A stretch of 64,000 bases of DNA, from the NCBI GenBank assembly GCA_049319825.1, contig JBMORT010000002.1, positions 204,072 to 268,071 of the forward strand, read 5' to 3'. A model generated the notes under the pieces. The model did not search any database. It was given only the letters and a program-made list of their open reading frames with translations, and was not told the origin of the DNA. The number at the start of each line of letters is the position of its first letter. Positions within the stretch are counted from its first letter, which is position 1. This document shows positions 1-64,000 of this stretch, piece by piece. Position numbers and translations under genes: made by a program. The DNA comes from Patescibacteria group bacterium. Lineage in GTDB: Bacteria; Patescibacteriota; Patescibacteriia; UBA11705; DATKZF01.

Positions 1-3
1 ACG

Positions 4-465
4 TTGGATAATCTGCGCGACTATCCGCTGCCGGAAAAGCACTGTGAAATCACGCGCATCAATTTCACGGCCGCGGGCATCCCGATGACGGTATCCAGCG
101 TCGAAAACAGCATGTACGTCGAAACCGAGGTGAGGGATGTCGTCGCCTTCAGACAGTATGCCAGTGATGCGCTATCCTGGTGGAAAATCAGTTCGGGAAA
201 AATTGAAGATCTCGGGTCGCGGCTGTCCATGAAAGTCGCGACGCGGCAAAAATACGATTTTGCCATGCTCCGGCAGGCCATGTTCGATTACTACGGCAGG
301 TACTTCGACGATGTCAGCGCCACGGTCACTTGCGGCAATTTGCCCGAATGGATCGTGACGGAATATCCCGTCGAGTGGGAACGGGTGATTCGCGAGGCGC
401 CGATTCGCGAAGATCTCGCGCCGCCGGAACCAACCGCTCGTCCGGGGAAAAGGCGCCCACGATAA
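4..465 (+). CDS. hypothetical protein (possibly 5' truncated by window edge)
   Basis: 153-aa ORF running from the window start region; no recognisable motif; followed by hairpin terminator. Confidence 0.35.
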   Translation: MDNLRDYPLPEKHCEITRINFTAAGIPMTVSSVENSMYVETEVRDVVAFRQYASDALSWWKISSGKIEDLGSRLSMKVATRQKYDFAMLRQAMFDYYGRYFDDVSATVTCGNLPEWIVTEYPVEWERVIREAPIREDLAPPEPTARPGKRRPR

Positions 466-475
466 CTACGAAATT

Positions 476-498
476 AAAGCTCTGCATCAGAGCTTTTT
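476..498 (+). terminator. intrinsic terminator hairpin AAAGCTCTG-cat-CAGAGCTTT + TT
   Basis: 9-bp perfect inverted repeat immediately after stop of ORF 4..465. Confidence 0.5.
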
Positions 499-519
499 AT
501 AATTAAAAAAAATGAAAAA

Positions 520-546
520 AACACCGATCTAACCGGTGTTTTTATT
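520..546. terminator. bidirectional terminator hairpin AACACCG..CGGTGTT flanked by A-run and T-run
   Basis: 7-bp stem with A7 upstream and TTTATT downstream; lies between convergent ORFs. Confidence 0.45.
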
Positions 547-563
547 GTGATGGGGAGGTCGGG

Positions 564-1160
564 TTATTGAGGGTAGTTGGTGACATCGATTACTTTGCCG
601 TCATCATCCAGTAAAATCGTCACCGTCGGTTCCATGTCGGTTTGGTTTGGAAATGCCTGGACTTCCCAAAGATAATGAAAGTCGAGACCGTTGTAGCGCA
701 GCAGTGAAATAATGACCACCGCGTCGGGGTTAGAGGCTTTGAAAGCCTCGATTTCCTTTTTGGCCGCGTTATAAACCGCCGGACTGTCCATCTTCAGCGC
801 CTCACCGCCTTGCTGATCGTAAGAGCATTCGCCCTGATCGGTCATGGAAACGACCATTTCTTTTTTTACGGTCAGGTATTCGACTTTATTTTGAGACGGA
901 GAGCAATAGTAGAAGTACCAAGCGTCGCTTCTGCCGGTTTCATCGATCATTGATTGAAAGTTTTTTTCCACTACCGCGTCGGTCGCCCATGTCTTCGCTT
1001 TGACATCTGCCACTTTCTTCGCTTCTTGGATGGTCATCAGCGTTTTGCCTTCGACTTGATTTTGTGATTGCTGCTGATTGGCGGTCGGGGTTTGCTGCCC
1101 GCAGCCGGTCGCCATCAGCACCAGCGTCAACATCGGAATAAAAAGAAATGCTTTTTTCAT
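564..1160 (-). CDS. putative lipoprotein, unknown function
   Basis: N-terminal signal peptide with lipobox-like LMATGC; no catalytic motif recognised. Confidence 0.5.
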   Translation of the reverse strand: MKKAFLFIPMLTLVLMATGCGQQTPTANQQQSQNQVEGKTLMTIQEAKKVADVKAKTWATDAVVEKNFQSMIDETGRSDAWYFYYCSPSQNKVEYLTVKKEMVVSMTDQGECSYDQQGGEALKMDSPAVYNAAKKEIEAFKASNPDAVVIISLLRYNGLDFHYLWEVQAFPNQTDMEPTVTILLDDDGKVIDVTNYPQ

Positions 1161-1165
1161 AGTTT

Positions 1166-2149
1166 TTATTCTTTAATTAATAATCCGATTTTTTTATATA
1201 CTTCTTCCAATTTCCCCTCGGCTATTTTATTGGCGGCTTTCGAGCCTTTATCTAGAATTTTTATGACTTCTTTGTCGTCAATTTTTTTTAGCCGATCTTG
1301 AATCGGGGCAAAAAATTCGATTACTTTTTCCGCCAGATCTTTTTTAAAATCGCCATAACCTCGGCCTTGAAACGTTTTTTGTATGTCATTCATGCCTTTT
1401 CCGGTCACCAGATGGTAGATGGTCATTAAATTGGAAACAGCCGGCTTATCCGGCGCGTAGGCTATCTCTGAGCCGGAATCAGTGACCGCCTTGGCGATTT
1501 TTTTTCGAATAATATCAGGCTCATCGGTAACGGCGATGTAATTGTACTCGGATGCCGCTGATTTGGACATCTTTTGATTTGGATCGTCCAGCCCCATCAG
1601 GCGGGCGCCGAGGTTGGGTACAAAGCTTTGCGGCACAGTGAATGTTTGGCCGTACAAATTATTGAATTTTTTGGCAATGGTTCTGGCCAGCTCCACGTGC
1701 TGTTTTTGGTCTTCGCCCACCGGCACGACTTCCGTGTCGTAGAGCAAGATGTCGGCGGCCATCAGCACCGGATAATCAAACAAGCCCGCGTTAATATTTT
1801 CTTGGTGTCTTTGTGATTTGTCTTTGAATTGCGTCATGCGCTCAAGCTCGGCCATCGGCGTGATGGTGTTCAAAATCCATGACAGCTCGGCATGCGCCGG
1901 CACGCTGGATTGAAGAAACAGCGTGCATTTTTTCGGATCAATACCTGATGCCATGAACAACTTGGCCAAGTTGATCGTATTTTGTCTGAGTAATTCCGGA
2001 GGTTGGTGCACTGTCAGCGCGTGCCAATCGACAATGCAAAAAAACGAATCATATTCATTAATGAAATCAAGCCAATTTTTAATGGCGCCGAAATAATTGC
2101 CGATATGGATTATGCCGCTCGGCTGAATGCCGCTGAAGATTCTTTTCAT
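1166..2149 (-). CDS. trpS: tryptophanyl-tRNA synthetase
   Basis: class I aaRS HIGH-type motif (GIQPSG..HIGNY) and KMSKS motif; ~327 aa typical TrpRS size. Confidence 0.9.
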   Translation of the reverse strand: MKRIFSGIQPSGIIHIGNYFGAIKNWLDFINEYDSFFCIVDWHALTVHQPPELLRQNTINLAKLFMASGIDPKKCTLFLQSSVPAHAELSWILNTITPMAELERMTQFKDKSQRHQENINAGLFDYPVLMAADILLYDTEVVPVGEDQKQHVELARTIAKKFNNLYGQTFTVPQSFVPNLGARLMGLDDPNQKMSKSAASEYNYIAVTDEPDIIRKKIAKAVTDSGSEIAYAPDKPAVSNLMTIYHLVTGKGMNDIQKTFQGRGYGDFKKDLAEKVIEFFAPIQDRLKKIDDKEVIKILDKGSKAANKIAEGKLEEVYKKIGLLIKE

Positions 2150-2176
2150 ATATTTATGAAGCTGATTTAAATTGAC

Positions 2177-3907
2177 TTAGACTTCAATGACCACGGGCAG
2201 TACCATGGGACGTCGCTGCGTTTTTTTGAATAAAAATGCGCCAACTTCGTTTCTGAGCTTGTTTTTAATTTCGTTTGGATCGGCCGGACATTTGGCATTT
2301 TTATCCTTGACGATTTTTTTCACCAGACTTCTGGCGCTCTCCACCAATTCCTTGCTTTCCTTCATGTAAATGAATCCGCGAGAAATAATATCCGGACTGC
2401 CGACCAGCTCCCCGGTTCTCCGGCTGACCGTGGCGATTACCACGAACATGCCGTCTTCGGCCATTTGCATGCGGTCGCGCAATACAATATTGCTGATATC
2501 GCCGACGCCCAATCCGTCCACCATCACATACTCGGTCGGCACCCGTTCCTTGGTCAATTCGCCCATAATTTCCCGCCCTTTTTTATAGAATTCCATTACT
2601 TGGCCGTTATCGGCGACAAAGATGTTCGATTTGGGCATGCCCAGACTTTCCGCCAGTTCAGCGTTGGCTCGGAGCATGAAGTGATTGGCTTCGATCGGTA
2701 TGTAATATTTCGGCTTGAGCAATCGAATCAACATCTTCAGGTCTTCCTGCCGAGCGTGTCCGCCGGCATGGACATCCATCATTTTATAATGAAAAACTTT
2801 GGCCCCCTGCCTGGCGAGCGTGTCTTTTAAACTTTGAATGGTTCTTTCATTCCCGGGAATAACCGATGATGAGAAAATCACGGTGTCGCCTTTGGCAATG
2901 GACATAAAGCGGTGATCATTGTTGGCGATCCTCATTAACACCGCATTACTTTCGCCTTGCGCGCCGGTGCCGATCAGCACCTGTTTTTGCGGCGCCAGCC
3001 GTTGAAATTCTCCTTCTTCGACAATGGTGCCCGGCTTGATTTTTAAATATCCCAGCTGATGCGCGATTTCCACATTGGACTTCATGCTGCGTCCGTCAAG
3101 ATAAACTTTTTTTTCGAGTTTTTCGCAGATGGAGATGATCTGCTGAACTCGATTTAATAAAGAAGCGAAAGTGCCGACGATAATGCGGCCGGGAGCTTGT
3201 TCGAGTATTTGTTCCAAGTCTTGGCCGACAGTGCTTTCGGATATCTGGTAGCCGGGTTGCTCGGCGTTGGTGGAATCGGCCATTAGCGCTAAAACGCCGC
3301 GGGCGCCGAACTGGGCGATGCGGTTTAAATCCGCCGGCTTATCATTGATCGGGTTAAAATCAATTTTAAAATCTCCGGTGTGCACGATCATGCCGACCGG
3401 CGAAGTGATCACCACGCCGAAGCTATCGGGTATATTGTGGTTGACTCTGAAAAATTCCGCTTTCAATTTTCCCAGCGCGATGCTGTCTTTTTCCGGAATG
3501 ATTGTTTGAATGTTGAGTTTGGGCTGTTTGGATTCTTCGTGCCGCTTGGCGATGATGCCGGCCGTCAATTTGGTGGTGTAAATCGTCGGATTGCCCAGCT
3601 CCGGAATCAAATAAGACACGGCGCCGATGTGGTCGTAGTGGCCGTGAGTGATGATCACGCCTTTGATGTTTTTGATTTTGTTTTTTAGATAGGTGATGTC
3701 GGGAATGATAAAATCAATGCCCGGCATGTCTTCTTCTGGAAACTGCAATCCCATGTCGATAATGACTATGTCATTGCCGTATTCGACGACAGTCATGTTC
3801 CGGCCGACTTCTTCGAGTCCGCCAAGGGCCATCACGCGCAATTTATTGCCGCGCTGAGCCCAAGTTCTGGATAATGGCCGTCGCTGTCTGATTTTTCTTC
3901 TGTCCAT
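2177..3907 (-). CDS. rnj: ribonuclease J (metallo-beta-lactamase / beta-CASP RNase)
   Basis: ITHGHYDHIGA metallo-beta-lactamase motif, 576 aa; true start may be the internal MALGGLEEVG. Confidence 0.85.
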   Translation of the reverse strand: MDRRKIRQRRPLSRTWAQRGNKLRVMALGGLEEVGRNMTVVEYGNDIVIIDMGLQFPEEDMPGIDFIIPDITYLKNKIKNIKGVIITHGHYDHIGAVSYLIPELGNPTIYTTKLTAGIIAKRHEESKQPKLNIQTIIPEKDSIALGKLKAEFFRVNHNIPDSFGVVITSPVGMIVHTGDFKIDFNPINDKPADLNRIAQFGARGVLALMADSTNAEQPGYQISESTVGQDLEQILEQAPGRIIVGTFASLLNRVQQIISICEKLEKKVYLDGRSMKSNVEIAHQLGYLKIKPGTIVEEGEFQRLAPQKQVLIGTGAQGESNAVLMRIANNDHRFMSIAKGDTVIFSSSVIPGNERTIQSLKDTLARQGAKVFHYKMMDVHAGGHARQEDLKMLIRLLKPKYYIPIEANHFMLRANAELAESLGMPKSNIFVADNGQVMEFYKKGREIMGELTKERVPTEYVMVDGLGVGDISNIVLRDRMQMAEDGMFVVIATVSRRTGELVGSPDIISRGFIYMKESKELVESARSLVKKIVKDKNAKCPADPNEIKNKLRNEVGAFLFKKTQRRPMVLPVVIEV

Positions 3908-4034
3908 AATGTGTTCGATGTTTAATTATTAAAGAGAGAGCGGCGCCGCCTTCGGCGGCCACCATAAATTTCGGATCTCGCCGAAATTCGGGATCATTAT
4001 TTGAAGATATGGAATTCTTAAACGATGAATGTCG

Positions 4035-5891
4035 CTATTCTGATTTTTTGCCCAGCCGGCGATCGGTATTGACATACCAATCGGAGATGCCGGCATAACG
4101 ATGAGCGGGCATGATTATTTGGTGAGTTTCGATGCCTTGAATTTTTTTGGATATGGGATAAGTGTAGGTCGTGTTGATTAAAAATATCGCCGGCAATTCT
4201 TCCGCTATGATATTTTGAAATTCGACGTATTTGGTTTGCCGATCTTCCGTGTTTGTGGTTTTTCGGGCTTCCTCCAGCAGTTTATCGGCTTTGGCGTTTT
4301 TAAAGCATGACAAGTTCAGGCCCGGATGCTTGCATTGGGTAGAATGCCAAAACGGATACGGGTCGGGATCGGTGCCCAGAATTTCACCGTAAAGCAGAAT
4401 GCCGAAATTTCGATCTTTTATTTTATCTCGCTGTATTTGAGCGGCATCTAAAATCTCCAGGTTGGTTTTAACTCCGATTTGCTGCCATGATTGCTGAATG
4501 CTTTTGGCGATTTTTTCATACTCCGTTTGAGCGGGGAGAGTGATCGCCAGTTCCAAAAATTGATCTCCTTTTTTACGAACTTGAAATGGGTACGGATCAC
4601 TGCCTTCGCTCGTTGGATAAGCGGACAGCTTCCAGCCGGCGTCATCCAATATTTTTTTGGCTTGCTCTATATCGAAGCCGTATTTTTTAATGTCTTGGTT
4701 GTAGCCGATAAATCCTTCCAAAATCGGGCTGTCGATAGCAATGGCCGAATTTTGGTAAATCGATTCGACGATCTCGTTTTTATTAACGCCAGACGCCAGC
4801 GCCTGCCTGACGTTTTTATCTTTTAAAATTTCCGCCACGTTCAGATTGATAAATAAGGCAATGTATTGAGGCAGAGAAAATTGATAAAAATTTAAACTGC
4901 GGTTATTAAAAATATCCGATTTGTTTTTTTCCGGCAGATAGCTGATGCCCTCGATGTTTTTATTGTTAAGAGCGTCAATGGCGCTGGTAAAGTCAGGATA
5001 GAATTTGAAGGTTAAGGTTTCTATATAAGGCTGCTGTCCGTGATATAATTTGTTTTTCGTCAGAGAAATGATTTTAACCGCACCGTTTTTTTCTTTGTAT
5101 ATTGATTTGACTTTATATTTTCCGCAACCAACGGGTTTAATGTTCGTTTCCGCCAGATTCATGTTTTCCGCGGGGATATCAATCCAAACATGCTCCGGTA
5201 AGATGCCGACCGTCAGCGATTCCATAAATGGGGCAAAGACTTCCTCCAGTTTGAATTTAACTGTCCGATCGTCAATTCTTTCAACGCTGACGCCGCTGAA
5301 ATTGAAAATCAGCGGGCTTTTGGCCTTTGGATCTTTTATCCGGTCAACAGTAAAGATAACATCGTCAACCGTTAGTTTTTCACCGTCATCCCAGCTTAAT
5401 CCTTCACGCAAAGAGAGCGTGTATTCTTTTTGATCGTCGCTGATTTGAATGCTTGACGCCAGATCCGGAACCAATCCTTGGCTCGGATCAAATCGCAGCA
5501 GACCGGAGAAAATCAAATAACTCAAATCAAGATCGACATCGTTTGTTTGAGCCAGAACCGGATTTATGTATTGGGGCGATCCGATCAATCCTTCGGTGTA
5601 TTCGCCGCCTGCGGCGGCGGACACGTATGAGTTAATCCAATATAAATTTACGGCCAGCGCCATCACCGCGAATACGAGCAGCGGCGCGATTATTTTAATT
5701 AGCAACGATTCTGTTTTAGATAAATATTTGGAAACGTATTTAAGCTGCTTTAATGACGGTAGCCGTTTGGCGCCGCTTAAATTTTGGACCAGTCGCTGAT
5801 CCATTTGGGTCTGATATTGTATTCTCTTTATTTTTTCGCGATTTCCGGCGCCGATTCTCCCACGTAAAAATTTGTGAAAATATTTATTCAC
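4035..5891 (-). CDS. ABC transporter substrate-binding protein, family 5 (oligopeptide/nickel type), membrane anchored
   Basis: N-terminal TM helix then ~550 aa SBP_bac_5-like region. Confidence 0.65.
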   Translation of the reverse strand: MNKYFHKFLRGRIGAGNREKIKRIQYQTQMDQRLVQNLSGAKRLPSLKQLKYVSKYLSKTESLLIKIIAPLLVFAVMALAVNLYWINSYVSAAAGGEYTEGLIGSPQYINPVLAQTNDVDLDLSYLIFSGLLRFDPSQGLVPDLASSIQISDDQKEYTLSLREGLSWDDGEKLTVDDVIFTVDRIKDPKAKSPLIFNFSGVSVERIDDRTVKFKLEEVFAPFMESLTVGILPEHVWIDIPAENMNLAETNIKPVGCGKYKVKSIYKEKNGAVKIISLTKNKLYHGQQPYIETLTFKFYPDFTSAIDALNNKNIEGISYLPEKNKSDIFNNRSLNFYQFSLPQYIALFINLNVAEILKDKNVRQALASGVNKNEIVESIYQNSAIAIDSPILEGFIGYNQDIKKYGFDIEQAKKILDDAGWKLSAYPTSEGSDPYPFQVRKKGDQFLELAITLPAQTEYEKIAKSIQQSWQQIGVKTNLEILDAAQIQRDKIKDRNFGILLYGEILGTDPDPYPFWHSTQCKHPGLNLSCFKNAKADKLLEEARKTTNTEDRQTKYVEFQNIIAEELPAIFLINTTYTYPISKKIQGIETHQIIMPAHRYAGISDWYVNTDRRLGKKSE

Positions 5892-5912
5892 ACGATTGTA
5901 TGTAATTATTCA

Positions 5913-6134
5913 TTATAAAACGATTTGAAGAAATGAAACGCAGATGAATAATATGGAGAAAATAATGGTCAAAGTAAAAAGAGTTTTTTCGATACCGCGT
6001 TTGGTGCGATAAACCGCGCCGCTACCGCCGAAAACCCCGCTGAGGCCGGTGCCCCGATTCTGAAGCAAGATAACGATGATCAATAAAACTGACAGCGTGA
6101 TTTGGATAATAGTTAATATTCTTGATAAATCCAT
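5913..6134 (-). CDS. secG: preprotein translocase subunit SecG
   Basis: 73 aa, two TM helices with LLQ.RG.GL.G.FGG signature. Confidence 0.7.
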   Translation of the reverse strand: MDLSRILTIIQITLSVLLIIVILLQNRGTGLSGVFGGSGAVYRTKRGIEKTLFTLTIIFSILFICVSFLQIVL

Positions 6135-6284
6135 AGATTTAATTAATTTTCACCAATTAGTAATTTGGTAAAAAATCGTATTTTGGGATAGTTTAACGTT
6201 ATATAAAGGATTATAATGTAAACTTCGCGGCTTGTCAACGGCCGAGTTTTCGTTTCTTTTTTAAAAAATGCTATAATATAACCA

Positions 6285-6989
6285 ATGAAAAATAAACAAC
6301 AATGGCGTCAGCGGAGTTGGTTCAAACCGACAATGATTATGGTCGGCGTTGTTTTGATAATTACGGCCGTCGAGCTGGCCGTTCATCGTCCTTTTGGTAA
6401 TTTCTTTAGCGCCCTGCTTCATAAAACGGCAGTCAGAACATTTGACATGGAACAAATCGTCACCGCCGCCGATCCTTATCTGGGAGATCAATCCGCTCCG
6501 GTAAAAATAGTGGAATTCGCCGATTTCAATTGTCCGTATTGCCGGGCGGCTTACCCGGTGGTGCGAGAAGTGCTGAGCGAATATCAAGCCAGCGAGGTTT
6601 TTTTTCAGTTTCGGGATTTCCCGGTGGTCGCTGCCTCTTCGGTCTGGCTGGCCATGGCCGGATCATGCGCTCATGAGCAGAACAAATTCTGGCCTTTTCA
6701 TGATAAACTTTTTTTGCGACAGGGGCAGGTAACGGAATCAAACATCGGGCAGCTGGCTCAAACCGCCGGCCTGAATGTCGATTCGTTTCAACGCTGCCTT
6801 GATGGCGAAAAATATAGAAACGAAGTGGCCGACGATTATTTATCCGCGGAAAACAACGCCGTCGACGGCACGCCCACTTTTTTTATAAACGGTTTGATGT
6901 TTCAAGGCGTGCCGGAAAAGGAAAATTTGATAAAAATCATCGATCATTTTTTATCGACACAAGATTCGAAGGTCAAAACGGAGAAGTGA
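6285..6989 (+). CDS. DsbA-family thiol:disulfide oxidoreductase, membrane anchored
   Basis: N-terminal TM helix; thioredoxin-fold CPYC active site (FNCPYCRAAYP). Confidence 0.7.
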   Translation: MKNKQQWRQRSWFKPTMIMVGVVLIITAVELAVHRPFGNFFSALLHKTAVRTFDMEQIVTAADPYLGDQSAPVKIVEFADFNCPYCRAAYPVVREVLSEYQASEVFFQFRDFPVVAASSVWLAMAGSCAHEQNKFWPFHDKLFLRQGQVTESNIGQLAQTAGLNVDSFQRCLDGEKYRNEVADDYLSAENNAVDGTPTFFINGLMFQGVPEKENLIKIIDHFLSTQDSKVKTEK

Positions 6990-7076
6990 AATGAATGGAG
7001 AAATCGGCATTGCGTCTATTGCCGAATTATCGCCGATGTTTAATGTTTGCGGCTTCGCGTTTTAAATTAATTTCAT

Positions 7077-7631
7077 ATGAAAGAAATCAGAATACACGGT
7101 CGGGGAGGCCAAGGAGCGGTGACCGCCGCGGAATTGCTGGCCAGAGCCGTTTTCTATGCCGGAAAATATTCGCAAGCCTTTCCCAATTTTGGAGTTGAAA
7201 GACGTGGCGCTCCGCTTGAGGCTTACGTCCGGGTCAGCGACCAGTCGATCAGGTTGCGCCAGCAGGTTTATCATCCCGATTTTTTGATTATCATGGATAA
7301 AAGCTTATTGATGTCTTCGCGCACCGTGCACGGCGTGAAAAAAAATACGATTGTTTTGGTCAATAGCGAACATCCTTGTCGCTGTTCCAATTTGAAAACC
7401 TACCATGTTCCCGCCACTTCGATCGCTTTGGAGGCTTTGTCGAATCCCAATCTTATCAATACCGCTCTAATGGGAGCTTTCGCCGTCCTGACCGGATTGG
7501 TGACCGCTGATTCGCTTGAGCGAGCCGCCCAAGAAAGTTTTTTTCACAAGGGAGAAGACATTATTCAAAAAAATATCATTGCCATGAAAGTGGCGCGAAG
7601 GTTTATCGAAGAGGAATATTTAAAAAAATGA
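7077..7631 (+). CDS. porG: pyruvate/2-oxoacid:ferredoxin oxidoreductase gamma subunit
   Basis: N-terminal MKEIRIHGRGGQGAVTAAELLA signature of POR gamma. Confidence 0.8.
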   Translation: MKEIRIHGRGGQGAVTAAELLARAVFYAGKYSQAFPNFGVERRGAPLEAYVRVSDQSIRLRQQVYHPDFLIIMDKSLLMSSRTVHGVKKNTIVLVNSEHPCRCSNLKTYHVPATSIALEALSNPNLINTALMGAFAVLTGLVTADSLERAAQESFFHKGEDIIQKNIIAMKVARRFIEEEYLKK

Positions 7632-7682
7632 AAATATTAGCGCTTCGGACAATTATATTCGCTTAAGTTCAATTATTATCTT

Positions 7683-7961
7683 ATGAAAAAGCCGTTACAG
7701 ACCAAGCCCGGCACCTCCCGCTTCAATAATACCGGCGTTTGGCGGACATTTAAGCCCATCGTCGATCACTCGCGCTGCATCGCCTGCGGGATATGCTCGC
7801 GTGTCTGTCCGGAAGGCTGTATTTTTCCGGTCGGAGAAAAAATTCTTCAAAAGGGCGGAAAGGTTTTTTTCGAGCAAGACCTTGATTACTGCAAAGGGTG
7901 CGGCATTTGCGCCCAAGAATGTCCGGTCAAGTGCATTAAAATGATCAGAGAAGAAAAATAA
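7683..7961 (+). CDS. porD: pyruvate/2-oxoacid:ferredoxin oxidoreductase delta subunit (2x[4Fe-4S] ferredoxin)
   Basis: two CxxCxxCxxxCP clusters in 92 aa. Confidence 0.8.
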   Translation: MKKPLQTKPGTSRFNNTGVWRTFKPIVDHSRCIACGICSRVCPEGCIFPVGEKILQKGGKVFFEQDLDYCKGCGICAQECPVKCIKMIREEK

Positions 7962-8011
7962 AATAGCAACCGAAATTGAGATATCAATATGAAAACAGCG
8001 AGTTTACAAAT

Positions 8012-9121
8012 ATGAAAAAATTTCTCGAGGGATCTCAGGCCGTGGCTGAAGTGATCAAGCTGGTCAAACCGGATGTGGTGGCAGTTTATCCGATCACGCC
8101 GCAGACCCATATAATCGAAGCATTGGCTCAATATAAAGCCGACGGTTTGGCCGATTTTGAATATATCAGGGCTGAAAACGAGTTTGCTTCTTCTTCCATC
8201 GTTTTGGGCGCCAGCGCGGCCGGCAGCCGCGTTTATACCGCCTCGAGTTCTCAGGGACTGCTTTTAATGACTGAGGTTTTATACAATATCGCCGGCATGC
8301 GTTTACCAGTGGTGATGACCGCGGCGAACCGAGCAGTTTCCGCTCCGCTGAACATCTGGAACGATCAGCAAGACGCCATGCCCGCGCGCGATTCGGGCTG
8401 GTTGATGTTCTTTGCCAAGGATAATCAGGAGGCGGCGGATCTTCATTTGATGGCTTATAAGTTGGCCGAAAAGCTTTCGTTGCCGGCGATGGTCAATATG
8501 GACGGCTTTGTGTTGACGCACACTTATGAGCCGGTGGACATCCCGACTCAAGCGCAAGTCAATAAATTCATAAAAAAATACGTGCCGAAAAAAAATGCTC
8601 ATCTTAACGTTATCAGCCCGGTCAGTCTGGGCTGCTTTGCCACGCCCGACGATTATCAGGAAATTCGGCTCGAGCTCCACCGTGATTTGCTGGACGCGAA
8701 AAATCTTTATTTGCGGGAATTGAAAAAATTTAAAGCGATATTCGGCAGAGATCTCGGTATCATCGAATATTATGGGCCGAAAAACGCCACCAGAGTGTTA
8801 GTCTCGCTGGGGGCGGTGAGCGGTACGATACGAGCGGCGATTGACGAGTTAAACAAATCCGGACAAACCACGGCCGCGCTGAATATCACGCTGTTTCGAC
8901 CTTTTCCGATTGAAGAAATAAGAAACGCATTAAAAAACAAAAAAGAGGCGATCGTGCTCGATCGAGCCATTTCGTTGGGCAGCGGCGGTATTCTGCATAA
9001 TGAAATTTCCGCTGCCCTGGCCGGGTTGAAAGTGAAGGTCACCAGCCGGGTGACCGGACTCGGTGGCCGAGACATTACGGTCGATCAAATAAAGAAATTT
9101 TTTTCGAGTTATGACAAATAA
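8012..9121 (+). CDS. porA: pyruvate/2-oxoacid:ferredoxin oxidoreductase alpha subunit
   Basis: ORF track starts at TTG 7976; first ATG at 8012 (MKKFLEGSQAVAE..) typical PorA N-terminus. Confidence 0.85.
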   Translation: MKKFLEGSQAVAEVIKLVKPDVVAVYPITPQTHIIEALAQYKADGLADFEYIRAENEFASSSIVLGASAAGSRVYTASSSQGLLLMTEVLYNIAGMRLPVVMTAANRAVSAPLNIWNDQQDAMPARDSGWLMFFAKDNQEAADLHLMAYKLAEKLSLPAMVNMDGFVLTHTYEPVDIPTQAQVNKFIKKYVPKKNAHLNVISPVSLGCFATPDDYQEIRLELHRDLLDAKNLYLRELKKFKAIFGRDLGIIEYYGPKNATRVLVSLGAVSGTIRAAIDELNKSGQTTAALNITLFRPFPIEEIRNALKNKKEAIVLDRAISLGSGGILHNEISAALAGLKVKVTSRVTGLGGRDITVDQIKKFFSSYDK

Positions 9122-11444
9122 AAACAAAATTTTGATTTTTCTGATTTTTTTATCGGCCGCGTCATTTATCGGGCTGGCGCACCGCGTCGAGGCCGCCGCG
9201 GATTTGCAGCAAATCATTCCGCAGCTTCGAATTCCGATCCCTGATATATTGACTGAATTTCAGCAACCGACCTTCAGCACCGAAGGTGATAAAAGCTACG
9301 TGTACATCCCCTGGATCGCTCAGTATATCAGCGCCGTGTATCGCTACTCTTTGGTCATCGCCTCGGTTATATCCGTGATCGCGGTCATGATCGGCGGGTT
9401 TTTATATCTGACCAGCGCCGGCTTTCCATCCAGAATCGAGCAGGGCAAAAAATTTATTTTCGGCGCCATCACGGGCATGGTAATTATTATTTCATCATAC
9501 GTACTGCTTAACCTGATCAATCCGGAATTGGTGCGATTAAAGCCGATTAAGGTGCAAACAGTGGTTGGCGAGGTGGTGGTCGAGGGTGCGGCTTGCGAAA
9601 ATTTGAATCCGACGCAGGTCGCGGTCATTACGCCCACAGGCCCGGCGCGTCCGGATCAGGGACGATTTGCCTGCGCTAAGCCGTATGATGTCACCTCCAT
9701 CAACTCGCAGTATGTGGTGCCGACCGGCCAGCAGTGCCGCGGCGGTCATTGCGAAGATAATCAGGTCTGTACCGCTTCCGGCTGCGTTCAAGGATTGTTT
9801 TATGGCACCATCACTCAGCAGAGCGTGCCCGGATTCGGTTTGCGTTACGTTGATACAATTTATTTGTTTTTGGAAGAAGATGTCACGGGATCATCCGTCC
9901 AATTGACTCTGGGATCGATTTTCGGCACCGGATCGGCGGTGGAGACCGGCAAAGCTATTTATAAACAAGAGTATGGCGATCGCCCGACAAGCTTTTTTAT
10001 TCCCAGAACGCCGGAAGTGGTGAACGCCATTAAAGAAAACGGCGGCCGGGTAATGCTGGGAGTGGAGATCAATGACACCGGACAAAATATCAGCCAAATT
10101 TCAAAAGAATTATACGGAGATTTCGCCGGATTTTTAATTGGTAAGACGACTCCGACTATCGATGACGATTATTTTATCGGGAAAAGCGCCGCAGATCCGC
10201 GGCAGGCCGCCTGGATACAGCCGCAATGCAAAGTTTGTTTTTCTTTCGAAGTTAACGAGTCGGGCAAAGGCTACGCCGCTACCGCCGGTTGCCAGATGTG
10301 GAGCGCGCTCGAGGTGGTCAACAGCACCCAGCCGATCGAAGTAAACATCCGAGTCGGCGATTTTTTGGAAGATTATAACACTCAATCCGTTTGTGATTAT
10401 TCAAAGACATTGACCAAGACCGATGCCAAACCGGGCGGTCAATGTTTGGCCAGTGAATTGTATACCGTGAAAAAAATTGGCGGAGTTGATTATACTTGCC
10501 GGCCGGTGACTGCCAATTCTTCGGAATGGACGCGTCTGGCCGGCGCTCAGCAAAACGAGGTCTGTGACAATTTTGATTTTGTGCAGCCCAATGTTCCGCT
10601 GAACGGCACTGTTCCCGGCAATTGGAACAGCACCACCACCCAAGTGACCTGCGCCGATCAAAATACCGGCTGTTCATGGGCGATCCACGGCGCGACGCAA
10701 TGCGAATCGTCCACGCCGCTGACAAGATTGTACTGCTATGGCCGCTGTTTGGCCGGCGGCAACCAAGCGGTGGTGTCCGCTCCCGGGGAGCGCTGCGCCG
10801 CCGGCGGTGTCTGCGGTAAGTACGCAGGCGATCAATTGATATGTAATTATACTCAAAATATCTGTCAATTTGGAGAATGGGGCGATCAGTGCGTGCGGGA
10901 TGCGGATTGCAAAACTCCGGAATATCGATGCGACACATCGGAAAAAGCATGCGTGCGCACGCAAAAAGCCGCACAGCAGTGGCAGCATTGCATCGATAAT
11001 AATGATTGTCCTCAAGATTACTCGTGTTTGGAGGCGGGGTATACAAATGACTTGACTAAGTGCAAAGGTAATTTATCCAAGATGGCCGATCCGACAGAAG
11101 CGGCAAATTCAGATATCGATTACGGTATTTGCTGGCCAAACGATAAGATTGACGCTGATGGCGATACTGAATCCGATTGGGATGTGTTCGGGGTTTGCTA
11201 TTGCACCAGCTACACCGATTGCCAAGGAAACGTCAATTGGCCCGAAGCGACTTTTTGCAATACCGGCGGCGATAACTATTGCACCAAGCCGATCGCCGGC
11301 GCGCGCTGCGACGATCAGCTCGGGGTCGGTCTGCCTTCGGCGGCGACAAAGATAATCAGCCAGCCATTCCTATATTTGGATATTGGCAATGATTTGATCT
11401 GCACCTCGACCGATATTCTAAAATCCAAAAGACAATTATATTGA
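9111..11444 (+). CDS. secreted/membrane cysteine-rich protein with N-terminal TrbC/VirB2-like two-helix pilin module
   Basis: signal peptide, two hydrophobic helices separated by SAGFPSRIEQGKK loop, then ~600 aa Cys-rich region; overlaps porA stop by 11 nt and ends 1 nt before porB ATG. Confidence 0.6.
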   Translation: MTNKNKILIFLIFLSAASFIGLAHRVEAAADLQQIIPQLRIPIPDILTEFQQPTFSTEGDKSYVYIPWIAQYISAVYRYSLVIASVISVIAVMIGGFLYLTSAGFPSRIEQGKKFIFGAITGMVIIISSYVLLNLINPELVRLKPIKVQTVVGEVVVEGAACENLNPTQVAVITPTGPARPDQGRFACAKPYDVTSINSQYVVPTGQQCRGGHCEDNQVCTASGCVQGLFYGTITQQSVPGFGLRYVDTIYLFLEEDVTGSSVQLTLGSIFGTGSAVETGKAIYKQEYGDRPTSFFIPRTPEVVNAIKENGGRVMLGVEINDTGQNISQISKELYGDFAGFLIGKTTPTIDDDYFIGKSAADPRQAAWIQPQCKVCFSFEVNESGKGYAATAGCQMWSALEVVNSTQPIEVNIRVGDFLEDYNTQSVCDYSKTLTKTDAKPGGQCLASELYTVKKIGGVDYTCRPVTANSSEWTRLAGAQQNEVCDNFDFVQPNVPLNGTVPGNWNSTTTQVTCADQNTGCSWAIHGATQCESSTPLTRLYCYGRCLAGGNQAVVSAPGERCAAGGVCGKYAGDQLICNYTQNICQFGEWGDQCVRDADCKTPEYRCDTSEKACVRTQKAAQQWQHCIDNNDCPQDYSCLEAGYTNDLTKCKGNLSKMADPTEAANSDIDYGICWPNDKIDADGDTESDWDVFGVCYCTSYTDCQGNVNWPEATFCNTGGDNYCTKPIAGARCDDQLGVGLPSAATKIISQPFLYLDIGNDLICTSTDILKSKRQLY

Positions 11445-11445
11445 T

Positions 11446-12360
11446 ATGCCCACCAATCATCCTTATCATTCACCTTTTCAGCATTTAATCAATCCCGGCC
11501 ACACCGCCTGCTCCGGCTGCGGTTTAATCGTGGCCATGATTAATGTCTTGGACGCGCTCGGACCCAATACCATCATCGCCAATGCCACCGGCTGCAGCGA
11601 AGTGATTTCCAGTAAATACCCTCAGACCGCCTTCAAGGTGCCCTGGATTCATTCTTTATTTGAAAATCCGGTGGCCGTGGCTTCCGGAATAGAAGCGTCG
11701 CTTAGAAAAAACGGCAAGTCAGGTGAAATCAACGTGGTCGCCTGGGGCGGAGACGGCGCCATGTTCGATATCGGTATGGGATTTATTTCCGCCTCATGGG
11801 AAAGAAGAGAAAATATAATGATCGTCTGCCTCGACAATGAAGCATATATGAATACGGGCATTCAGGCCAGCGCGGCCACGCCACTGGACACTTATACGAT
11901 GACATCGCCATCGGGAAAAAGATCATGCGGCAATACGCTGACGAAAAAGGACATGGTGCGTTTGGCGCTGGCTCACGACGTGCCGTATGTGGCCACCGCG
12001 ACCATTGGCGATTTGATTGATTTGACCAATAAAGTGAAAAAAGCGGCCAAGATCAAAGGCCCCAAATATATTCAGGTACTGACCACCTGCGTTCCCGGCT
12101 GGAACACCGATCCGAAGGATTCAATCAATCTGGCTCGGCTGGCTCAGCAGACCGGCATTTATCCGGTTCTCGAATATGAATTTGGAAAATTGGCAGCCGT
12201 TAAAAAAGTATCCAAGGATCGGCCGCCGGTCGAGGAATATTTAAAACCTCAGGGACGGTTCCGGCATTTGTTTTCGAAAAGCGGATCTTGTCAGGCTGGC
12301 GTGGCGGCGATACAAAAAATGGCCGATGATAATGTGGAAAAGTTCGGATTGTTAAAATAA
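11446..12360 (+). CDS. porB: pyruvate/2-oxoacid:ferredoxin oxidoreductase beta subunit (TPP-binding)
   Basis: CSGCG motif and GDG..N TPP-binding region (WGGDGAMFDIGMGF..LDNEAYMNTG). Confidence 0.85.
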   Translation: MPTNHPYHSPFQHLINPGHTACSGCGLIVAMINVLDALGPNTIIANATGCSEVISSKYPQTAFKVPWIHSLFENPVAVASGIEASLRKNGKSGEINVVAWGGDGAMFDIGMGFISASWERRENIMIVCLDNEAYMNTGIQASAATPLDTYTMTSPSGKRSCGNTLTKKDMVRLALAHDVPYVATATIGDLIDLTNKVKKAAKIKGPKYIQVLTTCVPGWNTDPKDSINLARLAQQTGIYPVLEYEFGKLAAVKKVSKDRPPVEEYLKPQGRFRHLFSKSGSCQAGVAAIQKMADDNVEKFGLLK

Positions 12361-12605
12361 AATTATAATTTAAGGATAAGGATTAAGGCACCCGAATAAT
12401 GATAATCCCTTGGTGAATTTATTCGAAAGCTTTAATTTTTTTTATTGGAAACGGCTGAATGCCTGGTTTTAAATTTTTGCAATCTCAGGCTATTGCCGCT
12501 TTGATAAATGTATGATAGACTGATAAGCAAGATGTTTAAATACCTCCTGAACGGAGCTTGTGTGAAAGAGGTAATGTGGATTTCCAGTTATATATTTTAA
12601 GACAT

Positions 12606-15476
12606 ATGAACAAAACAATAAAAATAAAAGGCGCGCGGGTAAATAATTTAAAGAACATTTCCTTGGAAATCCCCCGAAACAAATTAATCGTTATTACCGG
12701 ACTGTCTGGCTCGGGCAAGTCTTCACTGGCGTTTGACACCATTTACGCGGAAGGTCAGCGTCGCTACGTGGAGAGCTTGTCTTCTTATGCCAGGCAGTTT
12801 TTAGATGTTCAGGATAAACCCGATGTCGATTTGATAGCAGGTTTGTCGCCGGCGATCGCCATCGATCAGCGCTCTTCTTCCAGAAATCCTCGATCAACCG
12901 TGGGCACGATCACCGAAACATACGATTTGCTGAGGCTGCTTTACGCGAGAATCGGCATCCCGCATTGTCCGGTTTGCGGCCGTGAATTGAAAAAACAGAG
13001 TGTCGACGAGATCGTCGATAAAATTTGGGCTATCGATCATCATGTTAATGTCACTATTTTGGCGCCGGTGCTGCGAGAGCAAAAAGGCAGCCATCGAAAG
13101 ATATTTGAAGAGTTGCAAAAAGCCAATTACTACCAAGTCCGTTTCGACGGCATTATCTATAATATTGAAGAAGCCCTCGCCATGCCGATCGACAAACAGA
13201 AAAAACACACCATGGAAGTGGTCGTTGATCGGGTGTTGCTCGACGGCGACAGAGATTTAAAAAATCAGCTGTCCGAATCGGTGAAAATCGCATTGGATCT
13301 GGGCGACGGCCTGGTTGTCATTCAACGATCGGATACCGAAGAAGATCAGCTTTTCAGCCAATATTACAATTGTCCGGAATGCGGCGTTAATTTCCCGGAA
13401 ATCGATTTGCGGAGTTTTTCGTTCAATTCGCCAAACGGCGCCTGTACGGATTGCTCCGGCTTGGGAACCAAGCAGGAGGTGGATCCCCAGCTGGTGATTT
13501 CCAACCCGCGTTTGACTTTGGCCGAAGGCGCCATCAAGCCCTGGACCAAAATATTTTCCACTCAAACGTCAAATATGCAGCTATTGGAAGCGGTGGCTCA
13601 GAAATATAAATTTTCATTGAATACTCCGGCCGGAAAATTGTCTAAAAAAGCGGTTGAGATCGTGCTTTACGGCACCGGACCCGAATTGTATCACATCGGC
13701 TCAAAATCAATGGCCTTCATCGGGGTGATACCGTTTTTGGAACAGAAATACAAAACGACAGATTCCGATTACATCCGAAAAGAGATTGAAAAATACATGC
13801 GCATGCATATCTGCCCGACCTGCGGCGGTAAAAGATTAAAAAAAGAAAGCCTGGCCGTTACTGTGGCCGGTATCAATATTTCCGAATTTTCGAACTTTAA
13901 TATCGGAAAGATCATCCAGCTCATTGCCGAGGCGTCATTAAGCGTAAAAGTCGCCGGGAAAAAGCTGCCCAGAAAGTTTGATTTAATCAAGGAGCCGCTC
14001 GATCGGCGACAGCTGGGAATCGCCGATCAGATTTTTAAAGAGCTGAAGAGACGGCTCGGCTTTATCGAGGATGTCGGCTTGGGTTATTTAACTCTCGACC
14101 GCAGCGCGGTCACCTTGTCCGGCGGCGAAGCGCAGCGCATCAGGCTGGCAACGCAGATGGGATCAAAGTTGGCTGAAGTGGTTTATGTCCTCGACGAGCC
14201 AACAATCGGTCTGCATCAGGCGGATGTTACTAAATTAATCGGCGCCCTGCAGAGTCTTAAAGCTCAGGAAAACACCGTAATCGTTGTTGAACATGACGAA
14301 TCGACCATGCTCGCCGCCGATCAAATCATCGACATCGGACCGGGTGCGGGTATTTACGGCGGAGAAGTGATCGCTCAGGGAACACCCGAACAAATCAAAA
14401 AAAATCCAAAATCATTAACGGGCCAGTATTTATCGGGCAAAAAAAAGATTTGTGCGACCGTTTCCAATCGAGCCAAACGCGGCAATGGAAAAAATATTTC
14501 CATTAAAGGCGCGACAGCCAACAATTTAAAAAATATCAATGTCGAAATACCGTTGGGGAAATTCGTTTGTATCACCGGCGTTTCCGGCTCGGGCAAATCG
14601 ACCTTGATGACCGATATTTTATCAAAGGCGCTGGCCAGGCAGTTCTATCGGTCAAAAGAATTGCCGGCAGAACATAAAAGTATTGACGGCATTCAGCACC
14701 TGGATAAGGTGATTACGATCGATCAATCACCGATTGGCAGGACGCCGCGCTCAAATCCGGCCACCTACACCGGCGTGTTTACCTATATCCGCGATTTGTT
14801 CACGCAAATTCCCGAAGCCAAAATCAAAGGTTATGACGCGGGTAAATTCAGCTTTAATGTCAAAGGCGGCCGCTGCGAAGCCTGCGGCGGAGACGGATTC
14901 GTTAAAATCGAAATGCAGTTTTTGCCCGATGTTTATGTGATCTGCGAAGAGTGCAAGGGAACCAGATATAAAAAAGAAATTCTGGAAATTCATTATCGAG
15001 GCAAAAACATCGCCGACATTTTGGAAATGACCATTGCCGAAGCCAATGAATTTTTCAGCGATATCCCTATTCTCAAAGAAAAATTGACTGTCTTGCAAGA
15101 AGTTGGTTTGGGCTATTTAAAGCTCGGTCAAAGCGCCACTACCTTGTCCGGCGGCGAGGCGCAGCGCATTAAACTGGCGACCGAACTTTCAAGGTATTCG
15201 ACCGGAAAGACTCTTTACATCCTTGATGAGCCGACCACCGGTCTTCATTTTGACGATATTAACCGACTGCTATTGATACTGAACCGCTTGGTCGATAAAG
15301 GCAATTCGGTGCTGATCATCGAGCATAATGTCGATGTTATCCGGCAGGCTGATTGGATTATTGATCTTGGTCCAGCAGGCGGTGAAAACGGCGGTTATCT
15401 GGTGGCTCAGGGAGCGCCGGCGGACATCATTAGGTCCAAAAAATCATTAACCGGTAAATATTTGAAAAAATCGTGA
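12606..15476 (+). CDS. uvrA: excinuclease ABC subunit A
   Basis: two ABC ATPase modules with Walker [10 protein letters not shown] / GVSGSGKST, zinc-finger CxxC pairs, 957 aa; first ATG in ORF at 12606. Confidence 0.95.
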
Positions 15477-15487
15477 CATTGACAAAA

Positions 15488-15862
15488 ATGCAATTTAATT
15501 ATAAATTAAAAAAGTGCCAAATCGGCGCTTTTTTTGCAGTGAACCAATGCTCTTGGGGGGAAAAGAGCATGACCGGAGCGGCCATCAGTTCGGAAATTAC
15601 CAATGTGCAGCAGGGGAATGACGTATCTCGGGTTTACTGTCGATCTTGCGGCAGCTTGTTGCCGCGATCAGGCATAGCTCTGGTCGATCACCAGCGTTTG
15701 CCCAATTGGGTACGATCATTATTTTCGGAATTGAAACCCAATGAACAGCATATTTTGACATACCACCCGCAGCTGGTTATTTGGCAGCAGTTTTTCCCGC
15801 GGTTGGATTATCTGCCGCTTAAATGCTGTAACTGTAACGGTCCGGTGACTTCAAACGAATAG
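15488..15862 (+). CDS. hypothetical small Cys-containing protein
   Basis: ORF immediately after uvrA; CRSCG and CCNCNG motifs; no family recognised. Confidence 0.3.
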   Translation: MQFNYKLKKCQIGAFFAVNQCSWGEKSMTGAAISSEITNVQQGNDVSRVYCRSCGSLLPRSGIALVDHQRLPNWVRSLFSELKPNEQHILTYHPQLVIWQQFFPRLDYLPLKCCNCNGPVTSNE

Positions 15863-15989
15863 AACCGTCAACAATTGGCGGTTTTTTAAAATACAAATAA
15901 AAGGAAATATCAATAAAAGAACGGCGATCTTATGTCAGCGGCGCATATAAAATTGATTGCGAAAAAAAACTACCTGCGTGGGGTAGTTA

Positions 15990-16406
15990 TCATCTGGTTT
16001 CCAAAAGTTTTTCAACTTCGGCGATTATTTCAGACGCCCTGATCGGTTTATCAATGTAGGCGTCGGCGCCATAAAGCGGAGATGTCATCTCGTTCAGATT
16101 GGGACCGATCGCCGTCACCATCAGGATCAGCGTCCTTTTTGTCCGGTGAGACTTGGCGGCTCCGCCGTTGGCAGTATATTGACGATCCTCCCAAGCCCTG
16201 ATTCTCCGGCAGGTTTCCCAGCCATTCCCAATCGGTAGCATGACATCCAAGATAATTACGTCTGGTCGAAATTCCACAAAGACATTAAAGGCGGTATCGC
16301 CGTCATAGGCTTCGAGCACCTGCAGTTCGAAAAATCTCTTTTTAAATGCTTTTTTGATAATCCGGCAATAATCTTCGTCGTCATCAACGATCAACAGTCT
16401 ATCCAT
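15990..16406 (-). CDS. stand-alone response-regulator receiver (CheY-like) domain protein
   Basis: IVDDDED acidic pocket, phospho-acceptor D in ILDVMLP, MVTA and DKP signatures. Confidence 0.75.
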   Translation of the reverse strand: MDRLLIVDDDEDYCRIIKKAFKKRFFELQVLEAYDGDTAFNVFVEFRPDVIILDVMLPIGNGWETCRRIRAWEDRQYTANGGAAKSHRTKRTLILMVTAIGPNLNEMTSPLYGADAYIDKPIRASEIIAEVEKLLETR

Positions 16407-16496
16407 GATTTTTCTCCCCCTCAGAGAAAAAGACGATAACGGCAGTTTACCTTAATTTTTTTTGAAAATCAAGGAGATTGAGAACAGACCGTTTGA

Positions 16497-16931
16497 TTAT
16501 GCCTTTTCCTCGAATGCCCGGCCAAAGACCTCAAACACATGAGAGCGCCGGATCGGATTGGGAATCCGATAGTCAGCACCCCAGCCGACAATGTCGTTTT
16601 TCCAAAATTCGCTGTCCGATTTTACTCCAACGATAATGAAATGACGACCATATTTTCCGATATCGAGCAGTGGATCGAGATTAAAATGGAATTGTTCGTC
16701 TATGAAAATGAGGCGGATTTGGTATCGGAAAGTCAGATCCCTGACATAAATCACATCTTCGGTGTTTACAATAAAAATTTGTTCGTTTATCGGGCAAAAT
16801 ATGTTTTGCAGTTGCCTGAATAATTCGAAATTTTTTGAAAGAACCAGCATATGAGGGATGCGCAGGGTTTTGGATAGCCATTCATCTCGATTTGCCGGCG
16901 ACTGCTTTTTGCGATAAATCCGTTGCCGCAT
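16497..16931 (-). CDS. hypothetical protein, possibly degenerate receiver-like fold
   Basis: alternating hydrophobic strands resembling REC topology but acidic pocket absent. Confidence 0.35.
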   Translation of the reverse strand: MRQRIYRKKQSPANRDEWLSKTLRIPHMLVLSKNFELFRQLQNIFCPINEQIFIVNTEDVIYVRDLTFRYQIRLIFIDEQFHFNLDPLLDIGKYGRHFIIVGVKSDSEFWKNDIVGWGADYRIPNPIRRSHVFEVFGRAFEEKA

Positions 16932-16970
16932 GTTTATCCCTCCCTATTTAAAAAAATTGATGAATTAAAA

Positions 16971-16991
16971 AACGGAAAAAGTTTTTCCGTT
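16971..16991. terminator. terminator hairpin AACGGAAAAA/TTTTTCCGTT after rplS
   Basis: 10-bp inverted repeat flanked by A/T runs directly at rplS stop. Confidence 0.55.
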
Positions 16992-17317
16992 TATTTGATT
17001 TCTTTAAGCTTTTTATTCGAGGTCCGAAGATGCTTCAGCTTGGCTCGATTTGTCTTATACTGTTTCTTTACGGTTATTTTCTCGATCGAGGGCATATTGA
17101 GCGGAAATATTTTTTCAACCCCGACACCGTCGGAAATTTTTCGAACTGTGATTGTGGCGCCCGATTGCGACCCGTGTTTTCTGGCTAGAACAGTGCCTTC
17201 AAAGACCTGTATTCTTTCTTTTTCTTCTCCTTTGGGGTTAAGTTCTTTGATCTTTTGGTAAATTCGAACAACTTTGCCGGGCTGGACATCTTGATGAATT
17301 TGTTTGGTTTCGGACAT
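16991..17317 (-). CDS. rplS: 50S ribosomal protein L19
   Basis: VFEGTVLARKHG..ATITVRKIS.GVGVEKIFPL signature. Confidence 0.9.
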   Translation of the reverse strand: MSETKQIHQDVQPGKVVRIYQKIKELNPKGEEKERIQVFEGTVLARKHGSQSGATITVRKISDGVGVEKIFPLNMPSIEKITVKKQYKTNRAKLKHLRTSNKKLKEIK

Positions 17318-17422
17318 ATTAATGGAAATAATAAGTAAAAAATAGTAAAAATATTGACGGTTTGGAGAATTGGGCAGTAACCGATCAACTGCAGTTAAGT
17401 TTAGACTTTTTTTCCGCCATTG

Positions 17423-17983
17423 TCAAGCATTTGAAAATATAATCTTTGCGCATGCCCGAACAGCGTCATCGAGCCGATTTTCAGGGTTAGCTACTGAAAA
17501 ATCGGCATATTTGGCCATTTCTTTTTCAGCCGGTATTTTTTCCAATCGTTTTTTTATTCGTTCCGAACCGAGATGCCTTTTTTTTAACCGGTTTTCCAAT
17601 GAAGCAGTGTCATTCCCGTCAATGAAAATGATGATAGAATCGTGGCGGTGGAATTCCGGCTTGTCGATGGACAGCGGATCGATCGTGCCGATCGCCGCTT
17701 TGCCACGGCTCCAAATATCCTCAATGTTTTCCATTGACTTGCCGTAATAATTGCCGTAGACAAGATCGTATTCCAATAGTTTTTTTTCTTCGATAAATTT
17801 TTGGAAATTATCGGTCGACACAAATTCATATTCTCCCGTTGTTTCATGGTTTTCACCGCGCGGCTCGCGGGTGGTATAGGTTTTTATCCTTTCCAGCCGG
17901 TCAGGATATTGCTGCAGCAGTTTATTGATGATGGTCGTTTTTCCGGCTCCCGACGGTCCGGAAATGATTATCAATTTATACAT
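17423..17983 (-). CDS. gmk: guanylate kinase
   Basis: P-loop GPSGAGKTT, YTTREPR..E..G..Y.F. Confidence 0.9.
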   Translation of the reverse strand: MYKLIIISGPSGAGKTTIINKLLQQYPDRLERIKTYTTREPRGENHETTGEYEFVSTDNFQKFIEEKKLLEYDLVYGNYYGKSMENIEDIWSRGKAAIGTIDPLSIDKPEFHRHDSIIIFIDGNDTASLENRLKKRHLGSERIKKRLEKIPAEKEMAKYADFSVANPENRLDDAVRACAKIIFSNA

Positions 17984-17989
17984 ATGGTA

Positions 17990-19555
17990 TTACGCATTGC
18001 CCGAATTACCCAGAATTTGTTTTTTGTTTTTTAATAAGAATTCAGCCGCCTCTTCCTTGGTGTAGATCCTGGCGGCCAGTTGCTCTTCCCGGACCATTTC
18101 CTTTGCTGCTTTGATCCACGGGCCGCCTTTTTTAATCATGAATACCTCCATTATTTCCATGCCGTCTAAAAGCTCGGCCGGCAGATGCTGCTGCTTTTCT
18201 CTAATGGCGTTGATTTTGCGGATTCTTTTGACCAGAGCATTATAATTATCCAGCGGCACAGATCCGTCAGGCCTAAGCGAGCATAACGAGTCGAGATAGA
18301 AAAGCATCAGCAGGCGATGACCTTTGGGACCCATGAAATATTTTTCAATGGTAGTATTTTTAATGGTGGCCGGGTTGGCGGAAACCGCGGTCATGTGCCT
18401 CTCTATTAAAAATTTGATCTGCTCGATTTGCTTTTTGGGAAATCTCAGCCGGCGTAGGATTGCATCGGCGATTTGCGCCCCGGCTTCATCATGACCGAAA
18501 AAGGTGATTTTCGCTTGTCCGTTTTTTTGGGTTTCTTTTCTGGTGGCGGGCTTGCCGATGTCATGAAGCAGCATGGCCATGACGAATTGCCCGTCAATTT
18601 TCGAGTCCGGAAATTGTTTTTTGAATTCCGGGGATTCAATCTTTCCGAGCATCAGCTTAGTATGTTCCCAGGTATCGCCTTCATAGTGGAATTCCGGCGG
18701 CTGCTCGCAGCCTTTTAGCGCCGACAATTCAGGCACGATCTGCTCGAAGACTCCTGATTTGTCAAAGAGGTCAAAGGCTCGGGTCGGATTGGCTTCCAGG
18801 GCCTTTAGCATTTCTTTTCTGATCGTATCTTCAGGCACGATTCGTTCTGTTTTGCCTTCGTTATTTTTCCTGGTGTCATTTAAATGCTTAGCGTTAGCAA
18901 TGATCGCCTGCCAAGTTTTCGGCTCGATTTCAAAGTCGAATTTGCAGGCGAAGCGGATGGCGCGCAATATTCTCGAATAGTCTTCTTTGAATCTTTCATT
19001 CGGATCGCCGACCGCGCGAATGATTTTATTTTCCAAATCCTTTTGCCCGCTGAAAGGATCGATCAGCTTGCCTTCGCGGACATCATAAGCCATGGCATTG
19101 ATAGTCAGATCGCGCCGGCCGAGATCTTTTTCGATCGGTAAATTGGGATCAGCCTGCACTTCAAAATCGCGGTAGCCGCCGGTGCCGGCAGCGTATTCCA
19201 CGCGCGGAAAAGCGATATCGATCGCTTCTTTGAGGCTTGAATCGGCGGGCATGAATTTATAAACGCCGAAATTTCTGCCGACCAGATCCAGGCTGCCTTT
19301 TTCCCGGGTCAAGGCGCTTTCTAATTCCTCTCGCGATATTTTTCTGAAAATAAAGTCATAATCCTTTGATTTCCCGGCTCCCAGCAGCGTGTCCCGAACA
19401 ATTCCGCCGACCAAATACAATTCCAACTGATCAAGCTCTTGATTTTCGATCAGGTCATCCAAAAAGCGCTTGATCGACGGCTCGGTTAAGATTTTTTTGC
19501 GGAGCTTATCTTCGGGCGTTTCTTTTTTGAAAAATATTTCTTTAAAAAATTTCAT
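17990..19555 (-). CDS. cca: CCA-adding tRNA nucleotidyltransferase with HD domain
   Basis: pol-beta NTase motif LVGGIVRD plus HD motif LLHDIGKP. Confidence 0.8.
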   Translation of the reverse strand: MKFFKEIFFKKETPEDKLRKKILTEPSIKRFLDDLIENQELDQLELYLVGGIVRDTLLGAGKSKDYDFIFRKISREELESALTREKGSLDLVGRNFGVYKFMPADSSLKEAIDIAFPRVEYAAGTGGYRDFEVQADPNLPIEKDLGRRDLTINAMAYDVREGKLIDPFSGQKDLENKIIRAVGDPNERFKEDYSRILRAIRFACKFDFEIEPKTWQAIIANAKHLNDTRKNNEGKTERIVPEDTIRKEMLKALEANPTRAFDLFDKSGVFEQIVPELSALKGCEQPPEFHYEGDTWEHTKLMLGKIESPEFKKQFPDSKIDGQFVMAMLLHDIGKPATRKETQKNGQAKITFFGHDEAGAQIADAILRRLRFPKKQIEQIKFLIERHMTAVSANPATIKNTTIEKYFMGPKGHRLLMLFYLDSLCSLRPDGSVPLDNYNALVKRIRKINAIREKQQHLPAELLDGMEIMEVFMIKKGGPWIKAAKEMVREEQLAARIYTKEEAAEFLLKNKKQILGNSGNA

Positions 19556-19561
19556 AAATTT

Positions 19562-19685
19562 TCCACCCCACTTTCAGTGGGCCTGTTTTTGAAGCCGACT
19601 GAAAGTCGGGCAGAAATTAAGTATTTCTACCCCACTTTTAGTGGACATTGTTATCTGAGTACACTGGAAGTCGGGCCGAAATTAT
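19562..19685. repeat. tandem ~62-bp duplicated unit carrying paired REP-like hairpins (CCCACTttcAGTGGG / CCGACTgaaAGTCGG)
   Basis: two diverged copies; each unit has two related short palindromes of form CCNACT-NNN-AGTNGG. Confidence 0.5.
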
Positions 19686-20620
19686 AATTTTCGCAAAAAA
19701 TTATTCAATTCTTCTTTTAAATCAATCTCATACTCCATCTCATTGCCCTGCAAATCCGTGAATTTCAAATAATATGATTCTAAAAACATGCGGCCGATGT
19801 CTGCCGGCTTGTATTGCTTGGATTTATATAATGGATCGCCGACCACCGGATGGCTGAGCGCGAACAGGTGTACTCTGATCTGGTGCGTGCGGCCGGTTTT
19901 CGGGCTGACATCGAGCAGCGAGTATTTGTTGTATTCTTTAATCACCTCGTATTGGGTTAGCGCTTCCCGGCCGAGGTCAGAGTTAAACGGATGGGCGGCC
20001 ATGGCGCCTTTATTCGAGCTGCGGCCGATGCGAAAAGCGATTGAGTCTTCTTTGGTGTCCAGTTTGCCGTAGATGAGCGCGTAATATTTTTTGGCAATGA
20101 GCCGGTCCTGAAATTGTTTTTTGAAATAATGAAATGCTGCCTGCGTTTTCGGAATAATCATCAGTCCCGATGTTTCTTTATCGAGGCGATGGACTATCGC
20201 CGGCCTGCTCGGATCGTCGCCGATATTTTTTAATTTAGGAAATTTTTTCATCAGCCAGTCGACCAATGTTTTCTCTTGACTCGATTCGGTGGGATGAACC
20301 AAAAGGTCAGCCGGTTTATTGATGATCAAATAATCGTCTTTATCGTCAATGATTTCAATTTTTTTAAAAAGCTCTTTGCTCATGTCTTTTTGAAAAACCT
20401 TTTTAACCTTGCTGATTGCTTTTTTTACTTTTTCTTCTTTGAATTCGACATTATCTCCGGTTTTTAAAAATTGATGCACAGCTGGCTTTTTGCCATTAAC
20501 CAAAACCAGGCCGGATTGAATTTTTTTCTGAATCTGACTGCGCGTGACTTCAGGCAGCGTTTCATTTAAAAATTTATCCAGCCGCCATTTATTGAATTGT
20601 TCTGATACTTTGTATTTCAT
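19682..20620 (-). CDS. rluD: RluA-family 23S rRNA pseudouridine synthase (RluD-like) with N-terminal S4 domain
   Basis: HRLDKETSGLMI catalytic motif; S4-like N-terminus. Confidence 0.85.
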   Translation of the reverse strand: MKYKVSEQFNKWRLDKFLNETLPEVTRSQIQKKIQSGLVLVNGKKPAVHQFLKTGDNVEFKEEKVKKAISKVKKVFQKDMSKELFKKIEIIDDKDDYLIINKPADLLVHPTESSQEKTLVDWLMKKFPKLKNIGDDPSRPAIVHRLDKETSGLMIIPKTQAAFHYFKKQFQDRLIAKKYYALIYGKLDTKEDSIAFRIGRSSNKGAMAAHPFNSDLGREALTQYEVIKEYNKYSLLDVSPKTGRTHQIRVHLFALSHPVVGDPLYKSKQYKPADIGRMFLESYYLKFTDLQGNEMEYEIDLKEELNNFLRKL

Positions 20621-20687
20621 GGGTGTATTCTAGCATTTGGGGCTATTTTTTTCAATAAAAAACGATTTTGCGTGGAAAATCGTTCGA

Positions 20688-21677
20688 TTAACACAGTTCG
20701 GTTTTTATCTGGTCCATGGAAAGCAGGTGTTTTCTCGCTCGAGTTAAAGTTTGTTCGATGCGGCATGGAGAAAAGTCCGCTTCGGTGAGAATTTTGGTCA
20801 AATCATCTTCTTCAATGATTGTTCTTGCCAGCATAAAGCGGGCGATTCTGCCGATTTCCGGAATTTTGGTGCCGCTTTTAATAAAGGCATGAAGTATTCT
20901 TTCACCTGGCCAATTTTTTTGTGAAAAAAGCGCGGTAAGAATTTTATCCAGCGACCAATCGCAGTCGCTGAGCGCCTTTAGCAGTCTGGCGTCCTCCCAG
21001 CGTAGCCATTCTGACATTTCCTGCACGATATTATAAGTGCTCCAGCTGTTTGCTTCGAGCGCGGCGATTATTTCAACGTCGTTCCAACCGGACTCCGTCA
21101 AATAGAGCTGCATGCTCTGCTTTGAGGACTTGGTGTCGCAAAAGGCTTTAACTATCCTGGATTTCGTCCAAGCTTGTTTCTCCAGAGTCATGACGATCAG
21201 GTGTCCTTTGAATATCTTTAACAGTAAGGCGACGATTTCATCGTCATCCCACTTCAAAGCGATCAGCGCGGTGGCGGTGCGTTCCAATATCGCGGTGTTT
21301 TTTTGGATGCCCAGCTCAAACAGCTGTCTCGAGTTTTCAGATAATAAACCGTGATTGAGAAAGAACAATGCTCTGGAAAAAATACTTACCCCGTATTTTT
21401 TTTCGGGAAAATAATCTCTGAGCGCTTCGATGATTAAATCATCCGGCAGGCCGGCGGCGATCAAATTCGCCACGGTGGCAATGTGAAGCAGCCGGATTTT
21501 TCTCCGCATTGACTCTTTTTCTATTTCCGAATTGGGCCATTGCGGTTGCTTGTTTCGGTCGGAGCCGAATATTTTATTAAGCAGCGCGACATTAATTCGA
21601 GCGCGGCTTTCCGGGTGTCCGATCAGTAAATCGCGGTATCTTTGCAGCAGCATTGGCAGGTCGCTGTTTGGTGTCAT
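20688..21677 (-). CDS. hypothetical alpha-helical repeat protein
   Basis: ~6 internal ~35-aa repeats (W/D-x-DD-x-I-I-x-A-L..); RBS GGAGGGGG upstream of ATG. Confidence 0.5.
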   Translation of the reverse strand: MTPNSDLPMLLQRYRDLLIGHPESRARINVALLNKIFGSDRNKQPQWPNSEIEKESMRRKIRLLHIATVANLIAAGLPDDLIIEALRDYFPEKKYGVSIFSRALFFLNHGLLSENSRQLFELGIQKNTAILERTATALIALKWDDDEIVALLLKIFKGHLIVMTLEKQAWTKSRIVKAFCDTKSSKQSMQLYLTESGWNDVEIIAALEANSWSTYNIVQEMSEWLRWEDARLLKALSDCDWSLDKILTALFSQKNWPGERILHAFIKSGTKIPEIGRIARFMLARTIIEEDDLTKILTEADFSPCRIEQTLTRARKHLLSMDQIKTELC

Positions 21678-21735
21678 GCTTCCCCCTCCAAGCGGAAAGA
21701 ACTTATTTATGATAACAATTTTTTGAAAAAAATAA

Positions 21736-21766
21736 AAGCGGCGATTTGCTTGGCCAATCGCCGCTT
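21736..21766 (-). terminator. terminator hairpin AAGCGGCGATT-tgcttggcc-AATCGCCGCTT (copy 1)
   Basis: 11-bp perfect stem overlapping the stop codon of gene 21765..22364, followed on minus strand by U-run. Confidence 0.55.
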
Positions 21767-22364
21767 ATGCAATTATTCTTTTTCTATTATAATGGATGGC
21801 CATGACGGCTACAGAGCCATTACCCAAAATGCCATTGACAAGCGGATATAGCAGTTGCGCGATGTCGCCTGACCAGTTTGAAATGATAACCGCCAAAGTC
21901 AGGCAGTAAGAGATGACTCCTAAAATCCATGGAGGCGATTTTTCTTTCAGCCTGCCGCTTTTAAGCCCCACCCAAATGGGAACAAAGGAAACGAACAAAA
22001 TTATTTGGAGCATCAGATTAGCCAGTCTGGCATTACCAGTGGTTAGCCAAAGGATTCCGACTGCGGCAGCCAGCGCCAGGCAGAAATAATCAAGCTTGCT
22101 GAATTCGACAAATTTACGTTTGATGTAAGAATACACAAAGACAATGATGGTCATGGCCGCGCAAAATATTGCCAATAAGCATTTTTCCCAACTGATGACC
22201 ATGATTGCAAAGGTGACTGCGTTCATGCTCATTACTACCAGCAAAATAATCCATGTTGCCGGATTGGGAATGGATTCCCCTTTCGAGATTTGCTTTAGAT
22301 AAATAAAATAAACCGGAATAATCAGGAGGCTTGACACCAGCCCGAGCATTTCCGATGCGGTCAT
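21765..22364 (-). CDS. hypothetical polytopic membrane protein (about 6 TM)
   Basis: start chosen at MTASEM with AAGGGAGA RBS 5 nt upstream; hydrophobicity pattern only. Confidence 0.5.
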   Translation of the reverse strand: MTASEMLGLVSSLLIIPVYFIYLKQISKGESIPNPATWIILLVVMSMNAVTFAIMVISWEKCLLAIFCAAMTIIVFVYSYIKRKFVEFSKLDYFCLALAAAVGILWLTTGNARLANLMLQIILFVSFVPIWVGLKSGRLKEKSPPWILGVISYCLTLAVIISNWSGDIAQLLYPLVNGILGNGSVAVMAIHYNRKRIIA

Positions 22365-22427
22365 TTTATTCTCCCTTCGTCTGCAGTTCAAAAAATTATA
22401 TTTTAAATAATGGATTTTGTCAATTAA

Positions 22428-22458
22428 AAGCGGCGATTTGCTTGGCCAATCGCCGCTT
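22428..22458 (-). terminator. terminator hairpin, identical copy 2 of the 21736..21766 element
   Basis: 35-nt identity to copy 1 including full stem-loop. Confidence 0.5.
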
Positions 22459-22495
22459 AAAAATTATTCCTTTGATTTGTTTTCTGTTTTTCGAA

Positions 22496-22693
22496 TCATT
22501 TTTTCTTTCTTTTTTCTGCCGTAAGCTTTTTCCTTGAAGAAATTCCCGTGCCCGGAATGCCCGTGTTCAGGAAAATCCCTTTTCTTCCGATGCTAATCGA
22601 CAGCCCCGGAATGCCGAAAGAAACTCCAATTCCATTTCCGGAAAGATTCAAACGAAGATTTCGGCCGAGTCTGATCCTTCGCTGGAAGCGCAT
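22496..22693 (-). CDS. DUF4236-like small glycine-rich protein
   Basis: MRFQRRIRLG..RLNLS..G.G.S.GIPG pattern typical of DUF4236; GGAG RBS. Confidence 0.5.
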   Translation of the reverse strand: MRFQRRIRLGRNLRLNLSGNGIGVSFGIPGLSISIGRKGIFLNTGIPGTGISSRKKLTAEKRKKK

Positions 22694-22704
22694 GTCTCTG
22701 CTCC

Positions 22705-22750
22705 TTTTCTAAAGTTAAAAAGAGGCGGTCTGGAATGTCCAAACCGCCTC
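22705..22750 (-). terminator. intrinsic terminator GAGGCGGT..ACCGCCTC + U-run
   Basis: 8-bp stem downstream of stop of 22772..23317 gene. Confidence 0.55.
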
Positions 22751-22771
22751 GCGTCACTGTGCTTGCAGCGG

Positions 22772-23317
22772 CTACTTCGTCGAGGACGAGCGCTTGCTCT
22801 CGGCGAGCGCCTCGGGCTCCTGCTCCAAGATATTGATCTTGGTGATGGCCTCGAAGGCGGGCTCGAGCTGCTTGAGCAGGGAGGCCGCCACTTCTCGGCC
22901 CGTGCCCTGCATGCAGTATTCGGCCACCTTGGCCACGGTGTTCGAGTTCGGGATGAATCCGTACTGAGTGGAGAGGTAGTGGACCGCGGTGGCGACGACC
23001 AGCGGTTCGAGCATGCGGCCGAGCTCGGTGTCGAAGTAACCGGGGTAGCTCTTGCCGAGCGCGCGTCGGACAATGCCGATGAGCAAATGGCAGGCCTCCT
23101 CGGACCCGGCGATCTTGGCGCCGTGCTTGAGGTTGTCCGTGACGGCCTGGAAAGTCTTGTTCGTCTTGTCGGTCATGGGGGGTCCTCCTTGGGTGGTTGA
23201 GCTGATGGCGGTATCAGCCCGTTTAGTTTCGGTCTGGACTTCGCTGTCAGGGTCTGGATCGCTCGCGGATTCTGGAATGCCCAGAACTTGCGCGATCTTC
23301 TTTTTCACGTTGGACAT
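22772..23317 (-). CDS. hypothetical protein on GC-rich (foreign-composition) island
   Basis: GC clearly ~60% versus ~42% flanks; strong AGGAGG RBS 6 nt before ATG (MSNVKKK); no family recognised. Confidence 0.55.
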   Translation of the reverse strand: MSNVKKKIAQVLGIPESASDPDPDSEVQTETKRADTAISSTTQGGPPMTDKTNKTFQAVTDNLKHGAKIAGSEEACHLLIGIVRRALGKSYPGYFDTELGRMLEPLVVATAVHYLSTQYGFIPNSNTVAKVAEYCMQGTGREVAASLLKQLEPAFEAITKINILEQEPEALAESKRSSSTK

Positions 23318-23421
23318 GCTGACCTCCTTTCGCTTCATGCCCCCAGCTTGATGGGCATAAAAACCGGCGATTTAACTCAGTAGACTCCTTCTCCACATGT
23401 TTTTGTTTGCTCGAGTTATCC

Positions 23422-24102
23422 TTAACCTTTTTGCATTTCCAAGTTTTCTACCAGAAGCATTTCAACAAACCTATCGATTACATCCGCTCTTGATTCAGTA
23501 TCTTCGCCGAGAGCCCTCAGCTCGGAAATCACGTCCGCATCGGTGATTTCTGATTCCTCGAACCAATCAGACTTTTTCCATTTCTCGTCAGCCGCCTGGC
23601 CCATGAAATCCAAATTGTTGCATGTCGGACAGGCGGCAAAAATGGATGGCCCGAGTCTTAGCACGACTCTATGGGAATCAAAATGACAGCAATTGGCCGT
23701 GAAATGCAAAGGATTTTCAATGCCCGATTCGATTTCCATATTAATTTCTTTAAAGACATTTCCCCAATCTGACATTTTTCTGAGTTTGGAATCAAGTTTA
23801 TCCTCGGAGACAGTCCATTTATTCACAAAGTTTTCGTCATCTCTTTGAACGTCTTCCAATTCATAGATCAGACCGCATGCAGGGCAATACGTGTAAAACA
23901 TTTTTGCGAATTCAAGAATCACCCAGTATGATGTCTGGGGATCATTACATTTTTGGCTTCGGCAGCGCCGAAAAGTAAAGAGCTTCACATCCTTGGGCAT
24001 ACTTGCCTTGAATTTTCTTTCGCGGGTTTTATGGAAGAATGCACAACGATCCCTGTCATGATTGTATGATTTGGCATATAGTGTTCCGAATGGCTCTGTC
24101 AT
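23422..24102 (-). CDS. hypothetical protein with two tandem CxxC-type zinc-ribbon-like halves
   Basis: internal duplication each with C..C and CP(A/T)C motifs. Confidence 0.5.
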   Translation of the reverse strand: MTEPFGTLYAKSYNHDRDRCAFFHKTRERKFKASMPKDVKLFTFRRCRSQKCNDPQTSYWVILEFAKMFYTYCPACGLIYELEDVQRDDENFVNKWTVSEDKLDSKLRKMSDWGNVFKEINMEIESGIENPLHFTANCCHFDSHRVVLRLGPSIFAACPTCNNLDFMGQAADEKWKKSDWFEESEITDADVISELRALGEDTESRADVIDRFVEMLLVENLEMQKG

Positions 24103-24285
24103 TTCTCTCTTCCCCCTTGGCGCTAATCAGCGCGTCTCGCGGTTGTCAACGAACAATTAACAAGCCATTATAACAAGAAAAAAATGAATATTCAATAATC
24201 TGTCAATAAAAAATATTATTATTTTAAATTCAATTCACTAAATTTAGATAAAAAAATAAAAATTAAAAAATTCTGTTCGTAAAAA

Positions 24286-24314
24286 TTGACAGATATTTAT
24301 CAATTTGCTATAAT
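24286..24314 (+). promoter_or_regulatory. sigma70-type promoter TTGACA-17-TATAAT, probably leaderless transcript
   Basis: perfect hexamers; -10 ends 6 nt before ATG at 24321. Confidence 0.6.
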
Positions 24315-24320
24315 AAAAGC

Positions 24321-25133
24321 ATGGAAACCAAAGCGGAACAAATCAAACTAATCAGCGAGCTGAGAAAAGCCGGATTAAAGCAAAAAGAAGCGGAAATTTA
24401 TGCCGCGCTTTTGGAATTGGGCGGCGCTTATCCTTCAAAAATAGCAGAATACACGAAATTAAACCGAAGCACTGTATATAAAATTTTGGAGGAGTTATCT
24501 ATCAAAGGTTTAGTATCAGAGGTTCAAAAGGGGAAAAAGCTATATTATCAGATTGAAAAGCCGGATAAATTGGTTCGCTTCGCAAAAGAGCAAATTAAAT
24601 TAGCGGAAAACAGATTGGAAAACGCGGAAAAAATATTGCCTGATATTGAAGGTTTATTTACTCTAACGCCGAATAAACCCAAAGTCAGTTTTTATGAAGA
24701 ACTTGACGGAGTTTTAAAAGTGTATGCGGATCATGTTGATGTCAAGGAATCATATGAACAGCTGGCATTTTCAAACACAGCCGGGGTCATTGAATTCATG
24801 CCATTAAAATTTAGAGAAGATTATGTAAAGAAAAAAGAGAAAATTTCCATCCCTTCCAGAGGAATTGTTCCTGACACGGAAAAGGATATTGATTATAACA
24901 AAACCGTATATAGAAATGTTAATAAAGGAATATGGCCGAAGTTGCGCTGGATACCGGCTAAAATGTTTCCCTATAAAGGTGAAATTACCATTTATGAAAA
25001 TAATAAAGTCTCTTTGGTTAATTTCAGCGAGCCGACGATGATTGGGGTAATTATTGAAGATAAAGACATCCACGACATGATGGCCATGATTTTCGAGCTA
25101 GCCTGGGCCGGAGCGAAGGAATTTGGAAATTAA
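24321..25133 (+). CDS. TrmB-family winged-helix transcriptional regulator
   Basis: N-terminal TrmB-type wHTH (KEAEIYAALLELGGAYPSKIAEYTKLNRSTVYKILEEL..KGLV). Confidence 0.7.
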   Translation: METKAEQIKLISELRKAGLKQKEAEIYAALLELGGAYPSKIAEYTKLNRSTVYKILEELSIKGLVSEVQKGKKLYYQIEKPDKLVRFAKEQIKLAENRLENAEKILPDIEGLFTLTPNKPKVSFYEELDGVLKVYADHVDVKESYEQLAFSNTAGVIEFMPLKFREDYVKKKEKISIPSRGIVPDTEKDIDYNKTVYRNVNKGIWPKLRWIPAKMFPYKGEITIYENNKVSLVNFSEPTMIGVIIEDKDIHDMMAMIFELAWAGAKEFGN

Positions 25134-25160
25134 AAGAAAGTTTGATTTTTACAGTTGGTG

Positions 25161-26486
25161 ATGATATTATTGAATAAATCAATAAAAAATATGACTCAAA
25201 CATTTATAAAAGATTTTAAAAATTTTAAAGACAAAGAGGTTTCAATCAAGGGCTGGGTTTATAACTTGCGCTCATCGGGCTCGATCATGTTTTTGCAGGT
25301 TCGCGACGGCTCCGGATTCGTGCAGGCGGTTGTTTCCAAAAAAGAAGTTGACGCCAAAGTATGGGAAGAAGCGAAAAAGATTACCACGGAAAGTTCCGTT
25401 GAATTGTCAGGCAAAGTAACCGAACATCCCAAGCAAAAAGGCGTTTTTGAATTGCAGGTTCTCGGCGTGAAAGTGATTCAAGTCGCGGCCGAATATCCGA
25501 TCGGCAAAAAAGAGCACGGCCCGGAGTTTTTATTGGATAATCGTCACCTGTGGCTCCGCTCTCCCAAGCAGTGGGCGGTCTTGCGCGTTCGCAACACGAT
25601 TATCAACGCGACTTACGAATATTTGAATAAAGAAGGATTTATAAAAGTCGACGCGCCGATTTTGACGCCCGTGTCATGCGAAGACACCACCACTTTGTTT
25701 GAAACGGATTATTTTGATTTGGGAAAAGCTTATTTGTCGCAATCGGGACAGCTTTATATTGAGGCCGCGATATTTTCGGTCGGACGCTGCTTTGACTTTG
25801 GTCCGACTTTCAGGGCGGAAAAGTCAAAGACTCGTCGACACTTGACCGAGTTTTGGATGATGGACGCGGAAGCCGCTTTTGTCGAACACGAAGAGAATAT
25901 GAAAATTCAGGAAGGGCTGATTTGCTTTATCATTAAAAAAGTCTTGGAGCAAAATCAATATGAGCTTGGCGTTTTGGAAAGAGATGTCGAGGCATTGAAG
26001 AAAATTAAAGCGCCATTCGGCCGGATGACTCACGCGGAAGCCGTTAAAAAGCTCCAGTCGCTCGGGTCAGACATTAAAAAAGACGATGACCTCGGCGCTG
26101 ATGACGAGACTTTGCTGACCAAAGAAAGCGCGGTGCCGATTTTCGTGGAGAAGTGGCCGGCGAAAATCAAAGCGTTTTACATGAAGATCGATCCGGAAAA
26201 CAATGACGTGGTGCTGGGCTCAGACCTGATCGCGCCCGAAGGCGCCGGAGAAATTATCGGCGGGTCTCAGCGCGAAGATGATTATGATTCATTGCTAAAG
26301 AGAATGAAAGCGCAGAAAATGCCGATCGAATCATTTCAGTGGTATCTTGACTTAAGAAAATACGGCTCAGTGCCGCACAGCGGCTTCGGCTATGGACTCG
26401 AAAGACTTGTTCGCTGGATCTGCGGCCTGCAGCATATCAGGGAAACTATACCTTTTCCGAGGATGATTAATCGGTTGACGCCGTAG
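25161..26486 (+). CDS. asnS: asparaginyl-tRNA synthetase
   Basis: class II core FRAEKSKTRRHLTEFWMMDAEAAF (E. coli AsnRS-like), C-terminal GSVPHSGFGYGLERL..IPFPR; start may be 25191. Confidence 0.85.
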   Translation: MILLNKSIKNMTQTFIKDFKNFKDKEVSIKGWVYNLRSSGSIMFLQVRDGSGFVQAVVSKKEVDAKVWEEAKKITTESSVELSGKVTEHPKQKGVFELQVLGVKVIQVAAEYPIGKKEHGPEFLLDNRHLWLRSPKQWAVLRVRNTIINATYEYLNKEGFIKVDAPILTPVSCEDTTTLFETDYFDLGKAYLSQSGQLYIEAAIFSVGRCFDFGPTFRAEKSKTRRHLTEFWMMDAEAAFVEHEENMKIQEGLICFIIKKVLEQNQYELGVLERDVEALKKIKAPFGRMTHAEAVKKLQSLGSDIKKDDDLGADDETLLTKESAVPIFVEKWPAKIKAFYMKIDPENNDVVLGSDLIAPEGAGEIIGGSQREDDYDSLLKRMKAQKMPIESFQWYLDLRKYGSVPHSGFGYGLERLVRWICGLQHIRETIPFPRMINRLTP

Positions 26487-26506
26487 AGCGAAAACATCGA
26501 TGCCAA

Positions 26507-26552
26507 TATACCCTTCGACCATGCTCAGGGCAGGCGAATTCATACTAATGAT
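26507..26552 (+). repeat. conserved ~45-nt 3' element (copy after asnS)
   Basis: ACCCTTCGAC..CTCAGGGCAGGC..AATTC..AATGAT, homologous to 35506..35550 after aspS. Confidence 0.5.
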
Positions 26553-26616
26553 ACGAATATTTAATCCGAATGCTCCGAATATCCTATCCGAATACCACGA
26601 ATATCCCAAAAGTTTG

Positions 26617-26641
26617 ATCCATGATCCATGATCCATGATCC
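26617..26641 (+). repeat. GATCCAT heptamer tandem repeat (x4) abutting start codon
   Basis: gatccatgatccatgatccatgatccatgat directly 5' of ATG at 26642. Confidence 0.7.
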
Positions 26642-26851
26642 ATGATTTATATGCCCATAGAAAACAGAGACGACGTCGATCCCGGCATGGAAGTGCTGAT
26701 TGTCCTAAAAAAAGATCAGCCCACCGGAAAATTGACCAAAGGTATTGTCAAAGAAATTTTAACCAATTCCGCTTTTCATCCGCGGGGGATCAAAGTCAGG
26801 CTCGAAGACGGGCAGGTGGGCCGGGCGCAGGAAATATTGGAGAATAAATAA
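26642..26851 (+). CDS. YwbE-family small protein (DUF2196-like)
   Basis: PGM.V.IVLKKDQ.TGKLT.GIVK.ILTNS..HP.GIKVRL..GQVGR pattern matches B. subtilis YwbE. Confidence 0.65.
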   Translation: MIYMPIENRDDVDPGMEVLIVLKKDQPTGKLTKGIVKEILTNSAFHPRGIKVRLEDGQVGRAQEILENK

Positions 26852-26890
26852 TTTTGACAATGAAAAATCATTGAGTGAAAATAAAAGTGT

Positions 26891-27262
26891 ATGGAAAAAG
26901 AAGTGACAACCAATAAAATTTTGGAATTTTTGCAAGAGCATGGCGCGACCAAGGCTGATATTAAGATTTTGAAAGGGGAAATGGATGAAAAATTCGATGA
27001 GGTTAATTCAAGATTCGATGAGGTTAATTCAAGATTCGAGGGGGTTAATTCAAGATTGGATAGGATTGAGTCACAGATGGTCACTAAGGAATATTTAGAT
27101 GATAAGCTCGCTGATTTAAGGGGCGATCTTGTTATTCTGACGAGAAAAGAAGACGCGAAATTAATTGAATTGGTTAAAATATTGGGAAACAAACAAGTCC
27201 TTGCCGAAGACGAAGTAAAAAAAATTCTGGAAATGGAGCCTTTTCCTAAATTAAGCTTATAA
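26891..27262 (+). CDS. hypothetical coiled-coil protein containing in-frame 21-bp x3 tandem repeat (FDEVNSR)
   Basis: protein-like plus-strand ORF; minus-strand overlapping ORF judged shadow. Confidence 0.45.
   Translation: MEKEVTTNKILEFLQEHGATKADIKILKGEMDEKFDEVNSRFDEVNSRFEGVNSRLDRIESQMVTKEYLDDKLADLRGDLVILTRKEDAKLIELVKILGNKQVLAEDEVKKILEMEPFPKLSL
26983..27046 (+). repeat. 21-bp tandem repeat x3 inside CDS
   Basis: attcgatgaggttaattcaag x2 plus a variant third copy. Confidence 0.7.
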
Positions 27263-27368
27263 ATGTTTTTAATTTAAAAGTAAAAAGTAAAATGGAATTA
27301 TTTTAAAATGTCTCGGCCGGGGCGTTTTTTTGATTGAAAAATATGACCGGATGTGATATTTTGATAAT

Positions 27369-28517
27369 ATGAATAACGCTTTGCCGCAAATATTCAGTAA
27401 AAAATGGTTTCTGGGCATTCGCCGTGAAGAATCCTTATTTTTTTATTCGTCAAAGTTTATTGACCGGGAAAAATTTACCCTGAAAAAGTACGAAAATAAT
27501 TTTGTCGAGTCAATATTAATTCCTCATGAAGATAATGAGCTGATTCGTGCTTTCAATTCCGATCAAGCCAAGCTTTTTCATCAGGAGTCAAAGGAAAAGG
27601 TTCTAAAAGATTTTTCAATAATAGAAAAGTTCATCAGCCATGACGACACGTTATGGGTTGAAATCCAGAAGCTTTCAGAAAAGCTGGCCAAATCGGTTGA
27701 GAAGCTCGACTTCAAAAAAGCGAAAGGAATTTTTCAGCGCATTCTTGAAAAATACGGCGAGCATGGCGCGTATTTTTTCTTTATTTTCTCAGTGGGCATG
27801 ATGCTTGAGGGAAATAAAGAAGAAGTTGCAAACTCAAAGCCGGCTTTGGCCGCGCATGACAAATGGAGAAATGAGGTGGCATTTAAAGAAGAAAAAATGG
27901 GCGAAAACTTGTTTGGGTTTTTTAAATTACTAAAATCTCAAAGCGTTTTGAACACTGCGGAAAAAGAGATGATGGAATTTTTGACTGCCGGTGAAGTCTT
28001 GGCTTTGGCCAGTTGTCAGATAACGAAAGAAGAAATCGAAAATAAAATCGCGCGCCGGAAGCAAAATGGCTATGTCTATTTATATTTGAGGGATTTGCAG
28101 TATCAAGACGTGGTTATTGATGATCTTTCGACAGTTGAAGCTGTTAAAAAATATTTTGAGAGTATGGAAGCGCCGGCAGGCAAAGTGATCGAAGGCCAGG
28201 TCGCTTTCCCCGCGAAAGAGAAAATTATCGGCGAAGCTGTTGTTCTCAAAGATAAAAGCGAATTAGGAAAAGCGGATTTGGCGGGAAAAATTTTGGTCAC
28301 CATCCAAACCACGCCGCATTTTATTCCGTATTTAAAAAATGTTAAGGCGATAATCACCGACGAAGGCGGCATCACCTGCCACGCGGCGATTGTGGCCAGG
28401 GAGTTAAAAATACCGTGCGTCATTGGCACGAAAATTGCTACAAAGATTTTAAAAGATGGCGACAAAGTGGAGGTGGATGCGGAAAAAGGGGTGGTGAAAA
28501 TTATTAAGAATGTTTGA
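27369..28517 (+). CDS. PEP-utilizing-enzyme mobile (phosphohistidine swivel) domain protein with unique 290-aa N-terminal domain (paralog 1)
   Basis: C-terminal ILVT..TTP.F.P..K...[28 protein letters not shown] matches PpsA/PPDK central His domain. Confidence 0.7.
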   Translation: MNNALPQIFSKKWFLGIRREESLFFYSSKFIDREKFTLKKYENNFVESILIPHEDNELIRAFNSDQAKLFHQESKEKVLKDFSIIEKFISHDDTLWVEIQKLSEKLAKSVEKLDFKKAKGIFQRILEKYGEHGAYFFFIFSVGMMLEGNKEEVANSKPALAAHDKWRNEVAFKEEKMGENLFGFFKLLKSQSVLNTAEKEMMEFLTAGEVLALASCQITKEEIENKIARRKQNGYVYLYLRDLQYQDVVIDDLSTVEAVKKYFESMEAPAGKVIEGQVAFPAKEKIIGEAVVLKDKSELGKADLAGKILVTIQTTPHFIPYLKNVKAIITDEGGITCHAAIVARELKIPCVIGTKIATKILKDGDKVEVDAEKGVVKIIKNV

Positions 28518-28523
28518 AATTAT

Positions 28524-29618
28524 ATGTTAAATAAAAAGAAAAAATTAGTTTTTGAAAAATCAATTACTAGGGACTGGCCGCTTTTTATCGTACAAATGTT
28601 GCATAAAGGTTTTACAAAAGAATTTGAAAAACAATTTAAATTTAGATATTTAGAAGTTTTATTTGATTGTTTTTCTGACCATTTAGATATATATAGAGCA
28701 CCTATTGAACATATTGAGAAAATGAGAGCCTTTATTTTAAATAATCTGCGCAGAAATCCCAATTTCATAAGAGAGGTTGCTAAAAAGTTAATAGATTATT
28801 TTGAAAATTTTAAAGATATAATTCATGAAATTGATAATAAAAGTTTAGTTGTAACTTCAAATAAAGAATTGTCACAAATTATAAAAGCTTTTATTAAAGC
28901 ACATCAAGAGTTGGAACCTTGTTTTGTTATGATGTTTTGGTTTCCAATACAAATGGAAAATCATCAAAATAAAGAAAAATATAAGCCAGATATTGATATC
29001 GCGGCAAAAATGCGGGCAAAGACCGAGAAAGTTGGCCCAGAGGGTGATAGAATTGCTAGAAAACTTTCTGAAGAAGTCAGCAGAAGAATGTTTGGGAATA
29101 AGGATTTTGCCAAATTTATTTCTTTAAAAGAAACGCACGCTTTTTTAACAAAGAATAAAAAAGTTAATAAAAAGATTATTGAAAAAAGAAAAAAGGGTTT
29201 TATATACGGAGCTTTAGGAATTAAATATATAAAATTGTCAGACTATGCAAAACTTGAAGGGTTGGAAGTAAAAACAACATTAGCAGACATAAACAATAAT
29301 TACATTAAAGGTTCAATTGCTTACAAAGGATATGTGAAAGGTAAAGTGAGAATTATTATATCAAAGAAAAATATTAAAACCCTGAAAAATGGTGAAATTT
29401 TGGTCACCGCAATGACAACACCTGAATTTGTCCCAGCAATGAAAAAAGCGGCGGCAATTATTACAGATGAAGGCGGCATCACCTGCCACGCGGCGATTGT
29501 CGCTAGAGAATTGAAAATTCCGTGCGTGATCGGCACTAAGGTCGCCACCAAAGTGCTAAAGGATGGCGACCAAGTAGAGGTTGACGCGACCAAGGGGATT
29601 GTCAGGATTTTAAAATAA
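28524..29618 (+). CDS. PEP-utilizing-enzyme mobile domain protein with different N-terminal domain (paralog 2)
   Basis: same C-terminal swivel domain; 32-nt stretch identical at DNA level to paralog 1. Confidence 0.7.
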
Positions 29619-29750
29619 TTTTTATAGAATATTATGGAACGCATGATGTATGTCCCAGGCATGGAAATATTAGGTATCAATAGCGAGTACTTTACAAGTA
29701 ATATATATTATTGTAAGATACACAATGATTGTTATTAATCCTACAATAAT

Positions 29751-31571
29751 ATGCTTGATAAATTATTCAATTCAAAAACCCGCGTGGCTGTTTTAGGCTT
29801 ATTTTTCAATGATGAAGACAAAAAATCTTATATCCAGGAAATCATCAAATCAGCGAAGACAGACGCGGCCAATACTCATCGCGAATTGGATAAGCTTGAA
29901 AAGCTCGGCATTCTAAAGAGCAAAAAACAGGGCAACCAAAAATATTATTTTTTAAATAAAGACAATGCTTACTTCGAAGCTTTGAAAAGGTTGTTCGCGG
30001 TTTACCGCCGGAAAGACGATGGCTGGTACCTGCTCGAAGAAATTCCCAATGGCACTCCCACCTTTGTGGCTGATGTCTGCAATTCCAAGCTGTCAGTGGA
30101 ATGGAATGAGAAAAAAGGCTTCAAATATCCTCCCACGGATTTTCTGACCATCTACCGGAACGGCGTGGCCAGCATTTACTTTGTAAAATCTCAATTCGAT
30201 AAATACAGCCGCAGCATGCTGGACGGCTTTATCGCCGATCCCGCTTCTTTGCACAAAGTGAATGAAGAAATCATCAAGCAGTCGGACAGCTTGCGCGCTT
30301 ATTCACAAAAAGTATCTGCCATGAATCTGAAAATATTGGACGACAAAGAGCTGGGCAGTGTATTTTCTAATTTTTATAGAGAATATGAGCGCACTCATAT
30401 GTGGGCCTGGCCGCATACTGCGCCTGACTTTGGCGAAGCGTATTTATCCAAGTATTCTTTCGCGTATCTTAATGAGCGGCTGAAAAAAACCGGTAAAAAT
30501 TATTCGGTTGGCGAGATTTTCTCCAAGCTGACTTCGCCGACAGAGGAAAGCAATGCCCAAAAAGAATATCGCGACTTGCTTGCGATTTTGGATTATATTT
30601 TAAAGGAGAAATCATTGAGCCAATACTTTGCTGAAACCGAAACCCGCTTTATCCTGCGCGACCTGATGAAAAAAAATGAAAAGGCCTGGCAGATGATCGT
30701 CAATCATACTGATAAGTACGGCTGGCTGGGCTATGGCCTGATCGGCCCTGGCTGGAGCGAAGAGTACTTTATTGATATTTTGTGCAGCTTGATCAGGCAG
30801 CAAAGCGATCCGCAAAAGCTTTTGGCCAAAATCGAAGCTGAGAGGAAGGAATTGGCAAAGGAGCAGGAAAATATTTTCCAAGAGCTAAAAATTGACGACA
30901 GGAATCGAGAATTCTTTATCGGCGCCAAAGGCCTGGTCTTCACCAAGGGTTATCGAAAAGATTCATTATTCTACTTTTTCAGCGTGCTGGAAAATATTCT
31001 CAATGAATTGTGCAGAAGATACTATTTGTCAATGAACCAGGCGCGAATGCTCTTCCCGCATGAGATCGAAGATATATTAGGCGGCCAAAGCTTTGACTTC
31101 TCGGTTTTGAATGACAGGCAGAAATTATGCGCGCACTATTCAGCCGGACGCACCGATTATTGGAATGACACCATTGTAATCGGCGCTGAAGCGGAGAAAT
31201 TGATCAATAAGCTGCAATTCATTGAAGAAGACATTTCTGATATTAAAATTTTGAACGGCGAATGCGCCTCGCCCGGCAAATCCAGGGGCCGGGCCGTGAT
31301 TGTCAATGTCACGAAGGACATGCAGAAAATGAAAGACGGCGATATCTTGATTTCCATTGCCACCAATCCTGACCTGGTGCCGGCCATCAAGCGCGCCTCA
31401 GCCATTGTCACTGATGTGGGCGGGATCACCTGCCATGCGGCCATTATTTCCCGCGAGCTGGGAGTGCCCTGCGTCATTGGCACGAAATACTCGACCAAAG
31501 TGCTCAAAGACGGGGATATCATCGAAGTCGATGCCACGCACGGCAAAGTGACTATTATTAAAAGAGCGTAA
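29751..31571 (+). CDS. wHTH plus large middle domain plus PEP-utilizing-enzyme mobile domain protein (paralog 3)
   Basis: N-terminal ArsR-like wHTH, ~420-aa middle region, C-terminal [22 protein letters not shown]. Confidence 0.7.
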   Translation: MLDKLFNSKTRVAVLGLFFNDEDKKSYIQEIIKSAKTDAANTHRELDKLEKLGILKSKKQGNQKYYFLNKDNAYFEALKRLFAVYRRKDDGWYLLEEIPNGTPTFVADVCNSKLSVEWNEKKGFKYPPTDFLTIYRNGVASIYFVKSQFDKYSRSMLDGFIADPASLHKVNEEIIKQSDSLRAYSQKVSAMNLKILDDKELGSVFSNFYREYERTHMWAWPHTAPDFGEAYLSKYSFAYLNERLKKTGKNYSVGEIFSKLTSPTEESNAQKEYRDLLAILDYILKEKSLSQYFAETETRFILRDLMKKNEKAWQMIVNHTDKYGWLGYGLIGPGWSEEYFIDILCSLIRQQSDPQKLLAKIEAERKELAKEQENIFQELKIDDRNREFFIGAKGLVFTKGYRKDSLFYFFSVLENILNELCRRYYLSMNQARMLFPHEIEDILGGQSFDFSVLNDRQKLCAHYSAGRTDYWNDTIVIGAEAEKLINKLQFIEEDISDIKILNGECASPGKSRGRAVIVNVTKDMQKMKDGDILISIATNPDLVPAIKRASAIVTDVGGITCHAAIISRELGVPCVIGTKYSTKVLKDGDIIEVDATHGKVTIIKRA

Positions 31572-31575
31572 AAAT

Positions 31576-32514
31576 ATGTTCACAAAAATTTTCAAGGAAT
31601 TAAACTATAAAAGCGTCGACATCGCCGGCGGCAAAGGAGCTTCGCTGGGAGAAATGACTCGGGCCGGCATTCCGATTCCTCCCGGATACGTTGTTTTGGC
31701 CGGAGCTTTTGATAAATTTTTGGAAGAAACGGATTTAAATGTGGAAATAAAGGCTGTGATCGACGAGGTTAATTACGAAGACGTGAAATCAGTTGACGTA
31801 GCGTCGAGCAAAATCAGAGATTTAATCGCTGATGCGGATTTTCCGGCAGATATTGCCGGCGAAGTCCAAGAAGAATTCAAAAAATTGGGCGCTGAATACG
31901 TGGCGGTGCGAAGTTCAGCCACGGCTGAAGATTCTTCGATCGCTTCCTGGGCCGGCGAGCTGGAAAGTTATTTGAATGTTAAAGAAAAAGGCCTGCTTGA
32001 CGCAGTGAAAAAATGCTGGTCGTCTTTATTTACTCCGCGGGCGATTTTTTACCGCAAAGAAAAAGGATTGATCGACAGCAAGGTTTCAGTCGCGGTGGTG
32101 ATTCAAAAAATGGTCAATAGTGAAATTGCCGGCATTACCTTTACAGTTCATCCGGTGACCAAGGATCCGAATCAAATAATCATTGAAGCCGGATTCGGTC
32201 TGGGCGAGGCGATAGTTTCCGGCAGTATTACCCCCGATAGCTATGTGATTGAAAAAGATACCTGGAATATCATTGATATCAATGTGGCAGAGCAGGAGCG
32301 CCAGCTGGTTCGCGTGCCGGCCGGCGGCAACGTTTGGAAGGAGCTGCCTGCAACTAAGAAAGAAAAGCAAAAATTGACCGGCGAGCAAGTGGTTGAATTG
32401 GCACAATTATGCTATGACATTGAAAAGCACTATAATTTCCCGTGCGATATTGAGTGGGCGTTTGATGCCGGCAAGTTTTATATAACGCAGTCAAGGCCGA
32501 TAACGACTTTGTGA
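31576..32514 (+). CDS. stand-alone PEP synthase / pyruvate phosphate dikinase N-terminal ATP-grasp (PPDK_N) domain protein
   Basis: GGKGASLGEM, VRSSATAED, DIEWA..GKFYITQSRP motifs align with E. coli PpsA N-terminal 320 aa; no His or TIM-barrel domain in this ORF. Confidence 0.75.
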   Translation: MFTKIFKELNYKSVDIAGGKGASLGEMTRAGIPIPPGYVVLAGAFDKFLEETDLNVEIKAVIDEVNYEDVKSVDVASSKIRDLIADADFPADIAGEVQEEFKKLGAEYVAVRSSATAEDSSIASWAGELESYLNVKEKGLLDAVKKCWSSLFTPRAIFYRKEKGLIDSKVSVAVVIQKMVNSEIAGITFTVHPVTKDPNQIIIEAGFGLGEAIVSGSITPDSYVIEKDTWNIIDINVAEQERQLVRVPAGGNVWKELPATKKEKQKLTGEQVVELAQLCYDIEKHYNFPCDIEWAFDAGKFYITQSRPITTL

Positions 32515-32550
32515 AGGCAGTAGGCAAGAGGCAATAGGCAGTAGGTAAAT

Positions 32551-32572
32551 CGGCGCACGGCGCCGGTTTTTT
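32551..32572 (+). terminator. terminator CGGCGC-acg-GCGCCG + T6
   Basis: follows ATP-grasp gene and AGGCRAT heptamer array. Confidence 0.55.
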
Positions 32573-32574
32573 AA

Positions 32575-32603
32575 TTGACAGAATTCAGGTATTGATTTAA
32601 TAT
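32575..32603 (+). promoter_or_regulatory. sigma70-type promoter TTGACA-17-TAATAT
   Basis: consensus -35, good -10, 40 nt upstream of AGGAGG RBS. Confidence 0.5.
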
Positions 32604-32642
32604 GAAGTGTTGTTGTCGGCCGAGCAAAAAAGGAGGAGAGAT

Positions 32643-33278
32643 TTGGCAATCAACGGCTATAAAAAAATCGAAGCCCGGGTGGAAAGAATCAAAGAGTGGT
32701 TCAGGCTTCACGGCTTTGAAATTGAGGTTCCTTTTCCGAGGAGCGAAAACGGATTTCAAATCGAGATTCCTTTTCCGGGGATTAAAAGCCAATTTCAATC
32801 TTTCAATGCCCAATACGCGTTGAGACAAGAGAATGGCTGGGAGCTTTTTTACCGGCCGTCGAGCAGGGAAGTTTCGTATTTCGAATTTTTGGCGGAAGTT
32901 GGACAGAAATTTCATTGGACAACGAGAATCGGTGTTCGAAAAAGCATCAATTGGACATGGACGCAAAGCGGCTATTGGTTCTGGGCGCAAATTTGTCCTG
33001 CCGCGCCCGTTTTTGGCAAATGCGAAGACGTGGTGCCGGCGCGTTGCCAGGAAAATCAGCGGCCGCCGAGCATTGAAGAATATTTGCTGATGTATCATTT
33101 GCACCGATGCGATACTGGCCGCAAGCTGGATCACAATCCCGCGGTTTGGCTGACGACCAAGCTCCGCGGACACGCGCTGAGCGCGCTCGGCGATTGCGGC
33201 GGCATCAATGTCGGCATTGCCGACAATTTCACGCCCAACCCCGGCTGTGGCTTGCGCTTGGTGAAAGTGATCGGTTGA
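32643..33278 (+). CDS. hypothetical Trp-rich protein
   Basis: TTG start 6 nt after AGGAGG; internal repeat GF(E/Q)IE(V/I)PFP; minus-strand 260-aa ORF over same region rejected. Confidence 0.45.
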   Translation: MAINGYKKIEARVERIKEWFRLHGFEIEVPFPRSENGFQIEIPFPGIKSQFQSFNAQYALRQENGWELFYRPSSREVSYFEFLAEVGQKFHWTTRIGVRKSINWTWTQSGYWFWAQICPAAPVFGKCEDVVPARCQENQRPPSIEEYLLMYHLHRCDTGRKLDHNPAVWLTTKLRGHALSALGDCGGINVGIADNFTPNPGCGLRLVKVIG

Positions 33279-33445
33279 TTTTACCCTGTTTTCATAAAGC
33301 GGGGTTTTTTGTTTTGTCGAAGTGGCCGGACAAAAATTAATTGATATTCGCAAAGAAATAGTGTGATTTTTCGCGTGTTGTCGAATGTGGAAAACATTTT
33401 ATTCGATTTTTTGATACCCCTCGGGTTATGATGAAAATATAATTT

Positions 33446-33979
33446 ATGATTTATAAAGAATCAAAACAATATCGTTTACCCGGTTATAATTACGCCAATG
33501 ATGGATTTTATTTTGTGACGATTTGCGCCCAGAACATGCGAATGTTTTTTGGGAACGTTGTCAACGGCCAAATGATTTTGTCAAAAATCGGAAAAATCGC
33601 CAATCAATATTGGCTCGAAATTCCCAAACATTTTCCGCATGCGCGGTTGCATGAATACATTGTTATGCCGCACCATGTCCATGGAATTTTGGAGTTGCGA
33701 ACCCGTGTTGTTGTAGGAACGCGCCATGGCGCGTTCTTACAACAAAATTCCATGGGCATGCATCCATTGGTCAGGAATTCGTTGTCATCAATCCTCAACC
33801 ATTTCAAGGGGGCAGTGAAAAAATGGTGCAATCGAAACAATCATGGAAATTTTGCCTGGATGTCACGATTTCGCGATACAGTTATTTTGCATGAAAACGC
33901 ATTATACAACTTCCGCAAATACATCATTAACAACCCGTCAAATTGGGAATTGAAGAAAAACAATCCTGATTTGATGTAA
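33446..33979 (+). CDS. REP-associated tyrosine transposase (RAYT) / IS200-like HUH Y1 transposase
   Basis: YR.PG..YFVT N-terminus, HUH motif PHHVHGIL, C-terminal RFRD..I.....Y....YI.NNP, matching E. coli RayT pattern. Confidence 0.7.
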   Translation: MIYKESKQYRLPGYNYANDGFYFVTICAQNMRMFFGNVVNGQMILSKIGKIANQYWLEIPKHFPHARLHEYIVMPHHVHGILELRTRVVVGTRHGAFLQQNSMGMHPLVRNSLSSILNHFKGAVKKWCNRNNHGNFAWMSRFRDTVILHENALYNFRKYIINNPSNWELKKNNPDLM

Positions 33980-33995
33980 TATAATATCAAAATTC

Positions 33996-34019
33996 ATCGC
34001 GCTTGCCGCGATTTTTTTT
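33996..34019 (+). terminator. terminator ATCGCG-cttgc-CGCGAT + T8
   Basis: follows RAYT stop. Confidence 0.55.
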
Positions 34020-34132
34020 ATTTTTGAAGAATGAATCAGGGGTGCGTCAATATATTTGAAAAACCGGTGCCGATGCTGTATAATTATTGTAATAATTATT
34101 GATATTATTAATTATTTTTTATTTAAAAAAAT

Positions 34133-35479
34133 ATGGACAGAACGCTCAATTTGGAGGTAGTCAATAAAAAAGGAGAGGAAGTGATGATCGAAGGCTGGGT
34201 CGATGGCCGCAGAAACATGGGAAAAATCGTGTTTCTCGACATGCGCGACCGCACCGGAGTTCTGCAGGTCGTTTTGGTGCCCGGCGAGCTCGATAAAGAT
34301 TCCCAAAAACTGATTGATAACATCAGGCCGCAATTCGTATTGGCGATTGAAGGCATCGTTAACGAGCGGACAGGCAAAAACGCCAATCCGCAGATGGAGA
34401 CCGGCACAGTGGAAGTGCTGGCTAAAAAAATCACGGTTTTGGCCGAGGCGGAAACGCTGCCTTACGAGCTTGGTTCGGAAATGAAAATGGATACGTACCT
34501 CGATAACGCGCCGCTCAATTATCGAGATGAAAAAGCAAGAGCGATTTTTAAAGTGCAGGCCGCGTTGATACAGGGTTTTAGGAGCTTTTTAACGGCCGAA
34601 GGTTTTACCGAATTCCAGGCGCCCAAGCTGGTGGCCGAGGCCACTGAAGGCGGCGCCAATGTTTTCAAAATCGATTATTTCGGCAAAGCCGCTTATCTGG
34701 GCCAGAGTCCGCAATTTTACAAACAAATTATGACCGGCGTCTATGAGCGGGTTTTCACCTGCGGAAACGTTTATCGGGCGGAAGCGCATCACACATCACG
34801 GCATATTAATGAATATACCTCGCTTGATTTTGAAATGGGATTTATCAAAGATCATACGGATGTGATGGACATGACTCGCAGAGCTTTGACGGCAATGATG
34901 AATAACGTGGTTAAAAATTGCGATAAGCAAATCAAACTTCTTGATGCGGCCGTGCCCGAAGTGCCGGCGGAGATTCCGGCCTTGAAATTGGCCGAAGCGC
35001 AGAAAATTTTAAAGCATGAATTCGGCCAGGACTGCGAAGGCGAGCCGGATCTCGAGCCGCACCATGAAGAATTGATCTGCCAGTATGCCAAGCGGGAATT
35101 TAATTCTGATTTTATTTTCATCACTCATTATCCGGTCGAAAAAAGGCCGATGTACACCATGCCTGATGAAAAGGATAAGGGAAAGACCAAAAGCTTTGAC
35201 CTGCTTTTCCGCGGCTGCGAAATAGTGACCGGCGGTCAGCGTATCCATGACTATGAAATGCTGCTTGATAATATTAAAAAATTTAAAATGGATCCCCAGG
35301 ACTTTGAATTTTATTTAGAGGCGTTCAAATACGGCATGCCGCCCGAAGGCGGGATCGGCATGGGGCTGGAGCGGGTGACCCAAAAACTGCTTGGCCTGGA
35401 AAATATCAAGCAGGCCACGCTGTTTCCGCGCGATGATGTAAGGATAGATTTGCCTTTAAGTAAAGAAAATAACAAATAA
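34133..35479 (+). CDS. aspS: aspartyl-tRNA synthetase, archaeal/eukaryal type (likely non-discriminating)
   Basis: class II core YRAEAHHTSRHINEYTSLDFEM; C-terminal GMGLERV...LFPRD..RI.P. Confidence 0.8.
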   Translation: MDRTLNLEVVNKKGEEVMIEGWVDGRRNMGKIVFLDMRDRTGVLQVVLVPGELDKDSQKLIDNIRPQFVLAIEGIVNERTGKNANPQMETGTVEVLAKKITVLAEAETLPYELGSEMKMDTYLDNAPLNYRDEKARAIFKVQAALIQGFRSFLTAEGFTEFQAPKLVAEATEGGANVFKIDYFGKAAYLGQSPQFYKQIMTGVYERVFTCGNVYRAEAHHTSRHINEYTSLDFEMGFIKDHTDVMDMTRRALTAMMNNVVKNCDKQIKLLDAAVPEVPAEIPALKLAEAQKILKHEFGQDCEGEPDLEPHHEELICQYAKREFNSDFIFITHYPVEKRPMYTMPDEKDKGKTKSFDLLFRGCEIVTGGQRIHDYEMLLDNIKKFKMDPQDFEFYLEAFKYGMPPEGGIGMGLERVTQKLLGLENIKQATLFPRDDVRIDLPLSKENNK

Positions 35480-35505
35480 CAAAATCCAAATAACAAATAA
35501 ATCAC

Positions 35506-35550
35506 AATGACCCTTCGACTAATCTCAGGACAGGCCTAAATTCCAATGAT
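35506..35550 (+). repeat. conserved ~45-nt 3' element (copy after aspS)
   Basis: homologous to 26507..26552. Confidence 0.5.
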
Positions 35551-35629
35551 CCAAACAATTTTGAAAATTTGGACATTGGAGCTTTAATATTATTTGTGAT
35601 TTGTGATTTGACATTTGAGATTTATTGCA

Positions 35630-35956
35630 ATGCGTTTATCAAAGCTCCAAAAATACATTCTCATTCAATGCTATCAAGATAAAGGCGACAAAATGCACCG
35701 CGATCGCCTGATTGGATTTTATGGAAATATTCAGCAAGCGCCCAAATCTAAAGTTCAGACAAAGATAATCACCCGCAGCTTGGAAAGCCTGATTGATAAA
35801 GAATTAATGACCGGATTCGGCGTGCGCACTCCGCATAAGTGGTTCATAAAGGAAATCAGACTGACATCAAAAGGCAAAAAAGAAGCGAAGAATCTGCTCG
35901 GCGAGCAGATGAGTTTGCCATTAAAAACAAGAAAGGCGATAGGCGATAGGCGATAA
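35630..35956 (+). CDS. hypothetical basic protein; 3' end overlaps AGGCGAT x3 repeat
   Basis: 108-aa ORF upstream of scpA; no motif. Confidence 0.35.
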   Translation: MRLSKLQKYILIQCYQDKGDKMHRDRLIGFYGNIQQAPKSKVQTKIITRSLESLIDKELMTGFGVRTPHKWFIKEIRLTSKGKKEAKNLLGEQMSLPLKTRKAIGDRR

Positions 35957-35975
35957 GCGACACGCATTTCAAATT

Positions 35976-36665
35976 ATGTATAAAATTCAGACAGAAAAAT
36001 ATTCCGGACCGCTTGATCTGCTGTTAAAGCTGATCGAGGATAAGAAATTTGAGATCACTGAAATCTCTTTGGGGAAGGTGACCGATCAATATTTGGCGCG
36101 CATTGAAAAAATGGCGGATAAGCCGGCGGAAGAATTAGCTGATTTTTTGGTTATCGCGGCCAAGCTGCTGCTGCTGAAGTCAAAGGCGATTTTGCCGGTA
36201 ATGGAGGAAGATGAAGAGCCGGATGAACTGGAAAAGCAACTCCGGATTTATAAGGAATTTTATGAGGCCAGCAAAATCATGAACAAAATACTATTATCGG
36301 AAAATTTTTCTTTCGGCCGGGAGCGCCCCCCAATGCCGCTGGAAGTGGAATTCGCGCCGCCCAAGGATCTGGCCGCCACGGATTTAATGAATACTTTTAT
36401 TAGAATATTAAAAAAACTTGATCCGCTCATTCATTTGCCGAAAGTATCCATAAAAAAAGCGATCAGTTTGCAGGCGACCATCATGGATTTACAAAATTCA
36501 ATAAAACGTTTTAGAAAAATAGATTTTTCGAAAATTACTCAGAAAGCCAAATCAAAAACTGAGCTGATAGTTCATTTTCTCGCCTTGCTTGAATTGATGA
36601 AAAGACAAGACGTGGAAGCGGAGCAGAGCGGGGTTTTCGGAAATATTTTAGTTAAAAAAATATAG
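35976..36665 (+). CDS. scpA: segregation and condensation protein A
   Basis: GPLDLLL.LI......I..I.L..V..QY plus ADFLVIAAKLLLLKS. Confidence 0.8.
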   Translation: MYKIQTEKYSGPLDLLLKLIEDKKFEITEISLGKVTDQYLARIEKMADKPAEELADFLVIAAKLLLLKSKAILPVMEEDEEPDELEKQLRIYKEFYEASKIMNKILLSENFSFGRERPPMPLEVEFAPPKDLAATDLMNTFIRILKKLDPLIHLPKVSIKKAISLQATIMDLQNSIKRFRKIDFSKITQKAKSKTELIVHFLALLELMKRQDVEAEQSGVFGNILVKKI

Positions 36666-36781
36666 AGATTACAAATTTATCACAAAGTGATCCCTTCGGG
36701 ACAAATTGAATACAAATATTACAAATGGTTACAAATTGTTGCGAGTCCGTATAATCTCGTAACATCTCGTAACAATAATTT

Positions 36782-37342
36782 ATGTTAAAATCACAACTCG
36801 AAAGTATTTTATTCGCATCCACCAAGCCTGTCTCAGTTAAGGACCTGCAGAGATTTTTTAAAAAATCTAATTTAAAAATTGATAAAACCGAAATTAGTGT
36901 CGCGCTCGGCGCATTGATGCTGGAATATAATGTTGATCATAAGGGCGTGCACATTATTAATGTCGAGGATAAATATCAAATGGTCACCAACCCCAGCAAT
37001 AAAGATTTGGTTGAAAAAATGATAAAACTCGATCGTACCGGCGAGCTAACGCAGCCGTCCTTGGAAACCTTGACGATCATCGCGTATCGGGGCCCGATTT
37101 CCAAGATTGAACTGGAGCAGATCAGAGGCGTGAATTGCAGCTTGATCATAAGGAATTTGATGATCCGCGGATTAATTGATACGACCATAAACGATGTTAA
37201 TGGACAGGAAATGTATAATATTACCACCGAGTTTTTGCAGTTTTTGGGGATGAACACCGTCGATGAGTTGCCTGATTACGCCAAGCTGCACCAGATAGAA
37301 AGCTTGGATGAGTTTTTGGGGAAAGGCAACCCTGCCGAATAA
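36782..37342 (+). CDS. scpB: segregation and condensation protein B
   Basis: LESILFAS..PVSV..L N-terminus, ~186 aa. Confidence 0.75.
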   Translation: MLKSQLESILFASTKPVSVKDLQRFFKKSNLKIDKTEISVALGALMLEYNVDHKGVHIINVEDKYQMVTNPSNKDLVEKMIKLDRTGELTQPSLETLTIIAYRGPISKIELEQIRGVNCSLIIRNLMIRGLIDTTINDVNGQEMYNITTEFLQFLGMNTVDELPDYAKLHQIESLDEFLGKGNPAE

Positions 37343-37344
37343 TT

Positions 37345-38232
37345 ATGATTGAATTTGTCATATCGCTAATATTACTGTTAAATCCCATAGCCGCGCCGGC
37401 CGCGCCGAATATTTTTAATTTTTCAGTTCAGGAATCCGGACCGCAAAAGATTCAAAACGGCAATATGGGAGTGAAGCTGACCGCCTCAAATTTCATTGCC
37501 AAAGACGTTGAGTCCGGGGCAATCTTATATTCCTCGGGTGAAAATGAGCAGACTCCTTTGGCGAGCTTGACCAAGCTGATGACCGCGCTGGTTTTTTCGG
37601 ATACCAATCCCGAATGGCAATCCCAGATCGAACTGACCCAAAAAGATGAAACTGACGGCGCTTATCCTCATGTATATCGCGGAGAGAAAGTAACCATTGA
37701 AAATCTTTTCAATTCCATGCTGATTTCCTCCGATAACAATTCAGCGGAAGCATTGGTCAGATCGACCGGGTTATCTTCAGAAAAATTTGTTGAAAGGATG
37801 AATATGCTGGCGGCCAATAATGATCTGAAACAAACTCATTTCGTCGATCCCACGGGATTATCGGCGGAAAATGTATCCAGCGCGGCTGACGTGGCGCGGT
37901 TACTGGAGTTGGCGGTATTAAACGATGATATTCGAAAAGCGTTATCACATAAAACTTATAGTTTTGATATATTAAACAGTAATAAAATCAGAAAAATTTA
38001 TACCACCAATCAATTACTGGATAGCTTTTTAAACTCAGAAAAAAGCGGCTACGCCATAATTGGCGGTAAGACCGGGTTTTTGCCGGAAGCGGGCGGTTGT
38101 TTGGCGGTCATGATCGAAAAAGACGGACGGCGGATCATTTCAGTCGTTTTGGGCAGCAGCAATTACGATACTCGTTTTCAGGATACGAAAGCATTGGTTG
38201 ACTGGGTGTTTTTAAATTATCAGTGGGAATGA
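37345..38232 (+). CDS. D-alanyl-D-alanine carboxypeptidase (peptidase S11, low-MW PBP)
   Basis: SxxK (LASLTKLM), SxN (SSDNNS), KTG (GGKTGF) motifs. Confidence 0.75.
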   Translation: MIEFVISLILLLNPIAAPAAPNIFNFSVQESGPQKIQNGNMGVKLTASNFIAKDVESGAILYSSGENEQTPLASLTKLMTALVFSDTNPEWQSQIELTQKDETDGAYPHVYRGEKVTIENLFNSMLISSDNNSAEALVRSTGLSSEKFVERMNMLAANNDLKQTHFVDPTGLSAENVSSAADVARLLELAVLNDDIRKALSHKTYSFDILNSNKIRKIYTTNQLLDSFLNSEKSGYAIIGGKTGFLPEAGGCLAVMIEKDGRRIISVVLGSSNYDTRFQDTKALVDWVFLNYQWE

Positions 38233-38333
38233 TCCGAATTTTCGATTCGAAATATCCCAAATGACCCGAATTGGCAGGACGAAGATGTAATATTCGTGGC
38301 ATTCGGATACATTCGGGGATTCGGATTATATAT

Positions 38334-38834
38334 ATGATTCAATCAATCATCGATTTCTTCAGTCGGCTGGATCCGCGATGGGCCACTTTTTGGCTGTCAA
38401 TGATTCCGGTGACAGAGCTTCGGGCCGCCATCCCCATTGCGCTGAGCGTCTATAAGCTTTCGGTGGCGCAAACAATAATATTTGCCGTGCTCGGTGATAT
38501 TTTGCCTGCAATTTTTATATTGTTTGGATTTGAGAAAGCCAGCAGTTATTTGGCGGGGAAGTCAAATACTTATAAAAAATTTCAGGATTGGCTTTTCGAG
38601 CGGACAAGAAAGAAATTTGAAAAAAAATATCATAAATATGGATTGATCGGTCTGGCGCTTTTCGTGGCGATTCCGCTGCCGGGAACAGGCTCATGGACCG
38701 GATCGATCGCCGCTTTTCTTTTCGGTCTGGAAAAAAAGAGAGCATTGATTTTTATTTTGCTGGGTGTTATTATGGCTTCAATTTTAGTAACCTTGCTGAG
38801 TTTGGGTGTGATTCACATAAATCACGCAATATGA
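38334..38834 (+). CDS. small membrane protein (COG2426-like putative small multidrug export family)
   Basis: ATG at 38334 preceded by ATTCGG repeat array; 4 TM. Confidence 0.45.
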   Translation: MIQSIIDFFSRLDPRWATFWLSMIPVTELRAAIPIALSVYKLSVAQTIIFAVLGDILPAIFILFGFEKASSYLAGKSNTYKKFQDWLFERTRKKFEKKYHKYGLIGLALFVAIPLPGTGSWTGSIAAFLFGLEKKRALIFILLGVIMASILVTLLSLGVIHINHAI

Positions 38835-39271
38835 AAATAACGATTTGCGGTTCAATCGCGTTTTTCGATGAAATGCAGAAGATTCATGATAATTTGCTGC
38901 AGTTGGGGCATGAAGTGAAGATTCCTCCGACAGAAATCGCCGATAATCAAGGCAAGCTGATTTCAGTCAAACGTTATTATGAAATGAGAAAAGAGGAAAA
39001 TGACGATGTCAGTTGGATTTGGGAAAAAAAGAAAAAAGCGATGCGCGCTCATTTTGAAAAAGTCGAGTGGGCCGATGCCATTTTGGTATTAAATTACAAT
39101 AAGAACGGCATTGAAAATTATATCGGTGCCAATACTTTCCTGGAAATGGGATTGGCCTTCCACTTGGGAAAGACGATATATTTATTGAATCCGATTCCCG
39201 ATATTTCATATAAAGAAGAATTGCTGGCGATGTTTCCATGTGTAATTAATGGTGATTTAACTCAATTATGA
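38831..39271 (+). CDS. nucleoside 2-deoxyribosyltransferase-like protein
   Basis: ATGA overlap with previous gene; ITICGS...LEMGLAFHLGKTIYLL pattern. Confidence 0.4.
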   Translation: MKITICGSIAFFDEMQKIHDNLLQLGHEVKIPPTEIADNQGKLISVKRYYEMRKEENDDVSWIWEKKKKAMRAHFEKVEWADAILVLNYNKNGIENYIGANTFLEMGLAFHLGKTIYLLNPIPDISYKEELLAMFPCVINGDLTQL

Positions 39272-40395
39272 AAATAGGCGTCGACTGCCGAAAAATATTC
39301 AACCCGATTACCAACGAAGGCGCTGGCATTGAGCGTTATGTGTTTAATTTGGTGAAAAATTTAATTGAAATTGATGAAAACAATCAGTATGTCTTATTCG
39401 TGCCGAAAAGATATCCTCAAGAGGCATTAGACATATTAATAAAGCGCCAAGCCAATGTAAAATTAATACCAATAAGCGACGGTAAGATTCCGTTTTTTTC
39501 CAATCATTTACTTTTCGCGCTCGAGCTTCGAAGAGCATCGCTTGATTTGGCGATCTTTCCCGCCAATACCATTCCAATCGGATATAATCGTCGTTCTTTT
39601 TTGTTTATTCATGATTTGATCATTTACAAACATCCTGAATGGTTTCCGGCCGGGCAATTTTTTTCCAGAAAAATTGCGGTTCCGCTGAGTATAAAAAAAT
39701 CAGATAAAATATTGGCGATTTCTCAGGCGGTAAAAACCGATTTGGAACAATTATTCGGAGTTCAGAGCAATAAAATCAAGATCATCTATCCGTCCATCGA
39801 TATTTATACCGAGGTCGACGAAGAAACGGAAAATAAGATTATCGCCAAATATAATTTGAAAAAGCGATATATTTTTTTCGTCGGCACTATAGAACCGAGG
39901 AAAAATTTGGAAAATTTAATTAGGGCATTTACAAAAATTTCATCTGCCATGGCCGATGTCGATTTGTACATCGCCGGCAATATCGGTTGGCATTATGAGC
40001 GCATTTTTCAGGCGGCCAAAACCTCCGGCGGCAAATCGAATATTCGATTTTTGGGAGCTGTCTCGAACCGCGAAAAATTGGTTTTAATGAAAGAGGCGAT
40101 GATTTTCGCTTTCATTTCATGGGACGAGGGTTTTGGCATGCCGGTATTGGAAGCGATGAAAATCGGACTGCCGGTGATCACCTCGAGCTGCGGCGGATTG
40201 GGTGAACTTGTTTATGATCAGCGTCAAATCGTTCGGCCGGGCGATGTTAATGATATTGCCGCAAAATTAAAAAATCTCCTGGAAGATCAGGAAATTCGTA
40301 AGAATATCATTGAAAAACAAAGAAAATGGGCGGAAAATTTCAGCTGGCGGATCTCCGTTCAAAAACTGTTAAAAATTATAGAAGGCGAACAATAA
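39268..40395 (+). CDS. glycosyltransferase family 4 (GT-B, group 1)
   Basis: FVGTIEPRKN..L and EGFG..E..A.G.PV motifs. Confidence 0.8.
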   Translation: MKIGVDCRKIFNPITNEGAGIERYVFNLVKNLIEIDENNQYVLFVPKRYPQEALDILIKRQANVKLIPISDGKIPFFSNHLLFALELRRASLDLAIFPANTIPIGYNRRSFLFIHDLIIYKHPEWFPAGQFFSRKIAVPLSIKKSDKILAISQAVKTDLEQLFGVQSNKIKIIYPSIDIYTEVDEETENKIIAKYNLKKRYIFFVGTIEPRKNLENLIRAFTKISSAMADVDLYIAGNIGWHYERIFQAAKTSGGKSNIRFLGAVSNREKLVLMKEAMIFAFISWDEGFGMPVLEAMKIGLPVITSSCGGLGELVYDQRQIVRPGDVNDIAAKLKNLLEDQEIRKNIIEKQRKWAENFSWRISVQKLLKIIEGEQ

Positions 40396-40833
40396 AATCA
40401 ATATTGCCAGTTGCATCATCAGCCCGGTAGACAGGCTGATTTTTTTTGTTTTGAATATATCATGGAAAAATTCGTGCGCCTGATAAAATCTTCTGAACAA
40501 TTTGGGATAAACCTCGTGAACTCCCACCAATAAGTCGGGCAGCAGCGATCCGGCTAAGGCCATGAAGATAGCTAGGTAACTGATGATATTATTATGAAAC
40601 TTTATCAGCCAAAATAAATTGAATGCCAGGCATAGGCCAATATCAATTAAAATCAGCTGTACGATTTGTTTCGGCTTGGTTTTGGCGCGATATTCCTCTA
40701 TCAAATTTTGATCGCCATGGGGAATCATGTCCATGATAAAATGAGCGATAAAGGCAATGATGAACGCCAGCCACCAATTGTTAGTTTTTTGTCCGATTAA
40801 AACGCCGGTCGCGGCGTGAACGGTTAATAGCAT
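40369..40833 (-). CDS. membrane-bound metal-dependent hydrolase-like protein (YdjM/DUF457-like)
   Basis: His-rich TM helices; ATG at 40833 with GATCCATGATCCATG directly upstream. Confidence 0.4.
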   Translation of the reverse strand: MLLTVHAATGVLIGQKTNNWWLAFIIAFIAHFIMDMIPHGDQNLIEEYRAKTKPKQIVQLILIDIGLCLAFNLFWLIKFHNNIISYLAIFMALAGSLLPDLLVGVHEVYPKLFRRFYQAHEFFHDIFKTKKISLSTGLMMQLAILILLFAFYNF

Positions 40834-40911
40834 ATAGCATGGATCATGGATCAATTCAATGATTTTTTATTTATTTCATGTCGAATGCCCCATGTTCCAT
40901 CAGTCATTATA

Positions 40912-41859
40912 TCACAAGTCAACATTAAGTATAGATACCTCCGGTGGATTAAATAAACGCGCGCGCGGGCCGGTTTCTCCCACTCCCGGAGTTATAAACA
41001 ATTGAGTTTGATCGAATCGAAACAATCCGGTGTCAAATTTTCTTCCCAGCTCATCCGGCAGCGGAGATAACGGGCCTATCAGCGGCAGCCTGATTTGGCC
41101 GGCATGCGTGTGACCGCTGAGCATAATATCGACCTGGTTATTCGCTTCCAGTATGTAATCAGGGTTGTGACAGAGCATCAGACTGGGAATTGATTCATTT
41201 ATCCCGGACAAAGCTTTTTCCAAATCAGCCTCGCCGGTCCAGATTTCCTTGATGCCGATGATGTTGAATTGCTGACTATTGATTGTTAATTGTTGATTGT
41301 CGTTTTCCAGCAGGGCAAGGTTATACTTTCGCAGCATTTGTCGGAGCACGTATGTTTTATCTTGTTGCTGCGAGCTTTTGAATTCAGAAAGGTGATAGTC
41401 ATGGTTGCCGCTGATGACAACCAGCGGAAATTTCCCACTGAGTTTTAATATCGGTTCGAGATATTTGGCATTTTCTCCGGCGCCATAAATATAGTCGCCG
41501 AGTAAAACTATCAGATCAGGATTTTGTTGATCTATGGTGTCAGCGATTTTTTGGCTGTAATTATATTTTTTAAATGGCCCAAAATGAGGATCGGAAACGG
41601 CCGCTATCTTAATGCGATCCGGCGATTCATTTTTTTTGATATCAACTGAATATTCTTTAACCGTGACCAGCTTGGGTTCGATGAAGCTGCCATAAAATAC
41701 TACGACAAAACCGACAATCAATATAATTCCGATTATCAATTTCCAAGCGTGTCTGCTGCCGTGTTTAAAACAAAAAAATGCCTTTAACAATTTATAGGCA
41801 AATAAGGCGCTGAATATAAGGAATGAATCGGTTATTATTTCAAAAGCGTAGAAAATCAT
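40912..41859 (-). CDS. calcineurin-like metallophosphoesterase, membrane anchored
   Basis: DPHFG, GDYIYG, GNHDY, GHTHAGQ motifs. Confidence 0.75.
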   Translation of the reverse strand: MIFYAFEIITDSFLIFSALFAYKLLKAFFCFKHGSRHAWKLIIGIILIVGFVVVFYGSFIEPKLVTVKEYSVDIKKNESPDRIKIAAVSDPHFGPFKKYNYSQKIADTIDQQNPDLIVLLGDYIYGAGENAKYLEPILKLSGKFPLVVISGNHDYHLSEFKSSQQQDKTYVLRQMLRKYNLALLENDNQQLTINSQQFNIIGIKEIWTGEADLEKALSGINESIPSLMLCHNPDYILEANNQVDIMLSGHTHAGQIRLPLIGPLSPLPDELGRKFDTGLFRFDQTQLFITPGVGETGPRARLFNPPEVSILNVDL

Positions 41860-41911
41860 CGTTATAAAAATTAAAGGTAACGTTTATGTATTAGAACGAT
41901 TTTAAATATTT

Positions 41912-41987
41912 TGGTAGCGGGGAGGGGACTCGAACCCCTGACCTCCAGGTTATGGGCCTGGCGAGCTGCCAACTGCTCTACCCCGCG
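41912..41987 (-). tRNA. tRNA-Met (CAU), initiator-type
   Basis: cloverleaf with anticodon loop CCCAUAA, A11:U24, mismatched 1:72 (C x U), encoded CCA. Confidence 0.8.
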
Positions 41988-42059
41988 ATAAAAAAAATAA
42001 TGTGGCTGTGCCATTCGAAGCGCACGCAATCAATGCGATAATTCAGTATATTCCTGTCG

Positions 42060-42079
42060 TTCTTCGCTGGCGCGAAGAA
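42060..42079 (-). other. tRNA 3'-trailer hairpin TTCTTCGC-tggc-GCGAAGAA abutting tRNA 3' end
   Basis: 8-bp stem ends 1 nt before CCA of tRNA 42080..42156. Confidence 0.5.
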
Positions 42080-42156
42080 TGGTAGCAGGGGCGGGGATCG
42101 AACCCGCGACCTGAGGGTTATGATTCCTCCGCTCTAGCCAACTGAGCTACCCTGCC
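42080..42156 (-). tRNA. tRNA with CAU anticodon (elongator Met or Ile2-lysidine)
   Basis: cloverleaf, loop AUCAUAA, C11:G24, encoded CCA. Confidence 0.75.
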
Positions 42157-42256
42157 CCACGGAAAATAAAAAATACCGTTTTAAGGTTCTTAAATATTAT
42201 AGCAAACATATGAATTCTTGGCAAGAAAAGATTAAAAAAGAGCATAATTTATGCTC

Positions 42257-43165
42257 TTATCGAAGTTTAATCTGAATCCATTTCTCAGCCGTGCTTTTTC
42301 TGTAATAAATTTGAATGTAGCTTTCGGTCTTTTCCGAGCGCAGGCTTTTTCGCAGCAGCAGCTGCGCCGCATGCAGCTCAGGGACGATTTCCGGGTCCAG
42401 TTCCAGCCCCAGGAATTGATACAGTTGAGGGCCGACCTTGAAATTCGTTTTTTCGACCAGCAGCTGCTTTGTCAGATCATACAAGGCCTGCTGATCAGGC
42501 GACATTGTTTTTTCTTCAGTGAATTTCGCGAAAAACGCGCTGATCAAGTCAAGCGCTTTGGCCGCGAGTTCCGGCTCGATCCTGGTAATGTGTGCGACGA
42601 TCGCCCTGACTCTTCTCAGGCCGTCAGAGGAGTCGATGGTGATCTGGCTGCGTAGCTTGCCAGCCTCATCAATCAGTCGATGATACACATGGCTGCTCAG
42701 ATAATCATTGCGATGCGCCAGAGCTTCAAGGACACGATTGTTAAGTGCGAATACCTGATCGACCAGATCATCTGTTTCTTTTTTCTCGGTTTCGACTTGT
42801 TGCCTTAAAGTCGCCAACTCTATCTCCAGGAGTTTGATTCTATGCTGGTGATCTTTAATATGCTTTCTGGCAATATCCCGTTTCTCGGTTAGCTTATCGG
42901 TGTCAACTTCCCAATCTTTGACAATATTTTGCCACGTCAGATGCTTTTTCGTTCCGAAAAGTCGGACGGTGACATTGGCCAGATCGGCGGCCGCTTTTCG
43001 GAATCGGTTATATCCCTGAGTCCACTTGGCTCTGGCCTTTGCTTCTACCTCAACCCATACGGAAAGTCCTTTTTTCAATTTGCAAAGCAATGATTCTTTT
43101 TGCTGAATCGGGTTTGGCTTTTTGGCCACGATTCTTCTCCTTTTCCTTGTCGTGATATTGAACAC
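42257..43165 (-). CDS. hypothetical coiled-coil protein
   Basis: 302-aa ORF, heptad-rich; alternative GTG start with GGAGA RBS at ~43127. Confidence 0.45.
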   Translation of the reverse strand: MFNITTRKRRRIVAKKPNPIQQKESLLCKLKKGLSVWVEVEAKARAKWTQGYNRFRKAAADLANVTVRLFGTKKHLTWQNIVKDWEVDTDKLTEKRDIARKHIKDHQHRIKLLEIELATLRQQVETEKKETDDLVDQVFALNNRVLEALAHRNDYLSSHVYHRLIDEAGKLRSQITIDSSDGLRRVRAIVAHITRIEPELAAKALDLISAFFAKFTEEKTMSPDQQALYDLTKQLLVEKTNFKVGPQLYQFLGLELDPEIVPELHAAQLLLRKSLRSEKTESYIQIYYRKSTAEKWIQIKLR

Positions 43166-43417
43166 GATATTCTATGTTAAAATTTTATTATAAAAATGTC
43201 AAGAAAAAAAATCCCTTAAAAGGGAAATGTGGCTGCGCCAGCCTTAGCGCAGTAGCTTGTCAGTAAAAGAAAACGTGAATTTTCAAGGCCCTTCTTCGCT
43301 GAAGCGACGAAGGGCATTCTTCGCTCTGCACAATGGCCGTGCCAGCCGTAGCGCCAGCCAATTATTACGTTTACTGCTGATCAAGATGTCGTCCTTCGCG
43401 TAAAGCTTCGGACGACA

Positions 43418-43437
43418 GCCTTCGCTGGCGCGAAGGC
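43418..43437 (-). other. tRNA 3'-trailer hairpin GCCTTCGC-tggc-GCGAAGGC abutting tRNA-Leu 3' end
   Basis: same architecture and loop as 42060..42079. Confidence 0.5.
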
Positions 43438-43524
43438 TGGTGCCGCCGGTCGGAGTCGAACCGACATGGACGTAAGCCCACACGATTTTGAGTCGTGCGC
43501 GTCTACCAGTTCCGCCACGGCGGC
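43438..43524 (-). tRNA. tRNA-Leu (CAA)
   Basis: 87 nt, long variable arm, anticodon loop CUCAAAA, encoded CCA. Confidence 0.85.
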
Positions 43525-43839
43525 ATGAAAAATTAATAATCTTTTTTAATCCACTAATTACTTAAATATTTAATATTTCCTTATTTATTAATGTTTTTCA
43601 ATATTCTTTACCGATACCTGATTTTTAAATATTTTTCTCTTTCTCTTGCTGCCGTTCTTGATAAAAATTTTTCTATCAAAATTGTTTTAAATGGCTTATA
43701 TGGTTTCGTGGTTCTATTGTATCCCAAATTGTGCTGTTTTATTCTTCTTGCTGGATTATCAGATATGCCAACCTATATGTATGTTCTTGCTACGCTAGAA
43801 ATCGCATAAGTAAAGTAGCTTTTCATATGAAAAAAATAT

Positions 43840-43893
43840 GTCGTGCGCGCCTGCCTGCCGGCAGGCAGGTCTACCAATTTCGCCACGGCGGCA
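43840..43893 (-). pseudogene. truncated tRNA-Leu 5' fragment interrupted by a perfect 20-bp palindrome
   Basis: matches tRNA-Leu nt 1-24 and 25-34 with CCTGCCTGCCGGCAGGCAGG inserted between. Confidence 0.5.
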
Positions 43894-44042
43894 ATATGAT
43901 TACGTGAAACATTATACTACAATTAGCAAAAATTGTCAAAAAGGAACGGATATATTATAATGAAATGGAGTTTATGAATCGGATATCAGGCGGGATATTG
44001 GCCGGAAGTAGATGCTTATTTAATTACCACCAATTATACAAT

Positions 44043-44807
44043 ATGGGCAAAATCGTCTCAATCGTCAATCAAAAAGGGGGAGTGGGTAAAACCACCACGG
44101 CCATAAATTTGTGCGCGTATCTGGCGGAATTCGGCAAATTCGTATTGCTTGTCGACATGGATCCGCAGGCCAACGCCACCAGCGGATTGGGGATAGACTA
44201 TCAAAATATCGATTACGGCCTTTATGAGGTGCTGATCGGAGAGAAATATTTTAAGGATATTGTTTTACCGACTAAGCACCAGGGCTTTCGCATTGCTCCG
44301 GCCACGCCGAATTTGGCCGGCGCCGGGGTGGAGATGGTCGGTCTGGATCGCCGGGAATTCAGGCTTCAGGACGCGTTGCTCGAAGTCAAGGGAGACTATG
44401 ACTATATATTCATTGACTGCCCGCCATCGCTGGGGCTTTTGACATTAAACAGTTTGGTGGCGGCTGATGAAATATTGATTCCGGTGCAGGCCGAGTACTA
44501 TGCTCTCGAGGGCTTGGGACAGCTCATGTACACGGTTGATTTAGTCAAGGAAAATTTAAAACCGGAAATAGACATCATGGGCGCGGTGATTACCATGTTT
44601 GATAAGAGAAATAATTTGTCAGAGCAGATAATGAATGAACTGTATCAATATTTTCCAAATAAAATTTTTCGGTCAGTGGTTCCAAGGAACGTGCGCCTGA
44701 CAGAGGCTCCCAGTCACGGCCTGTCTATTATTCACTATGATGCGGCTTCGAGCGGCAGCAAGGCTTATGAGAGGCTGGCGAGGGAGATAATTGATTTAGA
44801 AAAATAA
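44043..44807 (+). CDS. parA: ParA/Soj chromosome partitioning ATPase
   Basis: deviant Walker A KGGVGKTTT; first ATG after TTGTCA-17-TATAAT promoter. Confidence 0.85.
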   Translation: MGKIVSIVNQKGGVGKTTTAINLCAYLAEFGKFVLLVDMDPQANATSGLGIDYQNIDYGLYEVLIGEKYFKDIVLPTKHQGFRIAPATPNLAGAGVEMVGLDRREFRLQDALLEVKGDYDYIFIDCPPSLGLLTLNSLVAADEILIPVQAEYYALEGLGQLMYTVDLVKENLKPEIDIMGAVITMFDKRNNLSEQIMNELYQYFPNKIFRSVVPRNVRLTEAPSHGLSIIHYDAASSGSKAYERLAREIIDLEK

Positions 44808-44905
44808 GATATACGGACATTCGGAAAGGTTACAGAAGCTACAAAAGTTGCTTTTCTGTGATTTCCTAGCTTTCCGTAAGTCCGTAACTTTAAATAAAAA
44901 TAAAT

Positions 44906-45787
44906 ATGATACAAAAAAAAGGTTTGGGCCGGGGCCTGGGCTCGTTGATACCTAAAAAGGTTTCTCCCAGTCTGGTGCGGGAAGAAAACAAGGAAATGGT
45001 TTTAGAGCCGAGCAAAGATCAAATCGTCCAAATCCCGGTCGAAAAAATCGAGCCTAATCCGATGCAGCCCAGACAGGTCTTCAGTCATCAGGATCTGGAG
45101 GAATTAATCGAATCGATTAAACATTACGGTATCCTGCAGCCGCTGGTGGTCACGAAAGCGGGCGAGATGTATCAGCTGATCGCTGGCGAGCGGCGCTGGC
45201 GGGCGTCAAAAGTCATCGGTCTGGAAAAGGTGCCGGTTATTGTCAGGGATGCCACTGAGCAGGAAAAGCTGGAATTGTCATTGATAGAAAATATCCAAAG
45301 AAAAAATTTAAATCCGATCGAAGAGGCGGCCAGCTATCAGCGTTTAGCCAATGAATTTAATTTAACTCAAGAGGAAATCGCCGCTAAGCTCGGAAAATCA
45401 AGGCCGAAAATAGCCAATACCATCAGATTGCTACAATTGCCTGAAAAAATTCAGCGCGCGCTGGTGGAGGAGAAAATCACCGAAGGCCATGCGCGGGTGA
45501 TACTCAGCCTGCCGACGGAAAAGCAGCAGCTTGATTTTTTGAATAAAATTTTGCAAAATGAATTTACTGTTAGAGAGGCGGAAACCCAGGCGAGAAAAGC
45601 TTCCGGCCGAAAGCCGAAAGTGCTAAAGAGCCTAAAGGACCCGCTGACTGAAGCTCAGAAAGAAGAGCTGCGCCAGAAGCTTAATACCAAAGTCGATATT
45701 AAAAAATCAGCCGGCCGCGGACAAATATTAATTGATTTTTATTCGGAGGAAGAGCTCGGCGAATTGATCAAAAAAATTTGCGATTAA
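44906..45787 (+). CDS. parB: ParB/Spo0J partition protein
   Basis: KGLGRGL N-terminus, ParB box GERRWRA, HTH region. Confidence 0.85.
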   Translation: MIQKKGLGRGLGSLIPKKVSPSLVREENKEMVLEPSKDQIVQIPVEKIEPNPMQPRQVFSHQDLEELIESIKHYGILQPLVVTKAGEMYQLIAGERRWRASKVIGLEKVPVIVRDATEQEKLELSLIENIQRKNLNPIEEAASYQRLANEFNLTQEEIAAKLGKSRPKIANTIRLLQLPEKIQRALVEEKITEGHARVILSLPTEKQQLDFLNKILQNEFTVREAETQARKASGRKPKVLKSLKDPLTEAQKEELRQKLNTKVDIKKSAGRGQILIDFYSEEELGELIKKICD

Positions 45788-45808
45788 TATTATCTCGTAA
45801 CAATATAT

Positions 45809-46369
45809 ATGAAAAAATTTAAATTTCTAATCGCTCTATTAATTGTTCCTTTGTTAATTTCAGCCTGCAGCTGCCAAAAGCAGCCGACAGATAGAGATCA
45901 CGTTGAGCTGCTCGTGCCCGATGATGTCAAGGGCAAGGTAAAGGACTGGGTCGTTTATACCAACCCGGCGTTTCGCTACGAGCTGCGCTCTCCAGAAAAT
46001 TGGGAAATATTGGATCTGAATAAAACCGGTGAGGATGTGTATTTTTATGAAAAAGGGAAAAGCATCACCGACGATTATAAGGGGGAGCTCAGGATTCTGG
46101 GATTTTCCAATTGGCTGGAAAAACTGTCCATTGACGAATTTATAAAATCAAAGGCGCCGACCAATTATTACGCCATCAGTGCCGGAGAAGATCGACAGGA
46201 AATTCAATTCAGGGACTTTTACGCCATACGTTTTGATAATGTGGAGATCGCCGAAAATCAGCTGATCGACGTATTGGCGATAGATGGCCGAGACAGGATA
46301 ATTTTGATAGAGCTTCGCGGTACAAAAAAAGATATTGAAACGATTCTGGGCAGCATGTATTTTTATTAA
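45809..46369 (+). CDS. putative lipoprotein
   Basis: signal peptide with LISAC lipobox. Confidence 0.5.
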   Translation: MKKFKFLIALLIVPLLISACSCQKQPTDRDHVELLVPDDVKGKVKDWVVYTNPAFRYELRSPENWEILDLNKTGEDVYFYEKGKSITDDYKGELRILGFSNWLEKLSIDEFIKSKAPTNYYAISAGEDRQEIQFRDFYAIRFDNVEIAENQLIDVLAIDGRDRIILIELRGTKKDIETILGSMYFY

Positions 46370-46438
46370 TGGTCAATAATTAAAGATTAAAGCAAATATC
46401 GAGCGGTGCTTTCGCCGCGCAAAAAAATTAAAAATAAT

Positions 46439-46470
46439 AAGACCGAGAGTGTTTTCTCGGTCTTTTTTTT
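46439..46470. terminator. bidirectional terminator AAGACCGAGA-gtgtt-TTCTCGGTCTT + T9
   Basis: 10-bp stem between convergent genes. Confidence 0.6.
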
Positions 46471-47162
46471 TAGTTTGAATAGTTGAAGACCCGGATTTGG
46501 GTCCTCGCCTTGGCCTTTACCAGCAGTCTGGTGGCCATGGGATTGACCCACATCGGGTCGGTCTTGCCGTTCCAGACGAAGATTCGTCCGGCTTTGGCAA
46601 CGGGCAGTTCCGCCCAGTTGCCGATGTTTTTTTCGTCCGGCACCATCACCATGATGGGCGCGGTGTAGTCGAAGATCTTGGCCAGCACCGGCTTGCCCAT
46701 CCTGATTTCGTAGATGGGGCCGGGCTCGATGTCGGCCTCGAAATCGGGCCGCCAGGCCATGGCCACGGCCGCCGGGCGGTCATTGTCCGTGATCGGACTG
46801 CTGATGCTCAAACCGAACACGCGGTTGAGCATCCCCGGCAGCGCGTAGTTTAGAACCACCAGCGCGCCAATGACGATGGCGATGAATACCACCATCGCCT
46901 TGGCCCAGAACCAGTCTCTGGGCTTTGGCTTTTTGGCCTCGGGCTTTTTGGCCGTTTTCTTGGCATCGGCCTCGGACTTGTCGTCCGTTTTTTGGGTCTG
47001 CGCGTCCGCCTTCGGCCAGGCGCCCAGACACACGAAAAGTCCTGCCACTGCGGCTCCGATCACTGCCCAGACCGCGTAGCCCGGGATGACCTTGAGCCCG
47101 ATGGCCGAGCCGATCAGCGCGACCAGCAGTCCGAACAGAATTGCCATTACCTTCCTTTTCAT
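46470..47162 (-). CDS. membrane protein co-transcribed with SPFH protein (possible NfeD-like partner), GC-rich
   Basis: 3 TM plus Lys-rich linker plus C-terminal soluble domain; GC ~58%. Confidence 0.5.
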   Translation of the reverse strand: MKRKVMAILFGLLVALIGSAIGLKVIPGYAVWAVIGAAVAGLFVCLGAWPKADAQTQKTDDKSEADAKKTAKKPEAKKPKPRDWFWAKAMVVFIAIVIGALVVLNYALPGMLNRVFGLSISSPITDNDRPAAVAMAWRPDFEADIEPGPIYEIRMGKPVLAKIFDYTAPIMVMVPDEKNIGNWAELPVAKAGRIFVWNGKTDPMWVNPMATRLLVKAKARTQIRVFNYSN

Positions 47163-47172
47163 TAAAAACCTC

Positions 47173-48189
47173 CTAGAGGTTGAAGAGTTTCGCGGGATCG
47201 ATCAGGTTCACATTGCCCTGTCCGCCCTTGCCCCAGGCGGCCAGCGCCTGCCACTTGAGCTGCTCAAGCTTGAATCGAGCCAGCTCTGCGCCGGTGACTC
47301 CCAGTTTCCCGAGAGCCTCGGCCTCCTTTTCGAGCGCCTTGACCTGCGCCTGGCCTTCGAGCGCGCTCAGCTCTTCTTTACGGCGAGCGACCTCGATGCT
47401 GGCCTGAATGTCGACCAGCGCAGCCTGACGCTTCTGATGCTCGACCACGACCGCCTTGAGGCTTTCCTCGACCTCGGGGTCGAGGTTGACGTCCTCGATC
47501 AGCACATCAAGGATCTCGATGCCCCACTGATTCTGGATGTCGATCTCATCGGTGGTCGGGTTCAGCAGTCCCTCCCTCATCAGGCGGCTGTTTTCGAGCC
47601 AGTCGATGGCCAGCAGGTTCTCGAACTCGACGTTGATGTCGAGCACGATCTTTTGGAACAACCTGCGGATCAGGTCGTCCACCAGTTCCCGGGCCTTGGT
47701 TTCTTCGGCTCCGCCAATCAGATTTTGCTTGACCTGCAGAAATCTTTCGGCGTTCCGAATGAGGTTCCCCTTCGTCTGGAACCTCAGGTTGAGCGAGATC
47801 TCTTTGGCCACCACCTTGACCGGAGTCTTGATGGCTTTGCCGTCGCTGCCGACCACCGTGTACTGGAGATCGGCTTTGACATCTCGCACATTTAGCGAGA
47901 ATAATTCCGTGGACTGGACGATGCGCTCTTCCCACCAGGGGAAGTAGATCCTCCAGCCCGGGTGTTTCACCGCGATCAGGCCACCGAAACTGACGATAAA
48001 CCAGATTTCGGTGGGTTTGACCATCTCGACCCTGATCATGTTCATGACCAGGATCGCGGCCGCGATGATCGTGCTGCCGATGATCAGCATGTCGCTGACA
48101 TCGATCGGCCGCATGACCCACAGCAAGATCATCTCGCACAAAACAAACAGCCAGAGCAGGGCGAATTTCAACATGCTCGAATAATTCAT
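47173..48189 (-). CDS. SPFH/band-7 (stomatin/flotillin-like) family protein, GC-rich
   Basis: N-terminal TM then SPFH core then long coiled coil; start at second ATG (48189) preceded by GGGAGG. Confidence 0.75.
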   Translation of the reverse strand: MNYSSMLKFALLWLFVLCEMILLWVMRPIDVSDMLIIGSTIIAAAILVMNMIRVEMVKPTEIWFIVSFGGLIAVKHPGWRIYFPWWEERIVQSTELFSLNVRDVKADLQYTVVGSDGKAIKTPVKVVAKEISLNLRFQTKGNLIRNAERFLQVKQNLIGGAEETKARELVDDLIRRLFQKIVLDINVEFENLLAIDWLENSRLMREGLLNPTTDEIDIQNQWGIEILDVLIEDVNLDPEVEESLKAVVVEHQKRQAALVDIQASIEVARRKEELSALEGQAQVKALEKEAEALGKLGVTGAELARFKLEQLKWQALAAWGKGGQGNVNLIDPAKLFNL

Positions 48190-48231
48190 CTGATTCCTCC
48201 CGATTGGTTTAATTTCATCCAAATTCATATT

Positions 48232-48260
48232 ATTATATCATATTTTTTCATTTTTGTCAA
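48232..48260 (-). promoter_or_regulatory. sigma70 promoter TTGACA-17-TATAAT driving GC-rich SPFH operon
   Basis: perfect hexamers, AT-rich host-like context. Confidence 0.6.
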
Positions 48261-48261
48261 T

Positions 48262-48291
48262 TTAGCCAAAAAGAGAGCCGGAGCTCTCTTT
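48262..48291 (-). terminator. terminator AAAGAGAGC-tccg-GCTCTCTTT after pilin-like gene
   Basis: 9-bp stem plus U-run. Confidence 0.5.
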
Positions 48292-48324
48292 GGTATTAGA
48301 TGATTTTTATTCTAAAATTAGCAA

Positions 48325-48825
48325 TTATTGCTGCAATGCTCTAAGAACGAATGAAACCAAGGTATAGCTGAGGAAAATAACAGCCAAACCGATGGCCGCG
48401 TATAGCATGGCCTTCTTGCCTTTGTCAATCCGGCCTTCACTGCCGCCAGAAAACATCCACAGCACGCCGCCGTAGATGAATACGGCCAGAGCGATCGATC
48501 CGGAAACGCCGATAACCGATTTGATGATCCGGCCAATCACCACGTTGATGTCGGTTTGCTCCCCCGGTGTTTTGGCCAGAAAATTTGGTAAAATAATGTC
48601 CGCCGGCGTAGTAGATTGAGCGCCGCCCGGAGCGGGCGGTGTAACTTCCAGCGTGGCGGTGCCGCCCGGAACCTCGCCGGTCTGCGTGCCGCCGCCTTCA
48701 CCGCCCGTTTGAGTGCCGCCGGCGTCCGGCAGAGTTTGAGTCGCCAAAGCCAATGGCGCTGATGCGATCACCAGAGAAAATAGCAAAATTGTCGGAATTA
48801 ATAAATGGATTGTTTTGGTTTTCAT
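48325..48825 (-). CDS. TrbC/VirB2-like pilin-family protein
   Basis: signal peptide, G/T/P-rich repeats, two C-terminal TM helices with GGSEGRIDKGKK loop; internal Met start at 48825. Confidence 0.6.
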   Translation of the reverse strand: MKTKTIHLLIPTILLFSLVIASAPLALATQTLPDAGGTQTGGEGGGTQTGEVPGGTATLEVTPPAPGGAQSTTPADIILPNFLAKTPGEQTDINVVIGRIIKSVIGVSGSIALAVFIYGGVLWMFSGGSEGRIDKGKKAMLYAAIGLAVIFLSYTLVSFVLRALQQ

Positions 48826-48827
48826 AT

Positions 48828-50276
48828 TTATGTGCTGGGAATTATTTTTTTCCATGTTGATTTTTTAAAACTGCTGATATGCGTTTTGGCCGTTCGTGTT
48901 TTGACGAATTTAAGCCACTGGGGATTTGGACCCTTGCGGTGCTTGTCGATGATGATGTCAACGACATCGCCGTTTTTAAGCTTGGCGTCGAGCGGCACCT
49001 GCTGATCGTTAACGCTAGCGCTGCCGCATTTATTGCCGATATCCGAATGTATTTCATAGGCGAAATCAACCGGGGTGGCGCCTTCGGGCAGATCGATAAC
49101 GTCGCCTTTTGGTGTGAAAACAAAAATTCTATTTTGGAAAAAATCTATTTTGACCGTTTCTAAAAAATTTTCATCGTCTTTAATTTCTTTTTGCCATTTC
49201 GCCAACTCATCGACCCAGCCCAAATCTTCAATTTTTGTTTTTCCTCCCTTTTCTTTATATTTCCAGTGTGAGGCGATGCCGAATTCCGCTTGCTCGTGCA
49301 TCTGCGGCGTGCGAATTTGGAATTCAACCTGCTCGTGATTGTCGCCGAATACGGTGGTATGCAGCGATTGATAACCGTTCGGCTTTGGCTGGGCGATATA
49401 ATCTTTTATTCTGCCTTTAACCGGCTTCCATAAGCTGTGAATAATGCCCAGCGCCGCGTAGCAATCGGCAATATCCTTAACGATGATTCGCGCCGCCACC
49501 AAATCGTAGATGTGATTGATGTCTTTTTCGTTTTTTATCAATTTGCGGTAAAGGCTGTAATAATGCTTCGTGCGGCTGTACACGTCCAGATAGTGGACGT
49601 TATTTTCTTTCAATTTCCGTTTTAATTTATTAAGCATTGATTCCAGCGCGCGTTCTTTGATCGGCAGCCCCTTTTTTATTAAACCCTCCACCCAAATATA
49701 TTCATCGGGAAAACCGTATTTGAACGCCTCATCCTCCAGCTTGCCTTGCAATTCTCCCATGCCCAGCCGATTGGCGATCGGCGCGTAGATTTCCAGCACT
49801 TCCATGGCGATGCGTTTTTGTTTATCCGCCGGCAGCGCGTAGAGCGTTCTTAAATTGTGAAGCCGATCGGCGAATTTGATGATGATCACCCGAATGTCTT
49901 TGGCCATGGCCACGAACATTTTGCGCAAATTTTCAACATAGCGTTTCATGCCGCGGTATTTGACGGTGCCGAGCTTGGTAATGCCATCGACCATGTCGGC
50001 GACGTCAGCGCCGAAATTTTGTTTGATGTCTTCCAGCGTGTATTCGGTGTCTTCCGGAACATCATGAAGCAAGCCGGCGATTATTATATTTTGATTGACC
50101 CCAAGATCGGCGAGGTTTTGGGCGGTGGCCAGCGCGTGATCAATATAGTCGACACCGGTGGCGCGGCGCTGGCCGGCGTGCGCTGTTTTCGCAAATTCAT
50201 AAGCCAGCTCGATCAGCGCCAGATCGGCTTTGGGGTCATACTTTTTAACGGTTGTCAGCAATTTGCGAATGGTCAT
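48828..50276 (-). CDS. rel: Rel/SpoT-family (p)ppGpp synthetase/hydrolase (HD intact) with TGS domain, no ACT
   Basis: HD motif LLHDVPEDT, synthetase YQSLHTTV..RTPQMH, TGS TPKGDVIDLP.GATP.DFAY. Confidence 0.85.
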   Translation of the reverse strand: MTIRKLLTTVKKYDPKADLALIELAYEFAKTAHAGQRRATGVDYIDHALATAQNLADLGVNQNIIIAGLLHDVPEDTEYTLEDIKQNFGADVADMVDGITKLGTVKYRGMKRYVENLRKMFVAMAKDIRVIIIKFADRLHNLRTLYALPADKQKRIAMEVLEIYAPIANRLGMGELQGKLEDEAFKYGFPDEYIWVEGLIKKGLPIKERALESMLNKLKRKLKENNVHYLDVYSRTKHYYSLYRKLIKNEKDINHIYDLVAARIIVKDIADCYAALGIIHSLWKPVKGRIKDYIAQPKPNGYQSLHTTVFGDNHEQVEFQIRTPQMHEQAEFGIASHWKYKEKGGKTKIEDLGWVDELAKWQKEIKDDENFLETVKIDFFQNRIFVFTPKGDVIDLPEGATPVDFAYEIHSDIGNKCGSASVNDQQVPLDAKLKNGDVVDIIIDKHRKGPNPQWLKFVKTRTAKTHISSFKKSTWKKIIPST

Positions 50277-50283
50277 AATTATA

Positions 50284-51912
50284 TTATAGCAGATCTTTAG
50301 TTGAAGCGTATTTAGTTATCATCTTTTTGGCCAAATTTGATTTCACGAAATTCAGCCAAGCCGGATCAGGGCCTTCGGAATTGATGTCCGGAATGATTTC
50401 CACCACGTCCTCATTTTCCAGCTTGCGACTGAGCTCGGCCGGTTGATTGTTTACCAGCGCGAACTTGCAGAAATGTCCCAGATCCGAATGGATATGATAG
50501 GCAAAATCCACCGGCGTGGCCCCCTGCGGCAGGGATATAATATCGCCCTTTGGCGTGTACACGTAAATTTTTTCTTGGAATATTTTGCTCAGCTCCTCGT
50601 CCCAGATATTTTTTTGGGAAAATAGGCTGCTGGCTCGGAGTAAACGCTTGGCCCAGTCGTTTTCCACGGCCGCGCCATCTTTATAGAATAAATGAGCGGC
50701 GACGCCATATTGAGCTTGGTGATGCATGTCATGGGTTCTAATTTGAAATTCGGTCAGACGATTGCCCGGGCCGATGACTGTCGTGTGCAAAGTTTGATAG
50801 CCGTTTTCTTTCGGCGCGGCAATATAATCCTTGATTCTCTTGTGCACCGGCGGCCAGAGGCCGTGAATGATGCGCATCATCAAGTAGCATTCATCGACGG
50901 TATTAACGATGACGCGCAGTGCGAACACATCGTAAATTTCATTGAATGTTTTTTGTTTGGTTTTCATTTTTTGGTAGATGCTGTAGTAGTGCTTAAAACG
51001 GCCGTTGACTTCACAGTTGATGTTGTTCTTTTCCGCTTCTCGCTGCACGGCCTTTTTCAGTTTATTAATGTATTTATCCCTGATTTTTTTATTCTCTTTG
51101 CCGAATTTGTCGGCGATTTTTTGATATTCTTTGGGCTGCAGGATGCGGAATGCGTGATCCTCCAGCTGCCAGCGTACGCGCCAAATGCCCAGCATGTTGG
51201 CGATGGGTGCTAAAATTTCCTTGGCTTGTTTGGCCAAAAGATATTTGTCTTCAAGCGCGATTTTCTCGTCGTTGCCTAGCGAATCGAGCATCGAGGCCAT
51301 CTTGATGAAAATAACGCGAACATCTTGCGCCATTACCAACATCAGTTCTTTGATGTTGTTGTTGAAACTTTTCGTTTTATTGGCCAAGTGATTTATTTTT
51401 CTGTATTTTTTTAATATTTCCAGCGCGTGATTGCCCAGCTCCTTCTTTATCATCGGATCAAAATCATCGATTTCGTTTTCCAAATCGACATGATGGAGCA
51501 TGCTGGCGGCGATAGTGATCGCGTCAACCTTCATCGTGCTCAACAGCTGCGAAGTGTTGACTGAGTGCCAAAAAAACATTCGGTGACGTTTTTGATCCTG
51601 GCCGTTAAAATATTGATCAATGTAATCCAGCACGATTACAATTTTATAATTGTCTCTGCCAATGATTTTTTCTATTTCCGATCTTTTTTCAGGAGAGACT
51701 TGGTTGATTTTAAAAATCGCTGATGAGGCGATAAAAAAAGGAGAAGCATTGGCCATTGCCAGCTTCTCCGCCAGTATTAATTGTTTTTCGTAGGTTTCTT
51801 TGGTGATTATGTTTGCGTTTAGGCATTTTTCCAAATAATTCAAAGCTTCGCCCAATATTTCCGCATCAGGCCTATTTTTTTCGATGAATTCCTGGAGCGT
51901 TTTATTACCCAT
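50284..51912 (-). CDS. RelA-like paralog with degenerate HD domain, synthetase and TGS
   Basis: HD replaced by MLHHVDLE; synthetase YQTLHTTV..RTHDMH; TGS present. Confidence 0.8.
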   Translation of the reverse strand: MGNKTLQEFIEKNRPDAEILGEALNYLEKCLNANIITKETYEKQLILAEKLAMANASPFFIASSAIFKINQVSPEKRSEIEKIIGRDNYKIVIVLDYIDQYFNGQDQKRHRMFFWHSVNTSQLLSTMKVDAITIAASMLHHVDLENEIDDFDPMIKKELGNHALEILKKYRKINHLANKTKSFNNNIKELMLVMAQDVRVIFIKMASMLDSLGNDEKIALEDKYLLAKQAKEILAPIANMLGIWRVRWQLEDHAFRILQPKEYQKIADKFGKENKKIRDKYINKLKKAVQREAEKNNINCEVNGRFKHYYSIYQKMKTKQKTFNEIYDVFALRVIVNTVDECYLMMRIIHGLWPPVHKRIKDYIAAPKENGYQTLHTTVIGPGNRLTEFQIRTHDMHHQAQYGVAAHLFYKDGAAVENDWAKRLLRASSLFSQKNIWDEELSKIFQEKIYVYTPKGDIISLPQGATPVDFAYHIHSDLGHFCKFALVNNQPAELSRKLENEDVVEIIPDINSEGPDPAWLNFVKSNLAKKMITKYASTKDLL

Positions 51913-52029
51913 ATGATCTTAATACTATTATAACAGATTTAGGCGAATGTCAAATACGTTTCAGTTGTAATAAAAAGGCAATAGGCAATAGGCAGTAGGC
52001 AGTAGACGACTGACATATGCGCCGAACTA

Positions 52030-52058
52030 TTGACAACCTTTGAAAAGTTTGCTACAAT
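52030..52058 (+). promoter_or_regulatory. sigma70 promoter TTGACA-17-TACAAT
   Basis: in 880-bp non-coding region. Confidence 0.5.
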
Positions 52059-52064
52059 GTAATT

Positions 52065-52134
52065 GTTGATGCGTTGGGAGTATCCCAATGACGCAGACAC
52101 TCCTCGGAAGTTTTCCTACGAGGAGTGTTTTGTT
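52065..52134 (+). ncRNA. candidate ~70-nt small RNA (two hairpins plus U-tail)
   Basis: hairpin TTGGGA-gta-TCCCAA then CACTCCTCG-12nt-CGAGGAGTG followed by TTTTGTT. Confidence 0.35.
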
Positions 52135-52795
52135 ATTACGAATTTTCCATACTAGAAGATAAAGCATAGCTATGTTTTTGTTACAAATATTACGAATTTT
52201 ACGAATTACAACCACTAATTTGGGAAATCGTAATTTTGTTACGAATTACAATCACTTTCGAGATTTAGGAATTCGAGCTTCACAATCCCTGAATCAAACT
52301 CGGTTTTGATCCATCATCCATGTTCCATGATTCAAGACTTTATCAACAATTCAATTTTTGCATTTCAATTCATATTTGATAAAATAAAGCCGAGGGTCGC
52401 CGGAAACCCTAGCATCAACAATGTCATTGGGGTTACAATCCGGTACCCTCACTGTATTCGATATAAAAAATACAAAATTTGAAATTGGGGATAGACAATG
52501 GAAATCTCCTGTTTCTAAATATTCTTCAGTCAACTCAATATCTCTCAAATCCTTATCCTTGCCTGATGGCTCGCGCAGTAGTTTGTCAGATTCGCTTAAT
52601 CGGGCAATATAAAAAAACAGGACGCCGGGTCCTGATTTTATATTGGGAATTGGAAACTGGAAATTAGAAATTGGGAAAATGTCTACGGATCTATGAAAAA
52701 ATGGATCAACGGATTGCAAACACATATAACATATAACTGATGAATAAATCATTGTTATTTGTTTCATGCTTCATGCTTCATGCTCCATGGACAAA

Positions 52796-55021
52796 TTATT
52801 CCTTCTCCGCCTTCTCAGTATGCTTACATTCCTTATTCGAACATTTGACGGTGCCTTTCGGACCGAATACAAGCTGCGAGCCGCAGTCCGGGCATTTTTT
52901 ATCAACCGGTTTTGACCAATATACGTTCTTGCATTCAGGATAGTTTGAACAGCCGTAAAAAGTCTTGCCGCGCTTTGATCTCCTTTCAATAATTTCGCCT
53001 TTGCCGCATTCGGGACATTTAACGCCCGTTGACTTCACGATCGGCTTGATGTTTTTGCATTCCGGATATTTCGAGCAGCCTAAAAATTTGCCGTAGCGGC
53101 CGTGCTTGATCACCATTGGCGCGCCGCATTTGTCGCAAATCTCATTAGTGGCTTCCGGCTCTTCGGTTTTTATTTCTCCATTAGTCGAAACGATGTTTTT
53201 AGTGTTTTTGCATTCAGGATAATTGGAACAGGCCAAAAATTTTCCGAAGCGGCCCATCTTAATAACCATGGGCGATCCGCATTTTTCGCAAATTTCCTTA
53301 GTCTCTTCTTCGGTAATTTCTTTTTTCGAAACTTCTTTTTCTTTTTTCTCCAAGTTTTTTTCGAATGGATTATAAAATTCATCGATTACTGGCTGCCATT
53401 CTTTTTTTCCTTCGGCGATTTTGTCTAAGTCTTCCTCCATATGAGCGGTGAAATCATAGTCAACGATATTTGGGAAATGAGCGACCAAAAGGTCATTGAC
53501 CACGAAAGCCATGTCTGTTGGCACAAGCTTTTTATCCTCTTTGACCACGTAGTTTCTGTCCTGGATAGTGGCAATGGTAGGCGCGTAAGTGGAAGGCCGA
53601 CCAATGCCGCGCTCTTCGAGCGCTTTGACCAGAGCGGCTTCCGTGTAGCGCGCCGGCGGCTGGGTAAAGTGCTGGAGCGGCTCGATTTTTTTGGCTTCGA
53701 CCGGATCTTTTTCCTTGAGCGCTGGCAAAATAGTTTCCTTGGTGTCTGTGGAATACACTTTTTGCCAGCCCGGGAATTTTATTTGCACGCCATTGGCGCG
53801 GAAAGTGAATTCACCTTTGGCGTTTTCGATATCAACAGCGGTCTGATCGAGCTTGGCATCAGCCATCTGGCTGGCCAGCGATCGCGACCAGATCAGATTG
53901 TAAAGCTTGTATTGATTATTATTTAAAAATTGTTTGATCGAGTCAGGTGTTCTGTCCGCTTGGGTCGGTCTGATGGCTTCATGAGCTTCTTGAGCGCCTT
54001 TTGATTTTTTATAAGCGCGGGCAGCCGGTCCCAGATACTCTTTGCCGAATTCGGATTCAATGAATTTTTTTACGCCGTCTTTGAATTCATCAGATAAATT
54101 CAAAGAGTCGGTTCTCATATAGGTGATCAAACCTGTTGATCCTTCCGATCCCAGCTCAATACCTTCATAAAGCTGCTGAGCCAGCATCATTGTTTGCTTG
54201 GCGGAAAAGCCGAGCTTGCTATTGGCTTCCTGCTGCAGCGTGGAGGTCTTAAATGGCGTCGGCGCTTTTTTAGCGGTTTCTTTGATTTCTACCTTGGCGA
54301 TTTTATAATCCTGCTTTTCAAGCTTGGCCAAAAGCTCCTTGGCCTGCTTTTCATTTTTAATATCCAGCTTCTTTAATGTCTTGCCGTCAACTTTATAAAG
54401 CTTGGCAGAAAATTCATTATTGTCTTTGGCAAATACAGCTTCGATCGTCCAATATTCTTCTTTTTTAAAAGCCTTAATTTCCCGCTCGCGTTCTACTATC
54501 AGGCGGACAGCCACGGACTGGACGCGTCCGGCAGAAAGGCCGCGCGCCACTTTTTTCCAAAGAAAAGGCGACAGCTTGTAGCCGACCAGCCTGTCGAGCA
54601 CGCGCCGCGCCTGCTGGGCGTCGACCAGATGCAAATCAATGTCGCGCGGATGCTCGATTGATTTTTCAATGGCCGACTTGGTTATTTCATGAAAGGTGAT
54701 TCTCTTGGATTTGCCTTTCTTTGGCTTTAAAATATTTTTCAAATGCCAGGCAATGGCTTCGCCTTCGCGGTCCTCGTCAGTCGCGAAGTATATCTCATCC
54801 GATTTTTTAGCCGCTTCTTTTAAGGCGTTGACAGCCTTTCTGGCCTTGGGAGGAATGACATATTGAGGTTCGTAATTGTTTTCGACGTCAACTCCCATTT
54901 TAGTTTTCGGCAAATCCCGCACATGACCAAAAGAAGACAGGATAGTGTATTCAGCCTTTGGTAAAAATTTGGTAATGGTTTTAGCTTTGGTCGGGGATTC
55001 GACGATGACTAGATTTTTCAT
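52796..55021 (-). CDS. topA: DNA topoisomerase I with C-terminal zinc ribbons
   Basis: Toprim plus Topo IA core plus four C4 zinc ribbons. Confidence 0.9.
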   Translation of the reverse strand: MKNLVIVESPTKAKTITKFLPKAEYTILSSFGHVRDLPKTKMGVDVENNYEPQYVIPPKARKAVNALKEAAKKSDEIYFATDEDREGEAIAWHLKNILKPKKGKSKRITFHEITKSAIEKSIEHPRDIDLHLVDAQQARRVLDRLVGYKLSPFLWKKVARGLSAGRVQSVAVRLIVEREREIKAFKKEEYWTIEAVFAKDNNEFSAKLYKVDGKTLKKLDIKNEKQAKELLAKLEKQDYKIAKVEIKETAKKAPTPFKTSTLQQEANSKLGFSAKQTMMLAQQLYEGIELGSEGSTGLITYMRTDSLNLSDEFKDGVKKFIESEFGKEYLGPAARAYKKSKGAQEAHEAIRPTQADRTPDSIKQFLNNNQYKLYNLIWSRSLASQMADAKLDQTAVDIENAKGEFTFRANGVQIKFPGWQKVYSTDTKETILPALKEKDPVEAKKIEPLQHFTQPPARYTEAALVKALEERGIGRPSTYAPTIATIQDRNYVVKEDKKLVPTDMAFVVNDLLVAHFPNIVDYDFTAHMEEDLDKIAEGKKEWQPVIDEFYNPFEKNLEKKEKEVSKKEITEEETKEICEKCGSPMVIKMGRFGKFLACSNYPECKNTKNIVSTNGEIKTEEPEATNEICDKCGAPMVIKHGRYGKFLGCSKYPECKNIKPIVKSTGVKCPECGKGEIIERRSKRGKTFYGCSNYPECKNVYWSKPVDKKCPDCGSQLVFGPKGTVKCSNKECKHTEKAEKE

Positions 55022-55282
55022 ATATAAAGGTATCGATGCGAATATTCTAATTATATTGATGATGCGGATTTAACTTTTCTTTATTTGCATGATTGGTATA
55101 ATTCGCATGCATTTGGATATTGGCATCGATTAAAATTTCATTTTGTTAAAATACTGACACTATTTTATAACCTTGTCAAATAAGATTCTGGAAAAGTTGA
55201 TTTTTGAGCGGTATAATCATCAAATTGACAGGTTTTATGTTTTATATTATATTGTTCAATCAGACAGACCAAGGAGGATATC

Positions 55283-55876
55283 ATGAAAGCCAAGCTTGGA
55301 GCGATTTTTCTCCTTTGCCTTTACTGTCGGTGCTCGGGAATATTGTCGGATGATCAGACAACGGTTCAGGTGGAAATTCAAAAGGTTCCGAATGGCTCGC
55401 CAATCGATATCACCGCCAGGTATTTGGCTGAAATAGAGGTTGCTCAGGCAATTGGTGGCGTCTATCCGTTTTTAAGAAACAAATGCCAAGCGCGATCGGT
55501 CATGGTTTATTTCGATAATTATCATGAGTCTGACGACGTGAGTTTCGCGTCGGTTGTGGTCACCCCGTACGGTTCGGAATTATTGTTTGAGTTTTATGTC
55601 AAGGACATGACTCTAATTCGGCGCTACACGCAGGCAATGATGGCGATCGATGTCAGCCGTCGTGAACCGACGCCGGTGCAGGGGCGATCATTTTATTGGG
55701 CCCGCGTGACGCTTGGCCAGCACCTGCCGCTGGAAAGATTGGCGTACTCGCTGAAGCAATTAGACGCGGGCACGCGCTATACACGGCTGCAGTACATTTG
55801 TCGGAATATTTCCGGAAAAAGAATCAAGCAGCTGGAGGGAAAATGGATTCGATACCAGCGCGAGTTCGTAAAATAA
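55283..55876 (+). CDS. hypothetical secreted protein
   Basis: AGGAGG RBS, signal peptide, terminator after stop. Confidence 0.5.
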   Translation: MKAKLGAIFLLCLYCRCSGILSDDQTTVQVEIQKVPNGSPIDITARYLAEIEVAQAIGGVYPFLRNKCQARSVMVYFDNYHESDDVSFASVVVTPYGSELLFEFYVKDMTLIRRYTQAMMAIDVSRREPTPVQGRSFYWARVTLGQHLPLERLAYSLKQLDAGTRYTRLQYICRNISGKRIKQLEGKWIRYQREFVK

Positions 55877-55878
55877 AC

Positions 55879-55907
55879 AGCCCCTCGGAACGCGAAGGGC
55901 TTTTTTG
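55879..55907 (+). terminator. terminator AGCCCCTCG..CGAAGGGCT + T6
   Basis: 9-bp stem with one mismatch. Confidence 0.55.
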
Positions 55908-55975
55908 TTTTGGGAATTGGAAATGGGGAATTGGAAATGGGGTTAATCCTAGTTTCCAATTTTCATTTTTTAGTT

Positions 55976-57238
55976 TCAGCCATTAAAACTTTTTCTGGTT
56001 TTAAGAATCTTTTCTTCGGACACCCAAAATTTTCTCAGCTCGCCGCACAAAAATGTCGAGCCGGTTATCAGCAGTGTTTCGTTTTTTCTTTGATTCCTTC
56101 TCGCCTCGTCAAAAGCTTGCCAAGGGTCAAGATACGGTTGGCATTTTATTTTCGGCCAGAATTTTTTTATCACGGGCACTATTTTCAGCGGGTCAGTCGC
56201 CCGCCGCTGCTCGACCAAAAAGCGAGTGGCATAAACCTGGCAATTAAAATTGTCGAGCAAGGGCTTGAGGCAGGCTTTTTCATCCTTGGGAGAGGACAGG
56301 GCAAAAACAATGTGAAGTTTTGTCGTTCTATGGTTCTGTAGTTTTATAGTTAAATATTTCAGTTTATCAGGATTGTGAGCGGAGTCCAAAATGACAAGAG
56401 GATTTTTTTGGATAACTTCAAGCCGGCAGGGAAGCTTGGCCTTGGCGATCCCGGCTTTGATGAATTGCTTTTTTATTTTCAGATATTCTGCCATTTTTGA
56501 GGCCAGTTCAGCATTCGGATTTTGTTTCGACTCGACCCAAACCATTTTAGCTTTGGTTTTTTTTGCCTCGTTGTCAAAGATTTTTAGAAATTGTTTTTTC
56601 TTTTCAGTGGTCAAGCAAATATTTTGATGAATAATGCCGGCTTTTTCATATGCCACATCCTTTAATGTCGGCCCGATGATATGCAGATGGTCCGGTCCGA
56701 TATTGGTAATGGCCGCAACATCGATTCTGCTCAAGGCATTGGCCGCGTCATAGCGGCCGCCGCAGCCGACTTCGATGATTTGATAATCGCATTTTTGTTG
56801 TTTGAAATAGAGCAGGGCGATCAGCAGAAAATTCTCAAAATATGAAGGCAGACTCGTTTGCTCATGGCATTTTTCAATGATCGGTTTGGCTTTCTCAACC
56901 ATTGCCGTAAATTCATCCGGGCTGATATATAAATCATTGACTTTGATTCGCTCGATCGCAGCGGTCGAATGGGGAGACATGTAGGTGCCGACTTTTTTTC
57001 CCGCTTCAGTTAAAATTTGCTGCAATATATTGCAAGTTGACCCCTTGCCGCTGGTGCCGGTGACCACAATTATTTTTTTCGCCGACCTTTCAGGATTGCC
57101 CGCCAATTTTAACAGCAGCTTGGCCCGCTTTAAATATTGCCGCGGATCTCTGGCGCCCGTAATTGAAGAATCCTCGCGGAGATTGGCGAGGGAAATTAAA
57201 TAATTGAACGATTGGTTGTATTGCTTGAATGAAAACAT
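55976..57238 (-). CDS. folC: FolC-like Mur-ligase family protein (folylpolyglutamate/dihydrofolate synthase-like)
   Basis: VTGTSGKGST P-loop, DSAHNPD motif, 420 aa. Confidence 0.65.
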   Translation of the reverse strand: MFSFKQYNQSFNYLISLANLREDSSITGARDPRQYLKRAKLLLKLAGNPERSAKKIIVVTGTSGKGSTCNILQQILTEAGKKVGTYMSPHSTAAIERIKVNDLYISPDEFTAMVEKAKPIIEKCHEQTSLPSYFENFLLIALLYFKQQKCDYQIIEVGCGGRYDAANALSRIDVAAITNIGPDHLHIIGPTLKDVAYEKAGIIHQNICLTTEKKKQFLKIFDNEAKKTKAKMVWVESKQNPNAELASKMAEYLKIKKQFIKAGIAKAKLPCRLEVIQKNPLVILDSAHNPDKLKYLTIKLQNHRTTKLHIVFALSSPKDEKACLKPLLDNFNCQVYATRFLVEQRRATDPLKIVPVIKKFWPKIKCQPYLDPWQAFDEARRNQRKNETLLITGSTFLCGELRKFWVSEEKILKTRKSFNG

Positions 57239-57333
57239 TTTTTTTGTAAAGAGATACGCGGGAAAGAAAATGAAACAAGTTCGGCTTTTAAAGACGCGCC
57301 TTGCTAGTTTACTTGTTTTACTTGTCTTGGTAA

Positions 57334-58428
57334 TTATGATTTGACATAATTCTGATTCCCCAGATTCTTCACCATGCCTTTCATTTCCATTATAGTCAGA
57401 TTCGAATTGATTTCGCCAGCGCTGAGGCCGGTCAGCTTGACGACAAGATCGATGTGCTTGGGCTCGTCGGACAAAATTTCCAAAATCCTCTGCTCGATCG
57501 GACTGGCCGGCAGAATTTTTTTGTTTTCGGAATATTCTTCAATTTTTTCAATGTTTAACTCTTCCAATATATCGTCGACGCCGGTCACCAGCTTGGCCCC
57601 CTGTTTGATCAGATCATTGGTGCCTTGACTGACCGGAGAAGTGATCGGACCGGGAACAGCAAACACTTCGCGATTTTGATCAAGCGCGTATTTGGCGGTG
57701 ATCAGCGCGCCGGATGTTTCCCCGGCTTCAATGACCAGAGTTCCGACGCTCAGTCCGGAGATGATTCTGTTTCTGGTCGGGAAATTATGTCGCAGCGGAA
57801 GCGTGCCGATCGGGTATTCGGACAGCAGCAAGCCGCCGTTATCCAATATTTGCTGAGCCAGATAGCGATTAGATGTGGGATAAATATTTTCTCGATCAAT
57901 GCTTGAGCCGAGAACGGCAATAGTTTTTCCGCCGTATTTTATTGTTTCCGAATGAACCAACGAGTCGATTCCCAAAGCCAGACCGCTAACCAAAGTCAGC
58001 TCGGCCTTGACCAGGCCCCGCACCAGTTCCGGCACGATTTGCTGTCCATAGCCGGATATTTTTCGAGTGCCGACTACGGCTAAGGATATTTTTGACAAGC
58101 ATTCAATGTTGCCGCGATAAAACAGCAGCGCCGGCGATCCGTGTATTTGCTTGAGCGGCGCCGGGTATTCCGGCTGAGTGAAAAATATTGCTTTTAACTT
58201 GGCGGATTGGAATTTTTCTAGCTCTGATTCCGGATCAATAAATTTTCGCTTGGCCGCGAATTCCTCGGCCACGGACATTTCAATCCCGGCCTGCATCATT
58301 TCTTGCGGACGTGCATTGAAAGCGTCTTTGAGCGATGGGAAATAATTGAACAATCGCTTGAGACGAACCGAACCGATTTTGGGAAATCTGATAATTCCCA
58401 GACAGTATTTTAATTCTTCGATCAGCAT
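57334..58428 (-). CDS. dprA: DNA processing protein A (DprA/Smf)
   Basis: Rossmann-like DprA core AVVGTRK..G..LA.G.D...H; start at internal ATG 58428. Confidence 0.8.
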   Translation of the reverse strand: MLIEELKYCLGIIRFPKIGSVRLKRLFNYFPSLKDAFNARPQEMMQAGIEMSVAEEFAAKRKFIDPESELEKFQSAKLKAIFFTQPEYPAPLKQIHGSPALLFYRGNIECLSKISLAVVGTRKISGYGQQIVPELVRGLVKAELTLVSGLALGIDSLVHSETIKYGGKTIAVLGSSIDRENIYPTSNRYLAQQILDNGGLLLSEYPIGTLPLRHNFPTRNRIISGLSVGTLVIEAGETSGALITAKYALDQNREVFAVPGPITSPVSQGTNDLIKQGAKLVTGVDDILEELNIEKIEEYSENKKILPASPIEQRILEILSDEPKHIDLVVKLTGLSAGEINSNLTIMEMKGMVKNLGNQNYVKS

Positions 58429-58487
58429 ATGTTGTATCAGGTTAACATAAAAGAAATTTTTTGAAAATATGATTAATTTCCGACGCG

Positions 58488-58516
58488 TTGACAAAAAATG
58501 TTTGAAACGATAGAAT
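58488..58516 (+). promoter_or_regulatory. sigma70 promoter TTGACA-17-TAGAAT
   Basis: drives candidate ncRNA. Confidence 0.5.
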
Positions 58517-58522
58517 TTTATT

Positions 58523-58653
58523 GATGATCGCCCCGCTGCGACAGGGTGAATGGCGCATCGCCCGAATAACCCCTGTTGGCTCACCCATTGCGCCAGCTCA
58601 ACGAAACCGCAAATCGCCCGCAAACAATCATTGTTTGCGGGCCTGCCTTTTTT
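58523..58653 (+). ncRNA. candidate ~130-nt structured RNA with pseudoknot-compatible pairings and terminator
   Basis: interleaved complementary pairs ACAGGG/CCCTGT and TGGCGCA/TGCGCCA; 11-bp terminator stem CCCGCAAACAA/TTGTTTGCGGG then T6. Confidence 0.35.
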
Positions 58654-58831
58654 AAAAAAGTGCCGTAACCAGTAAAAGGAAATAGCTTACGGAAATAGCA
58701 TGAGTTTTTGGCTCTGCTGTGGGTTTGGCATTTCGAGCTTTATTTTTGTGTAAATTTAGCATGTTATCATTGTTTATTGACAACCTTCATAATTATTTAT
58801 AAACTGAAATCGCTTGAAAAACAATGTCACG

Positions 58832-58860
58832 TTGACATTCTCCATATTTTATGATATAAT
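58832..58860 (+). promoter_or_regulatory. sigma70 promoter TTGACA-17-TATAAT with ~200-nt leader to GC-rich lipoprotein gene
   Basis: perfect consensus; second weaker promoter TTGACA-17-TAAACT at 58777..58805. Confidence 0.55.
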
Positions 58861-59073
58861 AGAAAGTCAATTCAGAGGAATGGGAGAATGAATTTTTTAA
58901 CAATACGCGCATGATTTTGCTTATCGGCCGGGTCAGTGCTAGCAGCCCCTCCTCTGCTGCCGAGTACCTGCGTTGGTAAGCAATATCATGAGCGGTATTG
59001 TCCGATAGAATCCCCGGATCCTCGAGATAGCGGGGATTCATTGTATACGACAAACTCACGGAAGGAGTTAACT

Positions 59074-59427
59074 ATGTCCAAGTTGGTAGTTCTGGCTCTT
59101 CTGGTCGGAGTCGGTGGCTGTACGCTGAGCGCGGGTCCGCCGGTTCTCGTCAATACCCCGCACTACGCCTACCATTCGGGCGGCCTGTGCAATGACGGGT
59201 TCTACTACGACGGCTATTACTGCCGTGCGGCCCGGTTCGCCCATGTCTTCTACCGTCCACACCCCGAGTACGGCCGCGGCTACTACCACGGCTACTCGGG
59301 CCATGCCTACTACCGCCATCATCCCTACCGCCGGCCAACCGTCGTCGTCACCGATCACCAGCAGCACCGTAAAGTAAAGGTGGTCAAGGTCAAGCGGCCC
59401 CGCCATCGTCCCCATCGCTATCGCTAA
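59074..59427 (+). CDS. small Tyr/His/Arg-rich lipoprotein on GC-rich island
   Basis: GGAGG RBS, signal peptide with lipobox-like VGGC, GC ~62%. Confidence 0.5.
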   Translation: MSKLVVLALLVGVGGCTLSAGPPVLVNTPHYAYHSGGLCNDGFYYDGYYCRAARFAHVFYRPHPEYGRGYYHGYSGHAYYRHHPYRRPTVVVTDHQQHRKVKVVKVKRPRHRPHRYR

Positions 59428-59438
59428 TCCAAAAAAAA

Positions 59439-59466
59439 GAGCGCTGAAGCCATGCTTTCAGCGCTC
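59439..59466. terminator. bidirectional terminator GAGCGCTGAA..TTCAGCGCTC flanked by A8 / T-run
   Basis: 10-bp stem between lipoprotein gene and pth. Confidence 0.6.
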
Positions 59467-59482
59467 AAAAGTTTTAAATAAG

Positions 59483-60022
59483 CTATATCAATTTTTCCTG
59501 TTCCAAAATCTTGCCAAAGGTTTTTTTTAATTTATTTTTTTCTAATAATGAAAATTTGCGCAATACGAAATCCGCCGCATCGCCCATTTTCCGGCGGTCA
59601 GGCCTGGCCACGCCGATCCGCAGCCGCCAGAAGTCGTTTGATCCAAGCTTGTCCATTATGTCTTGCACCCCGCGGTGGCCGGCGCTTGATCGCGATCGCT
59701 GCAATTTGTATTCGCCCAGTAAAATATCGATGTCATCATGCACGACCAAAATATCGTCCAAATTGATTTTAAAATAGGCGGCGATGCTCTGCGCGGCCGA
59801 ACCCGATTTATTCATAAAAGTCAGCGGCTTGGCCAAAATTATTTTTTTTCCGTCTGCTACGACTTGGTTTATCCAGCTGGACCAGCGCGTTTCTTTCTTC
59901 CAGCCGGAAAATCCTGGCGCTTTGTCGGCGATCATGTCGAGCATCATGAATCCGACATTGTGCCGCGTTTTTTCATATGCGGCCCCGGGATTACCCAGAC
60001 CGATTATTAATTTTGTTTTCAT
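59483..60022 (-). CDS. pth: peptidyl-tRNA hydrolase
   Basis: LIIGLGNPG..Y..TRHN.GF N-terminus. Confidence 0.9.
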   Translation of the reverse strand: MKTKLIIGLGNPGAAYEKTRHNVGFMMLDMIADKAPGFSGWKKETRWSSWINQVVADGKKIILAKPLTFMNKSGSAAQSIAAYFKINLDDILVVHDDIDILLGEYKLQRSRSSAGHRGVQDIMDKLGSNDFWRLRIGVARPDRRKMGDAADFVLRKFSLLEKNKLKKTFGKILEQEKLI

Positions 60023-61398
60023 AAAGTCTGTTGTCTTTTTTTTGCAATGAGTTTAATACCGCTGCCGCTTTTGAAAAATTTTTCCCGCAAACTGTTTAAC
60101 AAATAACGGCGATACGAGAAAGACAGCCATTTGGGTTCATTGACGATTACCGCGAATGTCGGCGGATCAATGCCGATTTGATTGATTTCATAAATATACG
60201 GCGGTTTGGCCAGTCGCGATTTGGCGCGCGGCGGCTGTTTTTTTATCAATGATTTTAGCAATCTATCAAGCCCGCTTTGGCTGATCACTTGTTTTCTGGC
60301 TTCGATCAGTTCGACCAGCATTTCCATTAATTTGGAAACGCGAAATCCGGATTTGGCCGAAACAAACACGATCGGCGCCCAAGCCAAAAAAGGCAGCATC
60401 GTCTGATAATACTCAATATATTTTTTTTGCGTTTTGGTGTCTTTTTCCGGTATCAGATCCCATTTATTGGCGACGATGATCAGGCTGGGATGGTTTTCCA
60501 TAATTTGCTGAGCCAAATTTTTATCTTGAAATTCAAGCCGTCGCGAGCAGTCGGTTATCAGCAGCGCGACATCCGATTCCTCTATCGATTGCAAGCTTTG
60601 TTCAATTCCCTGTCGTTCAAGTTTGCCTTTCACTTTGCCTTTTTTGCGCACGCCGGCGGTATCGATGAATTGAAAATTATAGGTGCTTCCGTTTTTGGCT
60701 TTATAATCAACATCGATCGTTTGCCGGTCGCGGGTGGTATGCGGTTTTTCGTTGACGATCACGCGCTCTTCGCCGGCGATGACATTAAATAGAGATGATT
60801 TGCCGACATTGGGTTTGCCGATCAGCGCGACTTTAATTTTTTTATCCACTTTTTCTTTAACGATTTCAGCCGTTTGTTTGTTTAGATTTATTTTTTCAAA
60901 AATAATGTCCAAAAGATCGCCGGAGCCGCGGCCGCTGAGCGCCGACACCGGAATCGGATCGCCCAGCCCAAGCTTATAGAATTCGGGCAGCGTGGCGTCC
61001 TGCCGGGCCGAATCACATTTGTTGACCACCAATAAAATATCTTTTTTATTTTTTAGACGAATGCGCTTGAGGATTTTTTTGTCATCGGCCAGCGGTCCGG
61101 ATTTGGCGTCAACCACAAACAGCACCAAATCGGCCTGGGCGATGGCGATGTCGGCTTGTTTTAGAGATTGCTCTTCGATCAGATCGGGATCCTTCACGTC
61201 CAGACCCGCGGCATCGATAATCGTGAAATTTTCTCCGCGCCACAATACTTGGCCGTATTGTCGGTCGCGAGTGGTGCCGGCGATGTCGGAAACAATCGCC
61301 TGGCGGGTTTCCGTCAGTTTATTGAACAGCGTGGATTTGCCGACGTTTACTCGGCCGGCCAAAACCACGGCCGGGTTTTCTTTTTTTATCTTGCTCAT
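60019..61398 (-). CDS. der: ribosome-associated GTPase Der (EngA)
   Basis: two G domains (GRVNVGKSTLFN, GKPNVGKSSLFN) plus KH-like C-term. Confidence 0.9.
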   Translation of the reverse strand: MSKIKKENPAVVLAGRVNVGKSTLFNKLTETRQAIVSDIAGTTRDRQYGQVLWRGENFTIIDAAGLDVKDPDLIEEQSLKQADIAIAQADLVLFVVDAKSGPLADDKKILKRIRLKNKKDILLVVNKCDSARQDATLPEFYKLGLGDPIPVSALSGRGSGDLLDIIFEKINLNKQTAEIVKEKVDKKIKVALIGKPNVGKSSLFNVIAGEERVIVNEKPHTTRDRQTIDVDYKAKNGSTYNFQFIDTAGVRKKGKVKGKLERQGIEQSLQSIEESDVALLITDCSRRLEFQDKNLAQQIMENHPSLIIVANKWDLIPEKDTKTQKKYIEYYQTMLPFLAWAPIVFVSAKSGFRVSKLMEMLVELIEARKQVISQSGLDRLLKSLIKKQPPRAKSRLAKPPYIYEINQIGIDPPTFAVIVNEPKWLSFSYRRYLLNSLREKFFKSGSGIKLIAKKRQQTL

Positions 61399-61586
61399 AT
61401 CATTGAATATATTATAGCTTGAGAATGAATGAAATTAAAGGGGCGTCCAAGAAAAAAAAACAAGCACTGTGCTTTTTTGTTTTTAACTTAAAAAATCGCT
61501 GCACGACTCCATGATTTTTATTTTTTGGTCCGAGGCTGGCCCGCCGCCGATGAACTTTTATTAGTTTGTGTTTATAATTTTATCAA

Positions 61587-62987
61587 TCACAGATTGGCAT
61601 TATCCGATCCGATGATGACGTAGAATTCAGTGTTTGGCGCCGCCAGCTTCGCCACCCAATCCGGAATATCAGTCGATGATTTCACCTTGAAAATCGTTTC
61701 CAGTACCTCGGTCGTGCTTTGCTTTTGTCCGCCAGTCAAATCGTATATGAAGGTTTGGTCATAATCTTGGCTGGGAGCATTGCCGATTTTTTCTACTTCA
61801 TAGCCCAAGTTCTGCAATTTGAGCGACGTTTTGTAAGCTAAGCCGCTGACTTTGGTGCCGTTCTTTATTTCGATCGATGCCGTGTTTTTATTTTCGATTT
61901 CGTGCTGTCCGATAAAAATATTTTCCACCGCGAATTGGATTTCCGAAAAGCTATTGCCCACCGGTCGCAGCACCGACGCCTCGCCGAATTTTGTCCCGTA
62001 TAAAAAGCCGTTTGGGCCATCATCGAGCACCAAGGTGAAAATATCCCGATTATTGATATCCTGAGTCAGCCGTGCCAGCCGGACAATTTCCCAAATTTCC
62101 ATGTTGGTCGAGGAATTGTCGCTAAAGGTGCTGATGATGGATGAAATTTTTTTGGGATTGAGAAAAAATTTGTATGAAAGCAGTTTCTCTCTGACCGCTT
62201 GTATCACTTTTTGTTGTCGCCGGCTGCGGGAGAAGTCCCCGGATTCGCCATTGTTGCCGTGTCTGGATCTGACAAATTTAAGCGCCTCTTCGCCGGTCAT
62301 CTGCTGCCAGCCTTCTTCAAAGTGCACCACTTGGTATTTGTAATTGTAGGTGGGATATTGATAATCGGTGAATGTCCGGTCAACATAGACATCGATGCCG
62401 CCAAGGTCATCGATAAAATCCTCGAATCCCTGAAAATCAACTTGAACAAAATAATGAATATCCAGATCCAAAATATTGGAAACGATCTCGGTGGCGTATT
62501 CGCCGCCGGAGCCGCTTTGATGGGCTTCGGCAAAAGCGTAAGCGTTATTGATTTTTCCCTGGCCGTATCCGGGCAAATCCACCAGCAGATCCCGAGGCAC
62601 GGAAATTAAAGCCAGTTGCTGAGTCGACGGCTTATAGCTGGCCAGCATAATAGTATCGGTCAGATTGGCGCCGTCGTGTCCGTGACCGCCATTGCCCAGC
62701 ATCAGAATGTTGATTCGATCTTCCTGTTCTCCGGCAAGAAGCTGTTCATGGCCGAGCAGCAGCTGCCCCATGTTTTTAAAAAAACCTGATCCCGGGAATT
62801 GCATGTTTTCTCCGTCAGAGAAAATTACCTGAAAACCAAAAACAGCAAAAACAGCCAGCGAGATGACGAACAAATATATGACCAATCGGCTGACTTTGAA
62901 TATTTTTTTGCCTTTGGGGGCGGAATTATCCTCTTTATTGAGCAGGTTTATTTTGGTGGCGGTGTCTAGATGATCCAAATTTTTCAT
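61587..62987 (-). CDS. LytR-CpsA-Psr (LCP) family cell-envelope protein with C-terminal LytR_C domain
   Basis: N-terminal TM, LCP core. Confidence 0.7.
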   Translation of the reverse strand: MKNLDHLDTATKINLLNKEDNSAPKGKKIFKVSRLVIYLFVISLAVFAVFGFQVIFSDGENMQFPGSGFFKNMGQLLLGHEQLLAGEQEDRINILMLGNGGHGHDGANLTDTIMLASYKPSTQQLALISVPRDLLVDLPGYGQGKINNAYAFAEAHQSGSGGEYATEIVSNILDLDIHYFVQVDFQGFEDFIDDLGGIDVYVDRTFTDYQYPTYNYKYQVVHFEEGWQQMTGEEALKFVRSRHGNNGESGDFSRSRRQQKVIQAVREKLLSYKFFLNPKKISSIISTFSDNSSTNMEIWEIVRLARLTQDINNRDIFTLVLDDGPNGFLYGTKFGEASVLRPVGNSFSEIQFAVENIFIGQHEIENKNTASIEIKNGTKVSGLAYKTSLKLQNLGYEVEKIGNAPSQDYDQTFIYDLTGGQKQSTTEVLETIFKVKSSTDIPDWVAKLAAPNTEFYVIIGSDNANL

Positions 62988-63118
62988 AATTTCTTTATCT
63001 ACAAAATTATTATAAGAGAATATAGATGATTTGACAACCTCTGTCTGTTTTGGTATTTGCTCTAATTTACAATTGGTGATATAATTAGGGCAATTGCATT
63101 AATTCAGATTACATTTAT

Positions 63119-63733
63119 ATGGAAAAAATAGAAACAAATGATCCGATTATCCCCAACAAATCAAGGAAGCGCGTTTTTTTTGAATTTGTCTGGGACTTGC
63201 TAAAAGTCGCTTGCATTTCGCTGGCGATTATAATTCCGGTCAGATATTTTTTAATCCAGCCGTTTTACGTCAAAGGCGCTTCGATGGAACCGAATTTGTA
63301 TGACCATGAATATCTGATAATCGATGAAATTTCTTATCGTTTCAACGGTCCGGAGCGGGGCGATATTGTCGTTTTTAAATATCCGCTCGACCAATCGCAA
63401 TATTTTATAAAAAGAGTGATCGGTCTGCCGGGAGAAAAAGTCGAGGTCAAAGACGGCATGATTTATATTTATTCTACAGATCAGGAGGGCACTGCCAGAA
63501 AGTACGTGTTGAATGAAACGGGATATCTAGATCCGAGCATTAAAACCTACGGCAACCATGCTTTTACTTTAGCGGCGGATGAATATTTTATGCTGGGAGA
63601 CAACCGCACTCAAAGCCTCGATTCCCGCACTTTTGGACCGGTATACCGGGATTTAATCATGGGAAAGGTTTGGCTGCGCGGCTGGCCTTTTAATCGAGCC
63701 ATGGTGTTCAGCGAGGTCGAATACGGGTTTTAA
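63119..63733 (+). CDS. lepB: signal peptidase I
   Basis: GASMEP (Ser box), GDIVVFK, KRVIGLPGE (Lys box), GDNR..S.DSR. Confidence 0.85.
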   Translation: MEKIETNDPIIPNKSRKRVFFEFVWDLLKVACISLAIIIPVRYFLIQPFYVKGASMEPNLYDHEYLIIDEISYRFNGPERGDIVVFKYPLDQSQYFIKRVIGLPGEKVEVKDGMIYIYSTDQEGTARKYVLNETGYLDPSIKTYGNHAFTLAADEYFMLGDNRTQSLDSRTFGPVYRDLIMGKVWLRGWPFNRAMVFSEVEYGF

Positions 63734-63799
63734 CGTTTCAGACGCGTCATTATATAGCTCAAAATTTTAATCTTTTATTTTTTATCTAATCTTCAACCT

Positions 63800-64000
63800 A
63801 TGCCACGCAGAAAAAAAACCGAAGAGCCGGCGGTAAAAATAAAATCAATTAAAACCCCTCAGCTGGTCAGAGGGATGAAGGATATAATTCCCGGTGATCA
63901 AAAATACTGGAATTATTTAAGGGATAGAATCAGAAAGATCGCCGAAGATTACTCATTTAAAAGAATCGATACCCCGATTTTAGAAAGCGTCAATCTGTTC
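63800..64000 (+). CDS. hisS: histidyl-tRNA synthetase, N-terminal fragment (runs off window)
   Basis: RGMKDIIPGDQKYW..I.......Y.F..I.TPI.E...LF matches HisRS N-terminus. Confidence 0.6.
   Translation, partial: MPRRKKTEEPAVKIKSIKTPQLVRGMKDIIPGDQKYWNYLRDRIRKIAEDYSFKRIDTPILESVNLF

Follow-up and report, generated by a model that had tools for sequence, protein, structure and literature searches.

REP sequences are short GC-rich palindromes dispersed in AT-rich genomes, and the gene for the RAYT protein, their partner, is typically flanked by its own palindromes (REPtron). Rickettsia palindromic elements (RPEs), which are 100–150 bp long, occur as in-frame insertions in conserved protein genes; we know of no partner enzyme for them. 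Collaborative homing combines a free-standing endonuclease with an intron that interrupts the target of this enzyme. Two further systems concern tRNA genes. Phage T4 carries SegB, a free-standing GIY-YIG homing endonuclease gene, in a tRNA gene cluster (PMC2330249). Integrative elements with kilobase inserts are flanked there by attL/attR partial repeats, and site-specific integration is classically recognised by partial duplicates of the tRNA (PMC9897764).

The locus analysed here belongs to a Patescibacteria group bacterium and was studied in a stretch of 64,000 nucleotides of its genome (hereafter the window, whose numbering is used for all coordinates). Beside parA, a fragment of tRNA-Leu(CAA) precedes the intact gene. 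It is probably the remnant of the upstream (left) arm of a small selfish cassette that invaded this tRNA gene, the window carrying a decayed copy of a cassette that is apparently undescribed. Comparison with related loci showed that the cassette is made of a truncated copy of the target tRNA, a 20-bp palindrome (PAL) inside this copy, and a stand-alone GIY-YIG gene of 78 aa that abuts the intact tRNA.

Like SegB, the cassette is sporadically distributed and places a GIY-YIG gene among or next to tRNA genes, and in both cases spread is presumed to involve break-induced gene conversion that drags flanking tRNA sequence along. However, SegB-type enzymes exceed 200 aa and possess a DNA-binding domain, whereas the cassette protein, which belongs to the Slx1/UPF0213 branch, is a bare domain. 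Seg loci have neither the truncated duplicate of the target tRNA nor the conserved palindrome that the cassette retains, and the hosts of the cassette are cellular genomes instead of phages. Compared with integrative elements, the topology matches Campbell-type integration, but the insert is about 0.3 kb without tyrosine or serine recombinase, either the 5' part or the 3' part of the tRNA is duplicated, and the partial copy is always interrupted by a hairpin. As in collaborative homing, a nuclease gene stands beside its presumed target, and the target sequence is present in a copy split by an insertion; here, in contrast, the functional copy is uninterrupted, and PAL, which is not removed by splicing, resides in a copy that is dead and redundant. 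A search of open-access papers gave no description of the cassette arrangement, of the palindrome or of the LPAGRQ insertions considered below, an absence that is not proof of novelty, and a paper on tRNA introns of Patescibacteria (PMC13011429) does not mention the cassette. The cassette appears to be a free-standing homing-type nuclease at tRNA genes, in a form that is apparently undescribed.

The split tRNA-Leu copy in the window

The fragment, its promoter, the nuclease gene and the intact tRNA are all on the minus strand. A sigma-70-type promoter at 43939-43911 (TTGACA at 43939-43934, a 17-nt spacer, TATAAT at 43916-43911; 12/12 consensus positions) is located 18 nt upstream of the fragment. 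Equivalents of TTGACA-17-TATAAT are found directly upstream of the intact tRNA-Leu in relatives whose site is empty (L034, L035 and L038; L-numbers designate the related loci compared with the window) and upstream of the truncated copy, or relic, in cassette-bearing relatives. The promoter of the window thus appears to be the ancestral tRNA-Leu promoter.

The outer part of the relic, at 43892-43870 (GCCGCCGTGGCGAAATTGGTAGA), matches nt 1–23 of tRNA-Leu(CAA) at 21 of 23 positions and comprises the acceptor 5' strand, the D stem 5' strand and the D loop; it differs by G13A, which breaks the D stem, and by C16T. The inner part, at 43849-43840 (CGCGCACGAC), matches nt 24–33 at 10 of 10 positions and comprises the D stem 3' strand, nt 26, the anticodon stem 5' strand and C32. 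PAL, at 43869-43850 (CCTGCCTGCCGGCAGGCAGG), is a perfect 20-bp palindrome inserted between tRNA positions A21 and C22 without target duplication. The original prediction had recognised both the two-part copy and the perfect palindrome inserted between its parts; only the boundaries were displaced by one base, as it placed the start at 43893 and the split between nt 1–24 and 25–34. It had also placed an intact tRNA-Leu about 320 bp away on the same strand. This tRNA-Leu(CAA) is found at 43524-43438 by ARAGORN and Rfam (57.5 bits), 316 bp from the fragment; it looks functional and its CCA end is encoded.

When tRNA-Leu was compared with the window by BLAST, the first block alone gave E=0.001. 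That the partial copy is real and its similarity to tRNA-Leu meaningful is mainly indicated by the recurrence of the same split-copy arrangement in more than 20 independent loci, which is a stronger argument than the E value. PAL is unique within the window even when up to 3 mismatches are allowed, and 0 occurrences were expected in shuffles. A contig of the Logan assembly SRR32167788 is 100% identical over 43416-43965, in-frame stop included. This argues against an assembler artefact without excluding it, as the contig may stem from the same data as the window.

A GIY-YIG pseudogene, overlooked in the original prediction, occupies the 316-bp interval that separates the fragment from the tRNA. 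The interval encodes, on the minus strand, MKSYFTYAISSVARTYI*VGISDNPARRIKQHN..., with a GIY-YIG domain (PF01541, E=4e-13), and the pseudogene extends from 43826 to 43598. Lesions were mapped by nucleotide alignment with the intact genes of L028, L020 and L204 and by a protein alignment of the family. After the start ATG at 43826-43824, the codon of the invariant Tyr16 has become TAG (43775-43773), an additional A within the run 43622-43626 causes a +1 frameshift, and a premature TGA is reached at 43600-43598 in the corrected frame. With these three lesions the gene is dead in the window. An alternative genetic code for the in-frame TAG was rejected because the homologues have Tyr at this position and because the gene also contains a frameshift and a second stop. 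One relative, L180, does read TGA as Gly. The decayed ORF end is separated from the tRNA by an AT-rich spacer (43597-43525) whose counterpart in intact relatives measures only 2–18 nt in the alignment.

A search of 41500-44200 with Rfam gave three tRNAs and nothing else. A group I intron or a split tRNA was likewise considered and rejected, given these three tRNAs and a spacer filled by an ORF. Among the neighbouring ORFs, Pfam identified a metallophosphatase, ParA, ParB, a Band 7 protein and a glycosyltransferase; four others had no Pfam match and one had only a sub-threshold MFS match. A parS-like site had been proposed at 43893-43908, overlapping the end of the fragment. This proposal did not hold: scanning 43893-43911 with the 16-bp palindrome TGTTNCACGTGAAACA at up to 3 mismatches gave no match, and a single half-site (ACGTGAAACA, 43902-43911) is found between the -10 box and the fragment.

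The nuclease and its distribution at tRNA genes

The product of the window gene shares 69% of its amino acids with that of L028. In 41 aligned homologues of about 77–83 aa, residues Y5, Y14, Y16, R26, H30 and E62 are invariant and the catalytic set of GIY-YIG enzymes, made up of Tyr, Tyr, Arg, His and Glu, is present; the family is strongly conserved. PF01541 is essentially the sole domain in all of the 120 matches listed, which are mostly of 77–124 aa and include longer gene calls. A separate DNA-binding domain that would give a long asymmetric recognition site, as expected of a homing endonuclease, is absent from the 41 aligned proteins and from the homologues among these matches. The top matches among solved structures are weak: UPF0213 EF2693 (1YWL) with E=8e-5, SLX1 (7CQ2) with E=0.014 and UPF0213 BH0048 (1ZG2) with E=0.11. 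On these weak top matches the nuclease is assigned to the Slx1/UPF0213 branch of the GIY-YIG superfamily, its nearest relatives appearing to be UPF0213 or SLX1 rather than I-TevI or UvrC. Proteins of the UPF0213 (YhbQ-like, 'URI') and SLX1 groups (1YWL, 1ZG2; 7CQ2, 4XLG) have the same size and motif set, but the matches to them remain weak (E=8e-5 to 0.1), and tRNA-gene linkage, relic and palindrome are unreported for them in the searchable papers. A match to the PHROG category 'homing endonuclease' is also weak (E=7e-5). The nuclease gave no match in PADLOC, leaving membership in a defence system unsupported.

The best ParA identity between the window and its relatives is 71%. In most of 80 Patescibacteria relatives, tRNA-Leu(CAA) is divergent from parA and usually 70–250 bp away from it, and the fragment of the window sits at this ancestral tRNA-Leu position, behind the promoter. 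A GIY gene between the promoter and tRNA-Leu(CAA) is present in 8 of these 80 parA-anchored relatives, and six of the eight have the order promoter, truncated 5' tRNA copy with a GC-rich hairpin, GIY gene, intact tRNA. The cassette occupies the locus equivalent to that of the window in L028, L020, L007, L046, L031 and L216, the last of which repeats the window order exactly (parA, relic, GIY, tRNA-Leu-CAA, two tRNA-Met genes). Elsewhere the site is empty and the promoter runs straight into the tRNA: L034 and L035 have a ParA 97% identical to that of cassette-bearing L020, and the ParA of L038 is 92% identical to that of L031. The synteny comparison suggested in the original prediction thus shows that the cassette is a presence/absence polymorphism among close relatives. 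An intact second tRNA-Leu, which would have spoken against that prediction, was not seen: relatives have either one intact tRNA-Leu at the position of the fragment or the same cassette. Sporadic presence at one locus among close relatives, together with degenerate copies (L006 and L119 besides the window), is as expected of a homing cycle.

The association with tRNA genes extends far beyond this site. The GIY gene is directly beside a tRNA gene and on the same strand in about 28 of 34 GIY loci, and five of the 34 homologues (L076, L136, L165, L171, L172) are not adjacent to a tRNA. The cassette layout is also found at Val, Asn, Ser, Lys, Arg, Leu-TAA, Leu-TAG and Leu-CAG tRNAs. Overall it takes two forms. 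Type A has the order relic(5')-PAL-GIY-tRNA (the window, L028, L020, L007, L203, L204, L205, L211, L215, L216, L218, L220, L125, L131, L154, L175, L180, L213, L214). In type B, the tRNA and its terminator come first, then the GIY gene, and then a relic of the 3' part whose T arm contains PAL, together with a second copy of the terminator, as in Algoriphagus (L202) and Bacteroidales (L210). L212 looks similar to type B; its contig begins at the GIY gene, the upstream tRNA being outside the view.

Homologues picked by protein similarity alone gave the same picture. All ten, including those of the cultured Bacteroidota Algoriphagus machipongonensis and Roseivirga sp., are located at tRNA-Leu with a truncated copy containing PAL or a variant of it (1–4 mismatches; shortened to 16 nt in L205). 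The Algoriphagus machipongonensis protein has 80 aa and is encoded around 1.143 Mb of CM001023.1. In the clade at least 55% identical to L028, 11 of 11 members are at tRNA-Leu isoacceptors, and sister sequences are at Asn, Arg and Lys genes. The hosts of this clade are Patescibacteria, a TGA=Gly (code-25) lineage (L180) and Bacteroidota. A more distant nuclease clade at Leu-CAA is accompanied by hairpins other than PAL. These comparisons show that each nuclease clade pairs with one tRNA type and that an intact tRNA is always kept beside the cassette.

The palindrome and its relation to the nuclease

The identical 20-mer is found in truncated tRNA copies beside GIY genes at L028, L020, L204, L202, L210, L216, L125, L131, L154, L175, L180 and L214. 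In the alignment of the window with L028, L020 and L204, PAL is conserved at 20 of 20 positions, with a mean column identity of 71% for the alignment as a whole. The 20-mers of Algoriphagus and Bacteroidales do not differ from it either, the nucleases of these hosts sharing about 60% identity with that of L028. Such invariance, in the face of nucleases that are only 55–65% identical, points to selection on the PAL sequence, most simply through recognition by the sole protein of the element. PAL would most likely be a cis element of the nuclease, which would either bind the palindrome as a dimer or recognise a hairpin or cruciform formed by it. Such recognition fits the structure-specific Slx1 relatives, as Slx1 acts on branched or hairpin DNA and a palindrome would be a suitable partner. 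PAL may be an operator, a substrate or a mobilised unit.

The last of these roles leads to a larger proposal, which we put forward as a tentative candidate: the 78-aa Slx1/UPF0213-type nuclease and PAL could form a two-part mobile system common to Patescibacteria, Bacteroidota and others. In such a system, tRNA genes would offer the nuclease gene a safe harbour in which the partial duplicate keeps the tRNA alive. Recognition of PAL, by a nuclease dimer sitting on the palindrome or by the nuclease on the extruded hairpin, would lead to its mobilisation, and PAL would be sprayed into dead tRNA copies, into stem-loop DNA and even into essential genes at in-frame positions.

PAL could instead be an independent miniature mobile element (REP-, MITE- or RPE-like) that lands in neutral DNA and whose presence in the relic is incidental to the nuclease. 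This reading, which we regard as rather unlikely, is favoured by the dispersal of PAL alone over at least 120 metagenome contigs, mostly AT-rich and with unrelated flanks. Only about 10% of the sites are tRNA-derived fragments, the remaining 90% or so not being tRNA-derived, and the copies cluster locally. PAL is under-represented in coding DNA. Where it is inserted in frame in housekeeping genes (secA, atpA, pheS, lysS, purH, uvrC and a P-type ATPase gene) it is always read as LPAGRQ, and the closest AtpA homologues, at 84–90% identity, lack the seven extra residues (net +21 nt). Its position within relics also varies, with recurrent sites at GGAA^TTGG, AGA^C, CGA^C and the T arm of Leu relics. 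On the other hand, PAL or a variant occurs in the truncated copy of every examined member of the L028-like clade and of its sister sequences, across phyla, while more distant nuclease clades bear other hairpins. Complete conservation beside a neighbour gene at 55–65% identity is not what incidental landing predicts. Relics often contain two or three PALs (L175, L180, L203, L212). GIY genes are also commoner in PAL-anchored loci, with 11 in about 0.66 Mb versus 3 in about 0.64 Mb of parA-anchored loci away from the anchored site, as raw counts.

Several comparisons bear on the class to which PAL could be assigned. The original prediction likened it to a miniature inverted-repeat element (MITE), and it is indeed inserted and dispersed over many unrelated sites, the atpA case included. 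The likeness ends there: PAL consists of two abutting 10-bp arms with no interior, exactly 20 bp are inserted in tRNA relics, no target-site duplication is seen in tRNA contexts, and PAL is the constant companion of one nuclease clade. By description it resembles REP and RPE sequences in being short, GC-rich, dispersed and in frame in conserved genes, and its in-frame copies in SecA, AtpA, PheS, LysS, PurH, UvrC and the P-type ATPase are palindromic repeats absent from close homologues, as are RPEs. However, at 20–21 bp PAL is far shorter than RPEs, so that this is a likeness and not a membership, and it differs from both groups in being a perfect palindrome identical across phyla. The gene consistently beside it encodes a GIY-YIG nuclease, whereas the partner of REP is a Y1 (IS200/IS605-type) transposase, of which none was noticed in passing beside the PAL/GIY cassettes.

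In-silico removal of PAL restored an intact tRNA at 0 of 131 sites, indicating that PAL lies only in redundant copies. Some further arrangements were considered and set aside. Half-PALs as terminal repeats around a larger cargo were encountered in few cases only (L086, L133, L176). A constant position of PAL at the apex of a longer hairpin was not borne out, the enrichment being weak (flank stems of at least 7 bp at 2.5% of sites versus 0.6% in controls). The idea of a 'poison pill' that would make deletion of the cassette lethal does not fit: deletions through the outer homologous segment would be viable, and this segment is usually the longer of the two. PAL-like stems with 11–13 nt of cargo are rare, and many PAL sites are located in low-complexity direct-repeat tracts.

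Origin and meaning of the cassette

Related loci bear traces of recombination. The acceptor stem of the relic is unlike that of the intact tRNA in L020 (outer relic), L007, L022 and L080, and L003 and L006 contain displaced 3' halves that begin at A35 of another allele. An intact tRNA with an acceptor stem extended to 12–13 bp is nested inside an older tRNA in L022 and L080. Two tandem [relic-PAL-GIY] units in L215 are what an unequal exchange of relic with tRNA should produce. In L205 the dead tRNA copy is almost full-length, which suggests a starting state tRNA-GIY-tRNA in which one copy then decayed. The relics do not all end at the same place, and the location of PAL within them differs as well (15/16, 21/22, 31/32, T arm), which leaves no unique site of insertion. 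Some loci have hairpin-bearing truncated tRNA copies but no GIY gene (L026, L029, L030, L022, L080, L160), and relics could therefore arise by another process.

Invasion by a selfish cassette would proceed as follows. The nuclease would break or nick a cassette-free cognate tRNA gene, and the break would be repaired by recombination, the tRNA sequence serving as a portable homology arm. This could take the form of gene conversion, or a unit that carries the tRNA could integrate by a single crossover (Campbell-type). As a result, the nuclease gene would come to lie between two tRNA copies, of which one stays functional; the other, being redundant, would be hit by PAL and erode. In the arrangement of the window, relic, nuclease and tRNA would be transcribed together from the strong tRNA promoter, and RNase P, by cutting at the 5' end of the tRNA, would set the nuclease mRNA free. 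Several points count against this scenario. With about 78 aa, the protein consists of the catalytic domain alone and lacks the DNA-binding domain of classical GIY-YIG homing enzymes, and a nuclease directed at the tRNA gene should also cut the adjacent intact copy. The variable PAL positions, the relics that have no GIY gene and the five GIY homologues not adjacent to a tRNA are further weaknesses.

The GIY-YIG protein could, alternatively, be a host factor of tRNA metabolism that is co-transcribed with its client tRNA, the relics reflecting local tandem duplication and decay instead of mobility. A survey of 2006 (PMC1564403) placed prokaryotic proteins of this type in the Slx1 cluster and reported fusions or operons with COG4123 and TrmH-like methyltransferases; it read the COG4123 pairing as RM-like and directed at DNA, with a proposed DNA-modification role for COG4123, and took the TrmH-like fusion alone as a hint of RNA metabolism. 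The strong conservation of the family and its tight same-strand linkage to tRNA genes would suit a host function. COG4123 is now regarded as a tRNA methyltransferase family, which leaves room for a cellular tRNA-related role of the nuclease. We nevertheless consider the host-factor explanation improbable. The gene is present or absent among relatives with 97% ParA identity and is a pseudogene in the window, L006 and L119. Foreign tRNA alleles, nested relics, the tandem duplication of the unit in L215 and a 20-bp palindrome common to several phyla are not expected of a host gene, and the nuclease matches none of the curated housekeeping families of NCBIfam.

The original prediction took the partial tRNA copy as a mark of past integration or recombination. 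An insertion or recombination event at a tRNA gene is retained here; the integrase is not. According to the scar hypothesis, an island or prophage integrated at tRNA-Leu and was later lost, leaving an att-type partial repeat in which the palindrome arrived afterwards. Partial tRNA duplicates are indeed classical for such integration, and 3' partial copies downstream of tRNAs are present at some related loci. In the window, however, the duplicate is the 5' half (tRNA nt 1–33, upstream of the gene), not the 3' portion at the far end of a kb-scale insert, and the insert measures only about 0.35 kb, the 316 bp between the repeats being occupied by the GIY-YIG pseudogene. No recombinase domain was found within about 5 kb of the fragment in a Pfam scan of neighbouring ORFs. 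More than 20 loci repeat this 0.3-kb layout with an intact GIY gene, and none of them has an integrase between the repeats. An integrase scar is thus largely refuted and very improbable. Least credible of all is a functional RNA leader, that is, a regulatory or stabilising 5' structure selected for itself in this genome: most type A cassettes do have a strong hairpin 18–30 nt before the start codon, and that of type B, 8–13 nt after the stop codon, is compatible with mRNA-end protection, but the downstream gene is dead in the window and leaves nothing to regulate, the leader folds no better than shuffles apart from PAL itself (z=-0.78), and a generic stabilising hairpin would need no invariant sequence.

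A selfish cassette at tRNA genes would explain, without integrases, a class of tRNA half-genes in small-genome bacteria that confuse tRNA annotation. Stand-alone GIY-YIG proteins (UPF0213 / bacterial Slx1-like), which are uncharacterised and very widespread, would also be linked with a definite behaviour in the genome and with a candidate DNA partner. A 20-bp palindrome that is identical across phyla and in frame in essential genes constitutes a tractable model for the spread of tiny palindromic repeats, and the predictions can be tested at the bench since one host, Algoriphagus machipongonensis, is cultured. If the two-part system is true, it would represent a minimal nuclease-driven analogue of REP/RAYT and would give a first function to the widespread UPF0213 family, which comprises the relatives of E. 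coli YhbQ.

In-frame palindromes within housekeeping genes

The perfect 20-bp palindrome PAL, carried in the window by a truncated tRNA-Leu copy (relic) at 43850-43869, is also found in frame within housekeeping genes, where it always reads LPAGRQ. These genes, located on metagenome loci L120, L163, L174, L090, L186, L118, L110 and L111, are atpA, secA, a P-type ATPase gene, pheS, lysS, purH, uvrC and a GH115-like gene. In AtpA, 7 extra residues are present that are absent from the closest homologues (84-90% identical).

Other hairpins and repeats at tRNA genes

Hairpins other than PAL were also observed. In the window, GC-rich hairpins are clustered at 43285-43439, in the AT-rich spacer directly 3' of tRNA-Leu, such as CAGCCTTCGC/GCGAAGGCTG (43416-43439) and AAGGCCCTTCTTCGCT/AGCGACGAAGGGCATT (43285-43318). 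The end of a Logan contig from SRR32167788 falls inside this cluster, at 43416, which points to a repeat. The loop motif CCCTACGTGG / CCACGTAGGG is common to hairpins with differing stems in the relic-rich DNA 3' of tRNA-Leu at the comparison loci L003 (~3340-3530) and L080 (~2300-2470) (minus strand). These may constitute a second family of hairpin elements, going with the more distant clade of the GIY gene, which encodes a stand-alone GIY-YIG nuclease. At the Bacteroidota loci L203 (1255-1345) and L202 (1306-1345), truncated tRNA copies with short non-PAL hairpins adjoin the PAL-bearing relic; TCCCGAAGCTTCGGGA interrupts a tRNA-Gly 3' copy and TCCCGATAAAATCGGGA a tRNA-Leu 5' copy.

At L022 (~3680-3900) and L080 (~2370-2600), both on the minus strand, an intact tRNA-Leu(CAA) is enclosed by an older tRNA-Leu whose allele differs; the 5' and 3' parts of this older gene lie on opposite sides and are interrupted by GC hairpins. 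Inverted repeats of 12-13 bp flank the intact gene and lengthen its acceptor stem. No GIY gene is present at the nested tRNA-Leu of either locus. At another locus, L026 (~3800-3990, minus strand), the stretch that separates parA from the tRNA-Leu promoter contains ~18 tandem copies of the 8-nt unit CCTAATTT in a long array, as well as CATAACT-type repeats.

Surroundings of parAB in the window

A perfect parS half-site, ACGTGAAACA, is located directly upstream of parAB at 43902-43911, with a -10 box on one side and the tRNA fragment on the other. Allowing up to 3 mismatches, no full parS was found beyond chance anywhere in the window. A few kb away from parAB, the L001 gene calls place a pair of RelA/SpoT-family genes side by side, along with a T4SS pilin/TrbC-like gene (window 48325-51912 and 48828-50276). 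Such neighbours are ordinary for Patescibacteria and have no relation to the cassette.

Two further GIY loci

In the GIY gene of L180 (640-900), TGA occurs at four positions that are Gly in the family, three of them strongly conserved. Judging from these codons, genetic code 25, of the Gracilibacteria/Absconditabacteria type, is probably the one in use on this contig, which has a GC content of 31%. After its tRNA-Leu(TAA), at ~990-1230, the tRNA 3' end is tandemly repeated three times, and a hairpin is present.

At L214 (~835-1050), an insertion that codes for a Cys-rich, HNH-like peptide seems to split the tRNA-Asn(GTT) 3' of the GIY cassette, directly after GGCTGT. Group I introns carrying HNH genes are reported for tRNA-Asn of Patescibacteria (PMC13011429), and the insertion matches them; one tRNA gene would then host two different selfish elements.

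Follow-up and report, generated by a model that had tools for sequence, protein, structure and literature searches.

A divergent, GC-rich SPFH gene pair at a conserved chromosomal site in related Patescibacteria

Introduction

Two adjacent genes in a 64-kb stretch of DNA from a member of the Patescibacteria (CPR), here called the window, stand out by their base composition. One encodes a protein of the SPFH/band-7 type and the other a small membrane protein, its putative partner. Both are far richer in GC than the window as a whole (0.446 GC), and they lie behind a promoter that looks typical of the host. The initial annotation had taken them for a stomatin/NfeD-like pair of foreign origin, captured directly behind this promoter. 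The locus thus raises the question whether a compositional anomaly of this kind marks recently acquired DNA or a property that the genes have had at this site for long. We refer to the two genes with their regulatory ends as the module. It consists of, and is framed by, the following features:

45809..46369, plus strand: gene of a lineage-specific lipoprotein, convergent with the module (synteny anchor)
46439..46464, both strands: bidirectional intrinsic terminator, hairpin AAGACCGAGA...TCTCGGTCTT with T-runs on either side
46470..47162, minus strand: gene of the partner membrane protein, 230 aa (from hydropathy and charge in 8 homologues)
47169..47173, minus strand: GGAGG ribosome-binding site of the partner gene, overlapping the SPFH stop codon TAG
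47173..48189, minus strand: gene of the SPFH/band-7 protein, 338 aa (PF01145 match, TM calls, GC3 0.81)
47546..48139, minus strand: Arg-rich shadow ORF, 197 aa, in another frame of the SPFH gene
48190..48231, minus strand: AT-rich 5' leader, 42 nt (from the sequence)
48232..48260, minus strand: sigma-70-type promoter TTGACA-17 nt-TATAAT, 12/12 match, with TG before the -10 box
48325..48855, minus strand: T4SS-type pilin gene (PF18895/TrbC), immediately upstream of the module (synteny anchor)

Results

The compositional anomaly is confined to the two coding sequences

The anomalous composition is real. The SPFH gene has a GC content of 0.573 and a GC3 of 0.811, the partner gene 0.599 and 0.814, which places each of them at z = 4.5 relative to the 52 other ORFs of the window (mean GC3 0.506, sd 0.068, maximum 0.603). 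The codons enriched in the module are CTC/CTG, GTC, GAC, GAG, AAG, ATC, and TTC. Measured in 100-nt windows, GC rises abruptly from 0.39 to 0.59 near ~46500 and falls equally abruptly from 0.49 to 0.29 near ~48200, both times at the end of a coding sequence. When scored by a synonymous-codon log-likelihood based on codon usage in the window itself, the module did not stand apart (z about -1.8 to -2.0), as host codon usage is nearly flat; this score was replaced by GC3 and the fractions of two-fold codons as measures of composition. Elsewhere in the window, three further unrelated ORFs carry the same codon signature as the module, and GC3-rich orphan ORFs lie at 22772..23338 and 59074..59427.

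An overlapping or antisense gene was considered as a cause of the high GC3 and rejected, since the number of alternative frames conserved across the relatives is zero. The long shadow ORF had been regarded as a by-product of the GC richness from the beginning, and we agree: it is somewhat longer than under synonymous shuffles (p about 0.01-0.02 for one of five frames), but its frame is not open in L001, L003, L007, L009, or L010, is conserved in no relative, and was rejected as a gene.

The module occupies the same site in all related assemblies that reach it

Database searches with the two proteins returned very few sequences. A full HMMER search with the SPFH protein gave 6 matches at E <= 1e-3 among 1.84 billion representative proteins, the best of which (P0003) is 29% identical. 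When 5.8 billion proteins are clustered at 90%, each of the two remains a singleton, and word-indexed searches with either of them or with a 3-sequence profile recovered only the query itself and P0007. All detectable relatives of both proteins were found at the identical locus, between the T4SS pilin and the lipoprotein/ParB/ParA block, in seven related metagenomic assemblies. A placement of the SPFH protein among close CPR relatives had been named beforehand as evidence against capture, and this is largely what we observe.

The gene string ParA > ParB > lipoprotein > < partner < SPFH < pilin < RelA is shared by the window and the loci L001, L003/L006, L005, L007, L008, L009, and L010. The module is present at this site in every related assembly that extends so far, that is, in 7 of the 8 loci recovered; in the eighth, L004, which is the closest relative by its flanks, the contig stops 212 bp past the lipoprotein gene, short of the module site. 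In these eight related loci (L004 included), the lipoprotein is 30-59% identical, and its gene adjoins the module wherever neighboring sequence exists. The C-terminal part of the pilin is 61-72% identical in L001 and L003.

These observations bear on the most trivial explanation, an assembly chimera or contamination in which a GC-rich segment was mis-joined from another organism. Such an error would produce sharp GC boundaries. However, the same string was assembled independently in the NCBI MAG contig (384,691 bp) and in a Logan contig (28,779 bp), seven further assemblies contain syntenic modules, and the boundaries fall on start/stop codons and functional signals. We consider the chance of a chimera negligible.

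The regulatory ends are conserved as well. The promoter had been described as perfect and of host type, and both its match to the consensus and the GGGAGG ribosome-binding site of the SPFH gene (48196..48201, 6 nt ahead of the ATG at 48189) were confirmed. The window shares the motif ggctaaaTTGACAaaa...atgaTATAAT with L001, L003, and L007, and the -35 element TTGACA(a)aa is kept in all eight loci. A perfect promoter is nothing special to the module, since six such matches occur in the 64-kb window, where 0.02 would be expected. Ahead of the module promoter stands the terminator of the pilin gene. An alternative ATG at 48228 directly follows the -10 box, which makes 48189 the likely start of the SPFH gene; the leader of the relatives is 68-71 nt long and is not conserved with that of the window. 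For the partner gene, the NCBI annotation starts at Met6, giving 225 aa. In the relatives, the SPFH and partner genes overlap by ATGA or TAATG, and the arrangement of the two reading frames indicates translational coupling in all loci. The terminator is common to the module and the convergent lipoprotein gene, and its hairpin is 84-88% identical in L003 and L007.

Signs of mobility were also searched for. No integrase or transposase was found among the neighbors, and at the module itself only short repeats at chance level were seen, without insertion scars. Rfam recognizes three tRNAs and nothing else in the window, the nearest tRNA genes lying at 41.9-43.5 kb. A tblastn search of phage records with both proteins and of plasmid records with the SPFH protein gave no match.

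The GC3 excess is shared by all relatives

In 8 of 8 genomes (the window and seven relatives), both module genes exceed the maximum GC3 of their flanks, with offsets between module and flanks from +0.09 to +0.31 over the eight loci. Module GC3 correlates with host GC3 across the eight genomes (r = 0.82, p = 0.014). Because every relative shows the excess and because it scales with host GC3, the composition must be long-standing at the locus: it is a persistent property of this site and not the signature of a donor, for which no lineage was found.

The shift is not the same in all loci. Among the two-fold codons, C/(C+T) is raised throughout (0.40-0.83 vs 0.17-0.40), whereas G/(A+G) is higher in some loci only: the increase extends to G-ending codons in the window and L005, whereas in L008 and L010 the C/T codons alone are shifted and the A/G codons are not. 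On a logit scale, the offset is largest in the window (1.44 vs 0.41-1.21 in the relatives); in plain GC3, the offset of L005 (+0.29) nearly equals it.

With these data, the capture proposed at first can be judged. A recent horizontal transfer of a stomatin/NfeD-like pair from a GC-rich donor to a place behind a pre-existing host promoter would account for the strong anomaly with its edges at the CDS ends, for the singleton status of both proteins, and for a loss of DNA similarity exactly from the terminator to the -10 box (see below). It is contradicted by the fact that seven related assemblies have the operon, with orthologous promoter and terminator, in the same place, and by a GC3 excess that all relatives share and that scales with their own GC3. 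Moreover, no donor-like relative was found among the 1.84 billion representatives or the phage and plasmid records searched, and mobility genes and flanking repeats were not found. We regard recent capture as very improbable. Odd GC content, tempting as the conclusion is, does not equal recent foreign DNA here.

The first gene encodes a very divergent SPFH protein, the second a membrane protein of NfeD-like architecture

The assignment of the two products to an SPFH/band-7 protein and a membrane partner holds. The first protein matches Pfam Band_7 (PF01145) at residues 56-269 with E = 1.7e-13 (51.5 bits at a cut-off of 23.6), and 4 of the 8 SPFH family members match this model at E <= 0.01. 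Its layout consists of two N-terminal TM helices (7-25 and 34-52 by hydropathy; a single one in the seven relatives), the SPFH domain, and a helical tail rich in Ala, Glu, and Lys. In weak profile matches to HflC and QmcA, the helical part of these proteins is aligned with a segment rich in Ala, Glu, Lys, and Gln (residues ~245-310). The family profile weakly matches PH stomatin (E = 1e-3), QmcA (E = 0.013), and HflC (E = 0.02). A phmmer search of the PDB gave nothing at E <= 1, and in NCBIfam no subfamily cut-off was reached, the lone match being TIGR01932 hflC with 12 bits against 134.4. The flotillin-specific model Band_7_1 stayed below its cut-off (E = 0.021), and in PHROGs only the generic phrog_200 was matched (E = 1e-7). 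Across the deepest split, the SPFH subclades are homologous over their full length (hhalign probability 98.8%, 287 columns). The profile evidence is thus solid that the first gene belongs to the SPFH/band-7 superfamily, of which it is a very divergent member. Judged from hydropathy and a crude positive-inside count of charges, its SPFH domain and helical tail are probably cytoplasmic and held by the N-terminal anchor.

In the partner, TM1 and TM2 form a hairpin, which is followed by a Lys-rich linker of low complexity, by TM3, and by a C-terminal all-beta domain of ~110 aa. Three TM segments are present in 8 of 8 homologues, which are 221-247 aa long, with a low-complexity TM2-TM3 loop of 25-39 aa that is Lys-rich in most. 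The secondary structure given by AF2, at low confidence, comprises 3 helices and 7 strands, with beta structure only after TM3. The same positive-inside reasoning predicts an extracytoplasmic C-terminal beta domain and a cytoplasmic Lys-rich loop. The homologue in L001 is detected over the C-terminal 95 aa (E = 7e-8). Across the deepest split, the hhalign match (93.8%) covers TM2-linker-TM3 alone, and the C-terminal domains of L008-L010 could not be aligned confidently to those of the remaining loci, a point against the reading that we favor below.

The designation NfeD-like is only half appropriate. The partner matches no Pfam family; the NfeD model PF01957 is absent from 8 of 8 homologues at E <= 10, and a profile of the 8 sequences detected no NfeD chain among all PDB sequences. 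The resemblance, as far as the sequences go, is one of architecture alone: three TM segments, a beta domain, and an operon shared with an SPFH gene. The partner may or may not share the five-stranded OB-fold beta-barrel of the soluble NfeD domain.

The coding block diverges rapidly between conserved ends and is occasionally replaced

DNA similarity between the window and its relatives reaches precisely to the terminator; beyond the coding block it is found again from the -10 box onward (48226/48231). Wherever ParB is at most 80% identical (55-80%), the module proteins are only 21-33% identical; neighboring genes are 55-86% identical between genomes that differ so strongly in the coding block. 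The divergence of the SPFH protein is not clock-like relative to the lipoprotein: identities are 91% vs 87% in the close pair, but 25-33% vs 47-57% at deeper levels. In this close pair (L003/L007), dS of the module is 0.48-0.57 and that of the flanks 0.58-0.79, with a dN/dS of 0.11 for the SPFH gene and 0.19 for the partner gene, demonstrating purifying selection on the module in these two genomes.

A mosaic was found in the pair L001/L005. The DNA of these loci is 76% identical on both sides, and no similarity exists across the SPFH CDS and the first ~85 codons of the partner gene. Correspondingly, the partner proteins are 41% identical at residues 1-60 and 79% identical at residues 91-232. 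In this pair, the SPFH coding block has been replaced by recombination. Together with the break of DNA similarity at the regulatory ends, this implies that coding cassettes are occasionally swapped and that they come from the same family.

Such a swap could also be recent and specific to the window, with a clade member of higher GC content as the source of the allele that replaced the coding block. The L001/L005 mosaic demonstrates that block replacement is possible, the window has the top logit offset, its SPFH protein lacks an insertion of ~80-100 aa present in the nearest flank-relatives, and the absence of a clock relative to the lipoprotein fits as well. But L005 has nearly the same offset, no GC-rich clade member with a similar allele was found (P0003 being the best relative), and the three unrelated window ORFs with the same codon signature argue for a gene class at the level of the genome. 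A swap particular to this genome therefore seems possible but rather unlikely.

Another candidate reading is a fast-evolving module for defense, abortive infection, or interaction with phages, placed at a conserved hotspot. In its favor, the locus is odd in composition, membrane-associated, and hypervariable amid conserved core genes, with a partner domain predicted to be surface-exposed. However, PADLOC gave zero matches for either protein at E <= 0.1, and neither protein contains a nuclease, NTPase, or other effector domain. The locus keeps one two-gene architecture instead of housing varied systems, and selection in the close pair is ordinary purifying selection. A role in defense is accordingly most unlikely.

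Discussion

A probable ancestral operon with a locus-specific GC3 excess

We lean towards the reading that the module is an ancestral, fast-diverging two-gene operon for an SPFH scaffold and its partner, belonging to one Patescibacteria (CPR) clade and carrying a locus-specific GC3 excess. Its first gene would provide a divergent SPFH protein with one or two N-terminal TM anchors and a cytoplasmic SPFH domain and tail. The second, translationally coupled to it, would provide a 3-TM partner with a cytoplasmic Lys-rich loop and an outward-facing, beta-rich C-terminal domain. The solved assemblies of HflK/C, QmcA-YbbJ, and flotillin suggest by analogy that the SPFH protein assembles, most likely, into a large membrane-bound ring or cage, which would enclose a membrane patch holding the partner. 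The coding block between the conserved ends appears to evolve very fast, with divergent alleles occasionally entering by homologous recombination. The conserved consensus promoter, the strong ribosome-binding sites, and the conserved terminator suggest that the operon is probably strongly expressed.

The GC3 offset comes on top of the base composition of each host. Its most likely cause is expression-linked selection on synonymous sites, as the shift from T-ending to C-ending codons is more consistent than any other part of the signal. Some observations do not fit easily. The neighboring pilin, presumably also abundant, has a low GC3 in L003 and L005 (0.23-0.26), and highly expressed proteins usually evolve slowly, which the module pair does not. 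The rise of G-ending codons in the window and L005 resembles a general GC push more than pure translational selection.

Recombination-associated GC bias may contribute. Raised GC3 is a tendency of recombining bacterial genes (PMC4450053), and in its full form this alternative ascribes the excess not to codon selection but to a recombination hotspot that diversifying selection maintains and at which gene conversion is GC-biased. The recombinational replacement and extreme divergence at the locus, as well as the joint rise of G- and C-ending codons in the window and L005, would agree with it. But the adjoining 3' ends of the lipoprotein and pilin genes would have to be the homology arms, and in GC3 they rank lowest in their loci; the spill-over into the flanks that even a partial role of conversion predicts was not seen. 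In addition, L008 and L010 are shifted at C/T codons alone, and dS of the close pair L003/L007 is not elevated. As the principal cause, gene conversion is in our view doubtful.

Relationship to known SPFH systems

The module can be compared with three types of SPFH systems. It shares with QmcA-YbbJ of E. coli and PH1511-PH1510 of Pyrococcus an operon of an anchored SPFH protein and a small, beta-ended partner with three hydrophobic stretches, probably also the cytoplasmic SPFH domain with its N-terminal anchor and, by analogy, the cage round a membrane patch. SPFH complexes have been described as cages of 22 to 44 subunits in which membrane is confined (PMC12478178; 10.1101/2025.04.21.649849). 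NfeD itself has been described as three hydrophobic stretches with an all-beta C-terminal domain (PMC2636767). Apart from the missing sequence signal (PF01957 in 0/8, no PDB chain), the module partner differs from NfeD partners in size (221-247 aa with its low-complexity loop of 25-39 aa, against 140-150 aa), and in a beta domain that has ~7 strands predicted by AF2 at low confidence and is predicted outside the cell and not beside the SPFH domain. Unlike SPFH proteins of the SPFH1/stomatin type, the first protein lies outside the curated NCBIfam subfamilies and shows an extreme divergence rate and a GC3 excess.

Flotillin-NfeD2 pairs (YuaG/FloT-YuaF of B. subtilis, YqiK-YqiJ of E. coli) resemble the module in the long helical region, rich in Ala and Glu, that follows the SPFH domain and in an operon partner, YuaF, that is very divergent from NfeD in sequence: the homology was shown by structure only, YuaF being 21% identical to PH0471 (PMC2636767). 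They differ in gene order, the SPFH gene coming first in the module, and in the Band_7_1 score, which here is below its cut-off. HflK/HflC belongs to the same superfamily and is weakly matched by the profile (HflC, E = 0.02), but the module has a single SPFH gene in place of a paralogous pair and no FtsH gene adjacent to it, and its charge distribution suggests a cytoplasmic, not an extracytoplasmic, SPFH domain.

A variable cassette?

Hypervariable loci of the replacement type occur between core genes, for example at flagellin, pilin, and surface-polysaccharide loci, and are usually AT-richer than the genome. The module is like them in its conserved flanks and regulatory ends around a coding block diverged beyond recognition at the DNA level, in allelic replacement by recombination, and in a product predicted to be partly surface-exposed. 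It is unlike them in being GC-richer in every genome and in always containing the same two genes.

These parallels allow a more far-reaching reading, which we put forward tentatively and with low expectations. The clade would keep a variable cassette framed by promoter and terminator, encoding an abundant SPFH cage under the membrane and a partner whose outward beta domain phages, or the host cell on which the episymbiont lives, would drive to diversify; alleles would recombine via the regulatory ends, and a selective or conversion force would hold the synonymous sites GC-rich even though divergence is saturating. If so, the locus would represent an SPFH-based counterpart to the antigenic variation of flagellins or S-layers, and also a natural example of a GC3 equilibrium specific to one locus in bacteria whose genomes are tiny.

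The locus adds a previously unrecognized SPFH subfamily, which is very divergent, together with partner proteins that form a family without a database model, both fixed at one chromosomal site in a CPR clade. It also presents an evolutionary pattern across eight genomes, in which a coding block of 21-33% identity is set between a nearly unchanged promoter and terminator, with GC3 0.1-0.3 above the host. If the offset is selective, it could serve as a marker for a class of probably abundant envelope proteins in unculturable organisms; if it is driven by conversion, it would be a clean natural test case of GC-biased gene conversion in bacteria. Should the variable-cassette reading be true, the module would be joined in its class by the ORFs 22772..23338 and 59074..59427.

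Composition and signals of the SPFH/partner operon

The module in 46470..48189 comprises two adjacent genes with the following features:

47173..48189 (-): SPFH gene, 338 aa, upstream ORF of the pair
46470..47162 (-): partner gene, 230 aa, downstream ORF
48260..48232 (-): promoter TTGACA-17-TATAAT, 12/12 match
6 nt 5′ of ATG 48189 (-): SPFH ribosome-binding site GGGAGG
overlapping the SPFH stop codon, 6 nt 5′ of the partner ATG (-): partner ribosome-binding site GGAGG
46439..46464 (both strands): hairpin terminator ending the module operon and the convergent lipoprotein gene

The initial annotation had called an SPFH gene and a membrane-partner gene, rightly and at the right positions: the first protein matches Pfam Band_7/SPFH (E = 1.7e-13, 51.5 bits, threshold 23.6), and the second contains three TM segments and has no family match in Pfam, NCBIfam, PADLOC or PDB. 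Both genes are also GC-rich, as had been noticed. Their GC content is 0.573 (SPFH) and 0.599 (partner) versus 0.446 for the whole window, and their GC3 values of 0.811 and 0.814 compare with 0.506 ± 0.068 (maximum 0.603) for the 52 other ORFs of the window (z = 4.5 for both). The change in GC falls at the start and stop codons. The Arg-rich shadow ORF 47546..48139, previously regarded as a by-product of this richness, is indeed an open frame, but no relative conserves it. A promoter-like sequence (TTGACA-18-AATAAT, 11/12 match) lies antisense within the SPFH gene at 47876..47905 (+), from which an antisense transcript could arise.

The perfect promoter is present, yet it is one of six such TTGACA-N16-18-TATAAT sites in the 64-kb window, against an expectation of 0.02:

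6210..6238 (-), 22395..22423 (-), 24286..24314 (+), 43911..43939 (-), 48232..48260 (-), 58832..58860 (+): perfect sigma-70 promoters

Consensus promoters are the norm for the source genome, and that of the module is not special. The promoter at 24286..24314 (+) stops 6 nt short of the ATG of a TrmB-family regulator gene (24321..25133), a gap that suggests a leaderless mRNA.

Synteny and ancestry of the operon

By sequence searches, the SPFH and partner proteins are near-orphans. In a collection of 5.8 billion protein clusters each retrieved only itself, and an exhaustive phmmer search of the SPFH protein against 1.84 billion representatives gave six matches at E ≤ 1e-3. Two of these, P0003 and P0007, are family members with 26–29% identity; the remaining three non-self matches are weak, and one is a repetitive 1703-aa protein. 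Nothing similar was found in phage records searched with both proteins or in plasmid records searched with the SPFH protein.

P0007 is encoded on JGI contig L001 between a T4SS pilin and a 232-aa partner, beyond which lipoprotein and ParB genes follow on the opposite strand. This pilin is 72% identical to that of the window (48325..48855, -), and the lipoprotein 45% (45809..46369, +). We chose the lipoprotein as an unbiased anchor for two locus scans, which yielded L003 from a GTDB genome and seven loci from metagenomes (L004–L010). All loci of sufficient length, which leaves out L004 because its contig stops too early, share the order ParA > ParB > lipoprotein > < partner < SPFH < pilin < RelA/SpoT, with partners of 221–247 aa and SPFH proteins of 311–436 aa. 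The window and its relatives have orthologous promoter motifs (ggctaaaTTGACAaaa...TATAAT) and terminator hairpins, and SPFH and partner genes are translationally coupled at every locus by ATGA or TAATG overlaps. With hhalign, homology between SPFH proteins from the two deepest subclades spans their full length (98.8%, E = 8e-17). Profile–profile comparison of the partners across this deep split aligned TM2-linker-TM3 (93.8%) within a common architecture and gave no alignment of the C-terminal domains. Together these features show that the pair is a single ancestral, clade-specific and syntenic unit, and that operon and promoter predate the divergence of these genomes, among which ParB identity is as low as 55%. 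The earlier proposal, in which foreign genes were acquired downstream of a promoter of the host, is not supported: operon, promoter and terminator are syntenic in the relatives, and module GC3 tracks the host (see below).

Some further observations concern this neighborhood. Tandem RelA/SpoT homologues with HD, RelA_SpoT and TGS domains (48828..50276 and 50284..51912, both -) lie beside the pilin gene; L003 has conserved counterparts that are 80% and 58% identical. ParA, ParB and RelA of L003 (CAYPKD010000005.1) are 77–86% identical to those of the window in full synteny; its label “uncultured Gammaproteobacteria bacterium” is probably wrong. A 1291–1314-aa protein with a C-terminal T4SS-pilin-like domain is encoded upstream of the module in the deeper subclade (L009 8594..12469, -; L010 8438..12382, -), whereas the pilin has only 176–334 aa in the window and nearer relatives. 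At the lipoprotein/partner junction gene orientation switches convergently (window ~46400; L003 ~7600), and cumulative GC skew no longer rises from there in the window and has its maximum there in L003. This junction looks terminus-like despite adjoining parA and parB.

Rate and mode of divergence

In every pair of genomes with ParB identity ≤80%, the module proteins are only 21–33% identical. In the close pair L003/L007 (ParB 95%, SPFH 91%, partner 81% identical), module dS (0.48–0.57) is similar to that of the flanks (0.58–0.79), and dN/dS is 0.11 for SPFH and 0.19 for the partner. Both genes are functional, evolve under purifying selection and, on this time scale, have been passed on vertically. 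In the close pair SPFH is better kept than the lipoprotein (91% vs 87%), but at greater depth it is far less so (25–33% vs 47–57%); its divergence is not clock-like.

L001 and L005 are 76% identical in DNA on either side of a stretch between the SPFH start codon and about codon 86 of the partner, within which no DNA similarity is detectable. Correspondingly, their SPFH proteins are 34–37% identical, and the partners 41% over residues 1–60 and 79% over residues 91–232. The simplest reading of this mosaic is that recombination replaced the block with a divergent allele from within the family. When the window is compared with any of its relatives, DNA similarity stops at the terminator (46422–46475) and restarts at the –10 box (48226/48231).

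In five SPFH homologues (L001 588..1802, L003 8357..9613, L005 2244..3554, L007 7362..8621 and P0003), the SPFH region contains an additional insertion, charged and helical, of ~80–100 aa with a conserved Q-x-G-C-x-x-E-R motif, which is absent from the window protein and those of L008–L010.

Persistent GC3 excess

In all eight genomes (the window and seven module-bearing relatives), both module genes exceed every flanking gene in GC3, with offsets of +0.09 to +0.31 (0.4–1.4 in logit units). The excess is a persistent property of the locus. Flanking proteins are 55–86% identical between genomes, so that synonymous sites are saturated and could not retain a signature inherited from a donor; nor would such a signature scale with the host, as module GC3 does with flank GC3 (r = 0.82, p = 0.014).

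The excess resides mostly at third positions (GC1 up ~0.05, GC2 up 0–0.1). Its most consistent part is a preference for C over T at two-fold codons, which every locus shows; G over A is elevated in the window, L005, L006 (identical to L003) and L007, weakly in L009, and not in L008 or L010. One of three candidate causes is selection tied to high expression. The consensus promoter, which is conserved, the strong ribosome-binding sites and the C-over-T shift of all loci speak for it, but the neighboring pilin gene is low in GC3 and the module proteins evolve fast. Another is recombination-associated GC-biased conversion (PMC4450053): the locus bears evidence of recombination and some genomes show the G-ending shift, whereas the homology arms are AT-rich and module dS is normal. 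As a third candidate, a block recently swapped in from a clade member of higher GC could have enlarged the offset of the window, which is especially large.

Three other orphan ORFs of the window carry the same codon signature, a hint that a class of genes is involved and not one isolated event. An orphan ORF of 188 aa with a module-like signature (22772..23338, -; GC 0.61, GC3 0.83, z = 4.8), without a match in Pfam, PADLOC or PHROG, directly follows gene 23422..24102, ends at a hairpin terminator and may belong to this class. Promoter 58832..58860 (+), with a 17-nt spacer, precedes a ~210-nt leader without Rfam match and a 117-aa ORF (59074..59427, +; GC3 0.75); its product, without family match, carries a signal peptide of lipoprotein type, and its body is rich in Tyr, His, Arg and Pro. 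The weak PADLOC match (RT_UG5_small, E = 0.002) of a 126-aa edge ORF (85..465, +; GC3 0.68) is probably noise.

Topology and relation to NfeD

NfeD proteins, as described in PMC2636767, combine three hydrophobic stretches with an all-beta domain, and their genes share an operon with one for an SPFH protein. The partner shares this organization, and to that extent its description as NfeD-like stands. At the sequence level it fails: PF01957 is absent from all eight partner members at E ≤ 10, and a partner profile found no NfeD chain in PDB. Because the partner also differs in size, in its long loop and in its predicted outward orientation, we call it NfeD-like in organization rather than a member of the NfeD family.

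In all eight partner homologues, a TM hairpin is followed by a loop of low complexity, which is Lys-rich in most of them, by a third TM and by a predicted all-beta C-terminal domain of ~110 aa, which the positive-inside rule would place outside the cell. The SPFH protein is anchored by one or two TM helices at its N-terminus and carries a long Ala/Glu/Lys-rich helical region after the SPFH domain; its family profile gives weak matches to PH stomatin, QmcA and HflC. The short, uncharged or acidic N-terminus and basic residues after the anchor suggest a cytoplasmic SPFH domain. Solved SPFH complexes are cages of 22 to 44 subunits fencing off membrane (PMC12478178), and by analogy the module SPFH protein probably forms such a cage too. 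The block swapped between L001 and L005 comprises SPFH plus the hairpin and loop of the partner, which would fit interacting, co-adapted surfaces. Taken as a whole, the pair is a syntenic SPFH/partner operon that is specific to this clade and diverges fast, whose strong promoter is conserved and whose GC3 excess persists.

Follow-up and report, generated by a model that had tools for sequence, protein, structure and literature searches.

A probable small-RNA gene and a complementary candidate partner RNA conserved between topA and tandem Rel/SpoT genes in Patescibacteria

The stretch of DNA analysed here, 64,000 nucleotides in length and referred to as the window, is part of a metagenome-assembled genome of the Patescibacteria. 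It contains two Rel/SpoT-like genes in tandem (rel1 and rel2) and, on the same strand, topA, separated from rel1 by a spacer (Table 1). The gene order (dprA)-topA-gap-rel1-rel2-pilin is kept among relatives. In the original prediction the spacer was described as an 880-bp non-coding gap with a candidate small RNA and only a 23-codon ORF. The spacer exists, at 883 bp, but it is not empty: next to the small RNA, here called sRNA1, which lies on the plus strand and divergent from the first of the two Rel/SpoT genes, it contains a second RNA gene that had been overlooked, RNA2 (52392-52644), about 330 nt downstream of sRNA1 and on the same strand. The account of its reading frames has to be amended as well, since the short plus-strand ORFs measure 24 aa (ATG at 52088) and 30 aa (TTG at 52063) and a 138-aa ORF, spurious as discussed below, occupies the minus strand. 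As to the neighbouring proteins, Pfam recognises just the HD, synthetase and TGS domains in the tandem Rel/SpoT paralogs of 482 and 542 aa, and the usual C-terminal region is seemingly missing from both; the upstream copy gives a weak HD match and is extended by about 90 aa at its N-terminus. This gene pair is conserved across the lineage.

Table 1 Features of the topA-rel1 spacer and its borders (window coordinates)
Feature	Position	Strand	Details
rel2, second Rel/SpoT-like gene	48828-50276	-	
rel1, first Rel/SpoT-like gene	50284-51912	-	542 aa
topA-rel1 gap	51913-52795		883 bp
sRNA1 promoter	52030-52058	+	-35 TTGACA 52030-52035; 17-nt spacer; extended -10 TGcTACAAT 52050-52058 (TG 52050-52051, hexamer TACAAT 52053-52058)
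sRNA1 transcript (predicted)	52065-52137	+	about 70 nt; predicted start G52065; 3' end in U-tract 52129-52137
sRNA1 5' seed	52065-52078	+	GUUGAUGCGUUGGG; single-stranded as far as 52071
sRNA1 hairpin 1	52072-52090	+	CGUUGGGA gua UCCCAAUG; 8 bp in minimum-free-energy fold
sRNA1 second block	52084-52092	+	CCCAAUGAC; complementary to RNA2 52423-52431 (GUCAUUGGG), near clade only
sRNA1 intrinsic terminator	52097-52137	+	10-bp stem 52097-52106/52119-52128; 12-nt loop; U-tract UUUUGUUAUU
138-aa ORF antisense to RNA2	52351-52767	-	called as 133 aa by gene callers
RNA2 promoter	52357-52385	+	TTTGCA-17-TAAAAT with TG
RNA2 conserved core	52392-52450	+	three-helix hairpin, 59 nt
RNA2 helices P1, P2, P3		+	GAGGGU/ACCCUC, GCCGG/CCGGU, AACCCU/GGGGUU
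RNA2 apical loop	52411-52428	+	AGCAUCAACAAUGUCAUU, 18 nt
RNA2 variable 3' part and terminator	52451-52644	+	stem 52618-52634, then AUUUUAUAUU
topA	52796-55021	-	end of gene borders the gap

The proposed sRNA1 promoter, TTGACA-17-TACAAT, is present exactly where it had been placed, and it has an extended -10 TG. With a match of 11/12 it is the top promoter-like site found by a promoter scan of positions 49000-56000, and it is one of seven TTGACA-N16-18-TAYAAT sites in the whole window. At least two of the other sites stand 3-6 nt 5' of an ATG start codon (24321 and 48228), from which it follows that this type of promoter would be in use in the organism and that transcription would begin at about the seventh base past the -10 hexamer; for the leaderless gene at 24321, the spacing between promoter and start equals that assumed for sRNA1. 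From this promoter geometry we infer that sRNA1 starts at G52065, the seventh base after the -10 hexamer. Because consensus promoters end so close to ATG codons (3-6 nt 5' of the ATG for those at 24286-24323 and 48228-48260, minus strand), leaderless or near-leaderless mRNAs seem to be common in the source organism. The promoter of rel1 itself, TTGACA-15-TGTTATAAT (51912-51953, minus strand), ends about 12 nt before the rel1 ATG.

Both hairpins that had been described downstream of the promoter were found. The one at TTGGGAgtaTCCCAA, claimed to be 6 bp long, is lengthened to 8 bp (52072-52090) in the minimum-free-energy fold, and the 9-bp hairpin with a T-rich end becomes a GC-rich stem of 10 bp if the flanking A-U pair is counted (CACTCCTCG/CGAGGAGTG, then TTTTGTTATT). 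The latter was not listed by the terminator scan because its 12-nt loop exceeds the 3-8 nt that the scan takes. The 73-nt sRNA1 stretch folds with a free energy of -30.4 kcal/mol, as compared to -15.9 ± 3.1 kcal/mol for dinucleotide shuffles (z = -4.7), and none of the 200 shuffles was as good.

Relatives were reached via similarity of the Rel protein, after which their contigs were compared; all organisms considered are uncultivated and known from metagenome-assembled genomes. The sRNA1 unit is present in ten copies in nine genomes, at the same syntenic site and in the same orientation to the first Rel/SpoT gene, so that the divergent position first reported for the window holds throughout. 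The neighbouring Rel protein is 41-59% identical among these genomes, and the remaining spacer is unalignable, the gaps outside sRNA1 and RNA2 holding species-specific heptamer-like repeats. Two clades can be distinguished: a near clade formed by the window and the loci L012, L021, L015 and L018, with Rel identities of 58-59% (a range from which the L021 Rel was left out), and a distant clade formed by L024, L026, L028 and L031, with Rel identities of 41-45%. The unit is absent from the gap of three further relatives, L030, L032 (Falkowbacteria) and L033. A search of metagenomic contigs with a strict terminator pattern gave three loci, representing two organisms already found and one near relative, and a Rel-protein search of genome contigs gave only gammaproteobacterial and Flavobacteriales SpoT loci.

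In all ten copies the promoter is kept as TTGACA-N14-TTTGCTATAAT, and the order of elements is the same: GUUGAUG, a GGG/CCC hairpin, a CG(A/C)GAAC-like linker, an ACUCC.../...GGAGU terminator and a U-tract. GUUGAUG begins at the seventh base after the -10 hexamer (the eighth in L018) and is invariant in the nine copies of the intermolecular alignment discussed below, the paralog L026A having GUUGAUU. Every copy folds alike, into a 5' tail, a small hairpin and a terminator; the tail is unpaired over about 9-15 nt in 9/10 copies, and the fold of the L024 copy pairs its first bases, which are located upstream of the inferred start. A covariance model (R1) built from the five distant-clade copies alone retrieves every near-clade copy, and its match in the window (52061-52137; 26 bits, E = 0.004 for 0.4 Mb searched) is the single match there.

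Covariation was studied with clade-wise alignments and with a covariance-model alignment, used instead of a joint MAFFT/RNAalifold analysis of all ten copies that misaligned the two clades and recovered helix fragments only. The terminator helix shows compensatory changes, as had been suggested as a check: in the distant clade 93% of the cells are paired and five pairs carry double changes, a covariation score that 1/500 shuffles and none of the slid registers equalled. Per copy, between 9/9 and 11/12 of the terminator pairs are standard across all copies, as illustrated by the replacement of ACUCCU/AGGAGU by AUUUCU/AGAAAU in paralog L026A and of CUCG/CGAG by CUUG/CAAG in L015. Hairpin 1 has its GGG/CCC core in 9/10 copies, with one G-U in L028, and is neither supported nor contradicted by covariation.

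These observations, taken together, make it very probable that sRNA1 is a genuine conserved small-RNA gene. Its transcription would be driven by a near-consensus sigma-70 promoter and would end at an intrinsic terminator belonging to the unit. The layout, in which a free 5' end is followed by a small GGG/CCC hairpin, a short linker that is conserved and, lastly, the terminator hairpin, would be that of a base-pairing sRNA. A chance combination of promoter and hairpin is excluded because the unit is kept across nine genomes and matched by the covariance model.

Some further features of the family deserve mention. L026 carries two tandem sRNA1 paralogs (3536-3857, minus strand). In copy A the 5' leader is longer by about 45 nt, the seed contains an additional U (GUUGAUUGAUAGGG) and the AU-rich terminator stem is fully compensated. 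In all copies the linker between hairpin 1 and the terminator (52091-52098 in the window) contains a conserved single-stranded CG(A/C)GAAC / GCAGACAC, and the near clade also keeps GUUUUCCU in its 12-nt terminator loop. The linker and the loop motif could be second pairing sites or protein-binding sites.

The frames that start from the two conserved AUGs of sRNA1 run for 6-38 codons and have C-termini that are unrelated between genomes. Because they close so variably, and with unrelated tails, sRNA1 does not appear to be a peptide gene, and no ORF in it is conserved across the compared genomes; Pfam gave no match for the 30-aa ORF or for a 62-aa ORF. That sRNA1 is nevertheless a tiny mRNA, translated as a near-leaderless micro-ORF from AUG 52069 or AUG 52088, would agree with the apparent use of leaderless mRNAs by the organism, with the AUG at +5 and with a GGGAG located 7 nt ahead of the second AUG in the window. 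The GGGAG is not conserved, however, and the substitutions are compensatory for helices instead of synonymous, which together with the variable frames makes the micro-ORF extremely unlikely.

Comparison of the whole window to Rfam 15 at the gathering threshold gave just three tRNAs, all located elsewhere. Permissive Rfam scans of the gaps of the window, L031 and L028 gave best scores of 15-24 bits against thresholds of 37-100, inconsistent between genomes. A tmRNA or split tmRNA was rejected, ARAGORN giving three tRNAs elsewhere only. The crRNA-tracrRNA type of RNA (type II CRISPR) was dismissed too, as the gap lacks a CRISPR-size repeat array and has topA and the two Rel/SpoT genes as neighbours, without cas9. 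A box C/D RNA does not fit, since UGAUGA occurs in the distant clade only (GUUGAUGAUA), with UGAUGC in the window, and CUGA is found in the terminator loop of L024 alone. On inspection, the defining motifs of a hammerhead core, of a T-loop or tRNA-like reading of GGGGUUACAAUCC and of an SRP-RNA reading of CCGGAA were absent or not conserved. Searches of phages and plasmids by blastn gave no match to these RNAs. Six matches to an sRNA1 pattern in viral contigs were all without the family architecture and, among the at least 120 matches to an RNA2 pattern that were listed, 15 had CCC/CCT just upstream and none was family-like; these viral-contig matches look like chance. In the full-text literature, neither these RNAs nor any sRNA of Patescibacteria was found described.

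The core of RNA2, in which the helices P1, P2 and P3 are stacked on one another, is conserved even better than sRNA1. Its apical loop measures 17-18 nt across the relatives, with A(G/U)CAUCAAC...(A/C)AUU, and the core is followed by an unconserved A-rich stretch of very variable length and a terminator, which is bidirectional and common to the convergent topA. In a table of eight genomes every P1, P2 and P3 pair is standard, even where the helices differ in sequence: P1 occurs as GAGGG/CCCUC, GUAGGG/CCCUAC and GUGGGG/CUCCAC, and P2 as GCCGG/CCGGC, ACCUG/CAGGU, CUUG/CAGG and UGC/GCA. The covariation score of RNA2 was above that of 500/500 shuffles. A second covariance model (R2) scored 61-92 bits in nine genomes, including L026, which was outside the training set, and found no match in L019, L030, L032 and L033. 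No conserved ORF was found in RNA2, the core being conserved at all three codon positions with frames that differ or are closed; the frame in the window stops after seven codons and the RNA2 of L028 has no AUG. As judged from these comparisons, RNA2 is a real RNA gene.

The 138-aa ORF on the opposite strand contains the terminator hairpin and has no Pfam match, and in tblastn the relatives match its residues 106-131 only, which are the RNA2 core read backwards. On this evidence the ORF is spurious, an antisense shadow of the RNA2 gene, and the annotation of a 133-138-aa 'hypothetical protein' in the spacer can be corrected accordingly. Strain variants of the L012 locus, L013 and L022, carry one or three tandem units of about 66 nt in the 3' part of RNA2, each unit consisting of the A-rich linker plus the terminator hairpin.

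In every genome the 5' end of sRNA1 is complementary to the apical loop and the 5' strand of P3 of RNA2. In the window GUUGAUGC (52065-52072) can pair with GCAUCAAC (52412-52419), and GGG (52076-52078) with CCC of RNA2 (52407-52409); in L028 and L031 GUUGAUGAUAGGG matches CCCUAUCAUCAAC over 13 nt, in L024 AUGUUGAUGAuAGGG matches CCCUuUCAUCAACAU, and in the second L026 copy (L026B) UGUUGAUGGUAGGG and CCUUAUCAUCAACA form 14 pairs, including two G-U. The longest contiguous Watson-Crick block between cognate RNAs is 8-13 nt, a helix of equal length at homologous positions occurs in 0-40 of 2000 shuffles, and the local duplexes have energies of -19.5 to -24.5 kcal/mol. The window helix by itself consists of 8 bp, a 3x2 internal loop and 3 bp, and its duplex energy is unexceptional for the 64-kb window (128 kb of sequence), the best of 20 shuffled seeds averaging -23 kcal/mol. 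This block and local-duplex analysis replaced full-length RNAduplex, which gave huge interior loops and energies for cognate pairs that were no better than for non-cognate pairs or shuffles. The complementary site of RNA2 lies in the apical loop of every minimum-free-energy fold.

In a concatenated alignment the 13-pair intermolecular helix has 92% of 117 cells paired, as compared to 18-64% in slid registers. The heptamers GUUGAUG and CAUCAAC never vary, so that most of this helix is silent with respect to covariation. One position truly covaries, the one following GAUG, which is A-U three times, U-G three times, C-G twice and G-U once, without a mispair, and which would mispair in cross-clade combinations of sRNA1 and RNA2; it does so mostly along the division between the clades, so the number of independent events is small. 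As long as the stems stay closed, the topology does not allow the second block of complementarity (Table 1) to form together with the first; the distant clade lacks this second block, which is treated as clade-specific here.

The arrangement of the two genes differs between genomes. At seven loci (window, L012, L015, L018, L021, L028 and L031) they are in tandem on the same strand. In L024, RNA2 has its own promoter and a bidirectional terminator and is encoded on the opposite strand, convergent with sRNA1, and in L026 it is inverted and located beside topA, with two inserted genes between RNA2 and the sRNA1 copies. These differences bear on whether the complementarity could belong to the DNA, with GTTGATG at +1 and CATCAAC about 350 bp away serving as half-sites for a regulator or recombinase, in an operator, a looping site or an invertible segment. 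Such a DNA element would explain the 18-nt inverted repeat, 89% complementary, between 52055-52072 and 52412-52429, one arm of which overlaps the promoter and start region, as is typical of operators. In L024 and L026, however, the inversion of RNA2 turns the DNA repeat into a direct one and leaves the RNA complementarity intact. Moreover, the spacing of the arms ranges from 137 to more than 3000 bp, their differences are G-U-compatible instead of the arms being identical, both lie within units with covarying RNA helices, and there is no adjacent recombinase gene. Pairing between the RNAs is favoured over a DNA inverted repeat because the complementarity is kept in three arrangements and changes preserve it through G-U pairs in L012, L015, L021 and L026, and a role of the DNA itself seems very unlikely.

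The same arrangements argue on how far sRNA1 could be a cis-acting element. The tandem order at the seven loci would suit a leader or attenuator that controls read-through into RNA2. Yet RNA2, the sole downstream unit, has a promoter of its own that ends 6 nt before its first helix P1 in the window, L028 and L031 and 7 nt before it in L024, the distance between the two units varies from 137 to 560 nt, and RNA2 lies on the other strand in L024 and L026. Because of this separate promoter and the inversion in two genomes the cis-acting option is disfavoured, and we regard a leader or attenuator, or a chance promoter beside a chance hairpin, as most improbable. Of the two roles originally suggested, a trans-acting sRNA or a short regulatory transcript, it is thus the action in trans, through the conserved complementary RNA2, to which the comparisons point.

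The best of the readings considered, and about evenly poised in our judgement, is the proposal that sRNA1 works through pairing with RNA2 and is one half of an sRNA-sRNA antisense pair. A first contact would be made between the free 5' tail of sRNA1 and the 18-nt loop of RNA2, after which the duplex would extend into the stems, so that hairpin 1 of sRNA1 and P3 of RNA2 come open. As a result, one RNA may titrate, remodel or destabilise the other, in a sponge-type or CopA/CopT-like manner. That the RNAs meet in the cell, which one is the regulator and which the regulated, and what the downstream effect would be are matters that we infer from sequence.

Two other explanations accept both RNAs as genes and assign less to their pairing. 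It is unlikely, in our opinion, that sRNA1 is a classical trans-acting sRNA with mRNA targets elsewhere, contacted through the 5' seed or the CG(A/C)GAAC linker, and that RNA2 is a decoy, a sponge or just one of many targets. The architecture of sRNA1 fits a seed-type sRNA, a further single-stranded stretch, located between hairpin 1 and the terminator, is conserved too, and the target search covered 64 kb of a genome of which the contigs reach about 0.4-0.8 Mb. Within the window, on the other hand, a perfect match to the 11-mer exists in RNA2 alone, the motif is absent from gene starts, and an energy scan was without a standout. The lone site with a single mismatch, GCATCATCAAT at 55055-55065 (minus strand), 34-44 nt upstream of the topA start codon, is not conserved in the relatives, and such a number of matches is expected by chance.

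Quite unlikely, to our mind, is that the RNAs are independent and that their complementarity is the relic of an inverted duplication or reflects a shared sequence need, such as one protein binding both. The invariant heptamers may be explained by separate selection on each sequence, and in the near clade sRNA1 resembles a permuted antisense copy of the P3 hairpin of RNA2. Against this, the variable position beside the heptamer is pairable in 9/9 genomes through four types of pair, and the GGG/CCC extension is kept, whereas a relic should have decayed like the remaining spacer. If the pairing turned out to be irrelevant, two new RNA families of an ordinary kind would still be left.

The proposed sRNA1-RNA2 pair can be compared with several known systems. 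RybB and OmrA/B are seed-type trans-encoded sRNAs with seeds at the 5' end and a Rho-independent terminator. sRNA1 shares with these an orphan unit of about 70 nt, a single-stranded segment at the extreme 5' end, hairpins, a terminator and the lack of an ORF, but it has no sequence or Rfam relationship to them, occurs in a patescibacterial host, and has another sRNA instead of an mRNA as its best-supported partner. In sponge pairs such as RosA-RoxS/FsrA, SroC-GcvB and AgvB-GcvB, one small RNA titrates another through a seed-complementary site, and RNA2 likewise carries a conserved, presumably accessible site complementary to the sRNA1 seed. Known sponges are usually encoded elsewhere or derived from mRNA or tRNA precursors, whereas sRNA1 and RNA2 are dedicated adjacent genes that have stayed together over long divergence.

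CopA/CopT of plasmid R1 and RNA I/RNA II of ColE1 are cis-encoded on opposite strands, fully complementary, and act in replication control. The resemblance to CopA/CopT is in the free tail of sRNA1 that would meet a large apical loop of RNA2, in pairing that can spread into the stems and, in the near clade, in the mutual complementarity of both strands of the sRNA1 and RNA2 hairpins. Unlike the plasmid pairs, sRNA1 and RNA2 are separate, non-overlapping and chromosomal, and are complementary over 8-16 nt only. Antisense control of plasmid copy number was rejected in view of the housekeeping context (dprA-topA-...-rel-rel), the lack of a replication gene and the lack of plasmid or phage matches. 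Type I toxin-antitoxin loci with a separately encoded antitoxin RNA, such as tisB/istR-1, shoB/ohsC and zor/orz, are similar in having two adjacent small units with short conserved complementarity; a locus of this type was rejected as there is no conserved toxin ORF in sRNA1 or RNA2 and the 138-aa antisense ORF is spurious. By analogy, sRNA1 most resembles in function the seed-type trans-acting sRNAs and the sRNA/anti-sRNA pairs, with a tail-to-loop geometry like that of CopA/CopT.

The family formed by sRNA1 is new and, in its general kind, ordinary; its interest rests on the host lineage and on the conserved complementary partner RNA. Patescibacteria/CPR make up a large share of bacterial diversity and have tiny genomes with few known regulators. 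To our knowledge no regulatory RNA has been characterised in this group, in line with the outcome of the literature search. sRNA1 and RNA2 would thus provide a concrete and testable way into RNA-based regulation in Patescibacteria, and the covariance models R1 and R2 can be used across all CPR genomes. A more far-reaching idea, speculative and in our estimate improbable, is that the RNAs form a dedicated, self-contained switch tied to the adjacent truncated Rel/SpoT pair, and thereby to the stringent response, in these ultra-small, regulator-poor bacteria. In one such version RNA2 would be a structured effector or tRNA-acceptor-like ligand of the TGS domain, and sRNA1 its antisense off-switch. 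If true, it would be the first regulatory RNA circuit defined in Patescibacteria.

Several observations concern the surroundings of the two RNA genes. No GC-skew switch was found at the sRNA1/RNA2 locus, and a replication origin at this position was rejected on that ground. The part of the spacer that separates RNA2 from topA, or from sRNA1 in the case of L026, is a hot spot for insertions (L012 1-3000, L015 1280-3055, L026 832-3508): L012 has five small hypothetical genes there, L015 has three such genes and L026 has two large ones, and none are present in the window, L018, L024, L028 and L031. The promoter of topA (55140-55175, minus strand; also in L018, L024 and L031) is conserved as ATTTGACAA-N15-16-TGTCAGTAT / TGTCATATT, and the 5' UTR that follows is long and repeat-rich, about 120 nt in the window. 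Intergenic spacers in general are often full of degenerate short tandem repeats, mostly of period 7 (AGGCAAT, ATTGGAA, TTCATGC, TGATCCA and others), as found at 51976-52005, 52181-52207, 52642-52674, 52763-52789, 32515-32545, 35934-35960, 26615-26646, 55910-55942 and other positions, and the relatives fill their spacers with repeats of other units, such as CATACGGA... in L028 and AAGRGGGCTT... in L012.

Follow-up and report, generated by a model that had tools for sequence, protein, structure and literature searches.

Locus and Genomic Context

The 64-kb stretch of DNA analyzed here, referred to as the window, originates from a Falkowbacteria-like Patescibacteria genome, and the DprA protein that it encodes is closest to those of Falkowbacteria/Patescibacteria metagenome-assembled genomes. 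The dprA gene (57334..58428, minus strand; PF02481 and PF17782) starts at the ATG at position 58428, and the extension of its 5′-end to position 58623 in the list of open reading frames (ORFs) is spurious. A 645-nt spacer separates dprA from a lipoprotein-like ORF located on the plus strand (59074-59427). The candidate RNA gene that is the subject of this study lies within this spacer, in divergent orientation with respect to dprA. The initial annotation had located the candidate between dprA and a lipoprotein leader; the position was correct, but the stretch described as a leader is a 97-nt long hairpin found at 58902-58998.

The candidate segment is a G+C island (0.54–0.57, with flanks of 0.27–0.37), and its location in an AT-rich spacer is what would be expected for an RNA under selection. 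The first ORF found 3′ of the candidate is the one that starts at position 59074, 420 nt further on, and it is preceded by a separate promoter at 58832..58860 on the plus strand, a perfect TTGACA-17-TATAAT arrangement (12/12 matches) that belongs to the next downstream unit and is outside the candidate. A mobile-element origin of the candidate was considered and rejected because no similarity to phage or plasmid sequences was detected.

The lipoprotein-like ORF has unusual properties of its own. Its G+C content is 0.60–0.67 within an AT-rich genome, and the encoded protein has a lipobox-like N-terminus (LVGVGGC) followed by a basic body rich in Tyr, His, Arg, and Pro. When 5.8 billion proteins were searched with a k-mer-based method, only the protein itself was retrieved. 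ORFs of similar composition occupy the same position in two of the related loci described below (L001 and L072), and in a third one (L154) this position is taken by a longer ORF that is also G+C-rich.

Promoter, Terminator and Predicted Transcript

The candidate begins with a sigma-70-type promoter (58488..58516, plus strand) consisting of TTGACA at 58488-58493, a 17-nt spacer, and TAGAAT at 58511-58516, with 11 of the 12 consensus positions matched. Sites with at least this number of matches are rare, 16 in both strands of the window (128 kb), and several of the others are located upstream of genes or tRNAs. On the minus strand, a weaker promoter-like site for dprA (58494→58466) is back-to-back with the −35 hexamer and overlaps it. 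On the other end there is an intrinsic terminator hairpin (58616..58642, plus strand; GCCCGCAAACAA/TTGTTTGCGGGC) with 12 bp, seven of them G-C, and a 3-nt loop. It is followed by the 3′ tail CUGCC plus U6 (58643..58653, plus strand; T6 at 58648-58653), which is part of the signature GG-N-YY-UGYC-UUUU shared by the clade. Both elements had been recognized in the initial annotation, and our analysis agrees with it except that the stem is counted as 12 bp and that CTGCC separates the stem from T6. The same annotation mentioned that ATCGCCC is repeated at both ends of the element. The repeat is real, but there are three copies, at positions 58527, 58557, and 58613, and they are not restricted to the two ends.

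The terminator is one of three called in the 2-kb neighborhood. Since the promoter is rare and so few terminators were called, it is unlikely that the two elements are paired by chance. The presence of a promoter upstream and of a U-tract after the hairpin on the plus strand only indicates that this is the strand that is transcribed. We consider that the unit that goes from promoter to terminator is credible, and that, judging from their nucleotide sequences, both elements look real. A strong promoter of the sigma-70 type, placed back-to-back with that of dprA, would drive the synthesis of an RNA of ~130 nt (58523..58653, plus strand), with a start at G58523 or A58524 as inferred from the spacing to the −10 hexamer and an end within the U-tract, where a strong intrinsic terminator would stop transcription. 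The candidate has the features generally associated with trans-acting small RNAs (sRNAs), i.e., its own promoter, a Rho-independent terminator, an intergenic location, and no conserved ORF.

Related Loci and a Conserved 3′ Tail

A total of 149 dprA-syntenic loci were gathered from genome and metagenome collections, and the set was later brought to ~160 dprA loci from Falkowbacteria-like genomes. When the 149 loci were searched with the candidate element using blastn and nhmmer, the sole match was L150, which is the source contig as found in a Logan assembly and is 100% identical because it comes from the same genome. The nearest DprA relatives identified in the search of 5.8 billion proteins belong to seven species and share 63–72% identity with the protein in the window, with none above 72%. 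The closest of them, L070 (72% DprA identity), has a sequence that ends before the position of the 3′ tail. Assemblies from the same species are identical across the units, and thus offer no usable population variation.

Inspection of the region upstream of dprA showed that every relative for which this DNA is complete includes a small unit in the orientation of the candidate. Most of these units have a near-consensus promoter in front of them; none was found in L153, and the cases of units L001A and L072A are unclear. The bodies of the units are C-rich and cannot be aligned with that of the candidate beyond L070. In this closest relative there is a local similarity in the C-rich middle of the unit, which corresponds to 58546-58598 of the candidate (z = 3.6, p ~0.01). 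What the units have in common is a hairpin with a tail after it, and the signature of this arrangement is GG-N-YY-TGYC-TTTT. The nucleotide sequence of the hairpin differs from one species to another, and the pairing is kept. Each of the six species with complete sequences (L001 = L147, L071, L072, L151 = L152, L153, and L154 = L155) has a single hairpin plus GGNYYTGYCTTTT site, located in the interval from dprA to the next gene and always oriented in the same way.

In the window, the signature occurs once (58639-58651), when 0.07 occurrences are expected, a statistic that is inflated because the counts were made in the very sequences from which the pattern had been derived. It also occurs once in each of these six species, invariably on the candidate's strand and upstream of dprA. 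The combination of hairpin and tail is not a general style of terminator in this genome, since only one of the 11 YTGYCTTTT sites present in the window, that of the candidate, is preceded by a hairpin. Seven coincidences of ~21 bits within stretches of 1 kb are, on these sequence comparisons, not the product of chance. The homology of the units is argued from their position and ~13 conserved nucleotides, because the bodies are not alignable beyond L070.

The units also resemble each other in composition. C exceeds G on the sense strand in all of them, and in most the longest run predicted to be unpaired is C/U-rich and located before the terminator. CCUC or CCCUC motifs are found in the predicted unpaired stretches of the relatives' units. 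The candidate itself is the least clear case, as it has neither a long unpaired C-rich stretch nor a CCUCC motif.

Coding Potential

An ORF of 43 or 44 codons, which starts at the ATG at 58524 or the TTG at 58521 and ends at the TAA at 58653-58655, spans the candidate. Therefore, we considered whether a peptide of 43 or 44 residues could be translated from this transcript as a leaderless or near-leaderless mRNA. The coincidence of the predicted transcription start site with the ATG, as well as the fact that the units in L151 and L154 are also spanned by an ORF, would be in agreement with this idea. However, the predicted peptides are unrelated to each other, and the frames are not consistent among species with respect to the 3′ motif. 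The unit in L071 lacks a canonical start codon, those designated L001B and L072B are interrupted by in-frame stop codons, and the terminated transcript of the candidate would have no stop codon because the TAA shares only its first base with the end of the U-tract. Furthermore, according to a rough estimate, a frame of 44 open codons at the G+C content of the body of this RNA (58%) is expected in about one quarter of the frames. A small-protein gene was rejected on the basis of the unrelated peptides, inconsistent frames, missing starts, and interrupting stops, and a leaderless mRNA is accordingly a very improbable explanation of the unit.

A Conserved Hairpin RNA in the Same Spacer

The long hairpin RNA located next to the candidate (58902..58998, plus strand; promoter at 58832-58860), which has CCCCUCCU in its apical loop, was used as an internal control of conservation. 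In five species of the candidate's relatives, it shows 86% column identity and an invariant CCCCUCCU loop. A covariance model built from this RNA (R1) identified members in ~35 further loci, some of them duplicates of one another, on the same strand and 100–600 nt upstream of dprA. The CCUCCU-loop RNA is thus found beside dprA in ~35 of the ~160 dprA loci from Falkowbacteria-like genomes. Members are 97–135 nt long, divergent from dprA, and carry the anti-Shine-Dalgarno motif CC(C)UCCU in an apical loop of 8–10 nt. Examples, all on the minus strand of their contigs, are those in L001 (3052-3148), L151 (3060-3155), L154 (3242-3339), L005 (365-477), L010 (3584-3696), and L087 (609-726). When 29 members were independently aligned with MAFFT, 95.1% of the cells could pair and 19 of 21 base pairs showed double-sided changes; slid controls were 38–48% paired, and none of 500 shuffles reached the observed values.

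In L005 and L010 the hairpin RNA is free-standing because it has its own terminator within 1–3 nt. In the clade of the window there is no obvious U-tract terminator between the hairpin RNA and the lipoprotein ORF, and for this reason it may be the leader of that ORF. The family had no match in Rfam when the window and its relatives were searched. Of all that was found in the region, it probably deserves the most attention, and we regard the identification of this family, which is absent from Rfam, as a more valuable outcome than the candidate itself.

The comparison of both RNAs is informative in two ways. First, since the hairpin RNA keeps 86% identity and covaries, a constrained RNA would be easily recognized in the same loci and at the same evolutionary distances; the candidate is not recognized in this manner. 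Second, the candidate could be a degenerate tandem paralogue of the CCUCCU-loop hairpin RNA that occupies the slot proximal to dprA. Two copies of the hairpin RNA are indeed found in tandem beside dprA in some relatives at a greater distance (L017, L076, and L111), and the 5′ and pre-terminator segments of the units in the window and in L151 can pair with each other (AUUGAUGA/UCAAC and AUUGAAGA/UCUUCAA) to give a hairpin-like outline. The two RNAs share the intergenic region, the strand, the divergence from dprA, and the richness in C. Nevertheless, R1 and R2, the covariance models of the hairpin family, had no match at E ≤ 10 in 58488-58653 or in the units of the relatives, and nhmmer profile HMMs of the hairpin family found nothing significant in these units. 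The conserved and covarying hairpin RNA and the candidate differ to an extent that makes a tandem paralogue quite an unlikely origin for the latter.

Known RNA Families and Fold of the Body

Comparison of the whole window to Rfam 15 at the gathering threshold identified three tRNAs only, and nothing overlapped 58517-58653 even at E ≤ 10, in agreement with an earlier failure to relate the candidate to known RNAs by its sequence features. The units of the relatives had no match at E ≤ 1, and searches of the window and 11 related loci using both gathering and E-value thresholds returned nothing for units of the candidate's type. Outlines of the SRP RNA helix 8 and of 6S RNA were also compared by eye and rejected because of a poor fit.

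The body of the candidate includes a C-rich segment (58541..58595, plus strand; CGCCCGA, ACCCCUG, CACCCAU) with two perfect complementary pairs, S1 (ACAGGG, 58541-46, and CCCTGT, 58571-76) and S2 (TGGCGCA, 58551-57, and TGCGCCA, 58589-95). The pairs are interleaved in the order 1-2-1′-2′ as described in the initial annotation, in which the topology was interpreted as that of an H-type pseudoknot. The stems exist in the sequence. If they formed, the RNA could be a structured, riboswitch-like cis-regulatory element in which an H-type pseudoknot acts as the aptamer and the terminator acts as the expression platform, and the promoter, the G+C-rich segment, and the intrinsic terminator at its end are those of terminator-type riboswitches. 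A combination of perfect 6- and 7-bp helices that are interleaved is found in 2.1% of the dinucleotide shuffles of the 96-nt body, a rate that is unremarkable because the feature was picked by eye out of 64 kb. Interleaved helices of at least 6 bp also exist in the non-homologous bodies of L154, L001B, L072B, and L153.

The folding analyses did not support the pseudoknot. The full-length RNA folds with z = −2.6, a value that is due to the terminator because the 93-nt body without it has z = −0.18, with 82 of 200 shuffles folding equally well or better. In the nested ensemble, S1 has pair probabilities of 0.05–0.11 and S2 of 0.02, and either stem can be imposed only at a cost of 2.6–2.7 kcal/mol. 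The energies of S1 and S2, each taken alone with its own loop penalty and hence not true pseudoknot energies, sum to ~−17 kcal/mol, compared to −24.4 kcal/mol for the nested minimum free energy structure. A third helix of 6 bp (GGGTGA, 58544-49, and TCACCC, 58581-86) competes with S1. The comparison with other species points in the same direction. The initial annotation had singled out the conservation of the paired segments in homologous loci as a point on which the structure depended, and the S1 and S2 segments are not kept in the alignment with L070 or in the other syntenic loci from the seven related species, in which the neighboring hairpin RNA is preserved. The candidate also differs from terminator-type riboswitches in that it lacks a conserved aptamer, covariation, an Rfam match, and an ORF directly after the terminator that could be regulated, the next gene being distant and provided with a perfect promoter of its own. 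The interleaved pairing is probably incidental, and the riboswitch or pseudoknot interpretation is, by comparison of the sequences, close to refuted. Of the two alternatives offered earlier, a riboswitch-like element or an sRNA, only the latter remains reasonable in view of the promoter, the terminator, the lack of a conserved ORF, and the units at equivalent positions in the relatives.

A Probable Fast-Evolving sRNA or a Possible By-Product of Its Ends

The most probable interpretation, to which we assign a probability of about 50%, is that the candidate is a free-standing, clade-restricted, and fast-evolving sRNA gene of ~130 nt whose product likely base-pairs in trans through C-rich segments. 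According to this model, the units would share an architecture composed of a promoter, a variable 5′ part, a C- or C/U-rich and largely unpaired stretch, and a terminator followed by UGYC-UUUU. The RNA would regulate in trans by base pairing through the C-rich segments, and the conserved 3′ hairpin and tail may serve for stability or for recognition by a protein.

A serious rival, although on the whole an improbable one, is that selection acts on the divergent promoter and the terminator, and that the body of the RNA is a by-product free to drift. The function of such an arrangement could be coupling or insulating the transcription of dprA, or shielding the promoter of the downstream RNA from read-through. 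This would explain why conservation across the clade is limited to the promoter, the terminator, and the tail while the bodies are unalignable, why the promoter-like site of dprA shares nucleotides with the −35 hexamer, and why the body folds no better than its shuffles. However, drift should produce an AT-rich body in this environment, yet the body has 58% G+C between flanks of 27–37%. In addition, the conserved UGYC that is located between the stem and the U-tract is unnecessary for termination, and the similarity between the candidate and L070 is found precisely in the C-rich middle. These observations argue against a body that is free to drift.

Potential Targets

A trans-acting sRNA would have a seed that is conserved together with complementary sites in its targets. 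The 64-kb window was searched for such sites, and none of those identified was convincing as a target. The best in-window complementarity (blastn E = 0.08) consists of 17 of 19 nucleotides at 17993-18011, 10–28 nt upstream of the start of gmk. The plus strand at 17993-18011 is 17/19 identical to 58554-58572, and since gmk is located on the minus strand, the candidate is complementary to the gmk mRNA. The gene upstream of gmk is nucleotidyltransferase-like, with a homologue in L159 that has a PolyA_pol domain, and the matching nucleotides are within a C-terminal extension of this gene that is specific to the window. The match is absent from the gmk locus L156, which comes from the metagenome sample that also yielded L070 and presumably belongs to the same organism. 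As a consequence, gmk was rejected as a target shared with this presumed L070 organism. The 17/19 match is either due to chance, as its E value would allow, or the mark of a lineage-specific target or of a duplication.

A scan of 61 crude gene starts in the 64-kb window yielded translation-initiation regions with weaker duplexes than random coding controls, the energies being inflated by long interior loops. No complementarity between the candidate and the leader of dprA was seen by eye. Three short collinear matches to the candidate were found at 17921-18135, inside gmk and the upstream gene. They do not represent a paralogue because the gapped alignment of this region ranks third among 867 tiles, and a second copy of the candidate in the window was rejected for the same reason.

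Likeness to Known Regulatory RNAs

Our literature searches yielded no reports of comparable regulatory RNAs from Patescibacteria. The closest analogies, which concern the mode of action and not family membership, are found in other groups of bacteria. RsaE/RoxS are C-rich, anti-Shine-Dalgarno sRNAs of the Firmicutes (PMC9266662), and they resemble the candidate in being short free-standing transcripts with their own promoter and terminator as well as C-rich motifs. In contrast, the candidate belongs to another phylum, shows no sequence or covariance-model similarity to them, and has no CCUCC or long unpaired run of C. The streptococcal csRNAs are under the control of CiaR and repress competence via comC (PMC4507080, PMC8186281). 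They are comparable to the candidate in size (~100–150 nt), in the succession of stem-loop, unpaired region, and terminator, and in the link to competence, which in our case is dprA. This link consists of adjacency for the candidate, and the resemblance is one of mode rather than of family. In Legionella, RocR pairs with the 5′ UTRs of DNA-uptake genes, and the FinO-domain protein RocC binds the RocR terminator (PMC7973641, PMC9674577). The only conserved part of the candidate is likewise a terminator with a 3′ tail, which makes RocR/RocC a tentative analogy; the UGYCUUUU tail is not known as a ProQ/FinO signal.

A more ambitious proposal is that the units found beside dprA constitute a new, rapidly diversifying family of sRNAs from one Patescibacteria clade, with no fixed parts other than the terminator with its UGYCUUUU tail and the divergent promoter shared with dprA. 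In this family the tail would dock a dedicated RNA-binding protein and the C-rich body would be a species-specific seed that tunes competence or nucleotide-salvage genes, the gmk match being a possible example. At present this extended version is speculative and, in our opinion, rather unlikely. DNA uptake is thought to be central to nucleotide acquisition in these reduced bacteria. An sRNA divergent from dprA, if confirmed, would be among the first candidates tied to DNA uptake, in this case by position only. Taken alone, the candidate is one orphan sRNA prediction in one metagenome-assembled genome.

Other Small Units and Spacer Motifs

Several other small units were observed in the course of these comparisons. 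A G+C-rich hairpin RNA, GAGGGUCGCCGGAAACCCUAGCAUCAACAAUGUCAUUGGGGUUACAAUCCGGUACCCUC, is located near the downstream end of topA (52383-52450, plus strand). It was detected in the window by nhmmer (E = 0.018), with homologues, all on the minus strand, in L094 (7925-8025), L025 (4679-4769), L024 (7498-7582), and L089 (4535-4615), and it had no Rfam match at E ≤ 10. The GGNYYTGYCTTTT matches found in L094, L025, and L099 belong to this different small RNA, and were for this reason discarded as members of the dprA-side units.

In L001 (3383-3640, minus strand) and L072 (3206-3455, minus strand), the unit that bears the tail is ~250 nt long and includes a conserved ORF of nine codons, M(I/V)VSTSFAS, preceded by a strong Shine-Dalgarno sequence, AAGGAGGTG. 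Between these ~250-nt units and dprA there is another unit rich in C (3742-3850 in L001 and 3545-3640 in L072). In L153 (3545-3760, minus strand) the dprA-side unit consists of two tandem hairpins of ~65 nt, each followed by CCCCUCCAC-AAUC, and it extends without interruption to the start called for an EI24-family gene; the synteny at this point is unlike that of the other relatives.

Finally, the A-rich motifs AGTAAAAAGCAAAA...AAAAAGTAAAAATA recur in the spacers, for example at 3940-3920 and 3700-3680 of L001 and in neighboring spacers (minus strand). A short GTCCC-N4-GGGAC hairpin comes after most of them, and the majority are found upstream of the promoter regions of the small units, where they might be the binding sites of a regulator.
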